Assembly (NCBI GenBank): GCA_963812135.1
Contig: CAWETU010000001.1
Span: forward strand, 544,001 to 608,000
DNA from: Vulcanimicrobiota bacterium
Lineage (GTDB): Bacteria > Vulcanimicrobiota > Vulcanimicrobiia > Eremiobacterales > Eremiobacteraceae
Direction: 5' to 3'
DNA: 64,000 nt
Shown: piece after piece, positions 1 through 64,000 of the stretch
Numbering within the stretch: the first letter of the stretch is position 1
Layout: the number at the start of each line of letters is the position of its first letter
The notes under the pieces: generated by a model
What the model saw: only the letters and a program-made list of their open reading frames with translations
Database searches by the model: none
What the model was told of the DNA's origin: nothing
Position numbers and translations under genes: made by a program

Positions 1-225
1 TACGAACAGGACGTCGTGCGGCGCGAATTCATGCCGCTCGTCGCCGTTGCGAAACCGCCCGCGGCCTGAGATCACGATGTAGAGCTCGTCGCGATCGTGC
101 GGCTTTTGCGCGTCGCGGCCGCGCGGCGCATAATACTCAAGCTCCATCGTGCCGTGCTTGAGGAGCAATGCGGCCAATCCGCTTGGCGGCGTCGCCGCGG
201 CTTGAGCGACGGTGAAACGGCTCAT
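1..225 (-). CDS. Cupin domain protein (partial, runs off the window start)
   Basis: Not in ORF track. Minus strand reads MSRFTVAQAAATPPSGLAALLLKHGTMELEYYAPRGRDAQKPHDRDELYIVISGRGRFRNGDERHEFAPHDVLFV..., cupin motif 1 (PHxxDExYxVxSG). GGAG 7 nt upstream of ATG 225; alternative ATG at 231. Confidence 0.85.
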   Translation of the reverse strand, partial: MSRFTVAQAAATPPSGLAALLLKHGTMELEYYAPRGRDAQKPHDRDELYIVISGRGRFRNGDERHEFAPHDVLFV

Positions 226-358
226 CTTCATACTCCGAACGCACCCATGGGGCGACGTTCGTCGCGCTCCGGGCGCTTTACCTCAGCGCAGGCGAGCCCC
301 GTCCGCGAAGCGAAAACGTCGAACAGCCCTATAATAAGGATAAAGGACGTTCGATTTC

Positions 359-2050
<1,692 letters not shown>

Positions 2051-2052
2051 GC

Positions 2053-2460
2053 ATGGCGCGACCCATCCGAATCCTCGTCGCCAAAGCCGGGCTTGACGGT
2101 CACGACCGTGGCGCCAAGGTCATCGCGCGGGCGCTGCGCGACGCCGGCTTCGAGGTGATCTACACTGGGTTGCACCAGACGCCGGAGCAAGTCGTCGAGG
2201 CGGCGATCCAAGAGGATGTCGACGGCATAGGACTATCGATTTTGTCCGGCGCGCACGGCACGCTCTTCCCGCGCATCAAGCAGCTGCTGAACGAAGCCGG
2301 CGCGTCCGACATCGTGCTCTTCGGCGGCGGCACGATTCCAAACGAGGACATCCAACCATTGCTCGATGCCGGCGTGGCCGCGGTGTTCACGCCCGGCACG
2401 CCGATCGCGACCATCGTCGACTTCGTGCGCCGCGAATGCGGCAAGCGAGTCGAAGCGTAA
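2053..2460 (+). CDS. icmB: Acyl-CoA mutase cobalamin-binding small subunit
   Basis: DGHDRG (DxHxxG) plus SILSG and GGG motifs; 2 nt after the large subunit. Confidence 0.9.
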
Positions 2461-2474
2461 CGGCAGCTTCGCAC

Positions 2475-3935
2475 GTGGGCGCGAGGCCAGTCCGGGTGCG
2501 CTTCGCACCCAGTCCAACAGGTTTCTTGCATGTCGGCGGCGCGCGCACCGCGCTCTTCAATTGGCTGTTCGCGCGCCACAACGGCGGCGTCTTCGTCCTG
2601 CGCGTCGAGGACACCGACACGGCGCGATATTCCGACGAGTACGTCGACGCGATCTACTCGGCGCTGCGCTGGCTCGGGCTCGACTGGGATGAAGGGCCTG
2701 ACGTCGGCGGACCATTCGGGCCGTATCGGCAGCGGGAGCGCCAGGCGCTTCATGCGGCCGCGGCGCGCGAGCTCGTCACCCGTAACGCCGTCTACGAATG
2801 TTTCTGCGGCCCGAAGCAAGACGACGATACGGCACCGTGCGTGTGCGCGACGCTGAGCGACAGCAAACGAGTGGAGCTGCGAGCGCAGGGGATCAAGCCG
2901 GCACTGCGCATGCGGGTTGACCCACAGCGAGCGGTCGTGGTCGACGACATCGTGCGCGGGCGTGTCGAGTTTCCCGCGGGCACGATTGGCGACTTTGTCA
3001 TCGTCAAGAGTGACGGTGGCCCGTTGTACAATTTCGCGGCGGTCGTCGACGATCACGCGATGGAGATCACGCACGTCATCCGCGGCGAAGAACATCTCGC
3101 CAACACTCCAAAACAATTGCTCATCTATGAGGCGCTGGGCTGGGAGCCGCCGGCCTTCGCCCACATCCCGATCATCCTGAACGAGCAGCGCCGCAAACTC
3201 AGCAAGCGCGACGGCGCGACGTTCGTCAACGAATACGAAGCACTTGGCTACTTGCCCGAAGCGTTGGTGAACTTCTTGGGGTTGCTGGGCTGGTCGCCAG
3301 GCGGCAATCGCGAGTTGATGACCCGCGAGGAGATGATCCGCGATTTCACCATCGAGGGCGTGGTCAAGCATCCGGCGATCTTCGATCACGCCAAGCTCGC
3401 CTGGATGAACAAAGAGTATCTCAAGATGCTGCCGGCGGATGAGCTCGTGCGCCGGGTTGGTGATCTACTGGCGCGCCGGTCACCACCGCTGGATCGAATC
3501 GACCCAGCGCACGTCGCGCGCGTCGCCGCGCTGCTGCAAGAGCGTGCGCACACCATCGGCGATATCGTCGAGCATGGCGCGTATTTCTTCACTCGTGGCC
3601 CGATCGAACTGGCGCCTGAAGCGCTCGCGAAGTATTGCGCGACGCCAGAAGCGTTAGATCGTCTCCGCGAAGTTCACGCCGCCCTCGCAAATGTAGCGGT
3701 CGACTTTACGTCGGCCGAGATAGAAGCCGCGATCCGCGGGCTCGCTGAGCGCACCGGACTAAAAGCTGCGGCCTTCATTCATCCGCTGCGTGTTGCGGTC
3801 ACGGGCCAGGCAGTGAGCCCCGGTATCTTCGAGGTGTGCAGCATTCTCGGCCGCGACGTCACACTTGCGCGCATCGACGCGCTGCTCGAGCGCCTGCAGC
3901 ATCCTAATGCGGTTGGGGCTGAACAAGCGCGATGA
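2475..3935 (+). CDS. gltX: Glutamate--tRNA ligase
   Basis: RFAPSPTGFLHVGGAR (HIGH), RGEEHL, KLSKR, C-terminal anticodon domain (PLRVAVTG..SPG). GTG 2475 chosen over the overlapping ATG 2436. Confidence 0.95.
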   Translation: MGARPVRVRFAPSPTGFLHVGGARTALFNWLFARHNGGVFVLRVEDTDTARYSDEYVDAIYSALRWLGLDWDEGPDVGGPFGPYRQRERQALHAAAARELVTRNAVYECFCGPKQDDDTAPCVCATLSDSKRVELRAQGIKPALRMRVDPQRAVVVDDIVRGRVEFPAGTIGDFVIVKSDGGPLYNFAAVVDDHAMEITHVIRGEEHLANTPKQLLIYEALGWEPPAFAHIPIILNEQRRKLSKRDGATFVNEYEALGYLPEALVNFLGLLGWSPGGNRELMTREEMIRDFTIEGVVKHPAIFDHAKLAWMNKEYLKMLPADELVRRVGDLLARRSPPLDRIDPAHVARVAALLQERAHTIGDIVEHGAYFFTRGPIELAPEALAKYCATPEALDRLREVHAALANVAVDFTSAEIEAAIRGLAERTGLKAAAFIHPLRVAVTGQAVSPGIFEVCSILGRDVTLARIDALLERLQHPNAVGAEQAR

Positions 3936-5299
3936 GCGTACGTGTGAACGCGGTGATCCTAGCGGCCGGTAAAGGCACTCGCATGAAGAGCCGCACACCG
4001 AAAGTCTTGCACGAGCTGTGCGGTAAGACGATGCTCGATCACGTCATCCTCACCGTCGCCAAGGCGGGTGTGGATCCGCAAAAGGTTGCGGTCGTCATCA
4101 GCCCCGAGCTCGAAGATCCGCTTAATAAGCTCTACGCTGGTGGCTTGCACACGGTCGTCCAGAGCCCGCAAAACGGCACCGGCCACGCAGCGCAGCTCGC
4201 GCTCGACGAACTGCCCGGAGACGACCCCGTGCTGATCGTCAACGCCGACATGCCGCTTCTGACCGACCAGTTGTTGAGCGCCGTCATCGAAGTTCGCGCG
4301 CGCGCGAAAGCAGCGGTCGCGATGCTCACCGTCGAGATGGCCGGCTCGACGTTCGGGCGCATCATCCGCAAATCTGGCCGCCCAGTGCGGATCGTCGAAC
4401 ACTCAGATGCGACGCCTGACGAACGGCTGATCACCGAAGTCAACGCCGGCGTGTACTGCTTCGATTCGGCGGCGCTGCGCAAGTATTTGACGAAACTGCA
4501 CGCCAGCAACGCGCAAAAGGAGCTGTACCTTACCGATTGCATCCAACTTGCGGTCGAGTCCGGCGCGTTGGTGGAAGCGGTGACGACGCGAGATCGCGCT
4601 AGCGCGCTCGGCGTGAACACGCTCGCCGAGCTCGCGACGGTGAGGAACGTCATGCGACGGCGTATTCTGCGCCGTCACATGCTTTCCGGCGTGTCTGTCG
4701 TCGATCCGGCAACAACGTATGTCGATGTTGACGCGGACATCGCCCCTGATGCCACGCTGTATCCGCAAACCCATGTGCTCGGCGCAAGTGTCGTCGGCGC
4801 AGGCTCGCGAATCGGTCCGAATACGACGCTGCACAATGCCGCGATCGGGAAAGACGTGACGATTAGCTACTCCGTCGTGCGCGATTCGGCGATTGCGACC
4901 GGTGCGAAGATCGGGCCGTTCGCCCATATCCGCGACGGGTCGCAGATCCAAGAGGAAGCCCGCGTCGGCAACTTCGTCGAGGTCAAGAAGACGAAGCTAG
5001 GGCGCAAGGCGAAGGCAAGCCATCTCACCTATCTGGGCGATGCTGACATCGGCGATGAAGCCAATATCGGCGCGGGCACGATCACTTGCAATTACGACGG
5101 CGTTCGTAAGAACAAGACCAAGGTCGGGCGGCGCGCGTTGATCGGTTCCAATTCATCTCTTGTCGCCCCAGTGGAAATCGGTGATGGAGCATTGACGGGC
5201 GCCGGGTCGGTCGTGACGCACGACGTGCCGGCTGGCGAACGTGTGGCGGGCAACCCAGCACGCTCGTTGCTGAAGAAGGAGCAAACCGAAAAAAGTTGA
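3932..5299 (+). CDS. glmU: Bifunctional UDP-GlcNAc pyrophosphorylase / glucosamine-1-phosphate acetyltransferase
   Basis: LAAGKGTRMKS..PKVLH, ELYLTD, hexapeptide repeats, GNFVEVK, HLTYLGD, GAGTITCNYDG. Confidence 0.97.
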   Translation: MSVRVNAVILAAGKGTRMKSRTPKVLHELCGKTMLDHVILTVAKAGVDPQKVAVVISPELEDPLNKLYAGGLHTVVQSPQNGTGHAAQLALDELPGDDPVLIVNADMPLLTDQLLSAVIEVRARAKAAVAMLTVEMAGSTFGRIIRKSGRPVRIVEHSDATPDERLITEVNAGVYCFDSAALRKYLTKLHASNAQKELYLTDCIQLAVESGALVEAVTTRDRASALGVNTLAELATVRNVMRRRILRRHMLSGVSVVDPATTYVDVDADIAPDATLYPQTHVLGASVVGAGSRIGPNTTLHNAAIGKDVTISYSVVRDSAIATGAKIGPFAHIRDGSQIQEEARVGNFVEVKKTKLGRKAKASHLTYLGDADIGDEANIGAGTITCNYDGVRKNKTKVGRRALIGSNSSLVAPVEIGDGALTGAGSVVTHDVPAGERVAGNPARSLLKKEQTEKS

Positions 5300-6543
5300 C
5301 CCAGGGTGCGAACGGGTCGTATCTTGCCGCGACGATTTTCTTTTTGATCGCCGCCGCGCTCATCATCGCGCAATGCGTGATGATCCTAAGCCTGCGTCGC
5401 CGGGTCATTCGAGCCGAACGCCGCTTCGAGACGCTGCAACAAATCGCGCCCGCGCTCACGGGTGCCGCAGCTGAATCCACGCTTGCCACGTGCGGTCGCA
5501 TCTTAGAGCGAACCTCGCTGCTCGTGCACGCTCAATCATTGTTGTGCTTCTACGTCGAGAATTCTCGTCTGATGCTCGGCGCGCGCTCGGGTTCCGGCTA
5601 CGTCGGCTTCTTGCGCGAGGGCGAAGCCTACGACGGCAATACCATTGCCGACTGGGTGCGACGCGAAGGCAAGCCCGCGATCGTGGGCCCGCGGCCAAGT
5701 TCGCTACCGGCTGAATCCGGCGTCTATGATCTCTCTGGAGAGTCAGCGGCCGGGCGTATCGGCGCGGGGCCGATTGCCGGCAGCCGCGACACGGTGTGGG
5801 GTGTCGCGGTGCCGTTGATGCGAATGGCAGCGCCAAATGAACGCGCGGAGGTCATCGGAGTGCTCTATGCCGATAGGCCTCGCGACGACGCATTTGCCGA
5901 AGACGACGTGAGCACGCTGTTGACCGTCGCGCAGCTCGCGGGTGACGCGCTCGCACGAGCGCTGTTCGCCGACCGCGTTCGCCATGAAGCGACGCGCGAT
6001 CCGCTCACTGGGCTGCTGACACCCGTCGGGTTTCGGAAGCGATTACGCCAGGAAGTCGACGCGCGCCGCGTCGAGACGCGGGTCGCGGCAACGCGCGACG
6101 TCGCTTTGTTCTTCATCGACACCGACCATTTCAAGACTTGGAACGACACGCATGGGCACGCGTCGGGTGACCAATTATTGCGCCGTCTCGCAGCTATGTT
6201 TTCAAAAATCGCGGAGCAGGCGCACGGGTTCGCCGGTCGCAACGGCGGCGATGAATTCTGCATCGCGCTCTTGGACCGGAGCAAAGACGCGTCGATCAAG
6301 CTCGCGCAAGATCTTTGCGCTCAGGTGGCCGATGCGGATTTCCGCGCACTTGCGCCAAACGCCGATTCGCCTGGTGTGCATATCACAGTCAGCATCGGCG
6401 TGGCGCATTTTCCGATGGACATTTCGCCTGACGAACGCCAACCAACGGATCGTCTGCTCGAAGCAGCAGACCAGCGGATGTATGAGGCCAAACACGCTGG
6501 CCGCAATCAAGTCGCGTTTTCGCGCGCACGTCTGCGAGCGTAG
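5296..6543 (+). CDS. Membrane-anchored GAF-GGDEF diguanylate cyclase
   Basis: N-terminal TM helix, GAF-like middle, DPLTGL, DxDHFKxxNDxxGHxxGD, GGDEF. No RxxD I-site. Confidence 0.9.
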   Translation: MTQGANGSYLAATIFFLIAAALIIAQCVMILSLRRRVIRAERRFETLQQIAPALTGAAAESTLATCGRILERTSLLVHAQSLLCFYVENSRLMLGARSGSGYVGFLREGEAYDGNTIADWVRREGKPAIVGPRPSSLPAESGVYDLSGESAAGRIGAGPIAGSRDTVWGVAVPLMRMAAPNERAEVIGVLYADRPRDDAFAEDDVSTLLTVAQLAGDALARALFADRVRHEATRDPLTGLLTPVGFRKRLRQEVDARRVETRVAATRDVALFFIDTDHFKTWNDTHGHASGDQLLRRLAAMFSKIAEQAHGFAGRNGGDEFCIALLDRSKDASIKLAQDLCAQVADADFRALAPNADSPGVHITVSIGVAHFPMDISPDERQPTDRLLEAADQRMYEAKHAGRNQVAFSRARLRA

Positions 6544-6546
6544 AAA

Positions 6547-7068
6547 ATGATCAAATACTTCGCAGCGGTGATCGCCTTCATTTGCATAATGGCTGCTTCA
6601 AGTGCCGCAAAGGCGCTCGCTATCGAAGACCAATCCGCTGGAGACACAATCGGCCCGTTGGTGAACAATCTAGCGGTCTCCGCGAAACTCGACCAGCAAG
6701 TGGTCGATATAGGCGCGCCGGTTGTCGTGACCATTGCTCTTAAGAACTTCGGGCCCCCGATATGCCTTTCACGACTTAATGCGTTTATCGACTACGCTTT
6801 GGCAGGTACTGGTCCGGACAGGTCTCCTATCGCAAGAACCCATGAGCCCGGATTCAGCGGAAGTGTTCCGTCATGCTGGAATATTGGGACGGGCGACGCC
6901 TTACAAACCACAAGGGATCTGAGCAAATTATTTGATTTCAGCATGCCCGGCCGATACACGTTCTGGTTCCAAACCACCGCGCATTTGGAATATCAATGGG
7001 ACGATGCGTATGCGATCTTGCGATCCAATACGGTAGTTCTCGACGTGAAATATCCGTGGACGTTCTAA
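6547..7068 (+). CDS. Hypothetical secreted protein (beta-rich)
   Basis: Signal peptide (MIKYFAAVIAFICIMAASSAAKA); 'FDFSMPGRYTF' strand pattern; lower GC than flanks. Confidence 0.65.
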   Translation: MIKYFAAVIAFICIMAASSAAKALAIEDQSAGDTIGPLVNNLAVSAKLDQQVVDIGAPVVVTIALKNFGPPICLSRLNAFIDYALAGTGPDRSPIARTHEPGFSGSVPSCWNIGTGDALQTTRDLSKLFDFSMPGRYTFWFQTTAHLEYQWDDAYAILRSNTVVLDVKYPWTF

Positions 7069-7078
7069 AGCTCGGTGA

Positions 7079-7507
7079 TTGGTCACATTTGACCGGGAAG
7101 CTACCGTTCGCGCACACGCCGCGATGCAGCGCGGTGGCGCCGATGACTGCGGCTGTAATTCTTGCCGAAACTTCTCGCTCCAAAAGCCGGTGGCTTATCC
7201 GGCTGAGTTCTTGCAGGTGCTCGAGCGGCTGGGTGTCGATCCAACTCGAGAGATCGAAGTCTATTCTTTTGACCGCGAAGATGCACTCGGACAAGAGTAC
7301 CATGGTTGGTTTTACTTTGTCGGCCTCGCAAAGTGCGACGCGGTTGCGGTAGAAGAAGGCGCTTTCACATATTATTTCATGGAGGGGCCCGCATATGCAG
7401 TCCCTGAGTTCGAAGGGCTGCCGGTTTCGCGCGTAGAGTTTGCTTACTTACATTTGCCATGGGCAAACGGTATCACAGCCACAACTCCACCAATCCAAAG
7501 CGAGTAG
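7079..7507 (+). CDS. Hypothetical protein with CGCxxC motif (possible Zn binding)
   Basis: DDCGCNSCRNF, LGVDP, YHGWFYFVG. True start may be GTG 7056 in another frame (see findings). Confidence 0.65.
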   Translation: MVTFDREATVRAHAAMQRGGADDCGCNSCRNFSLQKPVAYPAEFLQVLERLGVDPTREIEVYSFDREDALGQEYHGWFYFVGLAKCDAVAVEEGAFTYYFMEGPAYAVPEFEGLPVSRVEFAYLHLPWANGITATTPPIQSE

Positions 7508-7518
7508 GCGCGAAGAAC

Positions 7519-7546
7519 GCGGCCCCTCGGAGTCTCGAGGGGCCGC
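7519..7546. terminator. Hairpin between convergent genes, probable terminator
   Basis: 11-bp perfect stem GCGGCCCCTCG/CGAGGGGCCGC with 6-nt loop; weak U-tract (GTTCTTC) on minus strand. Confidence 0.7.
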
Positions 7547-7571
7547 ACTTGCCGCTAGCGGGTGATGGAAT

Positions 7572-8048
7572 CTAGCCCTTGATGCCGATGCGCTCGGCTT
7601 TGGGCACTTTCGGTGCCGGTATCATGACCTTCAGGATACCGTACTCGTATTCGGCCTCGACCTTCTTCGGATCGATCGGCTCTGGGAAGCTCAGAGTGCG
7701 TAGGAACTCGCCACGCTGACGTTCGCGGTAGATGTACTGCGGGCGATTTTCTTTCACCAGCTCTTCGCTATGAGCCGTGATCGTAAGCGCTTTACCGCTG
7801 GCCTGGATCTCGATGTTCTCCTTTTTCACTCCAGGGAGCGCGCACTCCACCACATACGTCCCGTCTTTCTGGTAGACGTCGAGGTCGAAGCTGAACGTAG
7901 GCGTGCGAAATGCTGTTTGCGCTGCGGGTAGCCAGCTGAAAAGCGGTTTGAAGCCTTCTCCAAGCCGGGTGAACTCCGCAAATGGGTCAATCGTTTGCAT
8001 TTTTTGCAGTTCGGTCGAACCATTCTCGCCATTAATCATGGTCTTCAT
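7572..8048 (-). CDS. Small heat shock protein (Hsp20/alpha-crystallin)
   Basis: LDVYQ..YVVECALPGV..ENIEI, RERQRGEFLRTLSFP, AEYEYGILKV; strong RBS AAGGAGG before ATG 8048. Confidence 0.93.
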   Translation of the reverse strand: MKTMINGENGSTELQKMQTIDPFAEFTRLGEGFKPLFSWLPAAQTAFRTPTFSFDLDVYQKDGTYVVECALPGVKKENIEIQASGKALTITAHSEELVKENRPQYIYRERQRGEFLRTLSFPEPIDPKKVEAEYEYGILKVMIPAPKVPKAERIGIKG

Positions 8049-8133
8049 GATGGTTCCCTCCTTGCGTTGTTCCGGCCATATCCGGAACTTGACCCAAGCG
8101 TACGCCCGCCGTCGCACCGTAGTTGTGAAAATG

Positions 8134-8628
8134 CTACAGCGAATTGCGACTTTCGGCGCGCTCGATCCGGAAATCATAGCAGCCAGCTTCAGTGTCGCGC
8201 ACATGGATGTAGTCCACATCCGGCCGCGCTAGCAGTCGCTCCACATGAGCGTCGATCGCCCCATTCGTGCCGTACGCTTGTGCGACAAGCCGTCGACCAC
8301 TGCTGTACGCGTTGAAGGTCAATTCGTGTGCGCGCAGGTCCGAAGGGAAGCCCGCCGTTTCCGGGTAGCGCTCGCAGGCACGCGAATGCACGAACACGGG
8401 ACCCGGCAACGGTAGGCGCTCGAGATCCGTAAACGGATCGTACGTGAAGAGGACGCGCGGCTCAGCGCCGACTACGAACTCGCGTAGGCAGTGCCGGCAC
8501 GGTCCGTACCCCTTCGCGACTTCTTCCGAGGCCGGATGGTCGTAGCGCGGCGAGCGCATCGTCGCGCGCACCGTTTCGACGACGTCTGTCGGAATCGCCA
8601 CCACGCGAACACCAAGATTCTCCATCAT
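8134..8628 (-). CDS. DUF1203 domain protein
   Basis: PCRHCL, LFTYDPF..PLPGPVFVH..C, YIHVR...GCY pattern; GGAGG RBS; start overlaps the stop of the upstream microprotein. Confidence 0.8.
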   Translation of the reverse strand: MMENLGVRVVAIPTDVVETVRATMRSPRYDHPASEEVAKGYGPCRHCLREFVVGAEPRVLFTYDPFTDLERLPLPGPVFVHSRACERYPETAGFPSDLRAHELTFNAYSSGRRLVAQAYGTNGAIDAHVERLLARPDVDYIHVRDTEAGCYDFRIERAESRNSL

Positions 8629-8816
8629 CCAAGCCCTCCGAGCAACAACTGGCCGGCGGCGACGAGCGCTCGCCCGAGACGCGTGCGCCAACGTACGAGC
8701 GCCGACGTCGTGTGATGTCGTTGCGCGCGCATCTTCGCGCCGAGCCGATGTCGCGCGATCTCTGCGCTCATCGCTTCATGCTGCTGCCTGACGAGATCCA
8801 ACACATAGCGCTCCAT
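8625..8816 (-). CDS. Small basic helical protein, paralog 2 (63 aa)
   Basis: 24/60 identical in gapless alignment with the 8870-9088 product; ATGA coupling to DUF1203. Confidence 0.75.
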   Translation of the reverse strand: MERYVLDLVRQQHEAMSAEIARHRLGAKMRAQRHHTTSALVRWRTRLGRALVAAGQLLLGGLG

Positions 8817-8869
8817 CGCTGCACACGACTGTATGATAGCCTGCGGCCGCGCTGCGGTTCTATCCGTTT

Positions 8870-9088
8870 TTACCGCAGCGCGTTCGCAGACTCGGACGCG
8901 CGTTCGTCACCCTCGATCACCCGACCGACACCGATGACGATGCGCCCCAAGGCGCGTCGCCAACGAGCGGCGACGCTTGGTCCTGACACGCGCCGTGCAC
9001 GCAATGCGATGCCCAGACGATGGCGCACGATCTCTTCGCGCACCTCATCCTGCCGCTCGCGTACGGCTCGCAACCAATCCCGATCCAT
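8870..9088 (-). CDS. Small basic helical protein, paralog 1 (72 aa)
   Basis: Strong RBS GGAGGTGA before ATG 9088; shares EIxRHRLG..RA.R..RWR..LGR with paralog 2. Confidence 0.8.
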   Translation of the reverse strand: MDRDWLRAVRERQDEVREEIVRHRLGIALRARRVSGPSVAARWRRALGRIVIGVGRVIEGDERASESANALR

Positions 9089-9123
9089 GTTCTCACCTCC
9101 CCTCTTGCCAGCGCGAGAGAGAT

Positions 9124-9160
9124 AAAACAACGAGGCCCCCGCTTAGTGCGGAGGCCTCGT
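9124..9160 (-). terminator. Intrinsic terminator / attenuator
   Basis: Minus RNA ACGAGGCCUCCGC-ACUAA-GCGGGGGCCUCGU then UGUUUU. The one non-WC pair is a G-U wobble only on this strand. Confidence 0.85.
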
Positions 9161-9187
9161 CGGCATCGATTGGGTCTTGCGACCCGC

Positions 9188-9319
9188 TCACACACCGTTA
9201 AGCACATCTCCGCACGGAACGACGCTCTTCACGCTCGCATCGAGTGCAAGCGTGGCGCACAGCTGCGCGATCCCCAGCGGGGTCGCGTTCACTGTCAGCA
9301 GCGTCGTCATGTTGCTCAA
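9188..9319 (-). CDS. Putative attenuator leader peptide (43 aa from TTG 9319, 40 aa from ATG 9310)
   Basis: AAGGAGA RBS 6 nt before TTG; peptide MSNMTTLLTVNATPLGIAQLCATLALDASVKSVVPCGDVLNGV; stop 27 nt before the terminator. Confidence 0.65.
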   Translation of the reverse strand: MSNMTTLLTVNATPLGIAQLCATLALDASVKSVVPCGDVLNGV

Positions 9320-9378
9320 AAAATGTCTCCTTTGCTGTTTTTGCCGAACAAAATTCGGCGGCCACAACACAGATTGCC

Positions 9379-9407
9379 ATGGTAACACGCCTTTGCGAGG
9401 TTGTCAA
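9379..9407 (-). promoter_or_regulatory. Sigma70-type promoter for the leader transcript
   Basis: TTGACA (9407-9402), 17 nt, TACCAT (9384-9379) with TGn extended -10. Confidence 0.8.
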
Positions 9408-9433
9408 ACCCGCGCGCACGAAGCCGCGCGATT

Positions 9434-12400
9434 ATGCGCCGATTATTTGATGCAATCATAATGTCTGTCGTCGTGCTCAGCGTCGCTGTCCCGGTCTTAG
9501 CGGACACACAACCGTACGCCAATCTGAAATGGCGCGCGATCGGGCCGGCGCTCTCCGGCGGACGTGCCGCAGCGGTCGCTGGCACGGATGCTGATCCGCT
9601 TCTTTACTATGCGGGAGCGGCCGGCGGCGGCATCTGGCGTTCCGACGATGCGGGCTCGACATGGACCGCGGTCTACGAAGACTTGCCCGTCAACGCGATC
9701 GGCGCGATCGCGATCGCGCCATCAAACAAGCGCGTCGTCTGGGTCGGCACCGGCGAATCCAATCCGCGCAACGACATCTCGTGGGGCGATGGCGTCTGGG
9801 TCAGCACAAACGGCGGCTCTTCATGGCAGCACCGCGGTTTGGAAGCGACCGCGCACATCTCCAAGATACTCGTCGATCCGCACAATCCCAACATCGCGCT
9901 GGTCGGTGCATTGGGCGACATCTTCAAAGACAGCGAGGAGCGCGGTGTTTTCCGGACGGTTGATGGCGGCAAGACCTGGACGAAGACGCTGTACGTCGGT
10001 CCGAGCAGCGGCGCATCGGATCTATCGTGGGATCCAAGCCATCCGAACATCGTCTACGCAGGCGTCTGGCAGATCCGCCGCTTGCCCTGGTCGCTGGAGA
10101 GCGGCGGGCCCGCTGGCGGCGTGTATCGCTCGAGCGACAGTGGACAGACGTGGACCAAATTGTCGGGCAACGGATTGCCGTCGGGTGACACCGGCCGCAT
10201 CGGCGTCGCGGTCGCGCCCAATCATCCGAATCGCGTCTACGCGCTCATCCAATCAAAAGAGGGCGTGCTGTGGCGCTCGGACGACGGGGGCAATCAGTGG
10301 CGGCTCGTCAGCTCGAACACGCTGCTCAACCAGCGGCCGTTCTATTTCAGCCGGCTGGTCGTCGATCCGACGAATCCCGATCATTTCATCGCGCTCTCCG
10401 AGTACATGGCTGAAAGCCGCGATGGCGGGCGGACGGCGAAGAAGATCGCGAAAGCCATCCATGTCGACAATCACGACGCATGGTGGTCGCGCGACGGCCG
10501 GCGGCTGATCGATGCGAACGATGGCGGCGTCGCATGGTCGATGGACGGCGCGAAGACGTGGAGTGCGGCCTCTAATATGCCGATCGGGCAGATCTATAAG
10601 CTTGGCTACGATGAGCAGGTGCCGTATCACGTCTGCGGCGGCCTGCAGGACAACACGACTTTCTGCGGCCCGTCCAACAGTAACGACGCGGGTGGCATCC
10701 TCAATCGCGACTGGATCAGCGTCAACGGCGGTGACGGCAACTTCGTCTGGCCGGATCCACTGGACCCACAGCTGGTGTGGAACGCGACGGAGAACGGCAC
10801 GGTCTCTATCTTCGATATGCGCTCCAAACAGAACGTCGATGTGGAGCCGTACCCGCGCGACTTCAACGGCATGGCGATCGAAGGCGTCAAATATCGTTGG
10901 AATTGGACGACGCCGATAACATTCTCGCCGCAAGACCCGCACATCGCGTATGTGGGCGCAAACGTCGTGTTCAAATCAACGGACCGCGGCCGCCACTGGA
11001 CCCCGATCAGTCCGGATCTCACGCTCAACGACAAGGCGCATCAGCAGATCTCGGGCGGCCCGATCAATCCCGACGTCTCGGGCGCCGAGGTCTACGACAC
11101 GGTGACCGAAATATCGCCGTCACCGGTGCAAGCCGGCCTCATCTGGGTCGGTACCGACGACGGCCTGATCCAATTGACGAGCGACGGGGGAGACCACTGG
11201 AAGAACGTCACGATGTCCGGCCTTGCTCCCTACGGCTTCGTGCAGAGTATTGATCCGTCGACGCATGCGGCGGGCACCGCATACGTCGCGATCGACCGGC
11301 ACACGATGGGAGACCGCGCGCCGTACGCATTCGTGACCGACGACTACGGCGCTTCGTGGCGATCGATCGCGGCGAACCTGCCGGCGGACCAACCGGTGCG
11401 TGCATTGCGGCAAGATCCGCGCAACGCGAATATCCTGTATGCAGGAACCGAGCAAGGCATTTGGATCTCTTTCGATCGCGGCACATCGTGGCAGTCGATC
11501 AAGTTGAATCTGCCGACCGCCTCGGTGCGCGATATCCGCGTGCACCCAGTCGCCAATGATCTCATCATCGCGACGCACGGGCGCTCGATGTTCATCCTCG
11601 ATGACCTTGCGCCGTTGCAAGACCTCCAGCCGGCACAAACCGCCGGAACGTATCTGTTCCAGCCGCGAACCGCGTATCTGTGGTGGCAGTGGACGAGCGA
11701 AGACCTGCAAGACAGCACGGTACCCGCGAACGAGTTCGCCGGCGACAATCCCGACGTCGGCGTGATGGTCTCGTTCTATCTCGCCAAACCGGCGCCAAAG
11801 CGCCCGACGATCGATGTGCTGGACAGCAGCGGACATCTCGTGCGCCGCCTCACCGGTACGCATCTCGTGAGCGACAAGCCCGAGTATTACGTCACCAACA
11901 AATCGGGCGTCAACCGCCTCACCTGGAACTTGACCGAAACTGGACCGGTCAAGCGCCTGAGCGCGCCCGCGAAGTATCAAGGATCGGACGACGGCGCAGT
12001 CGTCGTACCAGGCACGTATACGATCGTGTTGCGAGCGAATGGCCGAACTCTAAGCCGCAGCATCAAAGTCGTGGCCGATCCACGTTCGCCCTGGTCGCAA
12101 GCGGATTACATCGAGCGCTATCATTTCGACGTCGAGCTCAACAACGAGTTGTCACAGATCGATACGGCGCTCAACTCGATCGACGCGATCAGGCGACAGA
12201 TCAACGCTGCGCTCAAACCGCTGCGTGCAGCGGCGACGCCATCACCGGTCGTCACGCAAGGCGACGCGCTGCTCGCGCGGCTGAGCGCGCTCGAGTCGGA
12301 GATGACGTCGAACCCCCACAACGACGAAGACAGCATCCTGTACGCGGATAAGGTGCGCGAACGGATCCTTGCACTCCAAGGGAACCTCAGCGAGTCGCAG

Positions 12401-12553
12401 CAACCGCCGTTCGCAGCGCATCGCGAGCAGGCAGACGAAATCCACGCGGACGTCGAGCGGGTCTTGGGCGACTACCAGAAGCTAGTCGCGACGGACGTCG
12501 CGTCGTTCAATGCCGCGCTGCGCGTGGCCGGGATCGCGCCGCTGAAGTCATAA
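9434..12553 (+). CDS. Secreted VPS10/BNR-repeat beta-propeller protein (sialidase/GH74-like fold)
   Basis: Signal peptide; many Asp-box repeats ([32 protein letters not shown]); [12 protein letters not shown]; helical C-terminus. Confidence 0.88.
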
Positions 12554-12970
12554 GCCGAACGCTTTGAGGATCACGCGCTTGGGGCGCTGACCGTCGAACT
12601 CGCCATAGTGGATGCGCTCCCACGGGCCAAGGTCGAGCGCGCCGCCGGTCACGGGCACGATCACCTGATGTCCTAAGATCGAGCGTTTGAGATGCGCATC
12701 GGCGTTGTCCTCGCCGGTGCGATGATGTTCGTAGTCGGGTTTCGCGGGCGCGAGATCTTCGAGCCAGTGGCCGATGTCAGACCACAAGCCCGGTTCGTGG
12801 TCGTTGACGAACACGCTGGCCGTGATGTGCATGGCGCTCACCAAGATGAAGCCGTCCTGCAGCTTCGACTCGGCGCGAACGCGCTCGACCTCCTCGGTGA
12901 TGTCGAGGATCTCGCGACGGCTCTTCGTGTTGATCGTGAGATATTCGGTATGGATAACCACGTCCGCCAC
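12548..12970 (-). CDS. yjbQ: YjbQ/UPF0047 family protein
   Basis: [32 protein letters not shown]. Confidence 0.92.
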
Positions 12971-13014
12971 TCCGGAAGAGGACCCGCGCGCGCAAGCGCG
13001 GGACTAGCGTTTGC

Positions 13015-14229
13015 ATGGTGCCTTTTCCGCCGAACATCGAACACCTCGTGGACGCGCTCTATCCTCCCGCGCGCCAAGCGCTCGCGCTCGAAGTGGCGAA
13101 CACGGCGCGCCGGCTTTTCTGGCTCGGCGCTGCGCTCCAGCTCGCGATCTTCGCAGGGCTCTATTTCTCGGGCGCGACGACCTGGCTGCGTACGCGCGTC
13201 GAGCGCCTGACCCAAAAAGACAAACCGGCCACCACGTTGTCGCGACTGCTCACCGCGGCCGCGGTCATCGCTGCTGTGCTGCTCGCATCCGCGATCATCA
13301 TGCTGCCGCTCACCTGGTACGATTCGTTCACGCTCATGCACCAGTACGATCTCAGCCGCGAGACGCCCGCGAACTGGATGCATGACTGGGCGGTCGGTCT
13401 GGCGCTCGGCGTCCTGATCGCCGCGGTGCTCGGTGCGGTCTTCTTCGAACTCGCTCACCGATTCGAACGCGCGTGGCCGACGATCGCCGCTGTCCTTGCC
13501 GTCCCCATCGTCCTCGCGAGCGCTGTCATCTTGCCCGTGTTCATCGAGCCGCTGTTCAACACGTACACGCCGCTGCCGCCATCGCCGCTGACGAAGTCGA
13601 TCCTCGATCTCGCACAGCAGCACGGCGTCCACGCCTCGTCCGTCTACGTCTTCGACCTATCGAAGCAAGAGACGTCCGCGAACGCGTTCGTCTCGGGCAT
13701 CGGTTCCGTCGAGCGCATCGCGCTGTCCGACACGCTGCTCCAGACGTTCAAGCCCGATGAGGCCCTGTACGTAACCGCCCACGAGCTCGGGCATTACGTG
13801 CACGGCGATCTTTGGCGCGGCGCGCTGTACGAATGGCTGGGCGCGCTCGTGATGATCGCGTTCTTGTACTTTATAGCAGGCGCGATCGTCCAGCGGACGC
13901 CTTCGCTTGTGCGCGGTTTGAGCGATCCGGCGGGGGCGCCGTTGCTCTTCGGCCTGCTGCTGTTGTTCGGCTTGGCGGCAGAGCCGGTCGGCAACGCGCT
14001 GTCGCGCCAGATCGAGCACAACGCCGATGTGTTCGCCGCCGCCAACACGCATTTGGGCACGGCGGGGGTGCGCGCGTTCGCAAGACTCGGATCGCAAGGG
14101 CTCTCGACGCTGCATCCGGACCCGCTCGTGGTCTGGTACTTTTACACCCATCCGCCGCTCGACGAACGCATCGACTACGCCGCGGCCCATGCCGGGCTAA
14201 CGGGCGGCCGGTCGCCCGACGCGCAGTAG
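13015..14229 (+). CDS. M48 family (Ste24-like) membrane metallopeptidase
   Basis: Multiple TMs, NAFVSG, HELGH (HExxH), SRQIEHNAD, THPP..ERI. Confidence 0.92.
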   Translation: MVPFPPNIEHLVDALYPPARQALALEVANTARRLFWLGAALQLAIFAGLYFSGATTWLRTRVERLTQKDKPATTLSRLLTAAAVIAAVLLASAIIMLPLTWYDSFTLMHQYDLSRETPANWMHDWAVGLALGVLIAAVLGAVFFELAHRFERAWPTIAAVLAVPIVLASAVILPVFIEPLFNTYTPLPPSPLTKSILDLAQQHGVHASSVYVFDLSKQETSANAFVSGIGSVERIALSDTLLQTFKPDEALYVTAHELGHYVHGDLWRGALYEWLGALVMIAFLYFIAGAIVQRTPSLVRGLSDPAGAPLLFGLLLLFGLAAEPVGNALSRQIEHNADVFAAANTHLGTAGVRAFARLGSQGLSTLHPDPLVVWYFYTHPPLDERIDYAAAHAGLTGGRSPDAQ

Positions 14230-14322
14230 GGAGTTCGCGCCCGGGAAACTAACCTTGAGCGCCCGCGTCGCAGGGCGCCCTTGAGCGCCGGCGGGTTTCT
14301 CGTAATCGGAGGCTCGAGCATC

Positions 14323-15573
14323 GTGCGCTTTGCAAACGATCGGCATCATCGTCTTTTCGCATTCTTCGCCGGCATCACCGCGGCAGCGATCCTCGCCGCT
14401 ACGGGCGCTGCCAGCATCTCGCAACCCGCCGCCGCAGACGACGTCATCACGTTCGGCGCGGCGCTGTCGGCGACCGGGCGCGATTCGCGCGAAGGCGCGC
14501 TGACCAAAGAAGGCTACGATTTCTGGAAGGACTATGTCAACGCGCAGGGCGGCATCAAAGTCGCCGGCAAGCTGTACAAAGTCGACATCAAATATTACGA
14601 CGACGCGAGCGACCCGACGACGTCTGCGAAACTCGTCGAGCGCCTGATCACGCAGGATAACATCAAGTTCATCCTCGCGCCATACGGTTCGAGCGCAACC
14701 GCAGCTGCCGCAGCGATTTGCGAGAAATATCAAGTGCCGATGGTCGACCCAAACGGCGCCGCAGAAGTGATCTTCAGCCGCGGCTACCACTACACGTTCG
14801 CGATCCTAAGCCCAGCCAAGAAATATCTCGTCGGCATTCTCGAGCTCGCACAGACCATGAAGCCGCGGCCGACGACCCTCGCGGTGCTCGCGGCCAACGA
14901 CGCGTTCTCGATCGAAGTCGCGGGCGGTCTTCGCGACTACGCCAAGGGGAATGGCTTCAATGAGGTGTTCTATTCGGAATACCCGCCCGACACCAAGGAC
15001 GTTGCGACGCTCCTCACCCAGGTCAAGGCGAAGAATCCGGACATCATCCTTGGTTCGGGTCATTTGCAGGACTCGCTGTTGATCATGCGCGCGGCCAAGG
15101 ACCAGAACGTGCAATCGAAGATCATCGGATTCTCGGTCGGGCCGTCCACCCCCGACTTCATCACCAGCCTCGGCAACGACTCGAACGGCGTGATGGGCGG
15201 CGCCCAATGGACGACCGCGCTGACGTACACGGATCCGGTCTTCGGCAGTGCGCAGCGGTACACGCGGCTGTTCCAAGCCAAGTACGGCCATTTGCCGGAC
15301 TACCACAACGCCGAGTCGACCGCAGCAGGCGAGACGTTCCAGTACGCGATGCTCAAGGCCGGCAGCCTCGACCCGGCCAAGGTGCGCGACGCGCTCGCGA
15401 CGCTCGACATCGACACGTTCTATGGAAAGATCAAGTTCGACAGCCGCGGCGTGAACATGTATAAGCCGATGGCGGTCGAACAGATCCAAAAGGGCGCGCA
15501 CGAGACTGTGTGGCCGGCCGATGCGGCCAACGCGAAAGCGGTCTATCCGCTGCCGCCGTGGGGCAAGCGGTAA
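14323..15573 (+). CDS. Branched-chain amino acid ABC transporter substrate-binding protein
   Basis: Signal peptide; VNAQGGI..YYDDASDP; PYGS; LivJ/LivK-like fold. GGAGG before GTG 14323. Confidence 0.9.
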   Translation: MRFANDRHHRLFAFFAGITAAAILAATGAASISQPAAADDVITFGAALSATGRDSREGALTKEGYDFWKDYVNAQGGIKVAGKLYKVDIKYYDDASDPTTSAKLVERLITQDNIKFILAPYGSSATAAAAAICEKYQVPMVDPNGAAEVIFSRGYHYTFAILSPAKKYLVGILELAQTMKPRPTTLAVLAANDAFSIEVAGGLRDYAKGNGFNEVFYSEYPPDTKDVATLLTQVKAKNPDIILGSGHLQDSLLIMRAAKDQNVQSKIIGFSVGPSTPDFITSLGNDSNGVMGGAQWTTALTYTDPVFGSAQRYTRLFQAKYGHLPDYHNAESTAAGETFQYAMLKAGSLDPAKVRDALATLDIDTFYGKIKFDSRGVNMYKPMAVEQIQKGAHETVWPADAANAKAVYPLPPWGKR

Positions 15574-16450
15574 CGGCGTAGCCACGCTCTACATCCAAGT
15601 CCTCATCAACGGGCTGCTCGTAGGCGGCATTTATGCCGCCTGCGCGCTCGGTTTTTCGCTCGTGTGGGGCATCATGAACGTGATCAACATCGCGCATGGC
15701 GCGTTCATCATGCTCGGCGCGTACGCGTCGTACTGGCTGTTCGTCGGGCCGATGCACATGGATCCGCTGCTCTCCATCCCGCTTTCGATGGCCGTGATGT
15801 TCGTGCTCGCCTACATCATACAGCGCTTCATCGTGAACCAGGTGATCCGCGCGCCGATCCTCGCGACGTTCTTGCTCACGTTCGGCCTTTCGATCCTCAT
15901 CGCAAACCTCGCCCAAGTGCTCTGGTCATCCGACATCCGTTCGATCACCACGGCATACACGGGATCGGGCTTGGTGGTCGGCGGCCTGACGGTGCCGTGG
16001 GTGAGGCTGTGGACGCTGGTCATCGCCATCGTGCTCACGCTCGCACTGCAGGCGTTCATGACGCGCACCAAGATCGGGCGCGCGATCCGCGCCACGAGCA
16101 TGGACGTCGACGCGGCCCGCCTCTCCGGCGTTGATGTTGCGAACATCTACGCGCTGACGTTCGGCATCGGCGGCGCGCTGGCCGCGGCGGCGGGCTCGCT
16201 GATCAGCGTGTCGTACGCGATCACGCCGACCATGGGCGATTCGTTCGTCGTGCGCGCCTTCGTCGTGGCGGTGCTCGGCGGACTGGGCAACGTCACCGGC
16301 GCGCTCGTCGGCGGCTTGGTGTACGGCATCATCGAGTCGTTCGGAGCGCTTTGGTTCGGCGAGGGCATGAAAGACGTGGTCGCCATGGTCGTGCTCTTGC
16401 TGGTGCTGCTGTTCCGTCCGTACGGTTTGGTAGGAAGAGCGACCGCCTAA
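15521..16450 (+). CDS. livH: BCAA ABC transporter permease (LivH-like)
   Basis: QVLINGLLVGGIYA, INIAHG, GRAIRA, VLGGLG. Start uncertain: homology begins near 15578. Confidence 0.9.
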   Translation: MRPTRKRSIRCRRGASGNGVATLYIQVLINGLLVGGIYAACALGFSLVWGIMNVINIAHGAFIMLGAYASYWLFVGPMHMDPLLSIPLSMAVMFVLAYIIQRFIVNQVIRAPILATFLLTFGLSILIANLAQVLWSSDIRSITTAYTGSGLVVGGLTVPWVRLWTLVIAIVLTLALQAFMTRTKIGRAIRATSMDVDAARLSGVDVANIYALTFGIGGALAAAAGSLISVSYAITPTMGDSFVVRAFVVAVLGGLGNVTGALVGGLVYGIIESFGALWFGEGMKDVVAMVVLLLVLLFRPYGLVGRATA

Positions 16451-17410
16451 ATGCAGGCTGGCCAGCGGCTGACATACGCGATCATCGCGCTGCTCGCGCT
16501 CTCGGCCCTGCTGCCTCCGCACCTCAACGGCAACTGGGTGCACGTGCTCACGCTGTTCTTCATGATGGCGTCGCTCGCCCAAGCGTGGAATCTGATCGGC
16601 GGCTATGCCGGCTATGCGAGCTTCGGCAACGTCACGTTTTTCGGCGTCGGCGCGTATTGCTGCGCGTATGCGATGAACGTGCTGCTGTGGCCGTTCTGGG
16701 GCGCGGCCCTGCTCTCGCTCGCGCTCGCGTCGGCGCTCGCCGCGCTGTTCGGCTGGCCGATTCTGCGGTTACGCGGCCACTACTTCGCGATCGCGACGCT
16801 GGGCATCGCGATCGGCATGGGGGCGCTGGTCGCCGAATTGCCGGCGCTCGGCAAGGGCAGCGGCATGACGTTGCCGATCAACAGCAACTTCCATTTCTTC
16901 TATTGGACGATGCTCGGCATCCTGATCTCGAGCATCGTCTTCACGGCGCTGATCTCGCGCTCGCGTTTCGGCTACGCGCTCGTCGCCATCCGCGAGAACG
17001 AAGAGGCCGCCGCGGTGCTCGGCATCAATGCGCCCCGCATGAAGGTCGCCGCATGGGCCGCGTCGGCCGCGATCACCGGTGCAGTGGGCGCGACCTACGC
17101 GTATTGGAACAGCTTCATCGATCCGCCGACCGTGTTCGATCTGAACTTCAACGTCCTTATGATCATCATGACCCTGCTCGGCGGCGCGGGCAGCGTCGTC
17201 GGTCCCGCGATCGGTTCGTTCATCTTGAGCGCCATCGGCGAATATCTGGGGGCGCAGTCGGTGTCGCCGTGGCACACGGTCGTGCTGGGCGCGATCATCG
17301 TCATCGTCGTCATCGTGCTGCCGCGCGGCATCATGCCGTATCTGACCGGCGGCCTGCGCGCATGGAACTTGAACGCGCTGCGCGCCCAGCTGCGGGCGAC
17401 GCGGATATGA
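16451..17410 (+). CDS. livM: BCAA ABC transporter permease (LivM-like)
   Basis: WNLIGGYAGYASFG, LRLRGHYFAIATL, AIRENE.AA. Confidence 0.9.
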   Translation: MQAGQRLTYAIIALLALSALLPPHLNGNWVHVLTLFFMMASLAQAWNLIGGYAGYASFGNVTFFGVGAYCCAYAMNVLLWPFWGAALLSLALASALAALFGWPILRLRGHYFAIATLGIAIGMGALVAELPALGKGSGMTLPINSNFHFFYWTMLGILISSIVFTALISRSRFGYALVAIRENEEAAAVLGINAPRMKVAAWAASAAITGAVGATYAYWNSFIDPPTVFDLNFNVLMIIMTLLGGAGSVVGPAIGSFILSAIGEYLGAQSVSPWHTVVLGAIIVIVVIVLPRGIMPYLTGGLRAWNLNALRAQLRATRI

Positions 17411-18183
17411 GCGCGATGGCGGCACCGGCGCTCGCGCCCGCGGTCGAGGCCAAGGATGTCGTCGTGCGCTTCGGCGGCCTGGTGGCGCTCGACGGCGTGT
17501 CGCTTTCCGTGGCGCGCGGTGAGATCTTAGGGCTCATCGGACCCAATGGCGCCGGCAAGACCACATTGTTGTCGGTGATGTCCGGCACGCAGCGCCCATC
17601 GTCGGGCGCCGTCTTCGTCGAAGGCCACGACATCACACGCGTGCCCACGTATCGCATCATCAGGCTGGGCTTAGCTCGCACGTTCCAAGTGGTCAAACCG
17701 TTCGCCAATCTGACGGTGCGCGAAAACGTCGCCGTCGGCGCGCTCTTCGGACGCCACGGCACAAGCCGTTCATCGCGCGCCGCATTCGCGGCTGCTGACA
17801 TGGTGCTCGAACGCGTCGGGCTGGCGCCCGAAGCCAAGCGAGCGGCGTCCGAGCTGACGCTCGCCGGCCGCAAGCGTCTCGAGATCGCCAAGGCGCTGGC
17901 GACTGATCCCGAAGTGCTGCTGCTCGACGAAGTGATGGCGGGCCTCACGCCGCATGAAGTCGATCGAGCGATGGATCTACTGCGCGACGTGAATGGCAAC
18001 GGTGTCACGCTGGTCGTCGTCGAGCACGTCATGAAGGCCATTATGGGCATCTCGCAGCGCGTGGTCGTGCTGCATCAAGGGCGACTCATCGCGCAAGGGT
18101 TGCCCGCAGCCGTCGTCGCCGATCCGCTCGTCATCGAAGCGTATCTCGGCACGCGGTATGCCGGAGGCGATCGCGGTGCTTGA
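17407..18183 (+). CDS. livG: BCAA ABC transporter ATPase (LivG-like)
   Basis: FGGLVAL, GPNGAGKTT, ARTFQ, LLLDE, VEH, YLG; ATGA overlap with livM. Confidence 0.92.
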   Translation: MSAMAAPALAPAVEAKDVVVRFGGLVALDGVSLSVARGEILGLIGPNGAGKTTLLSVMSGTQRPSSGAVFVEGHDITRVPTYRIIRLGLARTFQVVKPFANLTVRENVAVGALFGRHGTSRSSRAAFAAADMVLERVGLAPEAKRAASELTLAGRKRLEIAKALATDPEVLLLDEVMAGLTPHEVDRAMDLLRDVNGNGVTLVVVEHVMKAIMGISQRVVVLHQGRLIAQGLPAAVVADPLVIEAYLGTRYAGGDRGA

Positions 18184-18877
18184 GGTCGCCGGCCTCGACG
18201 CGGGCTACGGTGAGGCGCAAGTGTTGTGGGATGTGTCGCTGCGCGTGGACGCGCGCGAGATCGTCGCGCTCGTCGGCGCGAACGGCGCGGGCAAGACCAC
18301 TCTGCTCTCGACGATCGCAGGGTTGGTCGCGCCGTCGCGCGGTTCTATCATCTTCGACGCCGCGGAGATCGCAGGGCGCACGCCCGAGAAAATCGTCGCG
18401 ACCGGTATCAGTCTGGTGCCGCAAGGGCGGCGCCTCTTCGGCGGCCTCACCGTGCACGAGAACCTGCTCATGGGCGCGTTTCACCGGCACGATACCGATG
18501 TTGCCGCCGACCTCGAGCACATCTACGGGCTGTTCCCGCGGTTGCGGGAGCGCGCCGACCAACTCGCAGGCACGCTGTCAGGCGGCGAGCAGCAGATGTG
18601 CGCGATCGGCCGGGCGCTCATGGCGCGTCCGAAGCTGCTCCTGGTCGACGAGCTCTCGCTCGGCCTGGCGCCGATCATCGTCCAGCAATTGCTCGAGGTG
18701 TTGGCCGGGCTGCGTCGCGACGGGATGACCATCGTGTTGGTCGAGCAGGATGTCCAAATCGCGCTCGAGACCGCCGATCGTGGGTACGTCATCGAGAACG
18801 GCCGGGTGACCCTCACCGGGCCCGCGAGGACCGTGCTGGCCGACCCGCACGTGAAGACCGCATATTTGGGGCTCTAA
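18158..18877 (+). CDS. livF: BCAA ABC transporter ATPase (LivF-like)
   Basis: GANGAGKTT, LFPRL.ER, LSGGEQQM, SLGLAP, VEQ. Confidence 0.92.
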   Translation: MPEAIAVLEVAGLDAGYGEAQVLWDVSLRVDAREIVALVGANGAGKTTLLSTIAGLVAPSRGSIIFDAAEIAGRTPEKIVATGISLVPQGRRLFGGLTVHENLLMGAFHRHDTDVAADLEHIYGLFPRLRERADQLAGTLSGGEQQMCAIGRALMARPKLLLVDELSLGLAPIIVQQLLEVLAGLRRDGMTIVLVEQDVQIALETADRGYVIENGRVTLTGPARTVLADPHVKTAYLGL

Positions 18878-18917
18878 GCCCCCGACGAGGCGGTTCCCGG
18901 GACGCAGCCAAGCGGTC

Positions 18918-18947
18918 TTGACACTATTTCTCCAAGAGTGATAGGCT
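18918..18947 (+). promoter_or_regulatory. Sigma70-type promoter of the IclR gene
   Basis: TTGACA, 18 nt, TAGGCT with TGn extension, in an AT-rich intergenic patch. Confidence 0.7.
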
Positions 18948-18996
18948 ATTTCCACAATCCAAAAACCCGGGCCAGCCCCGGATGGAGCGAGTTGGG

Positions 18997-19815
18997 ATGG
19001 CCGATCCCGGTCCGAACGGAGAAACGGGCCGCCGCGAACGCGCCGGCGTGCAGTCGGTTGAGCGTACCCTCGACATCCTCGAGTCGCTGGTGGATTTCGC
19101 GTCGGAAGTGGGTCTTGTTGAGATCAGCCAAGCCGTCACCCTCCCGCTCGCGACCGTCCACCGCTTGCTTGGCACCCTCATCCGACGCGGCTACGTCAAA
19201 CAGAACCGCCAGAACCGCAAGTACTCGCTCGGCTTCCGCGCGCTGCAGATGGGCAACGACATGCGCCAGCGGTTCGCGCTGCGCTTGGAAGCGCGACCGT
19301 TCCTGCATCGCTTGATGGAGCGCACGGGCGAGAGCGCAAACCTAGCGGTGCTCGACGATGGCGAAGTCGTCTACATCGATCAGGCGCAGTCGTCGAAGAT
19401 CCTGCGCATGTTCACGCAGCTGGGCAATCGCGTGCCCGCGCACTCGACCGGCAGCGGCAAGGTGATGCTCGCGTTCGGCACCGCTGAAGCGACCGACGGC
19501 GTGATGCGGCGCTACGGCATGCCGCGACGCACGCCGCACACGATCGTCGACCCGCAGCTTTTCCGCGACGAACTCGCGCGCGTTCGCGCGCAAGGCTTCG
19601 CGCTCGACGACGAAGAGCATGAAGAAGGCGTGCGCTGCCTCGCGGTACCCGTGCGCGACGGCTCGGGTCAGGTGGTCGCGAGCCTGAGCGTGTCGGGGCC
19701 GGTGACGCGTCTCGGCGATCAGCAGATCCACGACTTCACCGCAGAAATCCTCGAATGCGGCGCGCAGCTGTCGGCCCGCATGGGTTTCGCACCCGCGGCT
19801 GTTGCGTCCAGCTAA
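18997..19815 (+). CDS. IclR family transcriptional regulator
   Basis: VQSVERTLDIL, LPLATVHRLL HTH, GESANL, HSTGSGK, DDEEHEEGVRCLAVP. Confidence 0.95.
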   Translation: MADPGPNGETGRRERAGVQSVERTLDILESLVDFASEVGLVEISQAVTLPLATVHRLLGTLIRRGYVKQNRQNRKYSLGFRALQMGNDMRQRFALRLEARPFLHRLMERTGESANLAVLDDGEVVYIDQAQSSKILRMFTQLGNRVPAHSTGSGKVMLAFGTAEATDGVMRRYGMPRRTPHTIVDPQLFRDELARVRAQGFALDDEEHEEGVRCLAVPVRDGSGQVVASLSVSGPVTRLGDQQIHDFTAEILECGAQLSARMGFAPAAVASS

Positions 19816-19847
19816 CAGCTGGGAACACTACTGATAAGGGGACCTCA

Positions 19848-21272
19848 ATTTCCGAAGATCAAGCATCGGCGGTGACGCCGAAGCGCCATCCGTTGACCGG
19901 GCACCGCGATGACCCCGAGCAGCTGCTCGCGGGCGTCATCGAGTTGTTCGTGCGCGAGCCGATGGCCACGCTCAATGTCGCCGATACATCCCGCACGCTC
20001 GGCACGACCCCTGCCGCGGTCGCCGAAGCGCTCGACACCCTCACGCGGTTGGGGGTCGCCAAGGCCCACCTCGCACCCGATGGCTCTCAATCCTATCAGC
20101 TGCGGTTGGCGGACAGTTTTCTCGACGTGCTCGAGCGCCTGACGCGCTTCTATACAGAACAATTGGAGCGGGTCGCGATCCTGCCGGAACGAGCGTTGCT
20201 CTCGAGCGGCGAAGTCGTCTCGGAGCTCGCGACGGTGCGCGCGTTACGCGCGCGAGTTGCTAGCCTCGAGACCAGCGGGGCGCTGCTGCAACGCAAGAAC
20301 CTCGAACTTTCCTTGCTTTACAGCGCGAGCTTGTTGCTCGCCAGCTCGATCGAGCCGATGACGCTCGCGCAAGGAGTCCTCGACGTCGTCGGCCCGGCGA
20401 CGAACGCGAAGGCTCGTGCATATTTCGTCGCGCTCGTCGATCAAGGCATGTTGACATTCCAGGGCGGTTTCAACATCGACAAGCGCACCGCGGAAGCGTT
20501 CCTGACCCGCCACGCGTCGCTCATCGACGCGTCGATCGAGAAAGGATCGCTCATCTCGATGCCGCGTCAAGCGCGTATCGGCCGGACTCCCGAGTCGCCG
20601 TTCGTCGTGCTGCCGCTTTCGAGCGGCCCTGGAGCGCGCGGTCACGGCTGCATCGCGATCACTGAGATCGCGGATGAAGGTCTGAGCAGCGACGATCTGC
20701 GCGTCCTCATGCAGCTCGCCGAGATGGGCGGGCGCAGCCTCGACAACGCGGAGATATTCACGCAATCGGTGTCCATCGGCGCGACCGACGAATTGACCGG
20801 CGCGCACAACCGCCGCTACCTTTTCCGCAGGCTCGCCGAAGAGATCACGCGCTCACGCCAAAGCGGGGCGCCGCTCTCGGTGTTCATCTTCGACATCGAC
20901 CGCTTCAAGCAGGTCAACGACGTGTACGGCCATGCGGAGGGCGATCGTCTCCTCAAACAGATCGCCAAGACCGCTGCGCAAGCGGTGCGCGACATCGATC
21001 TGGTGGCCCGGCTCGGCGGCGAAGAGTTCGCCGTCATCTTGCCCGGCACGAACATCGCGGACGCCCTGACGATCGCCGAACGCGTGCGAACCGGGATCGA
21101 AGAGCTCGGCTACGTGACTCAGGGAGGCGTCGCGCTCACGACCGCGGTATCCGCCGGCGTCGCCGCGCTGGACGAGAATCGGCAGACGCCTGCCCAGCTG
21201 CTCGCGGCAGCGGACGCCTGTTTGCTGGAGGCGAAGCGCGCGGGCCGCAACCGATCCATCGCCGCCAGGTGA
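19848..21272 (+). CDS. Diguanylate cyclase with N-terminal wHTH-like region, coiled coil and GAF-like domain
   Basis: TDELTG, DIDRFKQVND.YGH..GD, RDID I-site, GGEEF. Start is ATT 19848 (after TAAGGGG) or GTG 19872. Confidence 0.88.
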   Translation: MSEDQASAVTPKRHPLTGHRDDPEQLLAGVIELFVREPMATLNVADTSRTLGTTPAAVAEALDTLTRLGVAKAHLAPDGSQSYQLRLADSFLDVLERLTRFYTEQLERVAILPERALLSSGEVVSELATVRALRARVASLETSGALLQRKNLELSLLYSASLLLASSIEPMTLAQGVLDVVGPATNAKARAYFVALVDQGMLTFQGGFNIDKRTAEAFLTRHASLIDASIEKGSLISMPRQARIGRTPESPFVVLPLSSGPGARGHGCIAITEIADEGLSSDDLRVLMQLAEMGGRSLDNAEIFTQSVSIGATDELTGAHNRRYLFRRLAEEITRSRQSGAPLSVFIFDIDRFKQVNDVYGHAEGDRLLKQIAKTAAQAVRDIDLVARLGGEEFAVILPGTNIADALTIAERVRTGIEELGYVTQGGVALTTAVSAGVAALDENRQTPAQLLAAADACLLEAKRAGRNRSIAAR

Positions 21273-21751
21273 TGCCGATCTCGGTCCGCCCTGCGCGTCC
21301 GGACGACCGGCAGTTCATCGATCGAGCGGGGTCCGACAGCGCGATCACCAGCATCTCGCCGATCAGGCCGGCGCGCGCGGGCGACGCGGCCGCGGCGTTT
21401 CGGCGCGCGGCGGAGTTCTGCGCCGATCGGCGCGACGGCTTGACGCTTATCGCTGAACGCGACGGCGAGCGCGCCGGTTTTGTCATGCTGCTCTTCGAGC
21501 TTACGGATGACGTCACACTGCAGCAGCAAGCGTTCATCGTCTACATGGCCGTGGAGCCCGCTCATCGACGTGTCGGCATCGCGCGGGCGCTGCTCGGCGC
21601 CGCAGAGGAGGAGGCGCGCGCGCGCGGAGCGTCGCACCTTAGTCTGATGGTCACCGAAGCAAACGAGGCAGCCAGGACGCTGTACGAGCGCGCTGGTTTT
21701 CTCGACGAGCGTGTGCAGATGACCAAGAACCTCGACAAGGCGGCCCGGTGA
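21269..21751 (+). CDS. GNAT family acetyltransferase
   Basis: VEPAHRRVGIARAL, N..ARTLYERAGF. Confidence 0.9.
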   Translation: MMPISVRPARPDDRQFIDRAGSDSAITSISPIRPARAGDAAAAFRRAAEFCADRRDGLTLIAERDGERAGFVMLLFELTDDVTLQQQAFIVYMAVEPAHRRVGIARALLGAAEEEARARGASHLSLMVTEANEAARTLYERAGFLDERVQMTKNLDKAAR

Positions 21752-22851
21752 TCACGAGCTCGCCGAGCGGCGCTACAGTGAACTGGGGCGCGGTCGTCCG
21801 CTTCATCACCATCGCACTCGCGCTCGCCTTCGTCGTCTGGGTCCTCAGTCTGATCCCGAAAACCGTCGAGGTCTTCGTGATCGCCATCCTCATCGCGTAC
21901 GGCCTGAGCCCGGTCGTGCGCCGCTTGTCGCGCCGGATGCCGCGCGCGGCAGCGATCGTCGTCGTCTACGTCGCCTTGATCCTCGTCGCTGCGCTGTTCT
22001 TCTTGCTGATCATACCGGCCACGCTCGACCAGTTCCAAGCCGTGTTCGCGAACGCGCCTTCCTACGTCGATGCTGTGCGCCATTTCATCGACGCCATGCA
22101 AGTGTGGCTCAAACAGCATTTTGGATCGCTCGTCGCCACCAATCAGATCTCACAGATCGAGGCGACGAGCATGGGCAGGCTGTCGAACGGCATCGAGATG
22201 GCGATCGGCTCGATTAGCACAATCGCGGTCGGCATCGGCAGCGGCGTGGTCGTCGCAGTGTTCGGCGTGATGCTGTCGTACTTCATGCTGGCCAACAGCG
22301 ACTTGATCCGCACGTCATTCTACAGCCTTTTCCCGGACCACGCCCAAGCGCAAGCGCGTTTTTTTGCCAATGAAGTCGGCCGCGTCGTCGGCGGCTTTAT
22401 CGTTGGACAACTCATCCTGTGCGCCATCGTGTTCGTGCTGACGTATGTCGCGCTGCTCGTGATCCGATCGCCCTTCGCTTTGTTGCTCGCGGTGCTGGCC
22501 GGCATCTGCTACGCGATCCCATACTTCGGCGTGGCCATCGCGTCGGTGGCGGGGTTCTTGATGGGCGCATTGACATCATGGCGTGCCGGCTTGTTCGTCG
22601 CCGTGATCATCATGGTCACCAGCAAGATCGCGGATTTTCTCGTGCCGAAGATCATGGGCGACAGCGTCGGCGTCTCGCCGATCGCGATCATCTTCGCGGT
22701 GTTCGCGGGCGGCGAGCTGTTCGGTCTGTGGGGATTGCTACTGGCGATCCCAGCCGCTGCGTTGTTCAAAGTGGTGTGGACTTTGTGGCTACACCCGTGG
22801 CTGACGGGCCGGCCGCTCCTCATCGCGGAATTGCCGGGCGAAGCGGCCTAG
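21748..22851 (+). CDS. AI-2E family transporter (UPF0118/PerM-like)
   Basis: Multi-TM; IPYFG, PKIMG..VGVSP, GGELFGLWGLLLAIP. Confidence 0.92.
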   Translation: MITSSPSGATVNWGAVVRFITIALALAFVVWVLSLIPKTVEVFVIAILIAYGLSPVVRRLSRRMPRAAAIVVVYVALILVAALFFLLIIPATLDQFQAVFANAPSYVDAVRHFIDAMQVWLKQHFGSLVATNQISQIEATSMGRLSNGIEMAIGSISTIAVGIGSGVVVAVFGVMLSYFMLANSDLIRTSFYSLFPDHAQAQARFFANEVGRVVGGFIVGQLILCAIVFVLTYVALLVIRSPFALLLAVLAGICYAIPYFGVAIASVAGFLMGALTSWRAGLFVAVIIMVTSKIADFLVPKIMGDSVGVSPIAIIFAVFAGGELFGLWGLLLAIPAAALFKVVWTLWLHPWLTGRPLLIAELPGEAA

Positions 22852-22879
22852 GTCTTTGAGGGCGCGACAGACCGGCGCG

Positions 22880-24574
22880 TCACATCTTCTCTGGAGCGGA
22901 CACGCCGAGCAAACCGAGCGCTGAAGCGAGCACGGTCTTGCTCGCGATGCACAGCGAGAGTCGAGCGCTCGACGTCGCATCGTCCTCACCGAGGACGATG
23001 CACTCTGTGTAGAAGCTGTGGAAGTCGGTGGCCAGGTCGCGCGCATACTCCGCGAGCCGATGCGGCGCACGCGCACGTGCCGCATCCGTCACGGTCCGCG
23101 AGAAGTCTGCGAGCCGGCGAATGACGGCGATCTCGGTCGCATGGTTTAAGCGCTCGAGATCCGCGCCGGCACGCGCCCGCTCGAGCAGCGCTGCGCGTCC
23201 GGTCTCCTCCGCCTTGCGCAAGATCGAGGCGATGCGCGCGTGGCCATATTGCACGTAGTAGACCGGATTGTTCGAGGATTGCTCGACCGCGAGCGCCAGG
23301 TCGAACACCAACTGCGACTCGGGCGCACGATTGATGAAGAAGAACCGTGCGGCATCTTTGCCGACTTCGTCCACCACGTCGCGCAAGGTGATGACCTGCC
23401 CCGCGCGCTTGCTCATGGCGACCGTCTCAGTGCCGCGTTTGAGCGTCACCTGCTGGGCGAGCAGCACTTCGAGCATGCCCGGATGGCCGAGCGCTGCGGC
23501 GACCGCCTTGATGCGCGCGAGATAGCCGTGGTGGTCGGGGCCGAGGATGTCGATGAGATAGCGGTTGCCGCGTTCGAATTTGTCGCGGTGATACGCGGCG
23601 TCGGGCGCGAGATAGGTCGGGCGTCCATCGCTGCGGCGCAGCACGCGGTCTTTGTCATCGCCGAATTGCGTGGAACGCAGCCATACCGCGCCGTCTTTCT
23701 CGTACGCGACGCCGCGCGCCATCAACCAGTCGACGACTGCGTCGACTTTGCCGGCTTCATAGAGCGACGCCTCCGAGAACCACCGGTCGAAGACCACGCC
23801 GAAATGCTCGAGATCCTCGCGTTGCTGCGCGACGATGGTGTCGCGCCCGAACTGCGCGAGCGCGCGGCGGCGCTCGTCGGCGGGGGCGTTCAGCCAGCGA
23901 TCGCCGTCGCGTGCGCGCAGCGCCTTCGCGACGTCGATGATGTCGTCGCCTTGATAGCCTTCCTCTGGCAACGGCGTCGGAACGCCGCACAGCGTGGCGT
24001 AGCGCGCGAAAATCGAGTCGGCGAGCAGATCGAGTTGCGCGCCGGAATCGTTGACGTACGTCTCCGTGCGGACCTCGGCGCCTGCGAAGCGCAGCATACC
24101 GGCCAGCGTCGCGCCGAGCGAGCTCGACCGGCCTTGCACGACGTTGAGCGGGCCCGTTGGATTGGCCGAAACGAACTCGAGCAGGATCGGGCCGGTGCCC
24201 GCAAGCGCTTGCGATCTGCCGAACGCGTCGCCGAGCTCGAGGGCCTCACGGACCACATCCGCCCAGAAGGCCGCCGTCATGCGCAGATTGATGAAGCCCG
24301 GCGCCTTGACTTCGATCGACGCGACGCCGCCCATGCGCGCAATGCCGTCCGCGGCGACGTGCTGCGCGATCTCGAGCGGGTTGCGCTTCCAGCGCTTGCC
24401 GGCGGCGAGCGCGGCGGCGGTCGCAAAGTCGCCGTGCGACGGATCGCGTGCGGGCGCGAGCGCGACCTCGTTCGGCGCCGATTCGCCGGCACCGAACGTT
24501 GCGGCCGCCTTTGCGAATCGCGCTTGCAGCTCGGCGTCAAGCGCTGCGAGCGACTGCGAATAGCGCGTCGTCAT
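22880..24574 (-). CDS. argS: Arginine--tRNA ligase
   Basis: EFVSANPTGPL, MSKRAG, NPVYYVQYGHARIAS, FHSFY. Confidence 0.97.
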   Translation of the reverse strand: MTTRYSQSLAALDAELQARFAKAAATFGAGESAPNEVALAPARDPSHGDFATAAALAAGKRWKRNPLEIAQHVAADGIARMGGVASIEVKAPGFINLRMTAAFWADVVREALELGDAFGRSQALAGTGPILLEFVSANPTGPLNVVQGRSSSLGATLAGMLRFAGAEVRTETYVNDSGAQLDLLADSIFARYATLCGVPTPLPEEGYQGDDIIDVAKALRARDGDRWLNAPADERRRALAQFGRDTIVAQQREDLEHFGVVFDRWFSEASLYEAGKVDAVVDWLMARGVAYEKDGAVWLRSTQFGDDKDRVLRRSDGRPTYLAPDAAYHRDKFERGNRYLIDILGPDHHGYLARIKAVAAALGHPGMLEVLLAQQVTLKRGTETVAMSKRAGQVITLRDVVDEVGKDAARFFFINRAPESQLVFDLALAVEQSSNNPVYYVQYGHARIASILRKAEETGRAALLERARAGADLERLNHATEIAVIRRLADFSRTVTDAARARAPHRLAEYARDLATDFHSFYTECIVLGEDDATSSARLSLCIASKTVLASALGLLGVSAPEKM

Positions 24575-24631
24575 ACGGCTTCATTGGCAAGAAGCCGCGA
24601 CGCGCCCTCCGCTCGCAAGCGATTCGATCGT

Positions 24632-25072
24632 TCAGCGGTGATACGGTTCGCCGCGATTGATCTTGACCGCGCGGAACAACTGCTCGAGGGCGATCAGCCT
24701 CGCCATCTCGTGCAAGAACGTCAGCGGCGAGAGCGACCATCGGAAATCGGCGCGTTTGAGCGCCGACGCGTGCAAGCCGTCGGGTCCGCCGATGAGCAGA
24801 GCGAGCCGCCGCCGGCCAGAGCGCTGCGCGTCCGCCAGCCGGGTGGCAAGCGCCGGTGACGACAGCGCTTCGCCCTCACGATCGAGCGCCCACACGATGG
24901 TGTCCGGATCGATGCGCGTCAACATCTTCTCCGCTTCGGCCTCCATCGATTGCGGTTTGATCTCGACGATGTCGACCGGCAGATACGGCGCGAGCTTCGC
25001 CGCGAACCGCTCGCAGCCGGTTCGCAGATACGGCTCGCGCATCTTGTCGACGGCGAGGATCGTCAGGTTCAT
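24632..25072 (-). CDS. rlmH: 23S rRNA pseudouridine-1915 N3-methyltransferase
   Basis: IGGPDG, SLSPLTFLHEMAR...EQLFRA, PYHR end. Confidence 0.95.
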   Translation of the reverse strand: MNLTILAVDKMREPYLRTGCERFAAKLAPYLPVDIVEIKPQSMEAEAEKMLTRIDPDTIVWALDREGEALSSPALATRLADAQRSGRRRLALLIGGPDGLHASALKRADFRWSLSPLTFLHEMARLIALEQLFRAVKINRGEPYHR

Positions 25073-26181
25073 GCGCCGCTGTTCGCCGTCGCGTGGCTCC
25101 CCACCGCCGCGTACACGCCGCCGGCGCCGCGTTCGACGAAGCCCTGCAGTTCCAGCACGACCAGTTTGGCGGATAGATCGGCGACGCTCTCACCGGTGAG
25201 CGCCGCGAGCTCGTCGATCGCGCGTGCTTGACGGAGCAGCTCTAACAACGGATCCGGCTCCAGCGACAGCTGCGTCGCGCGACCAAGCGCAAGGTCCCAC
25301 CGCATATGCGTCGCAACGTCTGCGGCCGACGTGATGAGCGGTATCCCGTCAGCGATCAACGCGTTCGTGCCTTTGCTCGTCGCGCGTCCAACGTCTCCAG
25401 GGATGGCGAAGACCGCGCGTCCGAGCTCGTCGGCTAGGCGCGCGGTGATGAGCGCCCCGCTGCGCGTGCTCGCTTCGACGACGACGGTCGCGTGAGCAAG
25501 CGCGGCGACCACTCGGTTGCGCATCGGGAATTGAAACGCTCGCGCGCACTCGTCCGGCGGGAATTCCGAGATGACCGCACCGCCTCGCTCGACGATCTCG
25601 TCGGCGAGCAGCGCGTGATAGCGCGGATACAGCGCGCGTATCCCTGAGCCCAGCACGGCGACCGTCGGAACGCCGGAGTCGACCGCGCCCTTGTGCGCCG
25701 CCGCGTCGATGCCGCGCGCGAGCCCCGACACGACGGTCGCGCCGAAGGCTCCGAATTCGGCGGCTATCGATGCTGCGACCGAACGTCCGTATGAGGTTGC
25801 GGCCCGGCTGCCGACGATCGCCACTGCTCGCGCGCGCAGGCATTCAAGATCACCGCGGACATAGAGGACGAGCGGTGCGTCGCACAGGTCGAAAAGTGCG
25901 GCCGGATAAGCGGGGTCGGAACGAAGCACGATGCGCGCGCCGGAGCGCTGTGCGGCTGCCAGCGCCGCGCGTGCGACCCCATCGTCGATGAGCGCGAGGC
26001 GAGCTAGGGCTGCCGGTGCGAGTTTTTCGACGCCGGAAGGGGGCTCGCCGCCCTCGCGATGGACAAATTCCAATATTGCGCGCGGCGAGCCTAAGGCCGC
26101 GAGCCACGCCGCCAACGCACGTGGCGACCACATGCCCGCGGCCGCGACGGCGAGTAGATAGCCGGGTTCGAGGTCGTCCAT
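25069..26181 (-). CDS. dprA: DNA processing protein DprA
   Basis: AIVGSR.ATSYG, VSGLARGIDAAAH, FPMRNR, VEA...SGALITA, C-terminal wHTH. Confidence 0.95.
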   Translation of the reverse strand: MDDLEPGYLLAVAAAGMWSPRALAAWLAALGSPRAILEFVHREGGEPPSGVEKLAPAALARLALIDDGVARAALAAAQRSGARIVLRSDPAYPAALFDLCDAPLVLYVRGDLECLRARAVAIVGSRAATSYGRSVAASIAAEFGAFGATVVSGLARGIDAAAHKGAVDSGVPTVAVLGSGIRALYPRYHALLADEIVERGGAVISEFPPDECARAFQFPMRNRVVAALAHATVVVEASTRSGALITARLADELGRAVFAIPGDVGRATSKGTNALIADGIPLITSAADVATHMRWDLALGRATQLSLEPDPLLELLRQARAIDELAALTGESVADLSAKLVVLELQGFVERGAGGVYAAVGSHATANSGA

Positions 26182-26235
26182 GGGATTGTACTATCACGCG
26201 GCACAGCTGCGATGTAAATGCGCGCGCAGCGCGCG

Positions 26236-26940
26236 TCACATCAATTCGAGCAGCTCGTCGAGCGAAACCACGCGCGGTGCGCGATCGAACTGCGGATGCG
26301 CGCCTTCACGGTCGAGCAGTGCGGCGCGCAATCCCGCGGCGAGCGCTCCTTCGACGTCGTGTCCGGGCGAATCGCCGACGTGGATCGCGTGTTCGGGCGC
26401 GACGCCCGCGCGTCGCAGCGCTTCGAAAAAGATCTCGGGATGCGGTTTCTCCCACCCGAGATGCGCCGAATCGAGCACGAAATCGAAGTGATGGTGCAGC
26501 TCGACGCTGCGCAGGACGTCCTCGAGATCGCCGGTCCAGTTCGAGATGATCCCCAGCTTGATGCCGCGCCGGCGCAACGCTTCCAGCAACGGCCGCACTT
26601 CGTCGTAGACTCGCCAGCTCAAATGCGCGGTGAAGCGTCGATAGACCGCCTCGGCGCGATCCGCGTCGCGCGGATCGACGGCGCAGATCGACAGCAGTAC
26701 GCGATGATAATCGGTCCAAAAACGGTCGACGGCTTCCATCGAAAACGGCTGCTTTTCGCGGGCCGGCGTGCGCGGCGCGAGCATTTCGGAGGCGACTCGA
26801 ATGCCTTCGCGCAGCCTCGAATGGTCGATTTCGATGCCCAAATCGGCGCAAGAACGCAAAAAGTTGGTCTTTTGGTCCGGTTCCATGCAAAGGAGCGTGT
26901 AACCGGCGTCGAAAAAGACTGCCCGTGTGGTTCGGTCCAT
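26236..26940 (-). CDS. HAD-superfamily hydrolase (IA)
   Basis: FFDAGYTL, ISNW, EKPHPEIF, HVGDS..HDVEGA. Confidence 0.9.
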   Translation of the reverse strand: MDRTTRAVFFDAGYTLLCMEPDQKTNFLRSCADLGIEIDHSRLREGIRVASEMLAPRTPAREKQPFSMEAVDRFWTDYHRVLLSICAVDPRDADRAEAVYRRFTAHLSWRVYDEVRPLLEALRRRGIKLGIISNWTGDLEDVLRSVELHHHFDFVLDSAHLGWEKPHPEIFFEALRRAGVAPEHAIHVGDSPGHDVEGALAAGLRAALLDREGAHPQFDRAPRVVSLDELLELM

Positions 26941-27015
26941 GCTGGAGGGGCCTTCGAACTCCAGCCGGGCGGTCCTTCGCATGTCAGGGCCGGCCATCTC
27001 GAGGGAGCAAGATAG

Positions 27016-27162
27016 ATGCCCGAAGCGTATTGCGTGAAATGCAAGTCCAAGAGAGAGATCAAAAATCCCGCGCAGATCACCATGAAGAACGGCCGACCTG
27101 CCGTGCAGGGCGAATGCCCGGTGTGCGGCACCAAGCTGTTCAAGATCGGGGCCTCCAAGTAA
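27016..27162 (+). CDS. 48-aa basic zinc-ribbon microprotein (DUF5679-like)
   Basis: Below ORF-track cutoff: MPEAYCVKCKSKREIKNPAQITMKNGRPAVQGECPVCGTKLFKIGASK, two CxxC; GGGAG RBS. Confidence 0.9.
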   Translation: MPEAYCVKCKSKREIKNPAQITMKNGRPAVQGECPVCGTKLFKIGASK

Positions 27163-27194
27163 CCATCTTCCCGGCGAGCCGGGCGCGCTGACAT

Positions 27195-27647
27195 ATGGTG
27201 TGTCCGGCTTGCCGCAACGGCGACACGCGAGTCATCGATAGTCGCGACGACGAGACCGCTGTCCGCCGCAGGCGCGAGTGTCAATCGTGCCGGCATCGAT
27301 TCACGACGTACGAGCGCATCGAAGCGGCCCGCCTCTTCATCGTCAAAAAAGATGGGCGGCGCGAGCCGTACAACCGCGACAAAGTGCTCGCCGGATTACG
27401 CAAAGCGTGTGAGAAGCGCCCTATCTCGGAGACGCAGATGCAAGAGGTCGCCGACGGCGTCGAGCGCGAGCTCTATGCGCGCGGCGAGAGCGAGGTTCCG
27501 ACGGAGAAAGTCGGCGAGCTCGTCATGAGCGCGCTCAAGCGGCTCGACAAAGTCGCCTACATACGTTTCGCTTCGGTCTACCGCTCGTTCACCGACCTCA
27601 ATTCGTTCCAGGAAGAACTCGCGCAGCTGCTTCCTAAGAACGAATAG
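27195..27647 (+). CDS. nrdR: Transcriptional repressor NrdR
   Basis: CPAC..RVIDSR..RRRREC..C..RFTTYE; ATP cone; [10 protein letters not shown]. Confidence 0.97.
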
Positions 27648-28099
27648 TGGACGTCGCGGTCGAGATCACCGTGCTTCCCGAAGGCGTCGGCCTGCCGCTG
27701 CCGCAGTACATGAGCGCGGATGCCGCGGGCTGCGATCTGATGGCCGCCGTTCCTGCCGATGTGGTGCTTGCGCCGCATGCGCGCGCGCTTATCTCAGCGG
27801 GATTCTGCATGGCGCTGCCGCCAGGGTTCGAGGCGCAGGTGCGACCGCGCTCGGGTCTTGCGCTCAAACACGGTGTAACCATTCTCAATGCGCCGGGCAC
27901 GATCGATGCGGACTACCGCGGTCCGGTTTCCGTGATACTCATCAATCACGGCGCCGAATCGTTCGTCATCCGCCGCGGCGACCGCATCGCGCAGCTGGTC
28001 ATCGCCCCGGTGCAACACGCGCGTTTCGAGCAGCGCGACTCGCTGGCCGATACCGAACGCGCGACGGGGGGCTTTGGTTCGACCGGCCGTGGATCGTAG
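27647..28099 (+). CDS. dut: dUTP diphosphatase
   Basis: [35 protein letters not shown]. Confidence 0.97.
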
Positions 28100-28102
28100 C
28101 GC

Positions 28103-29143
28103 GTGCGCGTACTGATCGTCGGCGCCGGCGCGATCGGACGTTTCATGGCCGCGCGGTTGAAACTCGCGGGCCATGACGCGGTGCTGCTCGCACGGCCTGA
28201 CGGGGCGGCGCAACTCGCAGCGGGTTTCACCTTCGCGGCCGACGGCAAGCAATACAGCGTCACGGCGCCGGTCGCCACGGCTCCAGACGACGTGGCGTTG
28301 CGCGACCCCTTTGAACTCGCCGCGATGGCGGTAAAGTCGTTCTCGACGCCGGGCGCGATCGAGTCGATTCGCGCGATCCCCACGTGCGAGCGCGCGACGA
28401 TACTGACGCTGCAAAACGGCATCGGCAACGAAGAGCTTTGCGCGGCAGCATTCGGAGACGAGCGCGTCGTCGCGGGCGCGCTCACCACAGCTGTCGAAAA
28501 GGCCGCCGACGGCAGCATCGTCGCATCGAGCAAGGGCGGCCTGAGCATCGCTCCGCTCGGCAAGCTCCCGCACAACTGGCTTCTCGCCGTCTTTGAGAAC
28601 AGCGCGATCAAAGTCGCTGCAGCGCCAGATTGGCGCGCGCTGAAGTGGTCGAAGCTCTGCATCAATCTGCAGGCCAACGCCGTCTGCGCGGTTCTCGACT
28701 GGACGCCCGAGCAAGTCTATGCCGACAAGACGGCGTTCTCGATCGAGCGACGCTGCCTGCTCGAAGCCTTTGCGGTGATGACCAAACTCGGCATCACGCC
28801 GATCGCACTGATCGATTTTCCGGTGCCGCTGCTTCTCGCCGCTGCCCGAACGCTGCCCGAAGCGGTGCTGCGCCCAGTGCTTGCATCGCGCGTCGCCAAA
28901 GCGCGAGGCGGGAAGCTGCCCTCACTGCTCATCGACGCGCGGGCGCATCGCCCACGTACGGAAGTCGACGTGCTGAATGGCGCGGTCGCCGAACGCGCTG
29001 CCGCTGCGGGTGTCGCCGCGCCGGCGAACGCTGCGGTGGCGCGGATTCTGAATGGCATCACTGGCGGCTCGATCGATTGGGATACGTATCGCGGGAAACC
29101 CGCGGCGCTCGTCGCGGAGATCGACGGGGCGCATCCTCGTTAG
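28103..29143 (+). CDS. panE: Ketopantoate reductase family protein
   Basis: GAGAIG, VKS, LQNGIG, WSKL..N, PSLLID, TEVD.LNG. Confidence 0.8.
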   Translation: MRVLIVGAGAIGRFMAARLKLAGHDAVLLARPDGAAQLAAGFTFAADGKQYSVTAPVATAPDDVALRDPFELAAMAVKSFSTPGAIESIRAIPTCERATILTLQNGIGNEELCAAAFGDERVVAGALTTAVEKAADGSIVASSKGGLSIAPLGKLPHNWLLAVFENSAIKVAAAPDWRALKWSKLCINLQANAVCAVLDWTPEQVYADKTAFSIERRCLLEAFAVMTKLGITPIALIDFPVPLLLAAARTLPEAVLRPVLASRVAKARGGKLPSLLIDARAHRPRTEVDVLNGAVAERAAAAGVAAPANAAVARILNGITGGSIDWDTYRGKPAALVAEIDGAHPR

Positions 29144-30333
29144 CTCGCGCGCAGACGCTGAGCGCCTGTCGGGCAGCGTGTTGAGAGCGCGCATGCGCCG
29201 CATTGCGGCTCCGGATTGCAGGGTCCGAGCGCCGCGAACAACGCAAGCAGTCCTTCAACTGCATATGGATCGCGCAGCAACGCCTCGGCAACCGACCCGA
29301 CGAGCAGTTGGCCTGTCGCAGGAGTGGCCGTTGCGTCGATCAGACCGAGACGCTCGATCACGCGCCGAGACCCTGGGTTTCCAAACGCGGTGAAGAATCC
29401 CCAGCGCTTGAGGGTCTGACGCCCTGCGGTTTCATTAATGCGCGCGAAATCTGCCGCCAGAGCGGCGGTCAGCGCCGGCCAGCCTTCGGCCGGGGCATCG
29501 GCGGCGGCGATGCATGCGATGCGCGCAAGGTAACTGCCTTCGGATTTGGCGACATCGCTCCAGCGTTGCGCGTTTTCGATGCACCCGCGGATCTTCGATT
29601 CGTTGCGGATGATCGGCGAGCCGAGCAAACGTCGCACGTCCGCCTCTCCATACGACGCCACCGTCGCGGGAGTGAAGCCTTCGAACGCGGCGGCGAGCGC
29701 CGCGCGCTTGCGGATGACGATCGCGTGCCCGAGCCCCTGCGCGAAGATCACCTCGCATAACCGGGCGAATGCGCACGCATCGTCGGCGGGCGCGTCATGA
29801 TCGGCGACATACCGGCGCAAGCGCGCCGCGCACTCATCCGCCCCGAGTAACGCGTCCACGACCAGGTCGACGGCGCGCACGAGCGACGCTCCAGCGCGCG
29901 CGACTGCCTTTGCGCCCTTGCGGCGAGGCGCGCGACTCGGCGCCGCACTTGAGGGTTTGACTGGGGTTTGGTTCGACATGTCAGGGACCTCCACGAATGC
30001 CGCACGCATGCGCGCGATGAGCGCGCGCCACGTACCAATCCTCGACAACGGCACCGGCGCGACGCGCATCGCGGGGCACCAGCGAACGCACACGCCTTCG
30101 AGACCGCGCGCTGCGAGCGCGATAAAGCGGCGGGCGAATGCCCGCACGGCATCGGACCGCCGCGCGAGAATCAGAGCGCGCGCCCCGCACGGCACGACGC
30201 AGGCGTCAACTACCACGACGCCGGCAGCCGTGGCCGCCGGCGTGAGTGCGTTGCGCGCGGCCTGAGCGCGAGCGCCTGAGAGCGCGAAGCGCAACCGCTC
30301 GGTGTCGAGGACGATGAACCAGAGCCGATCCAC
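29140..30333 (-). CDS. Divergent DNA-3-methyladenine glycosylase I (Tag)-like protein with C-terminal four-Cys motif and N-terminal extra domain
   Basis: KR..L..AFEGF.P..VA.Y.E.DV.RLL..IIRNESKI...IENA is Tag-like; C-terminal CX5CX2CX5C. Two in-frame starts with RBS (GTG 30333, ATG 29979). Confidence 0.8.
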   Translation of the reverse strand: MDRLWFIVLDTERLRFALSGARAQAARNALTPAATAAGVVVVDACVVPCGARALILARRSDAVRAFARRFIALAARGLEGVCVRWCPAMRVAPVPLSRIGTWRALIARMRAAFVEVPDMSNQTPVKPSSAAPSRAPRRKGAKAVARAGASLVRAVDLVVDALLGADECAARLRRYVADHDAPADDACAFARLCEVIFAQGLGHAIVIRKRAALAAAFEGFTPATVASYGEADVRRLLGSPIIRNESKIRGCIENAQRWSDVAKSEGSYLARIACIAAADAPAEGWPALTAALAADFARINETAGRQTLKRWGFFTAFGNPGSRRVIERLGLIDATATPATGQLLVGSVAEALLRDPYAVEGLLALFAALGPCNPEPQCGACALSTRCPTGAQRLRAS

Positions 30334-30418
30334 GCGCGCTTCCTTATCACGCGGGTCAGCTCAGCGGTCAAGCGGTCGGAAAACGCGAACGCAACGTCAG
30401 GATAAGAAAAACAACAAC

Positions 30419-31102
30419 ATGCGAGACGAAAAAGCGCAACGCGCCGGTAAGCCCGGTATCCCGCGCACTGCGATCACTCTGGCTGTTCTCGCCGCCATCG
30501 GCGTGGGCGTCGCGCTCGCCTGCGCTGCCGCATTTCTCGCCGCCAAAACCAAAGATGCACGCTTCACTGACATCGCTCACGTCCCGGCCGAACCCGTGGC
30601 GATCGTGTTCGGCGCCGGCGTCGAACGCGACGGCACGCCGTCAGGCATGCTCGCCGACCGGCTCGACGCAGCCGTCGCGCTGTACAAGAACGGGACCGTG
30701 CAGCGCTTGTTGCTCACCGGCGACCACAGCCGTACCGACTACGATGAGGTCGATTCGATGCGGCGTTACGTGCTCGCGCGTGGCGTCCCAAGCGCACACG
30801 TCGCGCTGGACTTCGCGGGTTTTCGCACGTATGATAGCTGCTATCGAGCGCGCGCGATCTTCGGTGTCACGCGCGCCGTGCTCGTCTCGCAGCGCTACCA
30901 TTTGCCGCGCGCGGTGTACACGTGCCGGCAGCTCGGCATCGCGAGCGTCGGTTTAGGAACGCCCGACTGGGGCGACTACTCGAATCAGATGATGGCGCAG
31001 TACACTGCGCGCGAGTGGATCGCGTCGGCGGTCGCGCTCTGGCAACTTCACGTCACCAAGCCGCCGCCGGCATTCCTCGGCAAGTTCGAAGGAATGCCCT
31101 AA
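30419..31102 (+). CDS. SanA/YdcF (DUF218) family protein
   Basis: TM anchor, IVFGAG, DRLDAA, GDHS..YDE, DFAGFRTYDS, QRYHLPRA, ARE. Confidence 0.9.
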   Translation: MRDEKAQRAGKPGIPRTAITLAVLAAIGVGVALACAAAFLAAKTKDARFTDIAHVPAEPVAIVFGAGVERDGTPSGMLADRLDAAVALYKNGTVQRLLLTGDHSRTDYDEVDSMRRYVLARGVPSAHVALDFAGFRTYDSCYRARAIFGVTRAVLVSQRYHLPRAVYTCRQLGIASVGLGTPDWGDYSNQMMAQYTAREWIASAVALWQLHVTKPPPAFLGKFEGMP

Positions 31103-31117
31103 CGGGGGCCTGTGGGG

Positions 31118-31561
31118 TTAGAAGACCTCGGTGCTGATGGCGCCCGCGCCAGTGAACATCTCCGTGAGCGCATCGACGTTATCCGTCGCTGGGTAACCGG
31201 CGACACAACGCCCTGCGTCGATCGCCATCTCGTAGTCCTCGGAGCGCTTGTCGGGCACACCCATATCGGCGAGCAACTCATCGACGTTGTCCTCGCCGAC
31301 GACCTGCGGCAGCTGTTGCCCGATCAGGCCAGGCACCTCGGTACCACCTGAACTCGTGATGATGCCGCGTTCCGAGTCGAGCAACCCCGCATCAGGCTCA
31401 CCGGTGAGATTGAACTGAACGCCGCTGGTGATCAACGAGCTATCGGGCGCTTCGTCGGCGATCACGACGAGCGCCTCCAGATCGAGGCCGGCAGCCTTGA
31501 CCGAATCCATCAGTTTCTTGATCCCGGCATAGTTCGGGAAAATACCAACGACGACCGGCAT
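31118..31561 (-). CDS. Hypothetical protein (general stress protein-like)
   Basis: VVGIF start, 'LADMGVP...SEDYE..I..G' pattern; AAAGGA RBS. Confidence 0.7.
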   Translation of the reverse strand: MPVVVGIFPNYAGIKKLMDSVKAAGLDLEALVVIADEAPDSSLITSGVQFNLTGEPDAGLLDSERGIITSSGGTEVPGLIGQQLPQVVGEDNVDELLADMGVPDKRSEDYEMAIDAGRCVAGYPATDNVDALTEMFTGAGAISTEVF

Positions 31562-31693
31562 GGGTCTGTCCTTTCTTTTTCAGGGAGCCCCTGGTTCGGA
31601 CTTGACGCCCGGCTCGCCCTCTATTTGCCATATCCACGTGGACCCAGCCGCGTTTTCAAGGCGAGCAGCGACTCGGCTGCGAACCCGGGCCAC

Positions 31694-32353
31694 GTGTCGG
31701 CGATCAAGCTCACCTACTACCTCGACGTCCTTTCATCGTGGTGCTTCGTGGTTGAGAGCGCCCTTGCGCAACTGCGGCAAGAACTAGGTCCACGATTGGA
31801 AGTCGACTGGCGCCTCGCGTATCTCTTCGGCGGGGGCCCGATGGGCTATGGACCCGAGATGAACGCGTGGTATTACGGCCGCACAGGGTCGATAACCGGC
31901 GTCAAGCTCAATCCCACCTGGAAAGAATCTGCCGGCGAGACGACGTGGTTCGCAAATCTCGCGACCCAAGCGACGCGTGAACTCGGCGTCACCGACGACC
32001 GGGTGCGACTAGCGATGTCGCGCGCCGCGATGGTCGACGGCCGTCACGTTGGCCGGCGCGAGGTCGCCGTGCAAGTCGCCGCCGAAGCGTCCGGGTTGCC
32101 CATTCTCGACATCGAGCGCGCGATGAACGACCCTCGCACGGCGCCGGCCATGGAGAAAACCACACTGGAATACCAGGCGCTCGGTGTGCAGGTCCAGCCC
32201 GCGTTCGTGCTGCGCAACGACATCGGCGACATGGCGATTCTGTCGGGCCTCTACCGTTACGAAACATTGGCGGCGTGCGCCGCAGAAATGCTCGCGGCCG
32301 CGGACGGGTACGCGGCGTTCAGCGCGGCAAACCCGCAACCGAAACCGGCTTGA
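31694..32353 (+). CDS. DsbA/FrnE-like thioredoxin-fold protein
   Basis: YYLDVLSSWCF (SxxC) and GVQVQPAFV cis-Pro loop. Confidence 0.8.
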   Translation: MSAIKLTYYLDVLSSWCFVVESALAQLRQELGPRLEVDWRLAYLFGGGPMGYGPEMNAWYYGRTGSITGVKLNPTWKESAGETTWFANLATQATRELGVTDDRVRLAMSRAAMVDGRHVGRREVAVQVAAEASGLPILDIERAMNDPRTAPAMEKTTLEYQALGVQVQPAFVLRNDIGDMAILSGLYRYETLAACAAEMLAAADGYAAFSAANPQPKPA

Positions 32354-32366
32354 GAGGGGAAACACC

Positions 32367-32765
32367 ATGAACATGACGCGCATGATCATCGCGGTGATCG
32401 TCGTGTGGATCCTGTCGATCGCGTTCGGCACGGTCATCCACGCCATTTTGCTGCAAGCGGACTACAATCAGGTCGCGCAGCTCTACCGAAGCGCGCCCAA
32501 TCTCCCGATGATCTTCGCGGCCTATCTCGCGTTCGCGATCGGCGCCGTCTGGCTGTACTCGCATGGCGTCCAGGACCGGCCTTGGTTCGGACAAGGCCTG
32601 CGTTTCGGACTTGCGGTCTGGCTCGTCGTCAGCGTGACCTCGTTCCTGATCGAATATGCGACCCAGCCGGTGCCTGAGATGCTCGTCGCCAAGCAGATCG
32701 GCTTCGAGCTGGTCAACAAATTGATCCTGGGCGTCGTGATCGCGGGAATCATCCGAAAGGCGTAA
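32367..32765 (+). CDS. Hypothetical 4-TM membrane protein
   Basis: Four hydrophobic helices, QGLRFG motif; GAGGGG RBS. Confidence 0.8.
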   Translation: MNMTRMIIAVIVVWILSIAFGTVIHAILLQADYNQVAQLYRSAPNLPMIFAAYLAFAIGAVWLYSHGVQDRPWFGQGLRFGLAVWLVVSVTSFLIEYATQPVPEMLVAKQIGFELVNKLILGVVIAGIIRKA

Positions 32766-32792
32766 GCAGTTGCAAACCTCTTGGCGAAAACC

Positions 32793-34328
32793 CTAACGCG
32801 TCCATAACGAACGGTCCAACGAGCGATACCCGGCAGCTTCCGCGAGATGGTCGGGCGCGACGCGCTCCGAGCCCGCAAGATCAGCGATGGTCCGCGCCAC
32901 GCGCAAGATCCGGTCGTGCGCGCGTGCCGAGAGATGCAGCTTCGTCACGGCAGCGGCCAACAGTGCGCGGCCGCGCTCGTCCAGCGCGCAGTGCTCGCGC
33001 AGCAGTTTCGCGGGCATCGACGCGTTCGAGCCGACGTTTCCAAGACGAAGACGCTGTCGCCGGCGCGCCGACTCGACACGCGCCCGCACTGCGGCAGAAC
33101 CTTCTGCGCTTTGGCCGCGCGACATGTCGTCGTACGGCAACCGCGGCACTTCGACGTGCATGTCGATGCGATCGAGCAGCGGACCCGACAGTTTCGAGAG
33201 ATAACGCGAGATCGCGATCGGCGAGCACGAACAGCCGCGCAGCTGGTCGCCGTGATAACCGCATGGGCACGGATTGAGGCTCGCGAGCAGCATGAAGTCA
33301 GCCGGATAGGTGATCGCGCCGCCGGCGCGGCTGATGGTGACCGACGCATCCTCGAGCGGCTGGCGTAACACTTCAAGCGCGGATCGAGGAAACTCGGGTA
33401 GCTCATCAAGGAAGAGCACGCCGCGGTGCGCGAGCGATACCTCGCCCGGTCGCGGCACGGAGCCGCCGCCCGCTAGCGCGGTGGCGCTGACCGTGTGATG
33501 CGGCGCGCGAAATGGTCGCGCGCAGATCAGCTCGGCGCGGTTGCGCAGCAGTCCGCTCACGCTGTAGAGTTTGGTGACTTCGAGCGCTTCCTCAGACGAC
33601 ATCGCTGGCATGATGGACGGCATCCGCCGAGCGAGCATCGTCTTGCCGCTGCCGGGCGGCCCGACGAAGAGCAGATTGTGCGCGCCGGCCGCCGCCACTT
33701 CCATCGCTCGCTTCGCGCGATCCTGACCTTTGACGTCATCCAGATCCTCGTGGAAGATCTCTCCCGCGCCGGCGACCTCGCGCGCGCCGTTGGACGAGCA
33801 GACGCCGGGTGCGCCGCGGCCGAGCACCACATCCACCGCTTGCGCGAGCGTGCGCACAGGGTGCAAGATCAGGCCGTCGACGAGCGCAGCTTCGGCGAGG
33901 TTGTCAGCGGGGACGATCAAGCGTTGGTGGCTCGAGCGCTTCACCCCGATCGCGATCGGCAACACGCCGCCGACCGGCTTGACGGAACCATCGAGCGCGA
34001 GTTCGCCGATCGCGACGACGTCGCGCAGCCGCCGCGCGTCGAGCTGTTGATCCATCGCAAGGATCGTCAACGCGAGCGCGACGTCGAACGCCGAGCCCTG
34101 TTTGCGCACGCCGGCGGGCGCGAGATTCACCACGACTTTGTAGGTCGGGAACAAGAAGCCGGATGAGCGCACCGCCGCGTTGACCCGCTCTTTGGATTCC
34201 TGAATCGACCGATCGGCCAAGCCGACGATATGGATCCCGATGTCGGTGGTCGGAATGCCGACGACCTCGACGCGCACGATATACGCGTCGATGCCGCGGA
34301 CCGCGGCCGAATAGCCGATGGCAAGCAT
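32793..34328 (-). CDS. comM: YifB/ComM Mg-chelatase-like AAA+ ATPase
   Basis: VNLAPA, GELALDG, GPPGSGKTM, PFRAPHH, LFLDE, NPCPCG, SGPLLDRID. Confidence 0.95.
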   Translation of the reverse strand: MLAIGYSAAVRGIDAYIVRVEVVGIPTTDIGIHIVGLADRSIQESKERVNAAVRSSGFLFPTYKVVVNLAPAGVRKQGSAFDVALALTILAMDQQLDARRLRDVVAIGELALDGSVKPVGGVLPIAIGVKRSSHQRLIVPADNLAEAALVDGLILHPVRTLAQAVDVVLGRGAPGVCSSNGAREVAGAGEIFHEDLDDVKGQDRAKRAMEVAAAGAHNLLFVGPPGSGKTMLARRMPSIMPAMSSEEALEVTKLYSVSGLLRNRAELICARPFRAPHHTVSATALAGGGSVPRPGEVSLAHRGVLFLDELPEFPRSALEVLRQPLEDASVTISRAGGAITYPADFMLLASLNPCPCGYHGDQLRGCSCSPIAISRYLSKLSGPLLDRIDMHVEVPRLPYDDMSRGQSAEGSAAVRARVESARRRQRLRLGNVGSNASMPAKLLREHCALDERGRALLAAAVTKLHLSARAHDRILRVARTIADLAGSERVAPDHLAEAAGYRSLDRSLWTR

Positions 34329-34378
34329 CTGCCATGCTTGTCACGGGTCGTGCCCGGAGCGTCAAGGGGAGCTCAGGG

Positions 34379-35026
34379 TCACTGGAAGCATTGCGGCGAC
34401 GAGTTGCCGTAGAGGTCCGTCCATCCGACGAACAGGTGGCTATTGAACCCGCCGTCGTTGCATGCCAACCATGCGATCGTGTCAGTGTTGCCATAGGTCG
34501 TGAATAGGTCGTTGTCGAGCGTGTTGATGTTGTTTCGCACCAGAGTCAGCTCGCCGAACAAGAGCGTTTCGTCAACGCTCACCTCTTGCTGCAACGCGGT
34601 GATCTGTTGTGCCATCTGCGCCTGCTGCGCTTCGAGCTGTTGGATGGTGCTCGGCTGGACGGTGACGGGGATGGGAATCGGAACGTAGTGCCACACCGTG
34701 AGTGACTTGCTGAACTTGGCGTGCTGGTCCGAGAACGTCGCTAGACCCGGCTTGATATCCGTGACTTTGATATTCGAGCGCACGGTCTTGGGCGGCGACT
34801 TGTGCACCAACAATAGCGAGGTCTGAGCGTGGCCGCCTTTCGATACTTCTTTCTCAAGGTCGTTCACCCGCGACTGCAGGGCGGCGATGAGCTTTCCCTG
34901 CGCGGCGACTTGTTGCGCCAGAGACGAGCTCGAAGGCGCGCTCGCCTCGGCCCGAGCGAGGAGCGCACCGGCCCCTAAGATGCCTGCAGCCAGAAGAACC
35001 GGGACGATAAAAATACGAGCGTGCAT
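34379..35026 (-). CDS. Hypothetical secreted coiled-coil protein
   Basis: Signal peptide ending AEA; two heptad segments; C-terminal Cys pair; AAGGAG RBS. Confidence 0.7.
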   Translation of the reverse strand: MHARIFIVPVLLAAGILGAGALLARAEASAPSSSSLAQQVAAQGKLIAALQSRVNDLEKEVSKGGHAQTSLLLVHKSPPKTVRSNIKVTDIKPGLATFSDQHAKFSKSLTVWHYVPIPIPVTVQPSTIQQLEAQQAQMAQQITALQQEVSVDETLLFGELTLVRNNINTLDNDLFTTYGNTDTIAWLACNDGGFNSHLFVGWTDLYGNSSPQCFQ

Positions 35027-35168
35027 AGCTTTGCTCTCCTTTTGCGCGCGGGTTCAGTGCAGCCGCCGCGATGCCCTCGCGGCATGCCGGGCGCAAGGGG
35101 AATCCGAAGGCGCCCAGCGGAACGGCCTCGCCACAGAACAACGTCACCGCAGGAAAGGAAGACGGTCT

Positions 35169-35645
35169 ATGCTGACTCGCCTTACGTTTGTCGCCGTCGC
35201 GATGTTGGTGCTCCTGTCGGCTCGCATGCCCGCGCAGGCCGATACGATGGCCCGCGACCAGCAAGATGTGCGCGCCGCGTACGTGTCGTTCATGGGCGCG
35301 CAGAACGGGCATAATCTCAGCGCAGTGCAACAAGCGCTGTGGAACGATCCAAGCCTGGTGTGGCTCACCGTTGCGGGCCCGATCTATGGCCCGACCGCGG
35401 TATTGGCCCACTTCAAGCAGCTCTTCGCGGGCGTGTGGAGCGCGGCGCCGGACTACAGCAACACGCACATCCTAATACGGACGGCGCAAACGGCAGATGT
35501 CGTCTCGCCGGTGAACATCACCGCGACCGTCGGGGGCAGCCCGTACACCGCGAAAGCCGTCGTGGTGACGACGTTCGTCAAGGTGGCCGACGGTTGGAAA
35601 GTCGCCGGCATCGTGCCGGTCGCCGCAGCGGTCAAGAACTACTAA
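35169..35645 (+). CDS. Secreted NTF2/SnoaL-like protein
   Basis: Signal peptide ending AQA; alpha+beta barrel pattern ending FVKVADGWKV; AAAGGA RBS. Confidence 0.8.
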   Translation: MLTRLTFVAVAMLVLLSARMPAQADTMARDQQDVRAAYVSFMGAQNGHNLSAVQQALWNDPSLVWLTVAGPIYGPTAVLAHFKQLFAGVWSAAPDYSNTHILIRTAQTADVVSPVNITATVGGSPYTAKAVVVTTFVKVADGWKVAGIVPVAAAVKNY

Positions 35646-35779
35646 ACGCTACATAGCAACGCTGGGCGGAGCGGGAGCATCGTACGATGCTCCCGTTTTG
35701 TTGTGCAAACCGTGGGGTTTTCCTGAGACCATAACGCTTCCCAGCTCCATCACGTAACCTGTGAATGGAGGTCAATACA

Positions 35780-36481
35780 ATGATCCAAATCAGGAAGCTC
35801 CAACCAATCGCTCGCCCGCTCGTCGCTGCCGCGGTCGCGCTGGCGCTCATCGTGGGCGTCGCGCGTCCGGTATACGCGGACGGGGCAGCATCAACACGCA
35901 ACATCATTCTGGGCGCTGCGGCAGCTGTCGCAGGAGTGATCCTGTACAACAACATCCATCAGAAGCAGGTCGCGCACAACACGGTCGTCGGTTATACGCA
36001 AAACGGCGGCACCGTCTACGCGGACGGACGGATCGTGTATCCGAACGGCACCGTCGTCTACACTGCGAACGGCAACGGCCAACGATGCGCATGGGACGGC
36101 TCACAAACATATTGCCCGAACAATCCGACGGTCTACAATCCGAACTACGGATATCAGAACAACGGATACGGATATCAGAACACCGGTTACAACTATAACG
36201 GCTACAACAACGGCTACAACAACGCCCAATACGATAACAATCAGTACAACCCGAATCAAAACGGCCGGGATCGAGACGACCGGTACAACAACGGGCAGAA
36301 CAACAACGCCAACTGGCAAAATAACAACACCAACTGGAAAAACAACAACACCAACTGGCAGAATAACAACAATTACAACTATGCCAACGCGCACGGCAAC
36401 CGCGGCAATCAGACGCGTTACGCGCAATGGAACGGCAACCGCGGCGATAACAATCAGGGCAACAACAAGGGCGACCACTAG
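35780..36481 (+). CDS. Exported protein with Asn/Gln/Tyr/Gly-rich low-complexity tail
   Basis: GGAGG RBS, signal peptide, second hydrophobic helix, beta-hairpin repeats, about 115-aa N-rich tail, followed by a terminator. Confidence 0.85.
   Translation: MIQIRKLQPIARPLVAAAVALALIVGVARPVYADGAASTRNIILGAAAAVAGVILYNNIHQKQVAHNTVVGYTQNGGTVYADGRIVYPNGTVVYTANGNGQRCAWDGSQTYCPNNPTVYNPNYGYQNNGYGYQNTGYNYNGYNNGYNNAQYDNNQYNPNQNGRDRDDRYNNGQNNNANWQNNNTNWKNNNTNWQNNNNYNYANAHGNRGNQTRYAQWNGNRGDNNQGNNKGDH
36310..36372 (+). repeat. 3 x 21-bp coding tandem repeat
   Basis: CAACTGGCAAAATAACAACAC / CAACTGGAAAAACAACAACAC / CAACTGGCAGAATAACAACAA, encoding NW(Q/K)NNN(T/N). Confidence 0.9.
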
Positions 36482-36511
36482 CGCCTCGCCTTGCCTCCAG
36501 TTGACCGAAGC

Positions 36512-36551
36512 GGGAGCGGCCGGCCGCGGATGCGGACGGCCGCCCTCTTTT
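36512..36551 (+). terminator. Intrinsic terminator
   Basis: GC stem GGGAGCGGCCGGCCGC-GGAT-GCGGACGGCCGCCCTC followed by TTTT. Confidence 0.75.
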
Positions 36552-36689
36552 GGGCCGAATACGGTTTTTTCGGTTTTTTCGATGACCGTCCGCCCGGGAA
36601 TTGCAACGCCCCGCCTCGTATCGCACCCGAGTGGCGGGCACGCATGTGACCTTAATGGCTTTAGGCGGGCTTAACTATCGCGTGGCTCT

Positions 36690-36732
36690 CTATCCACATA
36701 TCCACACAAACCCGAGCGAACCGTGTGGATAG
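36690..36732. promoter_or_regulatory. Cluster of three DnaA-box-like 9-mers
   Basis: CTATCCACA (36690), ATATCCACA (36698), TGTGGATAG (36724, inverted); each one mismatch from TTATCCACA. Confidence 0.55.
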
Positions 36733-36810
36733 GAGCGCAGCAGCGCATTCGAACAGTCATGCGGTCCGTATCGTCCGGCAGGACGGCGCAACGGCTCTTT
36801 GGAGGATGAT

Positions 36811-37785
36811 TTGAAGCAGCGTACGGTCACACTTTTGGCGATCGCAGGGGCGATCGCGCTCATGGCGGGCTGCGCGAAAAGCTCGGCGCCGACGACCGCC
36901 CAGAGCCCTGGCGCGGCGGCGCCCGCCGCCAGCGGCAATGCGGGTTCGAAGAGCATCGGCGTGTCGCTCCTCGATCTGCAAGCGCAGTTCTATCAGGTCA
37001 TGGAGCAAGGCATGAAAGACGAGGCCGGCAAGTATGGCTACACCATCGTCTTCACCGACGCCAATCACGATCAGGCCAAGCAGACGTCGCAGGTCGAAGA
37101 TTTCATCAGCAAACACGTCGACGTCATCATTCTCTCGCCGGCGGATTCGAAAGCGGTCGGCCCGGCGATCGTCGAGGCGAACAACGCGAACGTGCCGGTG
37201 TTCACGGCCGACATCGCGAGCACCGCATCCAAGGGCGTCGTCGTCGCGCACATCGCATCCGACAATATCCAAGGCGGCCAAGTCGCGGCTGATCTGATGT
37301 GCGCCGCGCTTAAAGGATCGGGCGACATCGCGATCATCGACGAACCAGAAGTGACGTCGGTGCAAGACCGCGTGAAAGGATTCAAACAAGAGCTGGCCGC
37401 CAAATGTCCGAACGTGCGCATCGTCGCCGATCAGACCGCGGGGGGCGATCGCGCCAAGGCCTATGACGTGGCGACCAATCTGCTGCAATCGTATCCGCAT
37501 CTCGCCGGCATCTTCGGCATCAACGATGACTCGGCGCTCGGCGCGCTGCGCGCGGTGAACACCGCAGGCATGACCGGCAAAGTGAAGATCGTCGGCTACG
37601 ACGCGAACCCCGAAGCCCAAAAAGCGATCGACGCAGGCCAGATGGTCGGCGATCCCGAGCAGCATCCGGATCAGATCGGCAAGCTGACGATCGACGCCAT
37701 CCACGACTATTTCTCGGGCAAGACGCCGCCGGCGAAGATCCCGGTCAGCGTCGGTTCGTACACGGGGCCCGCACCGGCGAAATAA
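36811..37785 (+). CDS. Sugar ABC transporter substrate-binding lipoprotein (RbsB-like)
   Basis: Lipobox LMAGC; IASDNIQGG, DRVKGF, INDDSALGA, VGYD; GGAGG before TTG 36811. Confidence 0.92.
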   Translation: MKQRTVTLLAIAGAIALMAGCAKSSAPTTAQSPGAAAPAASGNAGSKSIGVSLLDLQAQFYQVMEQGMKDEAGKYGYTIVFTDANHDQAKQTSQVEDFISKHVDVIILSPADSKAVGPAIVEANNANVPVFTADIASTASKGVVVAHIASDNIQGGQVAADLMCAALKGSGDIAIIDEPEVTSVQDRVKGFKQELAAKCPNVRIVADQTAGGDRAKAYDVATNLLQSYPHLAGIFGINDDSALGALRAVNTAGMTGKVKIVGYDANPEAQKAIDAGQMVGDPEQHPDQIGKLTIDAIHDYFSGKTPPAKIPVSVGSYTGPAPAK

Positions 37786-37790
37786 GCGGC

Positions 37791-39314
37791 ATGTCGAGCA
37801 TCGACGCCGCAGCGCCGGCGCCGCCCTACCTCGTCCTGCACGGGATCACAAAGAACTACCCGGGCGTGCGCGCGCTCGACGGCGTCGATTTCGACGTGCG
37901 TCCTGGCGAAGTGCACGCGCTGGTCGGCGAGAACGGCGCGGGCAAGTCGACGCTGGTCAACATCTTGTCGGGCGCGGTGCGTGCCGACGCGGGCACGATC
38001 AGCGTGCAAGGGCGCGAGGTCACGATCGCCACGCCACGCCAAGCCGAAGCGCTTGGCATCGCGGTGATCCATCAAGAATTCAACTTGGTGCCGCAGCTGA
38101 CCGCGGCGGAGAACATCGTGCTCGGCCACGAGCCCGTGCGCGGTCTCGCCATCGACACGCGCGAGGTCCACGTGCGCGCGGCGGCAGCGCTGTCGCGACT
38201 CGGCGTGAGCCTGCCGCTCGACGCCCAAGTGAAGACGCTGTCGGTCGCGCAGCAGCAGACGATCGAGATCGCCAAGGCGCTCTCCGTCGAAGCGCGCGTG
38301 ATCTTCATGGACGAGCCCTCGGCTGCGTTGACCGGCCAGGAAGTCGACCGGCTCTTCGCCATCATCCGCACGCTGACTGCGCACGGTGTGGGCATCGTCT
38401 ACATCTCACACCGCTTGGAGGAAGTGTTCCAGATCGCCGACCGGATCACGGTCTTTCGCGATGGCCGGCTCATCGAGACGCGGTCCAAAGCCGAGCTCAC
38501 GCAGGACGATGTCATCCGCCTCATGGTCGGGCGGACGCTCGACGCGCATTTCCCGACCTTGCCGCCGGATCCGCCGCGCGACAAGCCGTTGCTCTCGGTG
38601 CGCAACTTGACGACGCCGGGCCGCATCAACGACGTGAGCCTCGATGTCTATCCGGGAGAGATCTACGGCATCGCCGGACTGGTGGGATCCGGTCGAACAT
38701 CATTGCTGCGCGCGATCTGCGGCGCAGATCGTTTCGGATCGGGTACGGTCACGCTCGCCGGCACCCAGCTCCATCTCAGCGGTCCGCACGATGCGATCGA
38801 AGCCGGACTCGCGCTCGTGACTGAAGACCGCAAAACGCAAGGCCTCATCCTCGGCATGTCGATCCGCGAAAACGTCACGCTGCCGCATCTCGAGGACTTC
38901 GCGCGCTTCGGAGTCGTCGACCGAGGAAAAGAAACCGTCGCCGTCGCAGCCCTGGCGGCCGAATTGCGCGTGCGCGCGCGCTCGATCGAGCAAGCCGTAC
39001 GTTCTCTGTCGGGCGGGAATCAACAAAAAGTCGTGCTGGCGAAGTGGTTGTTGGAACGGGCGACGTTCATCTGCTTCGACGAGCCGACGCGCGGCATCGA
39101 CGTGGGCGCCAAAGCGGAGATCTACGACCTCATGGTGTCGCTCGCCAACGGCGGCACCGGCATCATCATGGTCTCGTCGGAACTGCCCGAGGTCCTCGGC
39201 ATGTCGATGCGCATCGGCGTGATGCGCGGCGGCAGAATCGTGCGCGAATTCGCGCGGGGAGAAGCCACGCAAGAGACGGTCATCCGGCTGGCGACCGGCG
39301 CGGCGGCGGCCTGA
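37791..39314 (+). CDS. Sugar ABC transporter ATPase (RbsA-like)
   Basis: GENGAGKST, YISHRLEE, EDRK, LSGGNQQK, EPTRGIDVGAK, SSELPE. Confidence 0.95.
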   Translation: MSSIDAAAPAPPYLVLHGITKNYPGVRALDGVDFDVRPGEVHALVGENGAGKSTLVNILSGAVRADAGTISVQGREVTIATPRQAEALGIAVIHQEFNLVPQLTAAENIVLGHEPVRGLAIDTREVHVRAAAALSRLGVSLPLDAQVKTLSVAQQQTIEIAKALSVEARVIFMDEPSAALTGQEVDRLFAIIRTLTAHGVGIVYISHRLEEVFQIADRITVFRDGRLIETRSKAELTQDDVIRLMVGRTLDAHFPTLPPDPPRDKPLLSVRNLTTPGRINDVSLDVYPGEIYGIAGLVGSGRTSLLRAICGADRFGSGTVTLAGTQLHLSGPHDAIEAGLALVTEDRKTQGLILGMSIRENVTLPHLEDFARFGVVDRGKETVAVAALAAELRVRARSIEQAVRSLSGGNQQKVVLAKWLLERATFICFDEPTRGIDVGAKAEIYDLMVSLANGGTGIIMVSSELPEVLGMSMRIGVMRGGRIVREFARGEATQETVIRLATGAAAA

Positions 39315-39316
39315 CG

Positions 39317-40372
39317 ATGGCCGCGATCCCGCCGCCGCCACCGCAAGCCGTCGAAGCCGGCGAGGCCGCGGCCGCCGCATCGGCCGCAAAAGCGCGCCGT
39401 GGGGCGGCCTGGCGTGCGGCTGGGCTGGTCGCGGGTTTGGCCGTGCTGCTCACCGCGCTCAATGCCTTGACACACGGTGATTTCCTCGCACCGGGCAACG
39501 TCGTTAACGTGCTGCGCCAGATCTCGGTCAACGCCATCCTCGCAGCCGGGCAGACGTTCGTGATCATCACGGCGGGCATCGATCTCTCGGTCGGCTCGCT
39601 GATCGCGCTGACCGGCGTGCTCATGGCGGGCGTGCTGTCGCGCGAATCGTCGGCGACGTTCGGCGTCCTGCTGGCCACGCTGGTCGGCGTCGGCGTCGGC
39701 GGCGCGGCCGGCACCATCAACGGATTGCCGGTCGTCAGGTTCAACCTGCCGCCCTTCATCACGACGCTTGCGATGATGCTCATGGCGCGCGGCGCGGCCT
39801 TTTTGTACACTGGCGGAAGTCCGATCGAGATCGACAACGACAAGTTCAACTTCATCGGCAGCGGATTCGTCAGCATCGGCCATCTCTTCAATCTGCCCGG
39901 CATTCCCGTGCCGGTCATCGTGATGCTGGCCGTCGTGCTCGCCGGGCATTTCGTGCTCACGCGCACGCGCTTCGGGCGCTACGTCTACGCGATCGGCGGC
40001 AACGAGGAAGCGGCGCGCCTATCCGGCGTGAATGTGTTCGGCGTCAAACTCAGCGTTTACATCATTTCGGGCGCGCTCGCCGGCATCGCCAGCCTGCTGC
40101 TGGCGGCGCGACTGAATTCAGGCATACCGCAATCAGGCCAGGGCTACGAGCTGCAGTCGATCGCGGCCGTGGTGGTCGGCGGCACGTCGCTGATGGGCGG
40201 CCGAGGTTCCATCGCCGGAACGTTCGTCGGCGCCTTGCTCATCGGCATGTTGTATAATCTGATGAATCTGCTCAACGTCCAGTCGTACGCGCAGGAAGTC
40301 GTCCTCGGCGCGGTGATATTGGCTGCGGTACTGCTCGACGAGCTGCGTAAGCGCTACTTCACGTCAGGATAA
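39317..40372 (+). CDS. Sugar ABC transporter permease (RbsC-like)
   Basis: GIDLSVGS, PPFITTL, YAIGGNEEAARLSG, YELQSIAAVVVGGTS. Confidence 0.95.
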   Translation: MAAIPPPPPQAVEAGEAAAAASAAKARRGAAWRAAGLVAGLAVLLTALNALTHGDFLAPGNVVNVLRQISVNAILAAGQTFVIITAGIDLSVGSLIALTGVLMAGVLSRESSATFGVLLATLVGVGVGGAAGTINGLPVVRFNLPPFITTLAMMLMARGAAFLYTGGSPIEIDNDKFNFIGSGFVSIGHLFNLPGIPVPVIVMLAVVLAGHFVLTRTRFGRYVYAIGGNEEAARLSGVNVFGVKLSVYIISGALAGIASLLLAARLNSGIPQSGQGYELQSIAAVVVGGTSLMGGRGSIAGTFVGALLIGMLYNLMNLLNVQSYAQEVVLGAVILAAVLLDELRKRYFTSG

Positions 40373-40378
40373 GGAGTT

Positions 40379-40717
40379 ATGGCGGAGCACATCTGGGAAC
40401 GGCTCGACCCGATGGTCGCGCGCTGGAAGAAATTCACCGGACCGGACGACGCCGAGCGCCTGGCGGCCGTCGAGCATTCCCTGACGCCTGAGCTGCAACG
40501 TTTGCTCAAGGAGTTCGAAGAAGTGCGCGTCGATATCGCCACGTACATCGCCGCGCTCGAAAAGAAATACGGCGTGTTCGAGACCGGCGACCTCGGCGCC
40601 GACGCCGCTCCGGACGCCAAAGACATCACGCGCCATCAATCGCTGCTCGCGCTGCGCCAGGCCGCCGAAGATGCGAGCGCGGAACTGGACGATCGAGCAG
40701 CGACGGGAGAAGTTTAG
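40379..40717 (+). CDS. Hypothetical helical protein
   Basis: TAAGGAG RBS overlapping the permease stop; normal codon usage. Confidence 0.75.
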   Translation: MAEHIWERLDPMVARWKKFTGPDDAERLAAVEHSLTPELQRLLKEFEEVRVDIATYIAALEKKYGVFETGDLGADAAPDAKDITRHQSLLALRQAAEDASAELDDRAATGEV

Positions 40718-40741
40718 AGCCGAGCTGCGCTCGAGTGCTAC
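40718..40741 (-). repeat. GTAG-type REP-like palindrome
   Basis: Minus: GTAG-CAC-TCGAGC-GCA-GCTCGG; same CGAGC/GCTCG core as the 60193 element; between convergent genes. Confidence 0.55.
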
Positions 40742-40745
40742 TGCG

Positions 40746-41387
40746 TTAGACGTGCCAGGTCGAGTCGGGCAGCGTGACGTTCACTTGGACGTCTGAATAC
40801 GTCTCGTGCCGCGCCACCGTTCCCGTGCCTTCGTATTCGGTGACCTCGACCGGCAGGCCATTCGCACCGAGCGTCATGACCTCTTTGACGATGCCGTCGT
40901 TCTGCGTCGGGTCTTCCGGTATGCCCGTCATCGTGAAGCGGTCGCCGTCGATCGTGACCTCCGTCGACTTCCATTTCATCGACTTGATCTGATCGAGCGC
41001 GGCACCGAAGGGCGCCTGCGCGATCGTCCGGCCGCGCATCGACGTGGCGGTGTGGTTGTGGATGTTCAGGTTGAGATGGATCGGCGAAAGCCAGCCGCCT
41101 TGATGCCCGACGACGCGGTCGCCGCCTTGCCAAACCGCGGCGCTGCCTTTGCCGTCGCCGCCGACGATATCGAGCCGGCACGACGTCGGCTTTTGGAATT
41201 TGATCGCGTAGACGCGGTCCTGGGTCCGGCCGTTCAGGTACTCGCGAGCGGTGATCGTGGCCTGGTAGGTGTTCAGACCATCCCATGCCGTCTGGAATTT
41301 GCTGATCCACTGTTCGCTCGACATCGGGGCGGCAGGCGACGCGCCCATCATCAGCACGGCTGCCGCGAGGATGCCAAGGTATCTCAT
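40746..41387 (-). CDS. Secreted LolA/DUF1571-like fold protein
   Basis: Signal peptide; 'TYQATI', 'FQKP..RL', C-terminal 'YSDVQVNVTLPDSTW'. Confidence 0.7.
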   Translation of the reverse strand: MRYLGILAAAVLMMGASPAAPMSSEQWISKFQTAWDGLNTYQATITAREYLNGRTQDRVYAIKFQKPTSCRLDIVGGDGKGSAAVWQGGDRVVGHQGGWLSPIHLNLNIHNHTATSMRGRTIAQAPFGAALDQIKSMKWKSTEVTIDGDRFTMTGIPEDPTQNDGIVKEVMTLGANGLPVEVTEYEGTGTVARHETYSDVQVNVTLPDSTWHV

Positions 41388-42010
41388 CGTTTTTTCCCCT
41401 TGTCCGCGTATGCGTCGATGGCCGGCACGCTCAGCATGCTCTTCGCGTCGGTGCCCGACACGCCGATGAGCACATCCGTCGTCGTGTTCGTGGTCACGAA
41501 CTCGATCGCTTTGGCGAGCGGCGCGCCCGCATAGCCGTGCTCTCGGTAGGTGCCCATGACGATGAGGCTCGCGTTTTCTTCACGCGCCGCCCGGATGATG
41601 GCGGTTCCCGCCTGACGATCCCGAATCATGCGGGTTTCGATGTCGACGCCGGCCTTGCGCGCGATCTCTTCGGCGGCGCTCAACGAGTCGAGCGCACGCC
41701 GTTCTGGTTCGGGCAGCTCGGCCTCGATCGGCAGCGTGTACGGCACCTCGATGACGTAGATGGCGACCAACGTAGCTGCCTGTCGCTTGGCCATCCTGGC
41801 GGCGAGCGCCATGAGCACGAGCGAATTGATATCGGCCGAGAAGACGACGAGCACGTTGCCGGTGACCGCGCGCGCCTGGGTGGAAGCGGTTTCCGCGATC
41901 ATCGCCGAGCGGCTCAGCGCCGGATGGAGCATCCAGTAGAGCGTCGAGCTCACCGCTCCGACGACGAACAACGCGATGATCGCGCCGAGCAGATTTGGCG
42001 TGGCGATCAC
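41384..42010 (-). CDS. Universal stress protein with N-terminal TM helix
   Basis: IYVIEVP, AIIRAAREENASLIVMG, DVLI; GTGA overlap with upstream gene. Confidence 0.85.
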   Translation of the reverse strand: MIATPNLLGAIIALFVVGAVSSTLYWMLHPALSRSAMIAETASTQARAVTGNVLVVFSADINSLVLMALAARMAKRQAATLVAIYVIEVPYTLPIEAELPEPERRALDSLSAAEEIARKAGVDIETRMIRDRQAGTAIIRAAREENASLIVMGTYREHGYAGAPLAKAIEFVTTNTTTDVLIGVSGTDAKSMLSVPAIDAYADKGKKR

Positions 42011-42216
42011 GAGCGCGCCATGGCGCGCATCGCGCGCATGTAGATGAACCCGCGCCAAACGCCGGCGGCGATGAAGATGCCGGCCACCCCATATGCCAGC
42101 ATCGTCGAGTTTGAAAATGGCGCGACCGTGGCCAAGCGCACGGCAGCGACGCCGCCGAGGATCGCGAATGCGAACGACGTGAAGATCTTATAGCGCAGAC
42201 GATTCGGAGTGACCAT
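42007..42216 (-). CDS. Small 2-TM membrane protein
   Basis: 69 aa, two hydrophobic helices; coupled to neighbours on both sides. Confidence 0.75.
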   Translation of the reverse strand: MVTPNRLRYKIFTSFAFAILGGVAAVRLATVAPFSNSTMLAYGVAGIFIAAGVWRGFIYMRAMRAMARS

Positions 42217-43229
42217 CAGCGTTCGTTGGGTTGGGAGACGACGTCGATCGCGTCGCGATACAGCGCTTGCGCCACCTCGACGTCGCCCGAGCGGCCGCGC
42301 TCGATGCCGCGCTCCATCAGCGCGAGCGCTTCGACATATGCACCGCGCGAGGGCGGCTCAGCGCGCGTCGCGGCCGATGGCAGGAAATGCGACCAGCCGG
42401 CACCCCCGCGCTCGCGGGCTGCTTCGAGCGCCGCGATGAGCGACGCCGCGTCGCTGAAACGACGTTGGGGCTGGCTCTCGAGCAGCCGTACGATGATGCG
42501 GTCGAGCTCGGCGGGGATATCCGGTTCGAGCAGCCGCGGCGGCCGCGGGACTTCGTTGACGTGGGCGATCATCGTGGAGACGAGATCCTCGGACGATTCG
42601 GCGAACGGGAGCACGCCCGTCACGAGCTCGTACAGCAGCACGCCGATCGAATACAAATCGCTGGAGCGATCGCCGGTCTTGCCCATAAAGCGTTCCGGCG
42701 GCAGATAGGCGACGGTGCCGACGATCTCGCTGCTCTGCGAAAGGTTGCCGACGTCCGACATGCGCCGCGCCAAGCCGAAGTCCGTGACCTTGACGACGCC
42801 GTCCTCGGCGATCAAGACGTTGCCGGGTTTGATGTCGCGATGCACGACGTCTCGATCGTGAGCGAAGCGAAGCGCGCTCAAGACCTGGAGCACGAGATCG
42901 ACGGCCTGCGCGACGGTCGTCGAGGCGCGGTCGATGCCGCGGATGGTGTTGCCGCGCACGAACTCCATAATGATGTACGAGACATGGCCTTCCATGCCGA
43001 CGTCGTGGACCGCGACGATGTTCGGATGATTGAGCTGCGCCATCGCGCGCGCTTCATCTAAGAAGCGGCGGTTGACCTCATCCGAGCGTTCGGCGAGCAC
43101 CTTGACGGCGACATCGCGCTCCAGCCCGTGGTCGTAGCCGCGATAGACCTCGCCCATGCCGCCCGAACCGATGCGCTCCACGATACGGTAGCGATCCGCC
43201 AAAACCGTCCCTGGCACGAGCTCCATCAT
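42216..43229 (-). CDS. Hanks-type Ser/Thr protein kinase (soluble, C-terminal TPR-like helices)
   Basis: IGSGGMGEVY, VAVK, HPNIV, HRDIKPGN, DFG, GT.AY..PE, DLYSIG. Confidence 0.93.
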   Translation of the reverse strand: MMELVPGTVLADRYRIVERIGSGGMGEVYRGYDHGLERDVAVKVLAERSDEVNRRFLDEARAMAQLNHPNIVAVHDVGMEGHVSYIIMEFVRGNTIRGIDRASTTVAQAVDLVLQVLSALRFAHDRDVVHRDIKPGNVLIAEDGVVKVTDFGLARRMSDVGNLSQSSEIVGTVAYLPPERFMGKTGDRSSDLYSIGVLLYELVTGVLPFAESSEDLVSTMIAHVNEVPRPPRLLEPDIPAELDRIIVRLLESQPQRRFSDAASLIAALEAARERGGAGWSHFLPSAATRAEPPSRGAYVEALALMERGIERGRSGDVEVAQALYRDAIDVVSQPNER

Positions 43230-43603
43230 GCGGACGTGAACGCCGCTTTGAAGTGCGTGATCTCGGTCCGCGTCGACGTGCGCATCACGCTGATGACGTC
43301 GAAGCGGATGCGCGGGAAGACCCGTCCGCAAAACGCGAGATACGATGCAGCGGCGCGCGCGACGCGGGCCTGCTTGAGCGCCGTGACAGCCTCGATCGGA
43401 GCGCCGCGCGAGAGCGTGCGGCGCAGCTTCACTTCCACGAACACCAACGTGCCGCCGTCGAGCAGAATGAGATCGACCTCGCCGCCCCGCGTCCGGAAGT
43501 TGCGCTCGAGGACGTGATAGCCCCGATCGCGCAGGAACGTCGCGGCGGCTTGCTCGGCGAGGCTGCCGGCGGAAGCGCTGCTGCGTGGTGCGGCACGCGT
43601 CAC
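43226..43603 (-). CDS. yraN: YraN family protein (UPF0102)
   Basis: GSLAE..A..FL...GY..LERNFR..GEVDLI..FVEVK.R, RFDVI; GTGA overlap with rnhB. Confidence 0.92.
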   Translation of the reverse strand: MTRAAPRSSASAGSLAEQAAATFLRDRGYHVLERNFRTRGGEVDLILLDGGTLVFVEVKLRRTLSRGAPIEAVTALKQARVARAAASYLAFCGRVFPRIRFDVISVMRTSTRTEITHFKAAFTSA

Positions 43604-44259
43604 GATACTTCGCTCTCGTACATGAAGCGTAGGCGCGGCGAGATCACCGGCATGAACGAGCGGCGGTGGATCGGGCAGGGTCCCAACTTGTCGAGCGCGT
43701 CGAAATGCGATGCCGTGCTGTAGCCCTTGTGCTCGGCGAACCCGTAGCCCGGGTACTGCGCCTCCATCAACGACATGAACGCGTCGCGCGCCACTTTGGC
43801 GACGATGCTCGCGGCCGCGATGGCTGCAGACTTGCGGTCGCCGCCGATGATCGGCGACTGCGGGTAGGGGCAGCCCGGAATCGAGAGCGCGTCCACGAAC
43901 ACCCGGCACGGAGTTTGGGTGAGGCCGGCGAGCGCGCGGTTCATGGCCACCTTGGTGGCCGCGAGGATGTTGATGCGGTCGATCTCCTCGTGATCGACCC
44001 AGCCCAGCGAAACGCATATCGCTTGGGCGCGGATGGTCCTATCGAGGTCAGCGCGGCGTAATTCGGTGACCTGCTTGCTGTCGTTGAGGAATTCGAGGCG
44101 CAGCGGCTGATCGATGACGACCGCGCAGGCCACCACCGGCCCCGCGAGCGGTCCGCGTCCGACTTCGTCGACGCCGCAGATGTAGCGAGCGCCGCTCTCC
44201 CAAGCGGCGCGTTCGTAGGCATGTAAGCGGCGGAGGCGGGAGCGCTCTTTCGGTTTCAC
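43600..44259 (-). CDS. rnhB: Ribonuclease HII
   Basis: GVDEVGRGPLAGPV, DSK, IAAASIVAKVARD, HKGY, HRRSF. Confidence 0.97.
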   Translation of the reverse strand: MKPKERSRLRRLHAYERAAWESGARYICGVDEVGRGPLAGPVVACAVVIDQPLRLEFLNDSKQVTELRRADLDRTIRAQAICVSLGWVDHEEIDRINILAATKVAMNRALAGLTQTPCRVFVDALSIPGCPYPQSPIIGGDRKSAAIAAASIVAKVARDAFMSLMEAQYPGYGFAEHKGYSTASHFDALDKLGPCPIHRRSFMPVISPRLRFMYESEVS

Positions 44260-45071
44260 GTGCCCTCTCTCGGCAGTTCGAAAGTGAATCGGCCAAGCGC
44301 GCCGCTGCGAAATTCAGTGAGCAGCTTGCGTGCGGCGCCGGCGCGGTCGACTTCGCCGCCTTTGCGCAGCATCCCGTGCGCGCGCGCGAATTCTGCGATG
44401 TCGAAGCGCGCAGCGACCGTTCCGTTTTCATGTTCGCGCATCCACGCGGCCAGCTGTTCGACCACGTCCTCGGCGTCGTATGCCTTTTCCGGCAGGCAAC
44501 CGGTGGCTGCGAGCTGCCACGCCATGTCGGCGCCGACGATCTTCGGCGGCAGTACGCCGGGCGTGTCGAGCAACTCGATGCCTGGCGCGAGCGCGAGCCA
44601 GCGCACGTGCCGCGTCACGCCGGCGCGATCTTGCGCGACCGCGCGCTTGCGCCTGCTCAAGCCGTTGATCACGGAGGACTTGCCTGTGTTGGGCGCGCCG
44701 ACCACGGCGACATGCAGCGTGGCGCGCCGCCGGGGCGCGCTGACGATCGCCGCGCGCACGCCGTGCAAGGAAGCGGCGTGGGTGCCGGTCGTGGCGTACG
44801 CAGGCCGCTCGCCGCGCAACGCGGCCAGCCAGCGGGCGGTGGCCGCGGGCTCCGCCAGATCCTCGCGGTTGAGCAACGTCAGGCGCGGTTTGGCGCGCAG
44901 TTTGGGATGGAGCGAGGCGACCGCCGTCGCCCGCGGCACGCGGGCGTCGCGCACCTCGACGACGAGGTCGATGAGGCTTGCCGTGTCCTCGATCGCGCGC
45001 ATGCCCGCGGCCATGTGGCCGGGGAACCAGCTCGCAGCTGCCTTCTCAGGCTTATCTGATCGGCGTGGCAC
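44256..45071 (-). CDS. rbgA: Ribosome biogenesis GTPase RbgA/YlqF
   Basis: WFPGHM, EVRDAR, GAPNTGKSS, GVTR, DTPG. Confidence 0.92.
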   Translation of the reverse strand: MPRRSDKPEKAAASWFPGHMAAGMRAIEDTASLIDLVVEVRDARVPRATAVASLHPKLRAKPRLTLLNREDLAEPAATARWLAALRGERPAYATTGTHAASLHGVRAAIVSAPRRRATLHVAVVGAPNTGKSSVINGLSRRKRAVAQDRAGVTRHVRWLALAPGIELLDTPGVLPPKIVGADMAWQLAATGCLPEKAYDAEDVVEQLAAWMREHENGTVAARFDIAEFARAHGMLRKGGEVDRAGAARKLLTEFRSGALGRFTFELPREGT

Positions 45072-45729
45072 GGTTGAGCGGCCAAACGACGGCTTGGGCG
45101 CGACCGATGACAGCCGTGCGGGGCACCGCGCCAAACGCGCGCGAGTCGTCCGATTCGGCGCGATTGTCTCCGAGGACGAAAAACGAGCCGGCGGGGACGC
45201 GGGTCGGCGCCATCGTCGTGGTGTCGCGCAGCATCCCGTTTGGTTCGGCGAACGGCCGTCCGTTCACCGAGACGAAACCGCGCGAGATAGCGACCATGTC
45301 GCCCGGTACGCCGACGACGCGCTTGACGTACACTTGCTGCGCGTCATCGCTGGCGTGGATGAACGCCACGACATCGCCGTGCGCGATCGGATGCAGGGCA
45401 ACGTCGAAGAACGGTTGGTCGCCTCCCCCGGCCCGCAGATCGTACGCGATGGTGTTGATGAGGACGTGTTCGCCCGAGCGCAGCTGCGGTTCCATCGAGT
45501 GGCCATTCACTTGGGGGAGGCGGATAAAGAAGAGCGCGAGCAGCAGCACGAGCGCAAGCGCCTCGCCGACGAATTTGAGCGCGCGGACAAACGCGCGCGC
45601 GATGGGTGACTGATCGGGAACCGCGCCTGGGATCCCTTGCGGAATCGCGCCGGTTTCGGCGACTATGGCAAATGCAGCGGTGGGGTCGAGTTGACCGCGT
45701 CCGTGCCACCGAGGAGCCGGCTGTCGCAC
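45052..45729 (-). CDS. lepB: Signal peptidase I (second paralog)
   Basis: GHSMEP, VKRVVG.PGD, GDNRAESDDSR.FG; start uncertain. Confidence 0.88.
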   Translation of the reverse strand: MRQPAPRWHGRGQLDPTAAFAIVAETGAIPQGIPGAVPDQSPIARAFVRALKFVGEALALVLLLALFFIRLPQVNGHSMEPQLRSGEHVLINTIAYDLRAGGGDQPFFDVALHPIAHGDVVAFIHASDDAQQVYVKRVVGVPGDMVAISRGFVSVNGRPFAEPNGMLRDTTTMAPTRVPAGSFFVLGDNRAESDDSRAFGAVPRTAVIGRAQAVVWPLNRATPIR

Positions 45730-45819
45730 GGAATGACGTGTTCATTGCGCGCGGCCGCTCGCCCTTGTCAGGCGGGGGTGCGAAGGGCGCATGCGCGCGC
45801 CCCCACAAACATTCTCACG

Positions 45820-47046
45820 ATGGCGTCACCGAACCCGACGCGCAGCATTTTTGCTGAGCGCAGCTTCACGCTGTACTACTCCGGCCAGTTGCTGAGCTAC
45901 TTCGGCGACGGCTTGCGCACGTTTGCGATTCCGCTGCTGGTGTTCAATCTCACCGGATCGGCGCTCTCGCTCGGCGCCACGTACGCCCTCGAGTTCTTGC
46001 CCTTCGCGCTCTTTGGGTTGGTGGGCGGGTCGCTGGCGGACCGGCTCGACCGGCGCCGGCTCATGATCGCCTGCGACTTCGTGCGTTTCGCGATTATCGC
46101 GCTCTTCGCCGTGCTGTACTGGCGCCACGCGCTCACGCTGCCCGTGTTGTACCTCGGCATCGCGATCGTCTCGATCGCGGCGGCGATCTTCCTCGGCGGC
46201 CAATCGACGAGCATCCCATATCTGGTCGGTAAAGAGCGCTCGGGAACTGCTGTGGCAGCGTTGATCGCCGCAGAGCAGACGACGAATCTCATATCGCCCA
46301 CGCTAGGCGGTCTTCTTTTCGCCATCGGCGGCGCGTTGCCGGCGCTCGTCACCAACGCCTTCACGTATCTGACCTCGCAGTTGGCGTTGCTGCTCGTGCC
46401 GAGCATGGGCCCGGACGAGCCAGGTCCGCTGCCGTCTGCGCGCGAGATATGGGCGGACATCGTCGAAGGCTTCCGCTTCATGCACGACGATCGCGTGATG
46501 ATGACGGTCGCGTACTGCAGCCTGTTGCTGAACTTTTTCGGGATGATGGCGCTTGCGGTGCTCATCCCGTACATGAAACTCGATTTCGGCGCGAGCGACG
46601 CGCAGGTCGGCTTCGCCTTCGGCGCGCTCGCGTTAGGCTCAATCGTGGGTTCGCTTGTTGGCGGCGCGACTGTCACCAAGTGGCCGTTCGGACCGGCCCT
46701 GCTGGCCGCATACGCGTTTGACGGCCTCATCTTCATACCCGTGGTCTTCGCGCACCGCCTGTGGACGGCGATCTTCTTCTGGACGGTGGCCAACGCGTGC
46801 GGATCGTTCGAAGTCACGCAGATCATCAGCTGGCGCATGCGCGTCACGCCGCACGAGAAGATCGGACGAGTCTTCGCTGCTGTCCGGCTCATCGCGCTCA
46901 TCGGCATCGTGCCCGGCACGCTCATCGGCGGGTCGCTCGCCGATCTGCACGGTCCGCGCCTTCCGATCGCGATCTCCACCTTTGGTTTTCTCATCATCGC
47001 CCTCGGTGCGGGGTTGGTGGGCGCGCTGCGCCGCGAACGGCGCTAG
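45820..47046 (+). CDS. MFS transporter (DHA3/EntS-like)
   Basis: GSLADRLDRRRLM motif A; about 12 TMs. Confidence 0.9.
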   Translation: MASPNPTRSIFAERSFTLYYSGQLLSYFGDGLRTFAIPLLVFNLTGSALSLGATYALEFLPFALFGLVGGSLADRLDRRRLMIACDFVRFAIIALFAVLYWRHALTLPVLYLGIAIVSIAAAIFLGGQSTSIPYLVGKERSGTAVAALIAAEQTTNLISPTLGGLLFAIGGALPALVTNAFTYLTSQLALLLVPSMGPDEPGPLPSAREIWADIVEGFRFMHDDRVMMTVAYCSLLLNFFGMMALAVLIPYMKLDFGASDAQVGFAFGALALGSIVGSLVGGATVTKWPFGPALLAAYAFDGLIFIPVVFAHRLWTAIFFWTVANACGSFEVTQIISWRMRVTPHEKIGRVFAAVRLIALIGIVPGTLIGGSLADLHGPRLPIAISTFGFLIIALGAGLVGALRRERR

Positions 47047-47059
47047 GAACGATGCGAAC

Positions 47060-47830
47060 ATGACGTTGCGCGATCACGAGCGCAAGAACCGCGATTTCTG
47101 GGATCGCACAAGCGCGGACTATCAATCAAAACACGCCGAGCAGCTCAATAAGAAAGAACTCGCGTGGGGCGTCTGGGCGATGCCCGAAGCTCGATTGATG
47201 GTGTTGGGCGATGTCGCCGGCAAAGACATGTTGGAGTTCGGCTGCGGCGCTGCACAGTGGTCGATCTTTCTCGCGAACCTCGGCGCGCGTCCGGTCGGGC
47301 TCGACCTCTCCGCCGAGCAGCTGGCGCATGCGCGCGTGCTTATGGATGGGGCCGGCGTCGATTTTCCGCTCGTGCACGCCAGCGCGGAGGCCGTACCGTT
47401 GCCGGATGCGAGCTTCGACATCGTGTTCTGCGATCACGGCGCCATGAGTTTTGCCGATCCCGAACGCACGGTGCCAGAGGCGGCGCGACTGCTGCGACCT
47501 GGCGGCCTGTTCGCGTTCAACATGGCGACGCCGATACTCGAGCTGTGCTGGGATGACGAACTAGATGCCGCACAAGAATCGTTGCGGCGCACCTATTTCG
47601 AGATGCGCGGCGGCGAAGACGACGAGACGGTCGTCTTCCAACTGCCGTACGGCGAGTGGATCAGGTTGTTCCGGCGCTGCGGCTTCGAGATAGAAAATCT
47701 CATCGAGATCAGGCCCGATGAGAATTCGGAGTCGACGTACGGGGAGTATGTGCCATTGGCGTGGGCGCGGCGCTGGCCTGCGGAGAACATCTGGATGCTC
47801 CGCAAGCAGCGCGCGCCCGCATCGTCGTAG
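47060..47830 (+). CDS. Class I SAM-dependent methyltransferase
   Basis: LEFGCGAA, GLDLS, PLPDASFD, LRPGG. Confidence 0.92.
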   Translation: MTLRDHERKNRDFWDRTSADYQSKHAEQLNKKELAWGVWAMPEARLMVLGDVAGKDMLEFGCGAAQWSIFLANLGARPVGLDLSAEQLAHARVLMDGAGVDFPLVHASAEAVPLPDASFDIVFCDHGAMSFADPERTVPEAARLLRPGGLFAFNMATPILELCWDDELDAAQESLRRTYFEMRGGEDDETVVFQLPYGEWIRLFRRCGFEIENLIEIRPDENSESTYGEYVPLAWARRWPAENIWMLRKQRAPASS

Positions 47831-47853
47831 CGCGTTCGTCGAACGCGCAGAGG

Positions 47854-48183
47854 TTATTGGTGCTTCAGAACGACGATCTTGTCAGCGTGCCGTGCGCCCA
47901 TCGCGCTCTGGTCGTACGTGACCTTCACAGGGGTGCCCGGCTTGAGAAACGACATCTGATACGTCGTCTTGCCGTCCTCCGACCAGATGTTCTTGAACTT
48001 GGGGACGATGAGAAAGCTCAGCTCTTGACCGCTGCTGCTCTTCACCTTGAGATTGCTCGTGGAGACGTGGGTGATCGTGCCGGTGAAGTATGCGTTGGGG
48101 CTCGCCTGAACCGGCTTGGTGGAGGTGCTGACGAATGCAGCCGCAACGAATAGCGCTGCGACTAGTAGGAGAAGATTACGCAT
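47854..48183 (-). CDS. Hypothetical secreted OB-fold-like protein
   Basis: Signal peptide; GTITHVS, LKPG..VKVTY, ADKIVV. Confidence 0.75.
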   Translation of the reverse strand: MRNLLLLVAALFVAAAFVSTSTKPVQASPNAYFTGTITHVSTSNLKVKSSSGQELSFLIVPKFKNIWSEDGKTTYQMSFLKPGTPVKVTYDQSAMGARHADKIVVLKHQ

Positions 48184-48251
48184 TGAGTTCCCTTCTTTGC
48201 CTTGGTTCCGCGCGATACAGCGATCGCGCCGCTCTCTTATAACGTACCCAG

Positions 48252-48944
48252 CTACTTCAACGTTCCAATGTGTTTGGGCGGCCAGAACACGAAGAACGCG
48301 TGGCCGACGAATTGATCGCGCCGCAAGAATCCCCACAAGTGACTGTCGTCCGAATCGTTGCGGTTGTCGCCCAACATCAGATAATACCCGTTGGGCACGC
48401 GGTCAGGCGCTTGCCAGGCCGACTTGGGAGGGATCTGCGATCGCTGCGGATCCAGTGGCATGCCGTCGACGTAGATGCCGTAGTTCTTGATCTCGAGGTC
48501 GTAGTTCGGGCGCTGACCTTTGGGCAAGTACGGCTCGACGAGCTTCTCGCCGTTGCGATAGACGTCGCCGTTCTTCACCTGGAACGCATCGCCGGGCGCG
48601 GCCATGACACGCTTGATGAAGTCCGTCGTGCCCAATTGGGGCGGCGGCGCGAAGACCGCGATCTGTCCGTCTTTCGGATCGGAGATGCGGTATTGGATCT
48701 CGTTGGCGAGCAGCACGTCGTTGACGTCGAGCGTCGGCTCCATCGAGCCCGACGGGATCCAAAACGTGCGCACGACGAATTGCATGAGAACGAGTGCGAC
48801 GATGCCTGCGACGATGAACGCGTCGAGATACTCGCGGATGACGATGCGCTGCTTCTCGTCCGGCACGGTCGCCGGGCGCAAGCCGATGACGATGCGGGCG
48901 ACGAGCAGCAGCCCGATGATGAGGAAGAGCGCGCCGGGACTCAC
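48252..48944 (-). CDS. lepB: Signal peptidase I
   Basis: [28 protein letters not shown]; coupled to rplS. Confidence 0.95.
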
Positions 48945-49297
48945 TGCGCGGTTTGCTTCTGCTCTTTGATCCGCGTGGCTTTGCTGCCGACGCGCTCCTG
49001 CAGATAGAAGAGTTTGGCGCGACGCACGCTGCCGCGGCGCACGACGTCGATCTTCTCGACTCTGGGCGATTGCACCAAGAACGAACGCTCGACGCCGACG
49101 CCGTGCGCCAAGCGGCGGACCGTGAAGGTCGCGCTCGTGCCGCCATGGCGGCGCTCGACGACGACGCCCTCGAACACTTGGATGCGTTCCTTATTGCCTT
49201 CGGTGACGCGCGAATGCACTTTGACCGTATCGCCGGGTGCGAAATCGGCGGTGCGCTTTTTGGCGCCGCCCGGGCCTACAAGGCTGGCGAGATTCAT
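48941..49297 (-). CDS. rplS: 50S ribosomal protein L19
   Basis: [37 protein letters not shown]. Confidence 0.97.
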
Positions 49298-49322
49298 GAT
49301 ACCAACGTCCTCTACGGCCGCG

Positions 49323-49358
49323 AAAAAGGCGTCGACCTCACGTTCGAGGCTCGACGCC
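49323..49358 (-). terminator. Terminator-like hairpin inside the rplS 5' leader
   Basis: Minus: GGCGTCGAGCCTC-GAACGT-GAGGTCGACGCC-TTTTT, 25 nt upstream of the rplS ATG. Confidence 0.65.
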
Positions 49359-49393
49359 GCAGCCAAAAATGTGCCTGAATGCGAACGCAAACC

Positions 49394-49423
49394 AGTATAG
49401 CATAAGGCTGCGCCATGCTTCAA
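49394..49423 (-). promoter_or_regulatory. Sigma70-type promoter for rplS
   Basis: TTGAAG, 18 nt, TATACT with TGn extension. Confidence 0.7.
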
Positions 49424-49473
49424 GCGTCTGGGCCGGCAGGACCGCCCTCCCCCGAACCAACCCTTGCCGCAGC

Positions 49474-50151
49474 CTAGGGAAGATCTGGCCGGCGCGTGCG
49501 GGTGCGCGTGCGCGACTGTTCGCGCCGCCATGCCTCGATTTTGGCATGATCACCGCTTAGCAACACATCCGGCACCGCAACGCCGCGGAAGACGGCCGGA
49601 CGCGTGTAGTGCGGCCAGTCGAGGGCGCCGTCCGCGAACGAATCTTCTGCGGCGCTCTGCTGGGCGATGACGCCGGGCAGCAGCCGCACGCACGCATCGA
49701 CGAATGCAAGCGCTGGGATCTCTCCTCCCGTCAACACGAAATCGCCGAGCGATGCTTCTTCCGCCGGCACGAGATCGAAGAGCCGCTCATCGATGCCTTC
49801 ATAATGGCCGCAGACGATGATCAACCGCGATAGCGCAGACCATTGCGCGGCCATCGCATGATCGAATCGCCGCCCGGCAGGCGAGGGGACGACGAGCCGC
49901 GTGCCTTCGGGGAGCGCGAGATCCGGGCCAAGCAGCTCCTCGAGACACGCGACCAACGGGCCAAGCCGCATCACCATGCCCGCGCCCCCACCATACGCGG
50001 CGTCGTCGGCGCGCTCGCCAGCGGGCACATAGCGCCACAGGTCGTGCACGTGGATGTCGACCGCGCCTTTCTCTTGCGCGCGTCCGAGGATGCTGCCCGA
50101 AATGATAGGCTCGAAAAAGGCAGAAAACAGCGTCACGATGTCGATGCGCAT
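49474..50151 (-). CDS. trmD: tRNA (guanine-37 N1)-methyltransferase
   Basis: [43 protein letters not shown]. Confidence 0.97.
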
Positions 50152-50176
50152 GGGGCCCAGCGGTTTTGGCAAGGGC

Positions 50177-50623
50177 ATGAACACGCCCTTTGAGCAGGGC
50201 CTTGTCGCGCTGGCCGAACGGCGTTACGACGAGGCCATCGGTCTGTTCAGCGCGGCCGCGGAGAGCGGCGATCGAAAAGCCGAAGCGCTCTCAAAACGCG
50301 GGGTATGCCATTTGCGCCTCAGCGCTCTGCAGAGCGCGGCTGCCGATTTCGAGGCCGCGTTGCAGATAGATCCGAAGTGCGCACCCGCGTTGACCAATCT
50401 TGGCAACATGGCGCTTGAAGACGGCCGGCTCGCCGAGGCGCGTACGCGGTATGAGGCAGCACTTGCCGCAGATCCCGACTACGCGCTTGCCCACCACAAC
50501 TATGCGGTGCTGCTCAAACGTGAAGGCCGCATCGGCGAGTCGGTGCGCGAGCTGCGCCGTGCGGCGAAGCTCGAGAACGGCTCGTTCTGGGATTTCTTGT
50601 CGGGCAGGCGCAGGCGCAACTAA
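50177..50623 (+). CDS. Tetratricopeptide repeat protein
   Basis: Three to four TPR units (A..NLG, A..NYA). Confidence 0.85.
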   Translation: MNTPFEQGLVALAERRYDEAIGLFSAAAESGDRKAEALSKRGVCHLRLSALQSAAADFEAALQIDPKCAPALTNLGNMALEDGRLAEARTRYEAALAADPDYALAHHNYAVLLKREGRIGESVRELRRAAKLENGSFWDFLSGRRRRN

Positions 50624-51099
50624 CGCTTCGAGGGCTCGAGCACCTCGACGACATCTGCCTTCTTCACGTCTTCAAGATACTCGAACAGTTGTGGCAGCGA
50701 GATGCGCTCCAACGCGCTGCGCTTGGGTCCCTTGCCTTCTTCGCCTTCGTCGCGCAAGTAGTAGCGCACGTCGAACTCACCTTCTTCCTCTGTATAGAAG
50801 GCGACGGCGTAGCTCTTGCCCTCGTCGTAGATTCGCAACGCGTGCGGATTGACGATCTCGATCGAATGGGCTGGGTGATCGGCGTCGAAGAGCGTCACGA
50901 CCAGCTCGCTTTGACCGCTCACGTCGACTTGGCCCAGCAGGAACACGTTCTTGACGGAGAAGAGCTGGCGGGTACGGCGATGCCGTGCCGACATCTCGTA
51001 AAAGACGTAATGGCGGACGAAGCGCGCGAGGATTTTCTTGAGGGTCGCAAGCGACGCGACCGGGTCCTCGCGCTGACCCTTAGTGTAGAAGATCTTCAA
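50620..51099 (-). CDS. Hypothetical protein
   Basis: 159-aa ORF with normal codon usage; TTG start; no motif recognised. Confidence 0.7.
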   Translation of the reverse strand: MKIFYTKGQREDPVASLATLKKILARFVRHYVFYEMSARHRRTRQLFSVKNVFLLGQVDVSGQSELVVTLFDADHPAHSIEIVNPHALRIYDEGKSYAVAFYTEEEGEFDVRYYLRDEGEEGKGPKRSALERISLPQLFEYLEDVKKADVVEVLEPSKR

Positions 51100-51208
51100 C
51101 AGACCGCCTAGACGGTGAGAGGTTCGAGAGAATGGGGACCCGTGCCGGGGACCGCACCAGGGACGGACGACGGCCCGGAGAAACTTTGTCTTTCAACGCT
51201 GCAAAACC

Positions 51209-51508
51209 ATGCTGAGCCCATCTGACACCATCCTCATCTTCGTCGTCGCGCTGCTGCTGTTCGGGCCGGAGCACCTGCCCAAGATCGCGCGTCAGCTCGG
51301 CGATGCGATGCGTCACGTCCAGAACACGACCAACTCGTTCATGGCGGAGATGGATCGCGCGGCCGCCGCGGCCGATCTCAAAGCGCACACGACATGGGAG
51401 CCGCCGCCAGCCGAAGATTGGCAAACGCCGACGTCCACGCTGACAGTCGAACCGGCGCACGAGTTGCCCGAGCCGGAAGTTCCCGAGCCGCCGAAGACGG
51501 TCGAATAA
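51209..51508 (+). CDS. Twin-arginine translocase TatA/TatB family subunit
   Basis: TM helix, FGPEHLP, amphipathic helix, acidic Pro-rich tail. Confidence 0.88.
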   Translation: MLSPSDTILIFVVALLLFGPEHLPKIARQLGDAMRHVQNTTNSFMAEMDRAAAAADLKAHTTWEPPPAEDWQTPTSTLTVEPAHELPEPEVPEPPKTVE

Positions 51509-51521
51509 ATCCGACCGCTAC
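51498..51521 (-). repeat. GTAG-type REP-like palindrome, copy A1
   Basis: Minus GTAG-CGGTCGGAT-TT-ATTCGACCG; 17 nt identical to the copy at 53185-53201. Confidence 0.75.
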
Positions 51522-51527
51522 CTTTTT

Positions 51528-52115
51528 TTAGTTGGCGTCGAGGCCCACGAGGCGGCGCCACAGTGTGATCACCTTATAGACGTAGTTCACCGTCTCGTCG
51601 TATGGCGGGATCCCGCCATATCGATCCACCGCGCCGGTGCCGGCGTTGTATGCGGCGATCGCCCGCTCGAAGCAATCTTGCGCATCGAGCGAAGAGTAGT
51701 GCTCGAGATTGCCTTTGAGCGTGAGCACGGTGCCGTGGATGTTCTGGTCGATATTCTCGACGTCGGTGACGTGGTCGATCGCGGCGGTGCCAGGCATGAG
51801 CTGACCGAGCCCCCGCGCGCCCGCGCTGCTGCGCGCCGTCGGGTCAAACGAGCTCTCGGTGGCGACGATCGCGACCACCAAGCGCGGATCGATCTTCTGA
51901 TCCCACGATTCGCGGATGATCGCGGCGACGATCTCCTCGGCTTCGGGTTCGTCGATGCCGGGATTGAAATAACGGATCGCTGCGACGTACGCGCGCATCG
52001 CTTCGGCGGCGGACATCTGGTGCAGCGGGTGAGTCGCCGCAGCAGCAGGCTGCCCCGAAAGGAGGACAGCTGCAAGGACGAGCGACGCAAACGAGGCGCC
52101 TAACAGGAGACGCAT
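51528..52115 (-). CDS. Lytic transglycosylase (SLT domain)
   Basis: ESSFDP.A.S.AGARGLGQLMP, AAYNAG, IPPYDETVNYV; signal peptide. Confidence 0.92.
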   Translation of the reverse strand: MRLLLGASFASLVLAAVLLSGQPAAAATHPLHQMSAAEAMRAYVAAIRYFNPGIDEPEAEEIVAAIIRESWDQKIDPRLVVAIVATESSFDPTARSSAGARGLGQLMPGTAAIDHVTDVENIDQNIHGTVLTLKGNLEHYSSLDAQDCFERAIAAYNAGTGAVDRYGGIPPYDETVNYVYKVITLWRRLVGLDAN

Positions 52116-52207
52116 ATGAGAGGTATATCGGGCGCGCGGGGGTCGAAATGAAGACGCCGCCCATGCTGGGGCGGCGCTCACGCGGTTGGTGGGCCGGCTT
52201 TCGGCGG

Positions 52208-52462
52208 TCAAAACTTGAGCTGTGACCTCACCTCGGCGACGCGCTCCTCGACGAATTTCGTCACGGACTTGCGCAGCGCGGCGCGATGCTCTTCCTCGAG
52301 CCGGTTGTAGATCACAAACCCAGCGGTCGCGACGACCGCGCCGATGAGCCCGGCCATGAGGGCGCCGCGCAGCTCGCCGGAGCCGTCGTCGGGTTGAATA
52401 TCTCGACCGGGATTTTGGCTGGCGCCGTTGGGCAGCGCGTCGCGATTGACAGGCGAGTCCAT
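52208..52462 (-). CDS. Hypothetical single-TM protein (YtxH-like)
   Basis: AAGGAG RBS; GALMAGLIGAVVA TM followed by a charged helix. Confidence 0.7.
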   Translation of the reverse strand: MDSPVNRDALPNGASQNPGRDIQPDDGSGELRGALMAGLIGAVVATAGFVIYNRLEEEHRAALRKSVTKFVEERVAEVRSQLKF

Positions 52463-52466
52463 CGTC

Positions 52467-52859
52467 TTAGGCTCCTTTGCGGGGCCGGACATGTTCCGCG
52501 GGCCGCCGGCGGGCCCCTGTGGAGCGCACCGTCACGCGCAGATTCTGGGGATATTCGCGGGCGATCGCGCGCAGGCCGGAAAGCGTCGTCTCCAAGACCG
52601 CTTGCGCGGCCGCGTTGCGCGGGTCGAGCAGCTCGAGCACGTACGCGCCGTCAGGGTGATCGTGGACGTGGACGTGCGCCTTGCAGTGGCGGACGAGGCC
52701 GTGGGCGGCGGATTGGATCAGCGCGCTCACGCCGGCGCAGACGATATCTTCGCCTGGCTGCGCGAACCCCGCATGGCCTGTGACTTCGAAGCGGACGAGA
52801 TGGCCGCCGTGCCGCTGCGCGGCGACCGCGAGCGACGGTTTAGAGCGAGATCTTTTCAA
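52467..52859 (-). CDS. prp: Ribosomal-processing cysteine protease Prp (DUF464)
   Basis: GHAGF..GEDIVCAGVSAL catalytic His/Cys; YP.NL; directly after rplU. Confidence 0.9.
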   Translation of the reverse strand: MKRSRSKPSLAVAAQRHGGHLVRFEVTGHAGFAQPGEDIVCAGVSALIQSAAHGLVRHCKAHVHVHDHPDGAYVLELLDPRNAAAQAVLETTLSGLRAIAREYPQNLRVTVRSTGARRRPAEHVRPRKGA

Positions 52860-53151
52860 TGCGCAGCTCGGTGATCGGCTGCCGGTGCCCGTGCCGCTTG
52901 CGGATGCGCTTCTTGGGCTTGTAGTGGAAGACCATGATCTTGCGGTCTTTGCCTTGGCGCAGCACGCGCGCGGTGACTCTTGCGCTTGAGATCAAAGGCG
53001 ATCCGATGCGCAGCTCGTTGCCGTCATGCGCCAAGATCACGCGCTCGAACACGATCTGCGAGTCGGGCGCGCCCGGCATGCTATCGACGCGGATGACGTC
53101 GCCTTCGCTGACCTTGAATTGGCGGCCGTTGGCTTCGATAACCGCGTACAT
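52840..53151 (-). CDS. rplU: 50S ribosomal protein L21
   Basis: MYAVIE..GRQFKV, K..VFHYKPKK, GHRQ. Confidence 0.97.
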   Translation of the reverse strand: MYAVIEANGRQFKVSEGDVIRVDSMPGAPDSQIVFERVILAHDGNELRIGSPLISSARVTARVLRQGKDRKIMVFHYKPKKRIRKRHGHRQPITELRIEKISL

Positions 53152-53176
53152 TGACAAGTACCTTTCCGGGTAAGTA

Positions 53177-53201
53177 CGGTTCGGATAAATCCGACCGCTA
53201 C
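53177..53201 (-). repeat. GTAG-type REP-like palindrome, copy A2, in the rplU 5' UTR
   Basis: Minus GTAG-CGGTCGGAT-TT-ATCCGAACCG. Confidence 0.75.
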
Positions 53202-53256
53202 ATCTGACGTGGGGAGTTCGGCGGGAGCGATTTGATTCGCTGCGCGACAAGCGAGA

Positions 53257-53286
53257 ATGGTATCACAGAGCCTTTGATGTAGTCAA
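53257..53286 (-). promoter_or_regulatory. Sigma70-type promoter for rplU
   Basis: TTGACT, 18 nt, TACCAT with TGn extension. Confidence 0.7.
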
Positions 53287-53321
53287 ACCAACGTGTCCCG
53301 TATCACGGGGCCCAAAAACTA

Positions 53322-53350
53322 TTTACAAAGCATGTTAAATGGCCTAATAT
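53322..53350 (+). promoter_or_regulatory. Sigma70-type promoter for speD
   Basis: TTTACA, 17 nt, TAATAT. Confidence 0.7.
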
Positions 53351-53442
53351 TCGTATTTGGTACGTGGGACAACCCGCGTTTGTCAACCCAACCATTGGAG
53401 GTGGGATCTCCCTGCTCGTTTAGCCCTGTGGGGGGTCGTTTA

Positions 53443-53889
53443 TTGAAAGCACCCGGAGCGCTCGGAACGCATATCATCGTCGAACTGTCGGACTGTCACC
53501 CAAAGGTCCTCGCCGACGTCGACAGAGTCAGGAACATCCTTATCGCCGCGGCCAAAGAGGCCAACGCAGAAGTCCTGCAAACCGCTTTTCACCGCTTCGC
53601 GCCTCAAGGCGTCAGCGGTGTTGTCGTCATAGCCGAGTCACATCTGTCGATCCACACCTGGCCGGAGTACGGTTACGCCGCCATGGATATCTACACGTGC
53701 GGCGACAAGACCGACCCCTGGAAGGCCTGCCGCTACGCGGCCGCCGAGTTCCAGGCCAAACAGATGCTCACCACGGAAGTTCGGCGCGGGATGACCAACG
53801 AAGACGGCGTCTACAGCCACAGCGTCGGCCGTAAGACGTCGGGGGTCGATCTCGTTGCCAAAAACCGAAAACTTTCAGTGGTACGTTGA
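53443..53889 (+). CDS. speD: S-adenosylmethionine decarboxylase proenzyme
   Basis: PQGVSGVVVIAESHLSIHTWPE (ESH cleavage site), DIYTCG; TTG start. Confidence 0.95.
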   Translation: MKAPGALGTHIIVELSDCHPKVLADVDRVRNILIAAAKEANAEVLQTAFHRFAPQGVSGVVVIAESHLSIHTWPEYGYAAMDIYTCGDKTDPWKACRYAAAEFQAKQMLTTEVRRGMTNEDGVYSHSVGRKTSGVDLVAKNRKLSVVR

Positions 53890-54742
53890 GCAGGTCGCGC
53901 CCGGCGAGGCGCATGGCCACGCGATAACCGCAACCCTCGCGGCCGGCCAATCAGAATTCCAACGCTACGCGATCGTCGCAAGCCCGCTCTTCGGCAAGAT
54001 GCTGGTGCTTGACGGCGATACGCAAAGCGCGGCGCTCGACGAGTTCATCTACCACGAGGCTTTGGTCCATCCGGCGTGCGCCGCTGCCGGCGCGCCGCAG
54101 CGCGCGCTCATCCTGGGCGGTGGAGAAGGCGCCAGCCTGCGCGAGCTCCTGCGAATCCCCTCGATGCGCAAGGTCACCATGGTGGATATCGATGGGGTCG
54201 TCGTCGACATGTGCCGGCGCCATATGCCCGAATGGAGCGCCGGCGCGTTCGAGGATCCGAGAACCGAACTGATCATCGGCGATGCCAAGGCCTACGTCGA
54301 GAAATCGAACGAGGCGTTCGACGTCATCATCGGCGACCTGACGGAGCCGCTCGAAGACTCGCCGTCATACGGACTCCACACGCCCGCGATGTATCGCCAG
54401 ATCCGCGCGCGGCTTGCGCCTGGCGGCTGCTACGCGTTGCAGACCTCGATGTGTGGACCCCACAACTTCCATCTGCATGCGCGCATGATCGCCACGCTGC
54501 GCACCGCGTTCGATTCGGTCGCGCCGTATTCGGCATACGTACCCGCGTTCGACACCCAATGGGGCTTCGCGCTGTGCGGCGCGCCGCTCGACCCGCGCAG
54601 CGAAGGCGCTGCCGAGGCAGCTGCCGCGTACGCGAAGCGCTGCACCGGCCTGCGCTTTTACGACGCCGAGTCGCACCGCGGACTGTTCAATCTTCCGCGC
54701 TATCTGCGTGACGCATACGATGCAGCTGTTCCGCTCGGCTGA
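53855..54742 (+). CDS. speE: Polyamine aminopropyltransferase
   Basis: SEFQ, LVLDG..QS, DEFIYHEALVHP, LGGGEG, VDID, DLTEP. Confidence 0.93.
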   Translation: MPKTENFQWYVEQVAPGEAHGHAITATLAAGQSEFQRYAIVASPLFGKMLVLDGDTQSAALDEFIYHEALVHPACAAAGAPQRALILGGGEGASLRELLRIPSMRKVTMVDIDGVVVDMCRRHMPEWSAGAFEDPRTELIIGDAKAYVEKSNEAFDVIIGDLTEPLEDSPSYGLHTPAMYRQIRARLAPGGCYALQTSMCGPHNFHLHARMIATLRTAFDSVAPYSAYVPAFDTQWGFALCGAPLDPRSEGAAEAAAAYAKRCTGLRFYDAESHRGLFNLPRYLRDAYDAAVPLG

Positions 54743-54788
54743 GCGCGCGCTCCCAGGGCGCCTTCGGGCCTAAAGCGAAAAAAGCGCG

Positions 54789-55892
54789 GTGACGACGACT
54801 CAGGCCGCGGCGCGAACTCCGCTGTTCGCAGTCCACGAGCGGCTCGGCGCCAAGATGTCCCCCTTTGGGGGCTTTCTTATGCCGATCCAATACAGCGGCA
54901 TCATCCCCGAGCACCGAGCGGTCCGCACCGCTGCCGGCATGTTCGACCTTTCGCATATGGGCCAATTCGTCGCGACCGGCGACGGCGTCGCGCCCTGGCT
55001 CGACTCCTTGACCGTCAACAACGTCGAGACGATGAAGCCGAATCAGGCGCGCTACAACATCTTCACGAACGAGCAGGGCGGGGCGCACGATGACGCGATC
55101 ATCTATCGGCTGCCCGGCCGCTGGCTAATCGTGGTAAACGCAGGCAACAGCGAGAAGATGTGGCAGCTGCTCTCGGCCAGCGCGCCCAACGGCGTGAAGC
55201 TGGTCAACCGAACGCCTGAATCGGCGTTGATCGCCATCCAGGGGCCGCGCTCGCTCGAGTTGCTCCAGCCGCTCACGAAGACCGATCTGTCGGCCGTGAA
55301 ATACTATTATGCGACCGAAGGCGAGGTCGCGGGCGTGCCGGCGGAGATCGCACGCACCGGCTATACCGGCGAGGATGGCTTCGAGCTGTTCGTGCCGGCC
55401 GCGGCGGCGGAAGGGTTGTGGACCACGCTGACGCGCGAAGGCGCGCGCGTCGGATTGCTGCCCGCCGGCCTCGGCGCGCGCGACGTGCTGCGGCTCGAGG
55501 CGGGCATGCCGCTCTATGGTCACGAGTTAGAAGAAGACATCACGCCGCTGCAAGCGGGTCTCGATCCCTTCGTGAAGCTCGACAAGCCGGCGTTCGTCGG
55601 CAAGGATGCACTCGTGCGTCAACGCAGCGCCGGCGATTACGACCGGATCGCCGGATTGATCATGGAAGGGCGCGCGCCGGCTCGCGCCGGGTACGAAGTG
55701 TGGCGCGGCGATCAGCGGGTCGGCATCGTGCGCAGCGGCTCGCCTGCACCCGCGGTTGACGGGAAGAACATCGCGACCGCACTGGTGCGCTCGGACGCGA
55801 GCGCGGTCGGCACGCCGCTCGACGTCGAGATACGCGGTCAACGCCACCGAGCGACGGTCGTCCCGATGCCGTTTTACAAACGCCCGAGATAA
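54789..55892 (+). CDS. gcvT: Glycine cleavage system aminomethyltransferase T
   Basis: FDLSHMG, VVNAGN, RTGYTGEDGFE, GLGARD.LRLEAG..LYG, PFYKR. Confidence 0.97.
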   Translation: MTTTQAAARTPLFAVHERLGAKMSPFGGFLMPIQYSGIIPEHRAVRTAAGMFDLSHMGQFVATGDGVAPWLDSLTVNNVETMKPNQARYNIFTNEQGGAHDDAIIYRLPGRWLIVVNAGNSEKMWQLLSASAPNGVKLVNRTPESALIAIQGPRSLELLQPLTKTDLSAVKYYYATEGEVAGVPAEIARTGYTGEDGFELFVPAAAAEGLWTTLTREGARVGLLPAGLGARDVLRLEAGMPLYGHELEEDITPLQAGLDPFVKLDKPAFVGKDALVRQRSAGDYDRIAGLIMEGRAPARAGYEVWRGDQRVGIVRSGSPAPAVDGKNIATALVRSDASAVGTPLDVEIRGQRHRATVVPMPFYKRPR

Positions 55893-55915
55893 TTCTAAAG
55901 AGAAAGCACAAAAAC

Positions 55916-56305
55916 GTGGATCTACCTTCAGACCTCCTCTACACGAAAGAACATGAGTGGGTGAAGCTCGACGGCGCCACGGCGACCGTCGGCATCACCG
56001 ACTACGCGCAGTCGTCGCTCGGCGACATCGTTTACGTCGAGCTGCCCAAACCAGGCGCCAGCCTCGAGCAGTTCGCGCAGATGGGCGTCATCGAATCGGT
56101 CAAGGCGGTGTCGGACATTTACGCGCCAATGGGTGGAACGATCATTGAGATCAACGGCGACGCTGAAAACGATCCCGCGAAGGTCAACAGCGAGCCGTAC
56201 ACCGGGGGCTGGCTCGTCAAGATCAAGCTCGCCGACGCAGCGCAGACCAAGAACCTGCTCGATGCCGCCGGATACCAGAAGGTCGTCGACGCGGCGGCGA
56301 GTTGA
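55916..56305 (+). CDS. gcvH: Glycine cleavage system H protein
   Basis: YTKEHEW, GITDYAQ..LGD, ESVKAVSD lipoyl-Lys, N..PY..GW. Confidence 0.97.
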   Translation: MDLPSDLLYTKEHEWVKLDGATATVGITDYAQSSLGDIVYVELPKPGASLEQFAQMGVIESVKAVSDIYAPMGGTIIEINGDAENDPAKVNSEPYTGGWLVKIKLADAAQTKNLLDAAGYQKVVDAAAS

Positions 56306-56307
56306 CG

Positions 56308-57658
56308 ATGTACACACCGCACACTCCGGAAGACATCCGCGCGATGCTCGACGTCATCGGCGCGCCGTCGCTCGAGTCATTGACCGACCCGCCGAGCGGC
56401 CTGAAGATCAAAGCGCAGCTCGACGTCGCGGCACCGCTGCCTGAATCCGATGCCTACGCGCGCATCCGCGCGATGGCCGACGAGAACGCGGCATCGCGCA
56501 TGGTGTCGTTTCTGGGTGCCGGCGCGTATCGCCACTATCAGCCGCCCGCCGTGCCGTACTTCGCGTTCCGCTCCGAGTTCCTGACGTCGTATACGCCGTA
56601 TCAGGCGGAAGCAAGTCAAGGCAGCCTGCAAGCGATCTTCGAGTGGCAGACCTACATCTGCTTGCTCACCGGCATGGACGTCAGCAACGCGTCGGTGTAC
56701 GATGGATCGACCGCGCTCGTCGAAGGCGTCATCATGGCGTCGCAAGCCACCGGACGCCGTCGCGTCGCGATCAGCGCCGCCGTCAACCCGCTGTATCGTC
56801 GGGTGCTCGCCACATACGCCGAAGGCATGGGCGTCGAGATAACCGAGCTGCCGGTCGACAGCGACGGCCGGACCAACAGTGCCGGCAAAGATCGATGCCG
56901 ACATCGCCGCGGTCATCGTGCAAAGCCCGAATTTCTTCGGCGTCATCGACGAGATGAAGACGGCGGCGGAGCGCGCACACGCGGCAGGCGCGCTCGCGAT
57001 CCACGTCACCGCCGAAGCCTTGTCGCTTGCCGTGCTCAAGGCACCGCGCGAGTTGGGCGCGGACATCGCCATCGGCGACGCGCAATCGTTCGGCCTGCCG
57101 ATCGGCTACGGCGGCCCGTACGTCGGCTTCGTCGCGACGACCAAGGAGCACGTGCGGCGTTTGCCTGGCCGGCTCGTCGGGCAGACGCACGATGTCGACG
57201 GGCGCCAAGCGTACGTCCTCACGCTCCAGGGGCGAGAGCAGCACATCCGGCGCGAACTTGCCAGCTCCAACATCTGCACCAATCAGGCGTTGTGCGCGCT
57301 CATCGCGACCATCTATCTCGCCACGGTCGGACGCAAAGGACTTACGGCGATCGCCTGCGCCAACATGGCGAACGCGCGCGCCCTAGCGGACGCGATCGCG
57401 ACGCTGCCCGGCTTTGGCGTCGCCAGTCACGCCAGTTTCTTCAACGAATTCGTCGTGCGAACGCCGGTGCACGCCAAAGAGCTCGCCGCGCGTCTCGAAA
57501 AGCGCGGGATGCTGGCGGGCTTACCGCTTGCGACCTTCTATCCCGACCGGGCGCACGAATTGCTCGTGTGCGCCACCGAATTGACCACGCCGAGCGAGAT
57601 CGCCGACTTCTCGCGGGCGCTGGCCGAGGAGTGCAAACATGCCGTCGCTGCTGTTTGA
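56308..57658 (+). pseudogene. gcvPA: Glycine dehydrogenase subunit 1 split by a +1 frameshift near 56880 (pseudogene or assembly error)
   Basis: First frame: FLGAGAY, SYTPYQAE.SQG, NASVYDG. Second frame: QSPNFFG, GGPYVG, PGRLVG, REQHIRRE.A.SNICTNQ. Confidence 0.9.
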
Positions 57659-59126
57659 GATCGGCGCGCCAGGGCGCGGCAGCGACTTCGTGCGTGAGTC
57701 CGGCCCGGCGACGCAATTCCTCGACAAGTCAGCGCTGCGCGCGGATCTGCCGCTGCCCGATCTGACGGAGCTTGACGTCGCGCGCCATTTCACCGAGCTG
57801 TCGCATCGCAATTTCTCGGTCGACACCAATTTTTATCCGCTCGGTTCGTGCACGATGAAGTACAATCCAAAGCTGAACGAAGCGGTCTCCGGCTTCACCG
57901 GCTTCACGGATCTGCATCCGTTCGCGCCCGACGCCGGCGCGCAAGGCGCCATCCGGCTGCTCTGGCACATGGAGCGCACGCTCGCGAGCCTGTTCGGCAT
58001 GGAAGCGTTCTCGTTGATGCCTGCCGCCGGCGCGCACGGCGAGATCACCGCCATGCTGATGGCGAAGAAATATTTCAAAGAGCGCGGCGAGCACGAACGG
58101 CTCACGTGTTTCGTGCCCGACACCGCACACGGCACGAATCCCGCCAGCGCAGCGATGGTCGGCTACAAGGTCATCTCGATCCCGTCGACTTCGCGCGGGC
58201 GCACCGATCTCGGCGCGCTCAAAGCAAAACTCGACGGCTCGGTCGCGGTCTGCATGATGACCAACCCCAATACGCTCGGCTTGTTCGAAGACGACATCGT
58301 CGAGATGACGCGCGCCGTCCACGACGCCGGCGGCCTCATGTATTACGACGGCGCAAACGCGAACGCGATCGTCGGCCTGACGCGCCCGGGCGACATGGGC
58401 TTCGACCTCATGCACCTCAATCTGCACAAGACGTTCTCGGTGCCGCATGGCGGTGGCGGCCCGGGCGCTGGTCCGGTGGGCGCAAGCACGCGCCTCGCGC
58501 CGTACTTGCCTTCACCGCTGGCGGCGCGCGACGAGTCAAGCGCGTATTTCTGGGATTACGAGCGGCCGAAGAGCATCGGCGCCGTGCGCGCATTCCCCGC
58601 GCATTTCCTCGCGATCGTGCGTGCGTACGCCTACATCATCGTCCATGGCGCCGAGGGGTTGCGCCGCAACAGCCAGCTTGCGGTCCTCAACGCCAATTAT
58701 CTGCGCGCGAAGATCAAAGATGTGCTGACGGTGCCCTATTCGGACTATTGCCGCCACGAGTTCGTGTGCTCGGCCGAAGAGCTCAAGAAAGAGACGGGTG
58801 TGCGCGCGCTCGATCTCGCCAAGGGCCTGCTCGATGCCGGCGTCCACGCGCCGACGATGTACTGGCCGCACGTCGTGCCCGAGTGCTTGATGATCGAGCC
58901 GACCGAGACGGAAAACCGCCACACGCTCGACGCGTTCGTCGCGACGCTGCGCGGGCTCGTCAAGCTCGCGCACGAAGACCCCGCGGCGGTCCAGCAAATG
59001 CCGCTGCACACGGCGGTGCGCCGCGTCGATGAAGCGCAGGTCGGCAGGCTCGCCAACAAGGGCATCGGATTGCGTTGGTCCCCGTCGGGATCAGGAGCAG
59101 AATCGGATGGCGCGGCCAAGATATGA
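57639..59126 (+). CDS. gcvPB: Glycine dehydrogenase subunit 2
   Basis: YPLGSCTMKYNPK, AGAHGE, AHGTNPASA, HLNLHKTF..PHGGGGPG (PLP Lys), MIEPTETE. Confidence 0.97.
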   Translation: MPSLLFEIGAPGRGSDFVRESGPATQFLDKSALRADLPLPDLTELDVARHFTELSHRNFSVDTNFYPLGSCTMKYNPKLNEAVSGFTGFTDLHPFAPDAGAQGAIRLLWHMERTLASLFGMEAFSLMPAAGAHGEITAMLMAKKYFKERGEHERLTCFVPDTAHGTNPASAAMVGYKVISIPSTSRGRTDLGALKAKLDGSVAVCMMTNPNTLGLFEDDIVEMTRAVHDAGGLMYYDGANANAIVGLTRPGDMGFDLMHLNLHKTFSVPHGGGGPGAGPVGASTRLAPYLPSPLAARDESSAYFWDYERPKSIGAVRAFPAHFLAIVRAYAYIIVHGAEGLRRNSQLAVLNANYLRAKIKDVLTVPYSDYCRHEFVCSAEELKKETGVRALDLAKGLLDAGVHAPTMYWPHVVPECLMIEPTETENRHTLDAFVATLRGLVKLAHEDPAAVQQMPLHTAVRRVDEAQVGRLANKGIGLRWSPSGSGAESDGAAKI

Positions 59127-59587
59127 AAGCGCGCCGTCGCCCGACGAGAGTGAAACACGAACGCTCGGCGGGCGGCTTCGTGCTCAAACACACCAATGGC
59201 GGATACTCGGGCCTGGTCATCGGCCGCGCATCGCCGCGCATCTGGTCGCTGCCCAAAGGCCACGTCGAACCGGGTGAACAGGTCGAGGACACCGCGACAC
59301 GCGAGGTGCTCGAGGAGACCGGTGTCTCCGGCGCGATCATCGAGAAACTCGCCGACATCAAGTATTGGTTTTACAGCAGCCGGCTCAAGCACAGCAAGAT
59401 CGTGCACTTCTATCTCATGCGCTACCGAGATGGCTCGCCCGTGCCGCAGGTGGGCGAGGTCGACGAAGTGCTCTGGGTGCCGCTCGACGAAATGGCAAAA
59501 CGCATGACCCACTTGAACGAGCGGCGCCTCGTCGGCCTTGTGGAGAAGATCGTCGAAGAGAAATCCGCGTCAGACCTGGGCTTTTGA
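59123..59587 (+). CDS. NUDIX hydrolase
   Basis: SAGG, WSLPKGHVEPGE....A.REVLEETG. Confidence 0.92.
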   Translation: MKARRRPTRVKHERSAGGFVLKHTNGGYSGLVIGRASPRIWSLPKGHVEPGEQVEDTATREVLEETGVSGAIIEKLADIKYWFYSSRLKHSKIVHFYLMRYRDGSPVPQVGEVDEVLWVPLDEMAKRMTHLNERRLVGLVEKIVEEKSASDLGF

Positions 59588-60669
59588 GTTCGCGTCGCCT
59601 CGCAGGGTTGTGCGTCGTCGTCGTCCTGCTGGCCGCGGGCTGCGCAAAGCCGCCGCCGCCTCCGGGACCCACTCCCTCGCCAACGCCCGCGCCAACACCC
59701 GTCGTGCCCAATCCGCTCAACGGCGTGCTCGCGCCCCCGCCGGACGTCGCGCATCGCGTCGCCGCGGTGATGATCGACAATTTTCCCGACGCGCGTCCGC
59801 AAAGCGGCTTGCGCGACGCCGACGTCGTGTATGAGGTCGAAGCCGAAGGCGGCATCACGCGTTATCTCGCGCTGTTCTTGCGCAACGCGACGGCGCAGAT
59901 CGGACCGGTCCGCAGCGCGCGCACGTATTTCGTCGATCTGGCACGCCCGTACGATCCGTTCTTCGCACACGCCGGCCAGAACGACGACGTGATCGAATTC
60001 TTGCAAGGATTGCGCGCTGCGGGTTTTGCGGACATGGATGAGATCCAGCACACGCCCGAGGCGTTTTGGCGCGACAACACGCGCGACATGCCCCACAATC
60101 TCTACACCAGCGTCGTGCGCATCCGCAAGGTCGGTCCCAGTTATGGCTTCGCGGATAAGAAGTACACCGGCAACCAATTCGATTTCGTCGATGTAGGACC
60201 CGAGCGAAGCTCGGGTGATTCCCCGAGCGATAGCTCGGGACCAATCCCCTCACCCTCGCCGGCACCGGCATGGCCGCCCGAAGCGGTCGCGTCGTTCTGG
60301 CTCGAATACGACGTGCATTTCGTCTGGGATGGAACGGCATACCAGCGCTTCATCGACGGTCAAGCCCAGCACGACCTGAACGACGATCGGCCGTACGAGG
60401 TCAGCGACATCATCGTCGTGTGGATCCGCGCGAACGTGCTCGACGCGATCGGCGATCTGAGCATGGATGTGTACGGCACGTATCCGGCAGTGCTCGTGCA
60501 CGCCGGCAAAGCGATCGCCGGCAAGTGGGTCGCAACCGGTCCTGCATCGCTGCCGCGACTCGAGGACAACGCCGGCGCGCCGTTGCCGTTGCGGCCCGGT
60601 CAGATCTATGTCGAGATCATGCCGCAGGGCAGCACGCTGAAAGTCGGGAAACAAACCTGGTCGCACTGA
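59584..60669 (+). CDS. DUF3048 (YerB-like) lipoprotein
   Basis: Lipobox LAAGC, VMIDN...ARPQSGL, EGGITR, IGPVRSAR, PHNLY; TTGA overlap with the NUDIX stop. Confidence 0.88.
   Translation: MSSRRLAGLCVVVVLLAAGCAKPPPPPGPTPSPTPAPTPVVPNPLNGVLAPPPDVAHRVAAVMIDNFPDARPQSGLRDADVVYEVEAEGGITRYLALFLRNATAQIGPVRSARTYFVDLARPYDPFFAHAGQNDDVIEFLQGLRAAGFADMDEIQHTPEAFWRDNTRDMPHNLYTSVVRIRKVGPSYGFADKKYTGNQFDFVDVGPERSSGDSPSDSSGPIPSPSPAPAWPPEAVASFWLEYDVHFVWDGTAYQRFIDGQAQHDLNDDRPYEVSDIIVVWIRANVLDAIGDLSMDVYGTYPAVLVHAGKAIAGKWVATGPASLPRLEDNAGAPLPLRPGQIYVEIMPQGSTLKVGKQTWSH
60193..60245 (+). repeat. GTAG-type REP doublet inside the DUF3048 CDS
   Basis: GTAG-G-ACCCGAGC-GAA-GCTCGGGT, spacer, CCCGAGC-GATA-GCTCGGG. Confidence 0.7.
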
Positions 60670-60721
60670 GCGACGACGTTTAAGCGAGGGGGCCACAGAC
60701 ATAACCGCAGGCGCCACGACC

Positions 60722-61495
60722 GTGGCCGCGACGGCCGCCGAGGCGTTCGCAGACCGCAAAAAACTGCAGGTCAAACTCGACGTCTTCGACGGTCCCCTCG
60801 ACCTCTTGCTCCACCTGGTCCTCGAGCAGGATCTGGACATCACCAAGGTCAGCCTTTCGGCCGTGTGCGACCAGTACATGGCCTATCTGTCGCTCATGGA
60901 CCGCTTGGACATCGACGTCGCGAGCGAATATCTGGTGATCGCGGCGACGCTGCTGTTCATCAAATCGAAGAAGCTGCTGCCGCCGCCTCCGCCGCCGTTC
61001 AGCGACGACCTCGAGGACGAAGCGGCGATCGCCGAGGAGACGCTGCGCCAGCGGCTGCTCGCGTACGCGCACTTCAAACGGTTGGGCCACCGATTCCGCG
61101 AGTTGTTCGACGAGAACGCGGCGTACTATCCGCGCGCCGGCGCATTAGAAGAAGGACTCGTGCAGCACTACCGGCTCGAAGCACCGTCGCTGGCGCGCGC
61201 GCTCGCCACGGTGTTCGCGAACGCCGAAGCGCGGCCGGCGGTCGTCAAACGCGAGACTTTCTCGATGGTCGTCAAGATGAACTACGTGCTGCGCCAAGTG
61301 CGCGAGCGCGCGGCGCTCGTCTTTTCAGAGCTCATCGCAGGCTGCCATCGGCTCGAGATCGTCGTCACGTTCCTCGCGCTGCTCGAGCTCGTCAAGGCGC
61401 GCAAGGTCGTATGCGTGCAGCCCAAACTTTTCTCGGACATCACGGTGACGCCCGCGCCGAAGGGAGCGACCGATCAGCTTGGCAAGTCTGCGTAA
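60722..61495 (+). CDS. scpA: Segregation and condensation protein A
   Basis: FDGPLDLLL, ASEYLVIAATLL.IKSK.LLP, TFLALLEL. Confidence 0.95.
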   Translation: MAATAAEAFADRKKLQVKLDVFDGPLDLLLHLVLEQDLDITKVSLSAVCDQYMAYLSLMDRLDIDVASEYLVIAATLLFIKSKKLLPPPPPPFSDDLEDEAAIAEETLRQRLLAYAHFKRLGHRFRELFDENAAYYPRAGALEEGLVQHYRLEAPSLARALATVFANAEARPAVVKRETFSMVVKMNYVLRQVRERAALVFSELIAGCHRLEIVVTFLALLELVKARKVVCVQPKLFSDITVTPAPKGATDQLGKSA

Positions 61496-62150
61496 CCGCG
61501 TCGAGGCGATACTGCTCGTCGCCGACAAACCGGCGAGCGAGCGGGATATCTGCGAGGCGGTCAAAGCATCACCGCCTGAGGTGCGCGCCGCGCTGAAGGA
61601 GATCGGCGCATCGTTCGAAGGCCGCGGCATCACGCTGCGCGAGGTCGCGGGCGGCTGGCGGCTCGCGACCGATCCGCAATGCCGCGAGGACGTCGAACGC
61701 TACTTGTTGCCGCCAAAGACCCACATGTCGCAAGCCTCACTCGAGACGCTGTCGATCATCGCCTATCTGCAGCCAGTCACGCGCGCCGAGATCGAGAGCC
61801 TGCGCGGCGTCAACGTCGACGGCGTGATGCAGACGCTCGAAGAGCGGCGCCTCATCAAAGAGCTCGGACGCAAGGACACCGTCGGGCGGCCGATCATCTA
61901 CGGCACGACCGATCTGTTCCTCGAGGCGTTCGGATTGCGGGCGCTCGGCGAATTGCCCGCGCTGCCCGACGGCGCACCGCGCCGTGTGAACGGCCAAGTC
62001 ATCCCATTGCCGCTGTCAGCGGAACGGCAAGAATCGCTCGGACAGATCCACGAGTCGGTCGACGGCCACGAAGGCGACGAAGAACCGCACTCGCAGTCCA
62101 AGCTCGAGCATAGCGTCGCCGACGAGCTGGCTCACGCCCTCGACGAGTGA
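61479..62150 (+). CDS. scpB: Segregation and condensation protein B
   Basis: VAGGW, SLETLSIIAY.QPVTRAEIE.LRGV, GRP..YGTT..FL..FGL. Confidence 0.95.
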   Translation: MASLRNRVEAILLVADKPASERDICEAVKASPPEVRAALKEIGASFEGRGITLREVAGGWRLATDPQCREDVERYLLPPKTHMSQASLETLSIIAYLQPVTRAEIESLRGVNVDGVMQTLEERRLIKELGRKDTVGRPIIYGTTDLFLEAFGLRALGELPALPDGAPRRVNGQVIPLPLSAERQESLGQIHESVDGHEGDEEPHSQSKLEHSVADELAHALDE

Positions 62151-62941
62151 GATACGCTTCGGACTTCGACACGCTCGTCGAAGAGTACGCGCGCTACCGG
62201 ACATCCTATTCCGACGAGTTGTTCGACGCCGTCGCCACGCTCATCGGCCCGGCCCGCGACAAGCGGGTGCTCGACGCCGCGTGCGGCACCGGTCTCGCGA
62301 CGCGTGGGATGCTCGAGCGCGGCTACGGCGTGACCGGCATCGACGTCGCCGAGCGCATGCTCGACGTGGCGCGCTCCAGCGCGCCGGCCGGCGCCGACGT
62401 CGCGTTTTATCTCGGCCGCGCTGAAGCGCTGCCGTTCGGCGACAACGCATTCGCGGGCATCATGTGCGCGCAGGCCTTCCACTGGTTCGACGAAGCCGCG
62501 GCGCTCGCCGAGTTTTCGCGCGTGCTCGCGACCGGCGGCGCGCTCGCCATCTTCTGGAAACACGCGCGAGCCGACGACCCGTACGCGCGCGCGGTGCGCA
62601 CCTTGTTCACCGAGTGGACCGGCCGCTCGGAAGCGCCGATGGAAAGCAGCTTCCGCGATTCGCTCGCGCGCTTCTGGGAACAGGTTGGACGCGCCGGCGA
62701 GCGCAGACCCGGCGCGCTATTCCGCGACGCCGAGCTGCGCATGTTGCGCTTCGGACTGCGCTACACCACCGACTCGTACGTCGGCTATCATCGCTCGCGC
62801 GAGAACCTGCGCATCGCGCTCGGTGATCAGCGCGAAGCGTTTCTTGGAGCCGTCCGCGAGCGCATCGCGGCGCTCGCGCCACCGTCGGGAGAGTTCGAAG
62901 TCGAACAAGACCAGTTTTTATACTGCGCGCGCAAGACATGA
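62147..62941 (+). CDS. Class I SAM-dependent methyltransferase
   Basis: LDAACGTG, AEALPF, AQAFHWFD. Confidence 0.9.
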   Translation: MRYASDFDTLVEEYARYRTSYSDELFDAVATLIGPARDKRVLDAACGTGLATRGMLERGYGVTGIDVAERMLDVARSSAPAGADVAFYLGRAEALPFGDNAFAGIMCAQAFHWFDEAAALAEFSRVLATGGALAIFWKHARADDPYARAVRTLFTEWTGRSEAPMESSFRDSLARFWEQVGRAGERRPGALFRDAELRMLRFGLRYTTDSYVGYHRSRENLRIALGDQREAFLGAVRERIAALAPPSGEFEVEQDQFLYCARKT

Positions 62942-63798
62942 GATTCGGCGTCCACGTCGGCATCGGTGGCAACTTCCCGAAGAAGACGATCGAGCAAGCG
63001 CTCGAGGCCGGTTGCGATTGCATCCAGATCTTCGCCGGCAATCCACGCGGCTGGCGCCGCACGCCGTACGATGTCCGCGCGTGGCAAGAGTTCCGCGACT
63101 TGCGCAAGCAGCACGGCATCTACCCGGTGGTCATCCACACTTCATATCTGGTGAACCTCGTGACCGCCGACAAGACGCTGCAGAAGAATAGCACGATGGT
63201 CGTCGCGCACGATCTGGAAGTGGCCGCACGCAGCGGCATCGAGTACGTCAACACACACCTGGGCAGCTATGGCGCGCAGCCACGGGCCAAAGGCTTCGCG
63301 CGCGTCACGGAGACCATCGCCAAGCTCATCAGCGCGGCAAAGCCCGGGCCGATGCTGTTGCTCGAAAACTCGGCGGGCGCCGGCAATCTTTGCGGCGGCA
63401 CGATGGACGAATTGGGCGCGATCATCAAGGCGGTCGGCAGCAACCGCGTCGGCGTGTGTCTCGACACCGCGCACGCCTGGGCGTCCGGCTACGACATCCA
63501 CGACGTCAAAGGCGTCGGCGCGTTTGTCGGCGCGGTCGGCAAACACATCGGTTTCAAACGCGTGCGCGCGTTGCATCTCAACGATACGCAGGTCGCCCTC
63601 GGCGCGAAGCGCGACCTTCACTGGCACGTGGCCGAAGGCCGCATCGGAGCGACCGGTTTTCGAACGCTCTTGCGCCGTCCCGAGTTCGCCGATGTCGCTG
63701 TGATCTGCGAGACGCCGAAGACCCTCGAGGACGATCGGAAGAACCTGCGTACGGCTCGGCGGCTCGCGGGTGTGCGGGCGGTGAAGGCGAAGACTTAG
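62938..63798 (+). CDS. nfo: Endonuclease IV
   Basis: G.HV, QIF..NPR.W, H.SYLVNL, LLENSAG, CLDTAH, HLND, D.H, ETP. Confidence 0.95.
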   Translation: MRFGVHVGIGGNFPKKTIEQALEAGCDCIQIFAGNPRGWRRTPYDVRAWQEFRDLRKQHGIYPVVIHTSYLVNLVTADKTLQKNSTMVVAHDLEVAARSGIEYVNTHLGSYGAQPRAKGFARVTETIAKLISAAKPGPMLLLENSAGAGNLCGGTMDELGAIIKAVGSNRVGVCLDTAHAWASGYDIHDVKGVGAFVGAVGKHIGFKRVRALHLNDTQVALGAKRDLHWHVAEGRIGATGFRTLLRRPEFADVAVICETPKTLEDDRKNLRTARRLAGVRAVKAKT

Positions 63799-63863
63799 GC
63801 TCGGGACGGCACCGAGGGCTGGGACGCTACATTTTGGGCATTCGTCGAGTAGAGGCAACCGTC

Positions 63864-64000
63864 ATGAACGCTCTCAAGAAACCATCTGTCTTATTCGCGC
63901 TCGTCGCGATCGCGCTCGCATCGGCAGGACCGATCGAGGCGCTGGCGCGCGCCGGCGGCGGCAGCCATTACGGCGGCGGTGGTGGCGGCGGGTATCACGG
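63864..64000 (+). CDS. Exported protein N-terminus (signal peptide + ARAGGG Gly-rich segment, possibly Tim44-like), partial
   Basis: GAGG RBS; MNALKKPSVLFALVAIALASAGPIEALARAGGGSHYGGGGGGGYH... runs off the window. Confidence 0.7.
   Translation, partial: MNALKKPSVLFALVAIALASAGPIEALARAGGGSHYGGGGGGGYH

Follow-up and report, generated by a model that had tools for sequence, protein, structure and literature searches.

The window, meaning the whole stretch of 64,000 nucleotides that was analysed, carries on its minus strand a short uORF (upstream open reading frame) and an intrinsic terminator between a promoter and the gene of a small arginine-rich protein, p1. The features are listed below from the promoter downwards, with coordinates numbered along the window:

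9379..9407, minus strand: sigma70-type promoter, TTGACA-17-TACCAT, 10/12 consensus
9343..9359, minus strand: 5′ leader hairpin of 7 bp; loop variable, one compensatory change in the genus
9326..9332, minus strand: Shine-Dalgarno (SD) sequence of the uORF, AAGGAGA
9188..9319, minus strand: uORF of 43 codons from TTG 9319 to TGA 9190-9188; frame and stop position conserved, peptide not
9218..9308, minus strand: predicted multibranch RNA structure within the uORF, which closes 2 nt ahead of the antiterminator strand
9188..9215, minus strand: antiterminator 5′ strand; core GTGCGGAG at 9215-9208 plus inner helices up to the stop codon
9172..9185, minus strand: hairpin nested in the antiterminator; covaries
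9146..9169, minus strand: antiterminator 3′ strand, identical with the 5′ arm and loop of the terminator; from folding
9118..9162, minus strand: intrinsic terminator (−30.3 kcal/mol) with 15 pairs and a short U tail
8870..9088, minus strand: p1, 72-aa Arg-rich two-helix protein without Pfam or NCBIfam family; invariant target of the leader
8625..8816, minus strand: p2, 63-aa paralogue of p1 (40% identity), present only in some genomes of the genus
8134..8625, minus strand: DUF1203 gene (PF06718), behind p1 in 5/7 same-genus genomes
7572..8048, minus strand: Hsp20 gene, at this place only in the lineage of the window

The original prediction had described an ilv-like leader-peptide attenuator in front of non-biosynthetic genes. 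Its promoter, SD sequence, ORF, hairpin, complementary segments and SD of the next gene were all recovered at their places on the minus strand, the last of these at 9102-9094 before the p1 start codon (ATG 9088). The leader ORF ends as described with TGA 9190-9188, but the supposed N-terminus MTTLL is internal: relatives retain TTG 9319 as start codon, which follows the SD by 6 nt, whereas ATG 9310 has a spacing of 15 nt and is not retained. A terminator is likewise present, though not with 13 bp and a U tract; its stem (9162-9128) has 15 pairs when G-U pairs are included, and its U tail is short and interrupted. The SD of the uORF is predicted to fold weakly, its partner being either the U-run ahead of the start or the antiterminator strand.

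Two promoter-like sites were found within 1.5 kb, compared with 0.3 in shuffled sequences. Promoter, SD-led short ORF and antiterminator core occur together at one of the 1983 terminator-like hairpins of the genome, namely the window leader, and a genome scan found no paralogous leaders elsewhere. The 5′ hairpin was considered as an operator and rejected, its loop length being variable and the only similar site in the genome (C5) following another gene without a leader.

The genes after p1 vary between loci (DUF1203, glyoxalase, lipid desaturase, M23 peptidase) or are absent altogether, and p1 is therefore the invariant target of the leader. No ilv or leu genes lie downstream of p1 leaders at the loci examined. 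Layout and downstream genes thus support the earlier description of a translated-type leader with a putative switch before non-biosynthetic genes.

Conservation of the leader across loci

The same layout was found upstream of p1 homologues at 53/57 loci of the class Vulcanimicrobiia/Eremiobacteria, drawn from 51 genomes and one contig; these counts include kin and are not independent. The first set comprised 31 loci (the window, 29 other genome loci and 1 metagenome contig), filtered for a length of at least 20 and a stop before the terminator, and excluded the weak matches L022-L026, L029, L030, L032 (no upstream DNA) and L033 (leader same as L005). The held-out set comprised 26 further matches obtained afterwards and used without length filter, 12 weak or redundant matches not being included. 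L053 and L062 stem from genomes flagged as unpublished, and the conclusions are independent of both. Within the genus, DNA matches were obtained in 6/6 other genomes. The names carried by homologous proteins and contigs assign the group to Vulcanimicrobiota (Eremiobacterota), family Ca. Eremiobacteraceae.

All 31 leaders of the first set have (i) a promoter of the form TTGAC[AT]-16..18-TAnnnT, which is kept in 7/7 same-genus leaders, (ii) an SD sequence, (iii) a uORF of 23-44 codons, and (iv) a terminator 18-38 nt past the stop. A stop 15-40 nt before the terminator is found in the SD-led frame in 31/31 cases, compared with 2 and 8 for the other frames. In the held-out set, a distal promoter and a first SD-led ORF of 22-44 aa are present at 22/26 loci, and the stop falls 10-45 nt before the automatically called terminator in 20/22 (other frames 2 and 5); two held-out terminators were mis-called by the script and are visible by eye. 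Of the four leaderless loci, two are second copies that directly follow a different gene; the others are third-family genes whose promoter is close.

Pairing between the end of the uORF and the terminator arm is conserved alongside the layout. In 30/31 nascent folds of the first set, the top of the arm finds its partner within the final 16 codons, compared with 9% of codon-shuffled controls; the held-out leaders give 18/22, compared with 4%. At one first-set locus, L062, no antiterminator was found. The end of a uORF pairs better with its own arm (−17.35 kcal/mol) than with mismatched arms (−14.41 kcal/mol; permutation p 5e-5, 31 loci, kin not independent), although taken singly the duplex beats its own shuffles in 12/31 leaders only. 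In an alignment of 9 leaders, 89.2% of cells pair, compared with 37-49% in slid controls and 0/500 shuffles, and 8 cells are changed on both sides. Pairing reaches 94% in the core helix, of which two pairs are altered on both strands, and the nested hairpin is paired in 95.6% of cells with both-side changes in 2/5 pairs. Covariation among relatives, which had been proposed as a check, is thus borne out by compensatory changes and conserved pairing in the aligned leaders. The companion check, conservation of the peptide, came out the other way: pN/pS of the uORF is 0.45-1.89 in 11 pairs, compared with 0-0.68 for p1, and the alignments show a peptide that drifts freely while frame and stop position are fixed.

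A freely drifting, unselected peptide and a strongly structured uORF region (leader fold z = −6.9) are also what would be expected if the reading frame were incidental to a ligand- or protein-controlled RNA switch, or to a small RNA whose end is set by the terminator. We regard this explanation as very unlikely, since an SD and a start are present in 53/53 leaders, the stop is fixed in one frame, and indels of 3 and 39 nt among the leaders are in frame. Moreover, the structure upstream of the antiterminator inside the uORF is not conserved outside the genus, and Rfam covariance models for riboswitches, T-boxes and leader families gave 0 matches at gathering score in the window, the best value for the leader (E = 0.97) belonging to unrelated families.

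The predicted antiterminator/terminator switch

We folded the window RNA cut before the terminator 3′ arm and obtained a 21-pair antiterminator between 9215-9188 and 9169-9146. The exact complementarity of GTGCGGAG (9215-9208) to CTCCGCAC (9153-9146) and the alternative folds agree with the mutually exclusive 8-nt antiterminator originally described; the 8 bp are, however, only the outer helix of the 21 pairs, which enclose a small hairpin. This nested hairpin (9172..9185) is a possible pause hairpin. As the duplex of uORF and arm in the window is by itself no better than shuffles (p = 0.35), a single sequence is insufficient and the case for the window switch is made by conservation across loci.

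We then modelled the effect of a ribosome by equilibrium folding with an assumed footprint of −15 to +13 and a 3′ arm of which 7 nt had been transcribed. The simulations covered 49 leaders, four loci without a parsed antiterminator being omitted. In the window, where the 8-bp core sits 17 nt upstream of the uORF stop, the antiterminator forms with a probability of 0.96 when the A-site is at codon 5, while the terminator forms with a probability of 1.00 when the ribosome is five codons before the stop, 0.80 when it is at the stop and 0.84 in its absence. Among the 49 leaders, the terminator exceeds 0.5 in 13 without ribosome, 12 with an early stall, 44 with the ribosome near the end and 35 with the ribosome at the stop. 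Unlike the window, 34/49 ribosome-free leaders have an antiterminator above 0.5, and in 13/49 the antiterminator prevails even when a ribosome sits at the stop. The model predicts that an early stall opens the switch and a finishing ribosome closes it.

No conserved protector (anti-antiterminator) partner emerged across the 49 leaders: the top upstream partner is none in 14, the 5′ UTR in 11, the late uORF in 10, SD/start in 7 and codons 3-12 in 7. Pairing with SD/start reaches 0.73 in the window fold; as a family-wide anti-antiterminator it was rejected, being the top partner in 7/49 only. The comparison of matched with mismatched SD/start pairing (p 0.21 for the 9 closest leaders, 0.011 for all 49, with one mis-parsed row) led us to drop it as a family feature.

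Across the loci, layout, stop-to-terminator distance and pairing are maintained, the last with covariation, the peptide drifts, and p1 is the only invariant downstream gene. We conclude that the conserved uORF with its covarying antiterminator and terminator before p1 is probably a ribosome-coupled attenuator that reports general translation stress. According to the folding predictions, a ribosome would melt the antiterminator and allow the terminator to form once it has entered the final ~10 codons, while a ribosome stalled earlier would leave the antiterminator intact, so that RNA polymerase would read into p1.

The same elements could instead set a constant low read-through or tie p1 to growth rate via ribosome supply rather than to stress. 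Near-cognate TTG or GTG starts and the weak SD hairpin would limit initiation, in line with such a role, and in three soil libraries the terminator is spanned by RNA contigs from relatives (9024-9174, 9094-9358 and 8989-9323), a weak indication given their depth of 2-3 and the fact that they may be DNA or come from stressed cells. In the model, early and late ribosome positions give sharply different outcomes, and we consider this alternative highly improbable. In the soil libraries, the contigs leave p2 and DUF1203 uncovered and represent small shares of the runs, which makes them uninformative for co-transcription.

Codon content and comparison with known attenuators

The resemblance of the RNA core to E. 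coli ilvL, the leader of ilvGMEDA, holds. In ilvL, GTGCGGGG in the Cys-Gly codons pairs with CCCCGCAC and a hairpin is nested after the stop, as in p1 leaders, and two relatives carry the exact ilvL pair. The order of uORF, antiterminator and terminator is shared with ilvL, thr and the ilvB attenuators of M. tuberculosis and C. glutamicum, the GTGCGG:CCGCAC core with ilvL, and E. coli thrL contains a similar GTGCGGG core. E. coli ilvL, cut in the loop, also folds its antiterminator, a behaviour that does not separate the two kinds; read-through by default without translation was discarded as a mark against ilv, ilvL giving the same result in the identical test.

The resemblance does not extend to the peptide. 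E. coli ilvL does begin MTxLL (MTALL in the fetched sequence), but MT.LL occurs in 1/31 p1 leaders and PCG in 2/31 (CG in 13/31), and BLASTP gave no alignment of the p1-leader uORF peptide to ilvL. Cys-Gly is a by-product of RNA pairing, because Arg-Gly appears where the pair covaries (L020). Cysteine sensing was rejected: Cys lies 5-fold over the proteome but matches the shuffle expectation (4.3 vs 4.1%). Trp, Tyr and Glu occur rarely or not at all in the uORFs.

We compared the codon content of the leaders with the proteome and with shuffled sequences. Sensing of Val and Leu, the first of two signals originally inferred, is not reflected in composition: Ile, Leu and Val (ILV) make up 22.6% of the leaders (held-out set: 21.7%), as against 22.5% for the genome, taken from 1007 long ORFs, their share varies between 8 and 41%, and 50/53 leaders have at most 4 ILV in any 8 codons (window 4), compared with 15 ILV of 31 and 7 in 8 codons in E. 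coli ilvL. A true ilv/leu-type attenuator sensing Val, Leu or Ile and recruited to non-biosynthetic genes would account for the RNA core and the nested hairpin, for the Leu and Val content above dinucleotide shuffles, and for the window uORF, in which 14/42 residues are ILV (p 0.07) and 19/42 are Ile, Leu, Val or Thr (p 0.015). We give this origin of the signal very little credence, given the proteome-like ILV content, the loss of three of the window's Leu codons in the closest relative (L031), and the appearance of ilvB leaders in the same class.

Such leaders lie directly upstream of 7/9 class ilvB genes above the cut-off (L092-L100), the other two genes sitting behind ilvC. Each of the 7 lacks an SD, begins at the transcription start or close to it, encodes 19-27 aa and has 5-7 ILV in 8 codons; at these 7/9 loci they are genuine leaderless ilv leader peptides with attenuators in Vulcanimicrobiota. 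At four ilvB loci, the other strand carries a divergent short ORF with Leu-Leu-Leu and a terminator-like hairpin, perhaps a leu leader. An ilv-looking RNA core hence does not imply amino-acid-specific sensing, and the same class keeps real ilv leaders.

The window genome (98% complete) has no ilvB match (TIGR00118) and no ilvC, leuB or thrC above the cut-off, and ilvB above the cut-off was found in 0/31 genomes of the family, possibly a sign of family-wide auxotrophy for branched-chain amino acids and Thr. A BCAA-type ABC transporter cluster followed by an IclR-like regulator (14281-18877, plus strand; ORFs read by eye) lies on the opposite strand, 5 kb away from the leader and outside its control.

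The missing thrC, ilvB, ilvC and leuB bear on a further possibility, in which the same switch is tuned to one amino acid, most likely threonine and probably imported, with early Thr codons as control codons. Thr exceeds both baselines (9.8% in the leaders vs 5.9% in the proteome and 6.3% in shuffles), it is enriched 2.5-fold in codons 2-12 (15.3 vs 6.1%) and lies upstream of the antiterminator in 30/31 leaders, and the thrL core is similar. Yet the leaders contain no Thr run, with at most 4 Thr per 8 codons in 53/53 and at most 2 in 37/53, compared with 6 in thrL; the share drops to 8.0% in the held-out set; and the target is no Thr gene. Asn and Met, which together with Thr, Leu and Val exceed the dinucleotide-shuffle baseline, rise alongside, as expected from A-rich early codons. 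Overall, we judge tuning to threonine unlikely.

General translation stress, the second signal originally inferred, thus appears to be the better supported of the two. Because the 22-44 codons are mixed and contain no control run, many causes of stalling would, by analogy with known leaders, induce p1, among them ribosome-targeting antibiotics and shortage of several amino acids; the Thr-rich start may bias the sensor.

In its working logic, the attenuator proposed here seems closest to the whiB7/wblC leader of Actinomycetota. That leader is described as combining a variable uORF in which one residue is enriched with an intrinsic terminator, and as responding when ribosomes stall because of antibiotics or because any of the encoded amino acids is lacking (10.1101/2023.06.02.543512; 10.1101/2025.10.10.681568; PMC13236596). 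Both systems have a long variable uORF without a single control run, an intrinsic terminator, an antiterminator made from the last uORF codons and a small regulated protein. They differ in that whiB7/wblC belongs to another phylum and has a WhiB target and an Ala-rich uORF; Ala in p1 leaders amounts to 11.7% compared with 12.7% in the proteome, and p1 is no WhiB, as no p1 has 4 Cys and PF02467 is absent from the genome. Unlike the E. coli ilv and thr and the M. tuberculosis and C. glutamicum ilvB attenuators, p1 leaders have neither clustered control codons nor a biosynthetic target, and the p1 leader belongs to neither the ilv nor the whiB7 family.

Two further systems are related in design. 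In S. meliloti duf1127-1, a uORF monitors translation before a small Arg-rich protein of unclear function, and attenuation is proposed to be Rho-dependent with C-rich codons (PMC12218461), whereas the p1 leader has an intrinsic terminator and a covarying antiterminator; p1 is also not a DUF1127 protein (0/53 p1-family sequences match at E <= 0.1). In B. subtilis bmrB-bmrCD, an intrinsic terminator responds to ribosome antibiotics through the translation of a leader of ~50 codons (PMC4191407); there, the terminator lies inside bmrB and the target is an ABC exporter, whereas in p1 leaders the terminator follows the stop by 18-38 nt. Loss of the start codon can lower read-through, as reported for bmrB (PMC4191407) and C. 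glutamicum ilvB (PMC11857589), with the opposite effect in M. tuberculosis whiB7.

Literature searches for Eremiobacterota or Eremiobacter with attenuation returned no paper, and looser searches none on leaders of this group. The class of mechanism is known; the leader family and its p1 target are undescribed in the libraries and papers searched. Two families of an almost uncultured class share the attenuator, and in both it is always joined to the same unnamed 70-aa protein. Since the leader tells when p1 is needed, it offers a direct handle on a widespread hypothetical family.

p1 and its gene neighbourhood

The p1 proteins have 67-76 aa, 19.5% Arg and a mean net charge of +7 and are under purifying selection. 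A p1 profile detected homologues in 29/31 genomes of the family and in 10/348 and 2/5 genomes of the two other families of the class; with a wider profile, the corresponding counts are 27/29, 28/297 and 0/5, with 0/69 in genomes of other classes. The family gave no match of weight against Pfam, NCBIfam and PDB sequences and no named cluster in the Atlas, where the nearest clusters, unnamed and from Chloroflexota, Actinomycetota and Vulcanimicrobiota, score 0.89-0.90 and serve as leads only. The AlphaFold model consists of two helices (pLDDT 68, pTM 0.29) and is uninformative; it had no Foldseek match, and generic coiled coils at Z < 6 were the only resemblances in structure.

None of the downstream genes of the loci points to translation. 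We weakly infer that p1 may be a basic helical effector or regulator of a translation-stress response. A bolder proposal, which we put forward tentatively and hold to be possible rather than probable, is that the leader serves the whole class Vulcanimicrobiia/Eremiobacteria as its switch for translation stress, with no second attenuator of this kind in the genome, and that p1 founds a family of small basic helical effectors with a WhiB7-like role in this phylum or a direct action on stalled ribosomes. The p1 look-alikes in Chloroflexota and Actinomycetota are, as unnamed Atlas clusters, leads only.

In the third family, the p1 look-alikes L086 and L087 are without a leader; their promoter is close, and a CGNR zinc finger/ABATE regulator is encoded divergently, an arrangement that would fit a p1 protein family under protein control. 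The C-terminus of p1 in the window genome and L031 (8900-8870, minus strand) differs from that of relatives, which end Leu-Pro-Cys-Asn; this usual terminus was apparently lost through a short deletion.

Between p1 and p2, a GATAGA.C-spacer-TATCAT motif (8864-8831, minus strand) is conserved at 5/7 same-genus loci and is possibly an internal promoter for p2 and DUF1203; p2 may therefore have its own promoter. The Hsp20 gene probably lies outside the p1 unit. Upstream, the divergent gene of a 1050-aa Vps10/BNR-repeat secreted protein (9401-12553, plus strand) is syntenic with the leader across the genus. Second p1 copies in genomes G023 and G008 (L064 and L065) directly follow an apparent glyoxalase/VOC gene ~16-17 kb from the leader-bearing copy, and glyoxalase genes are also found after DUF1203 at two same-genus loci.
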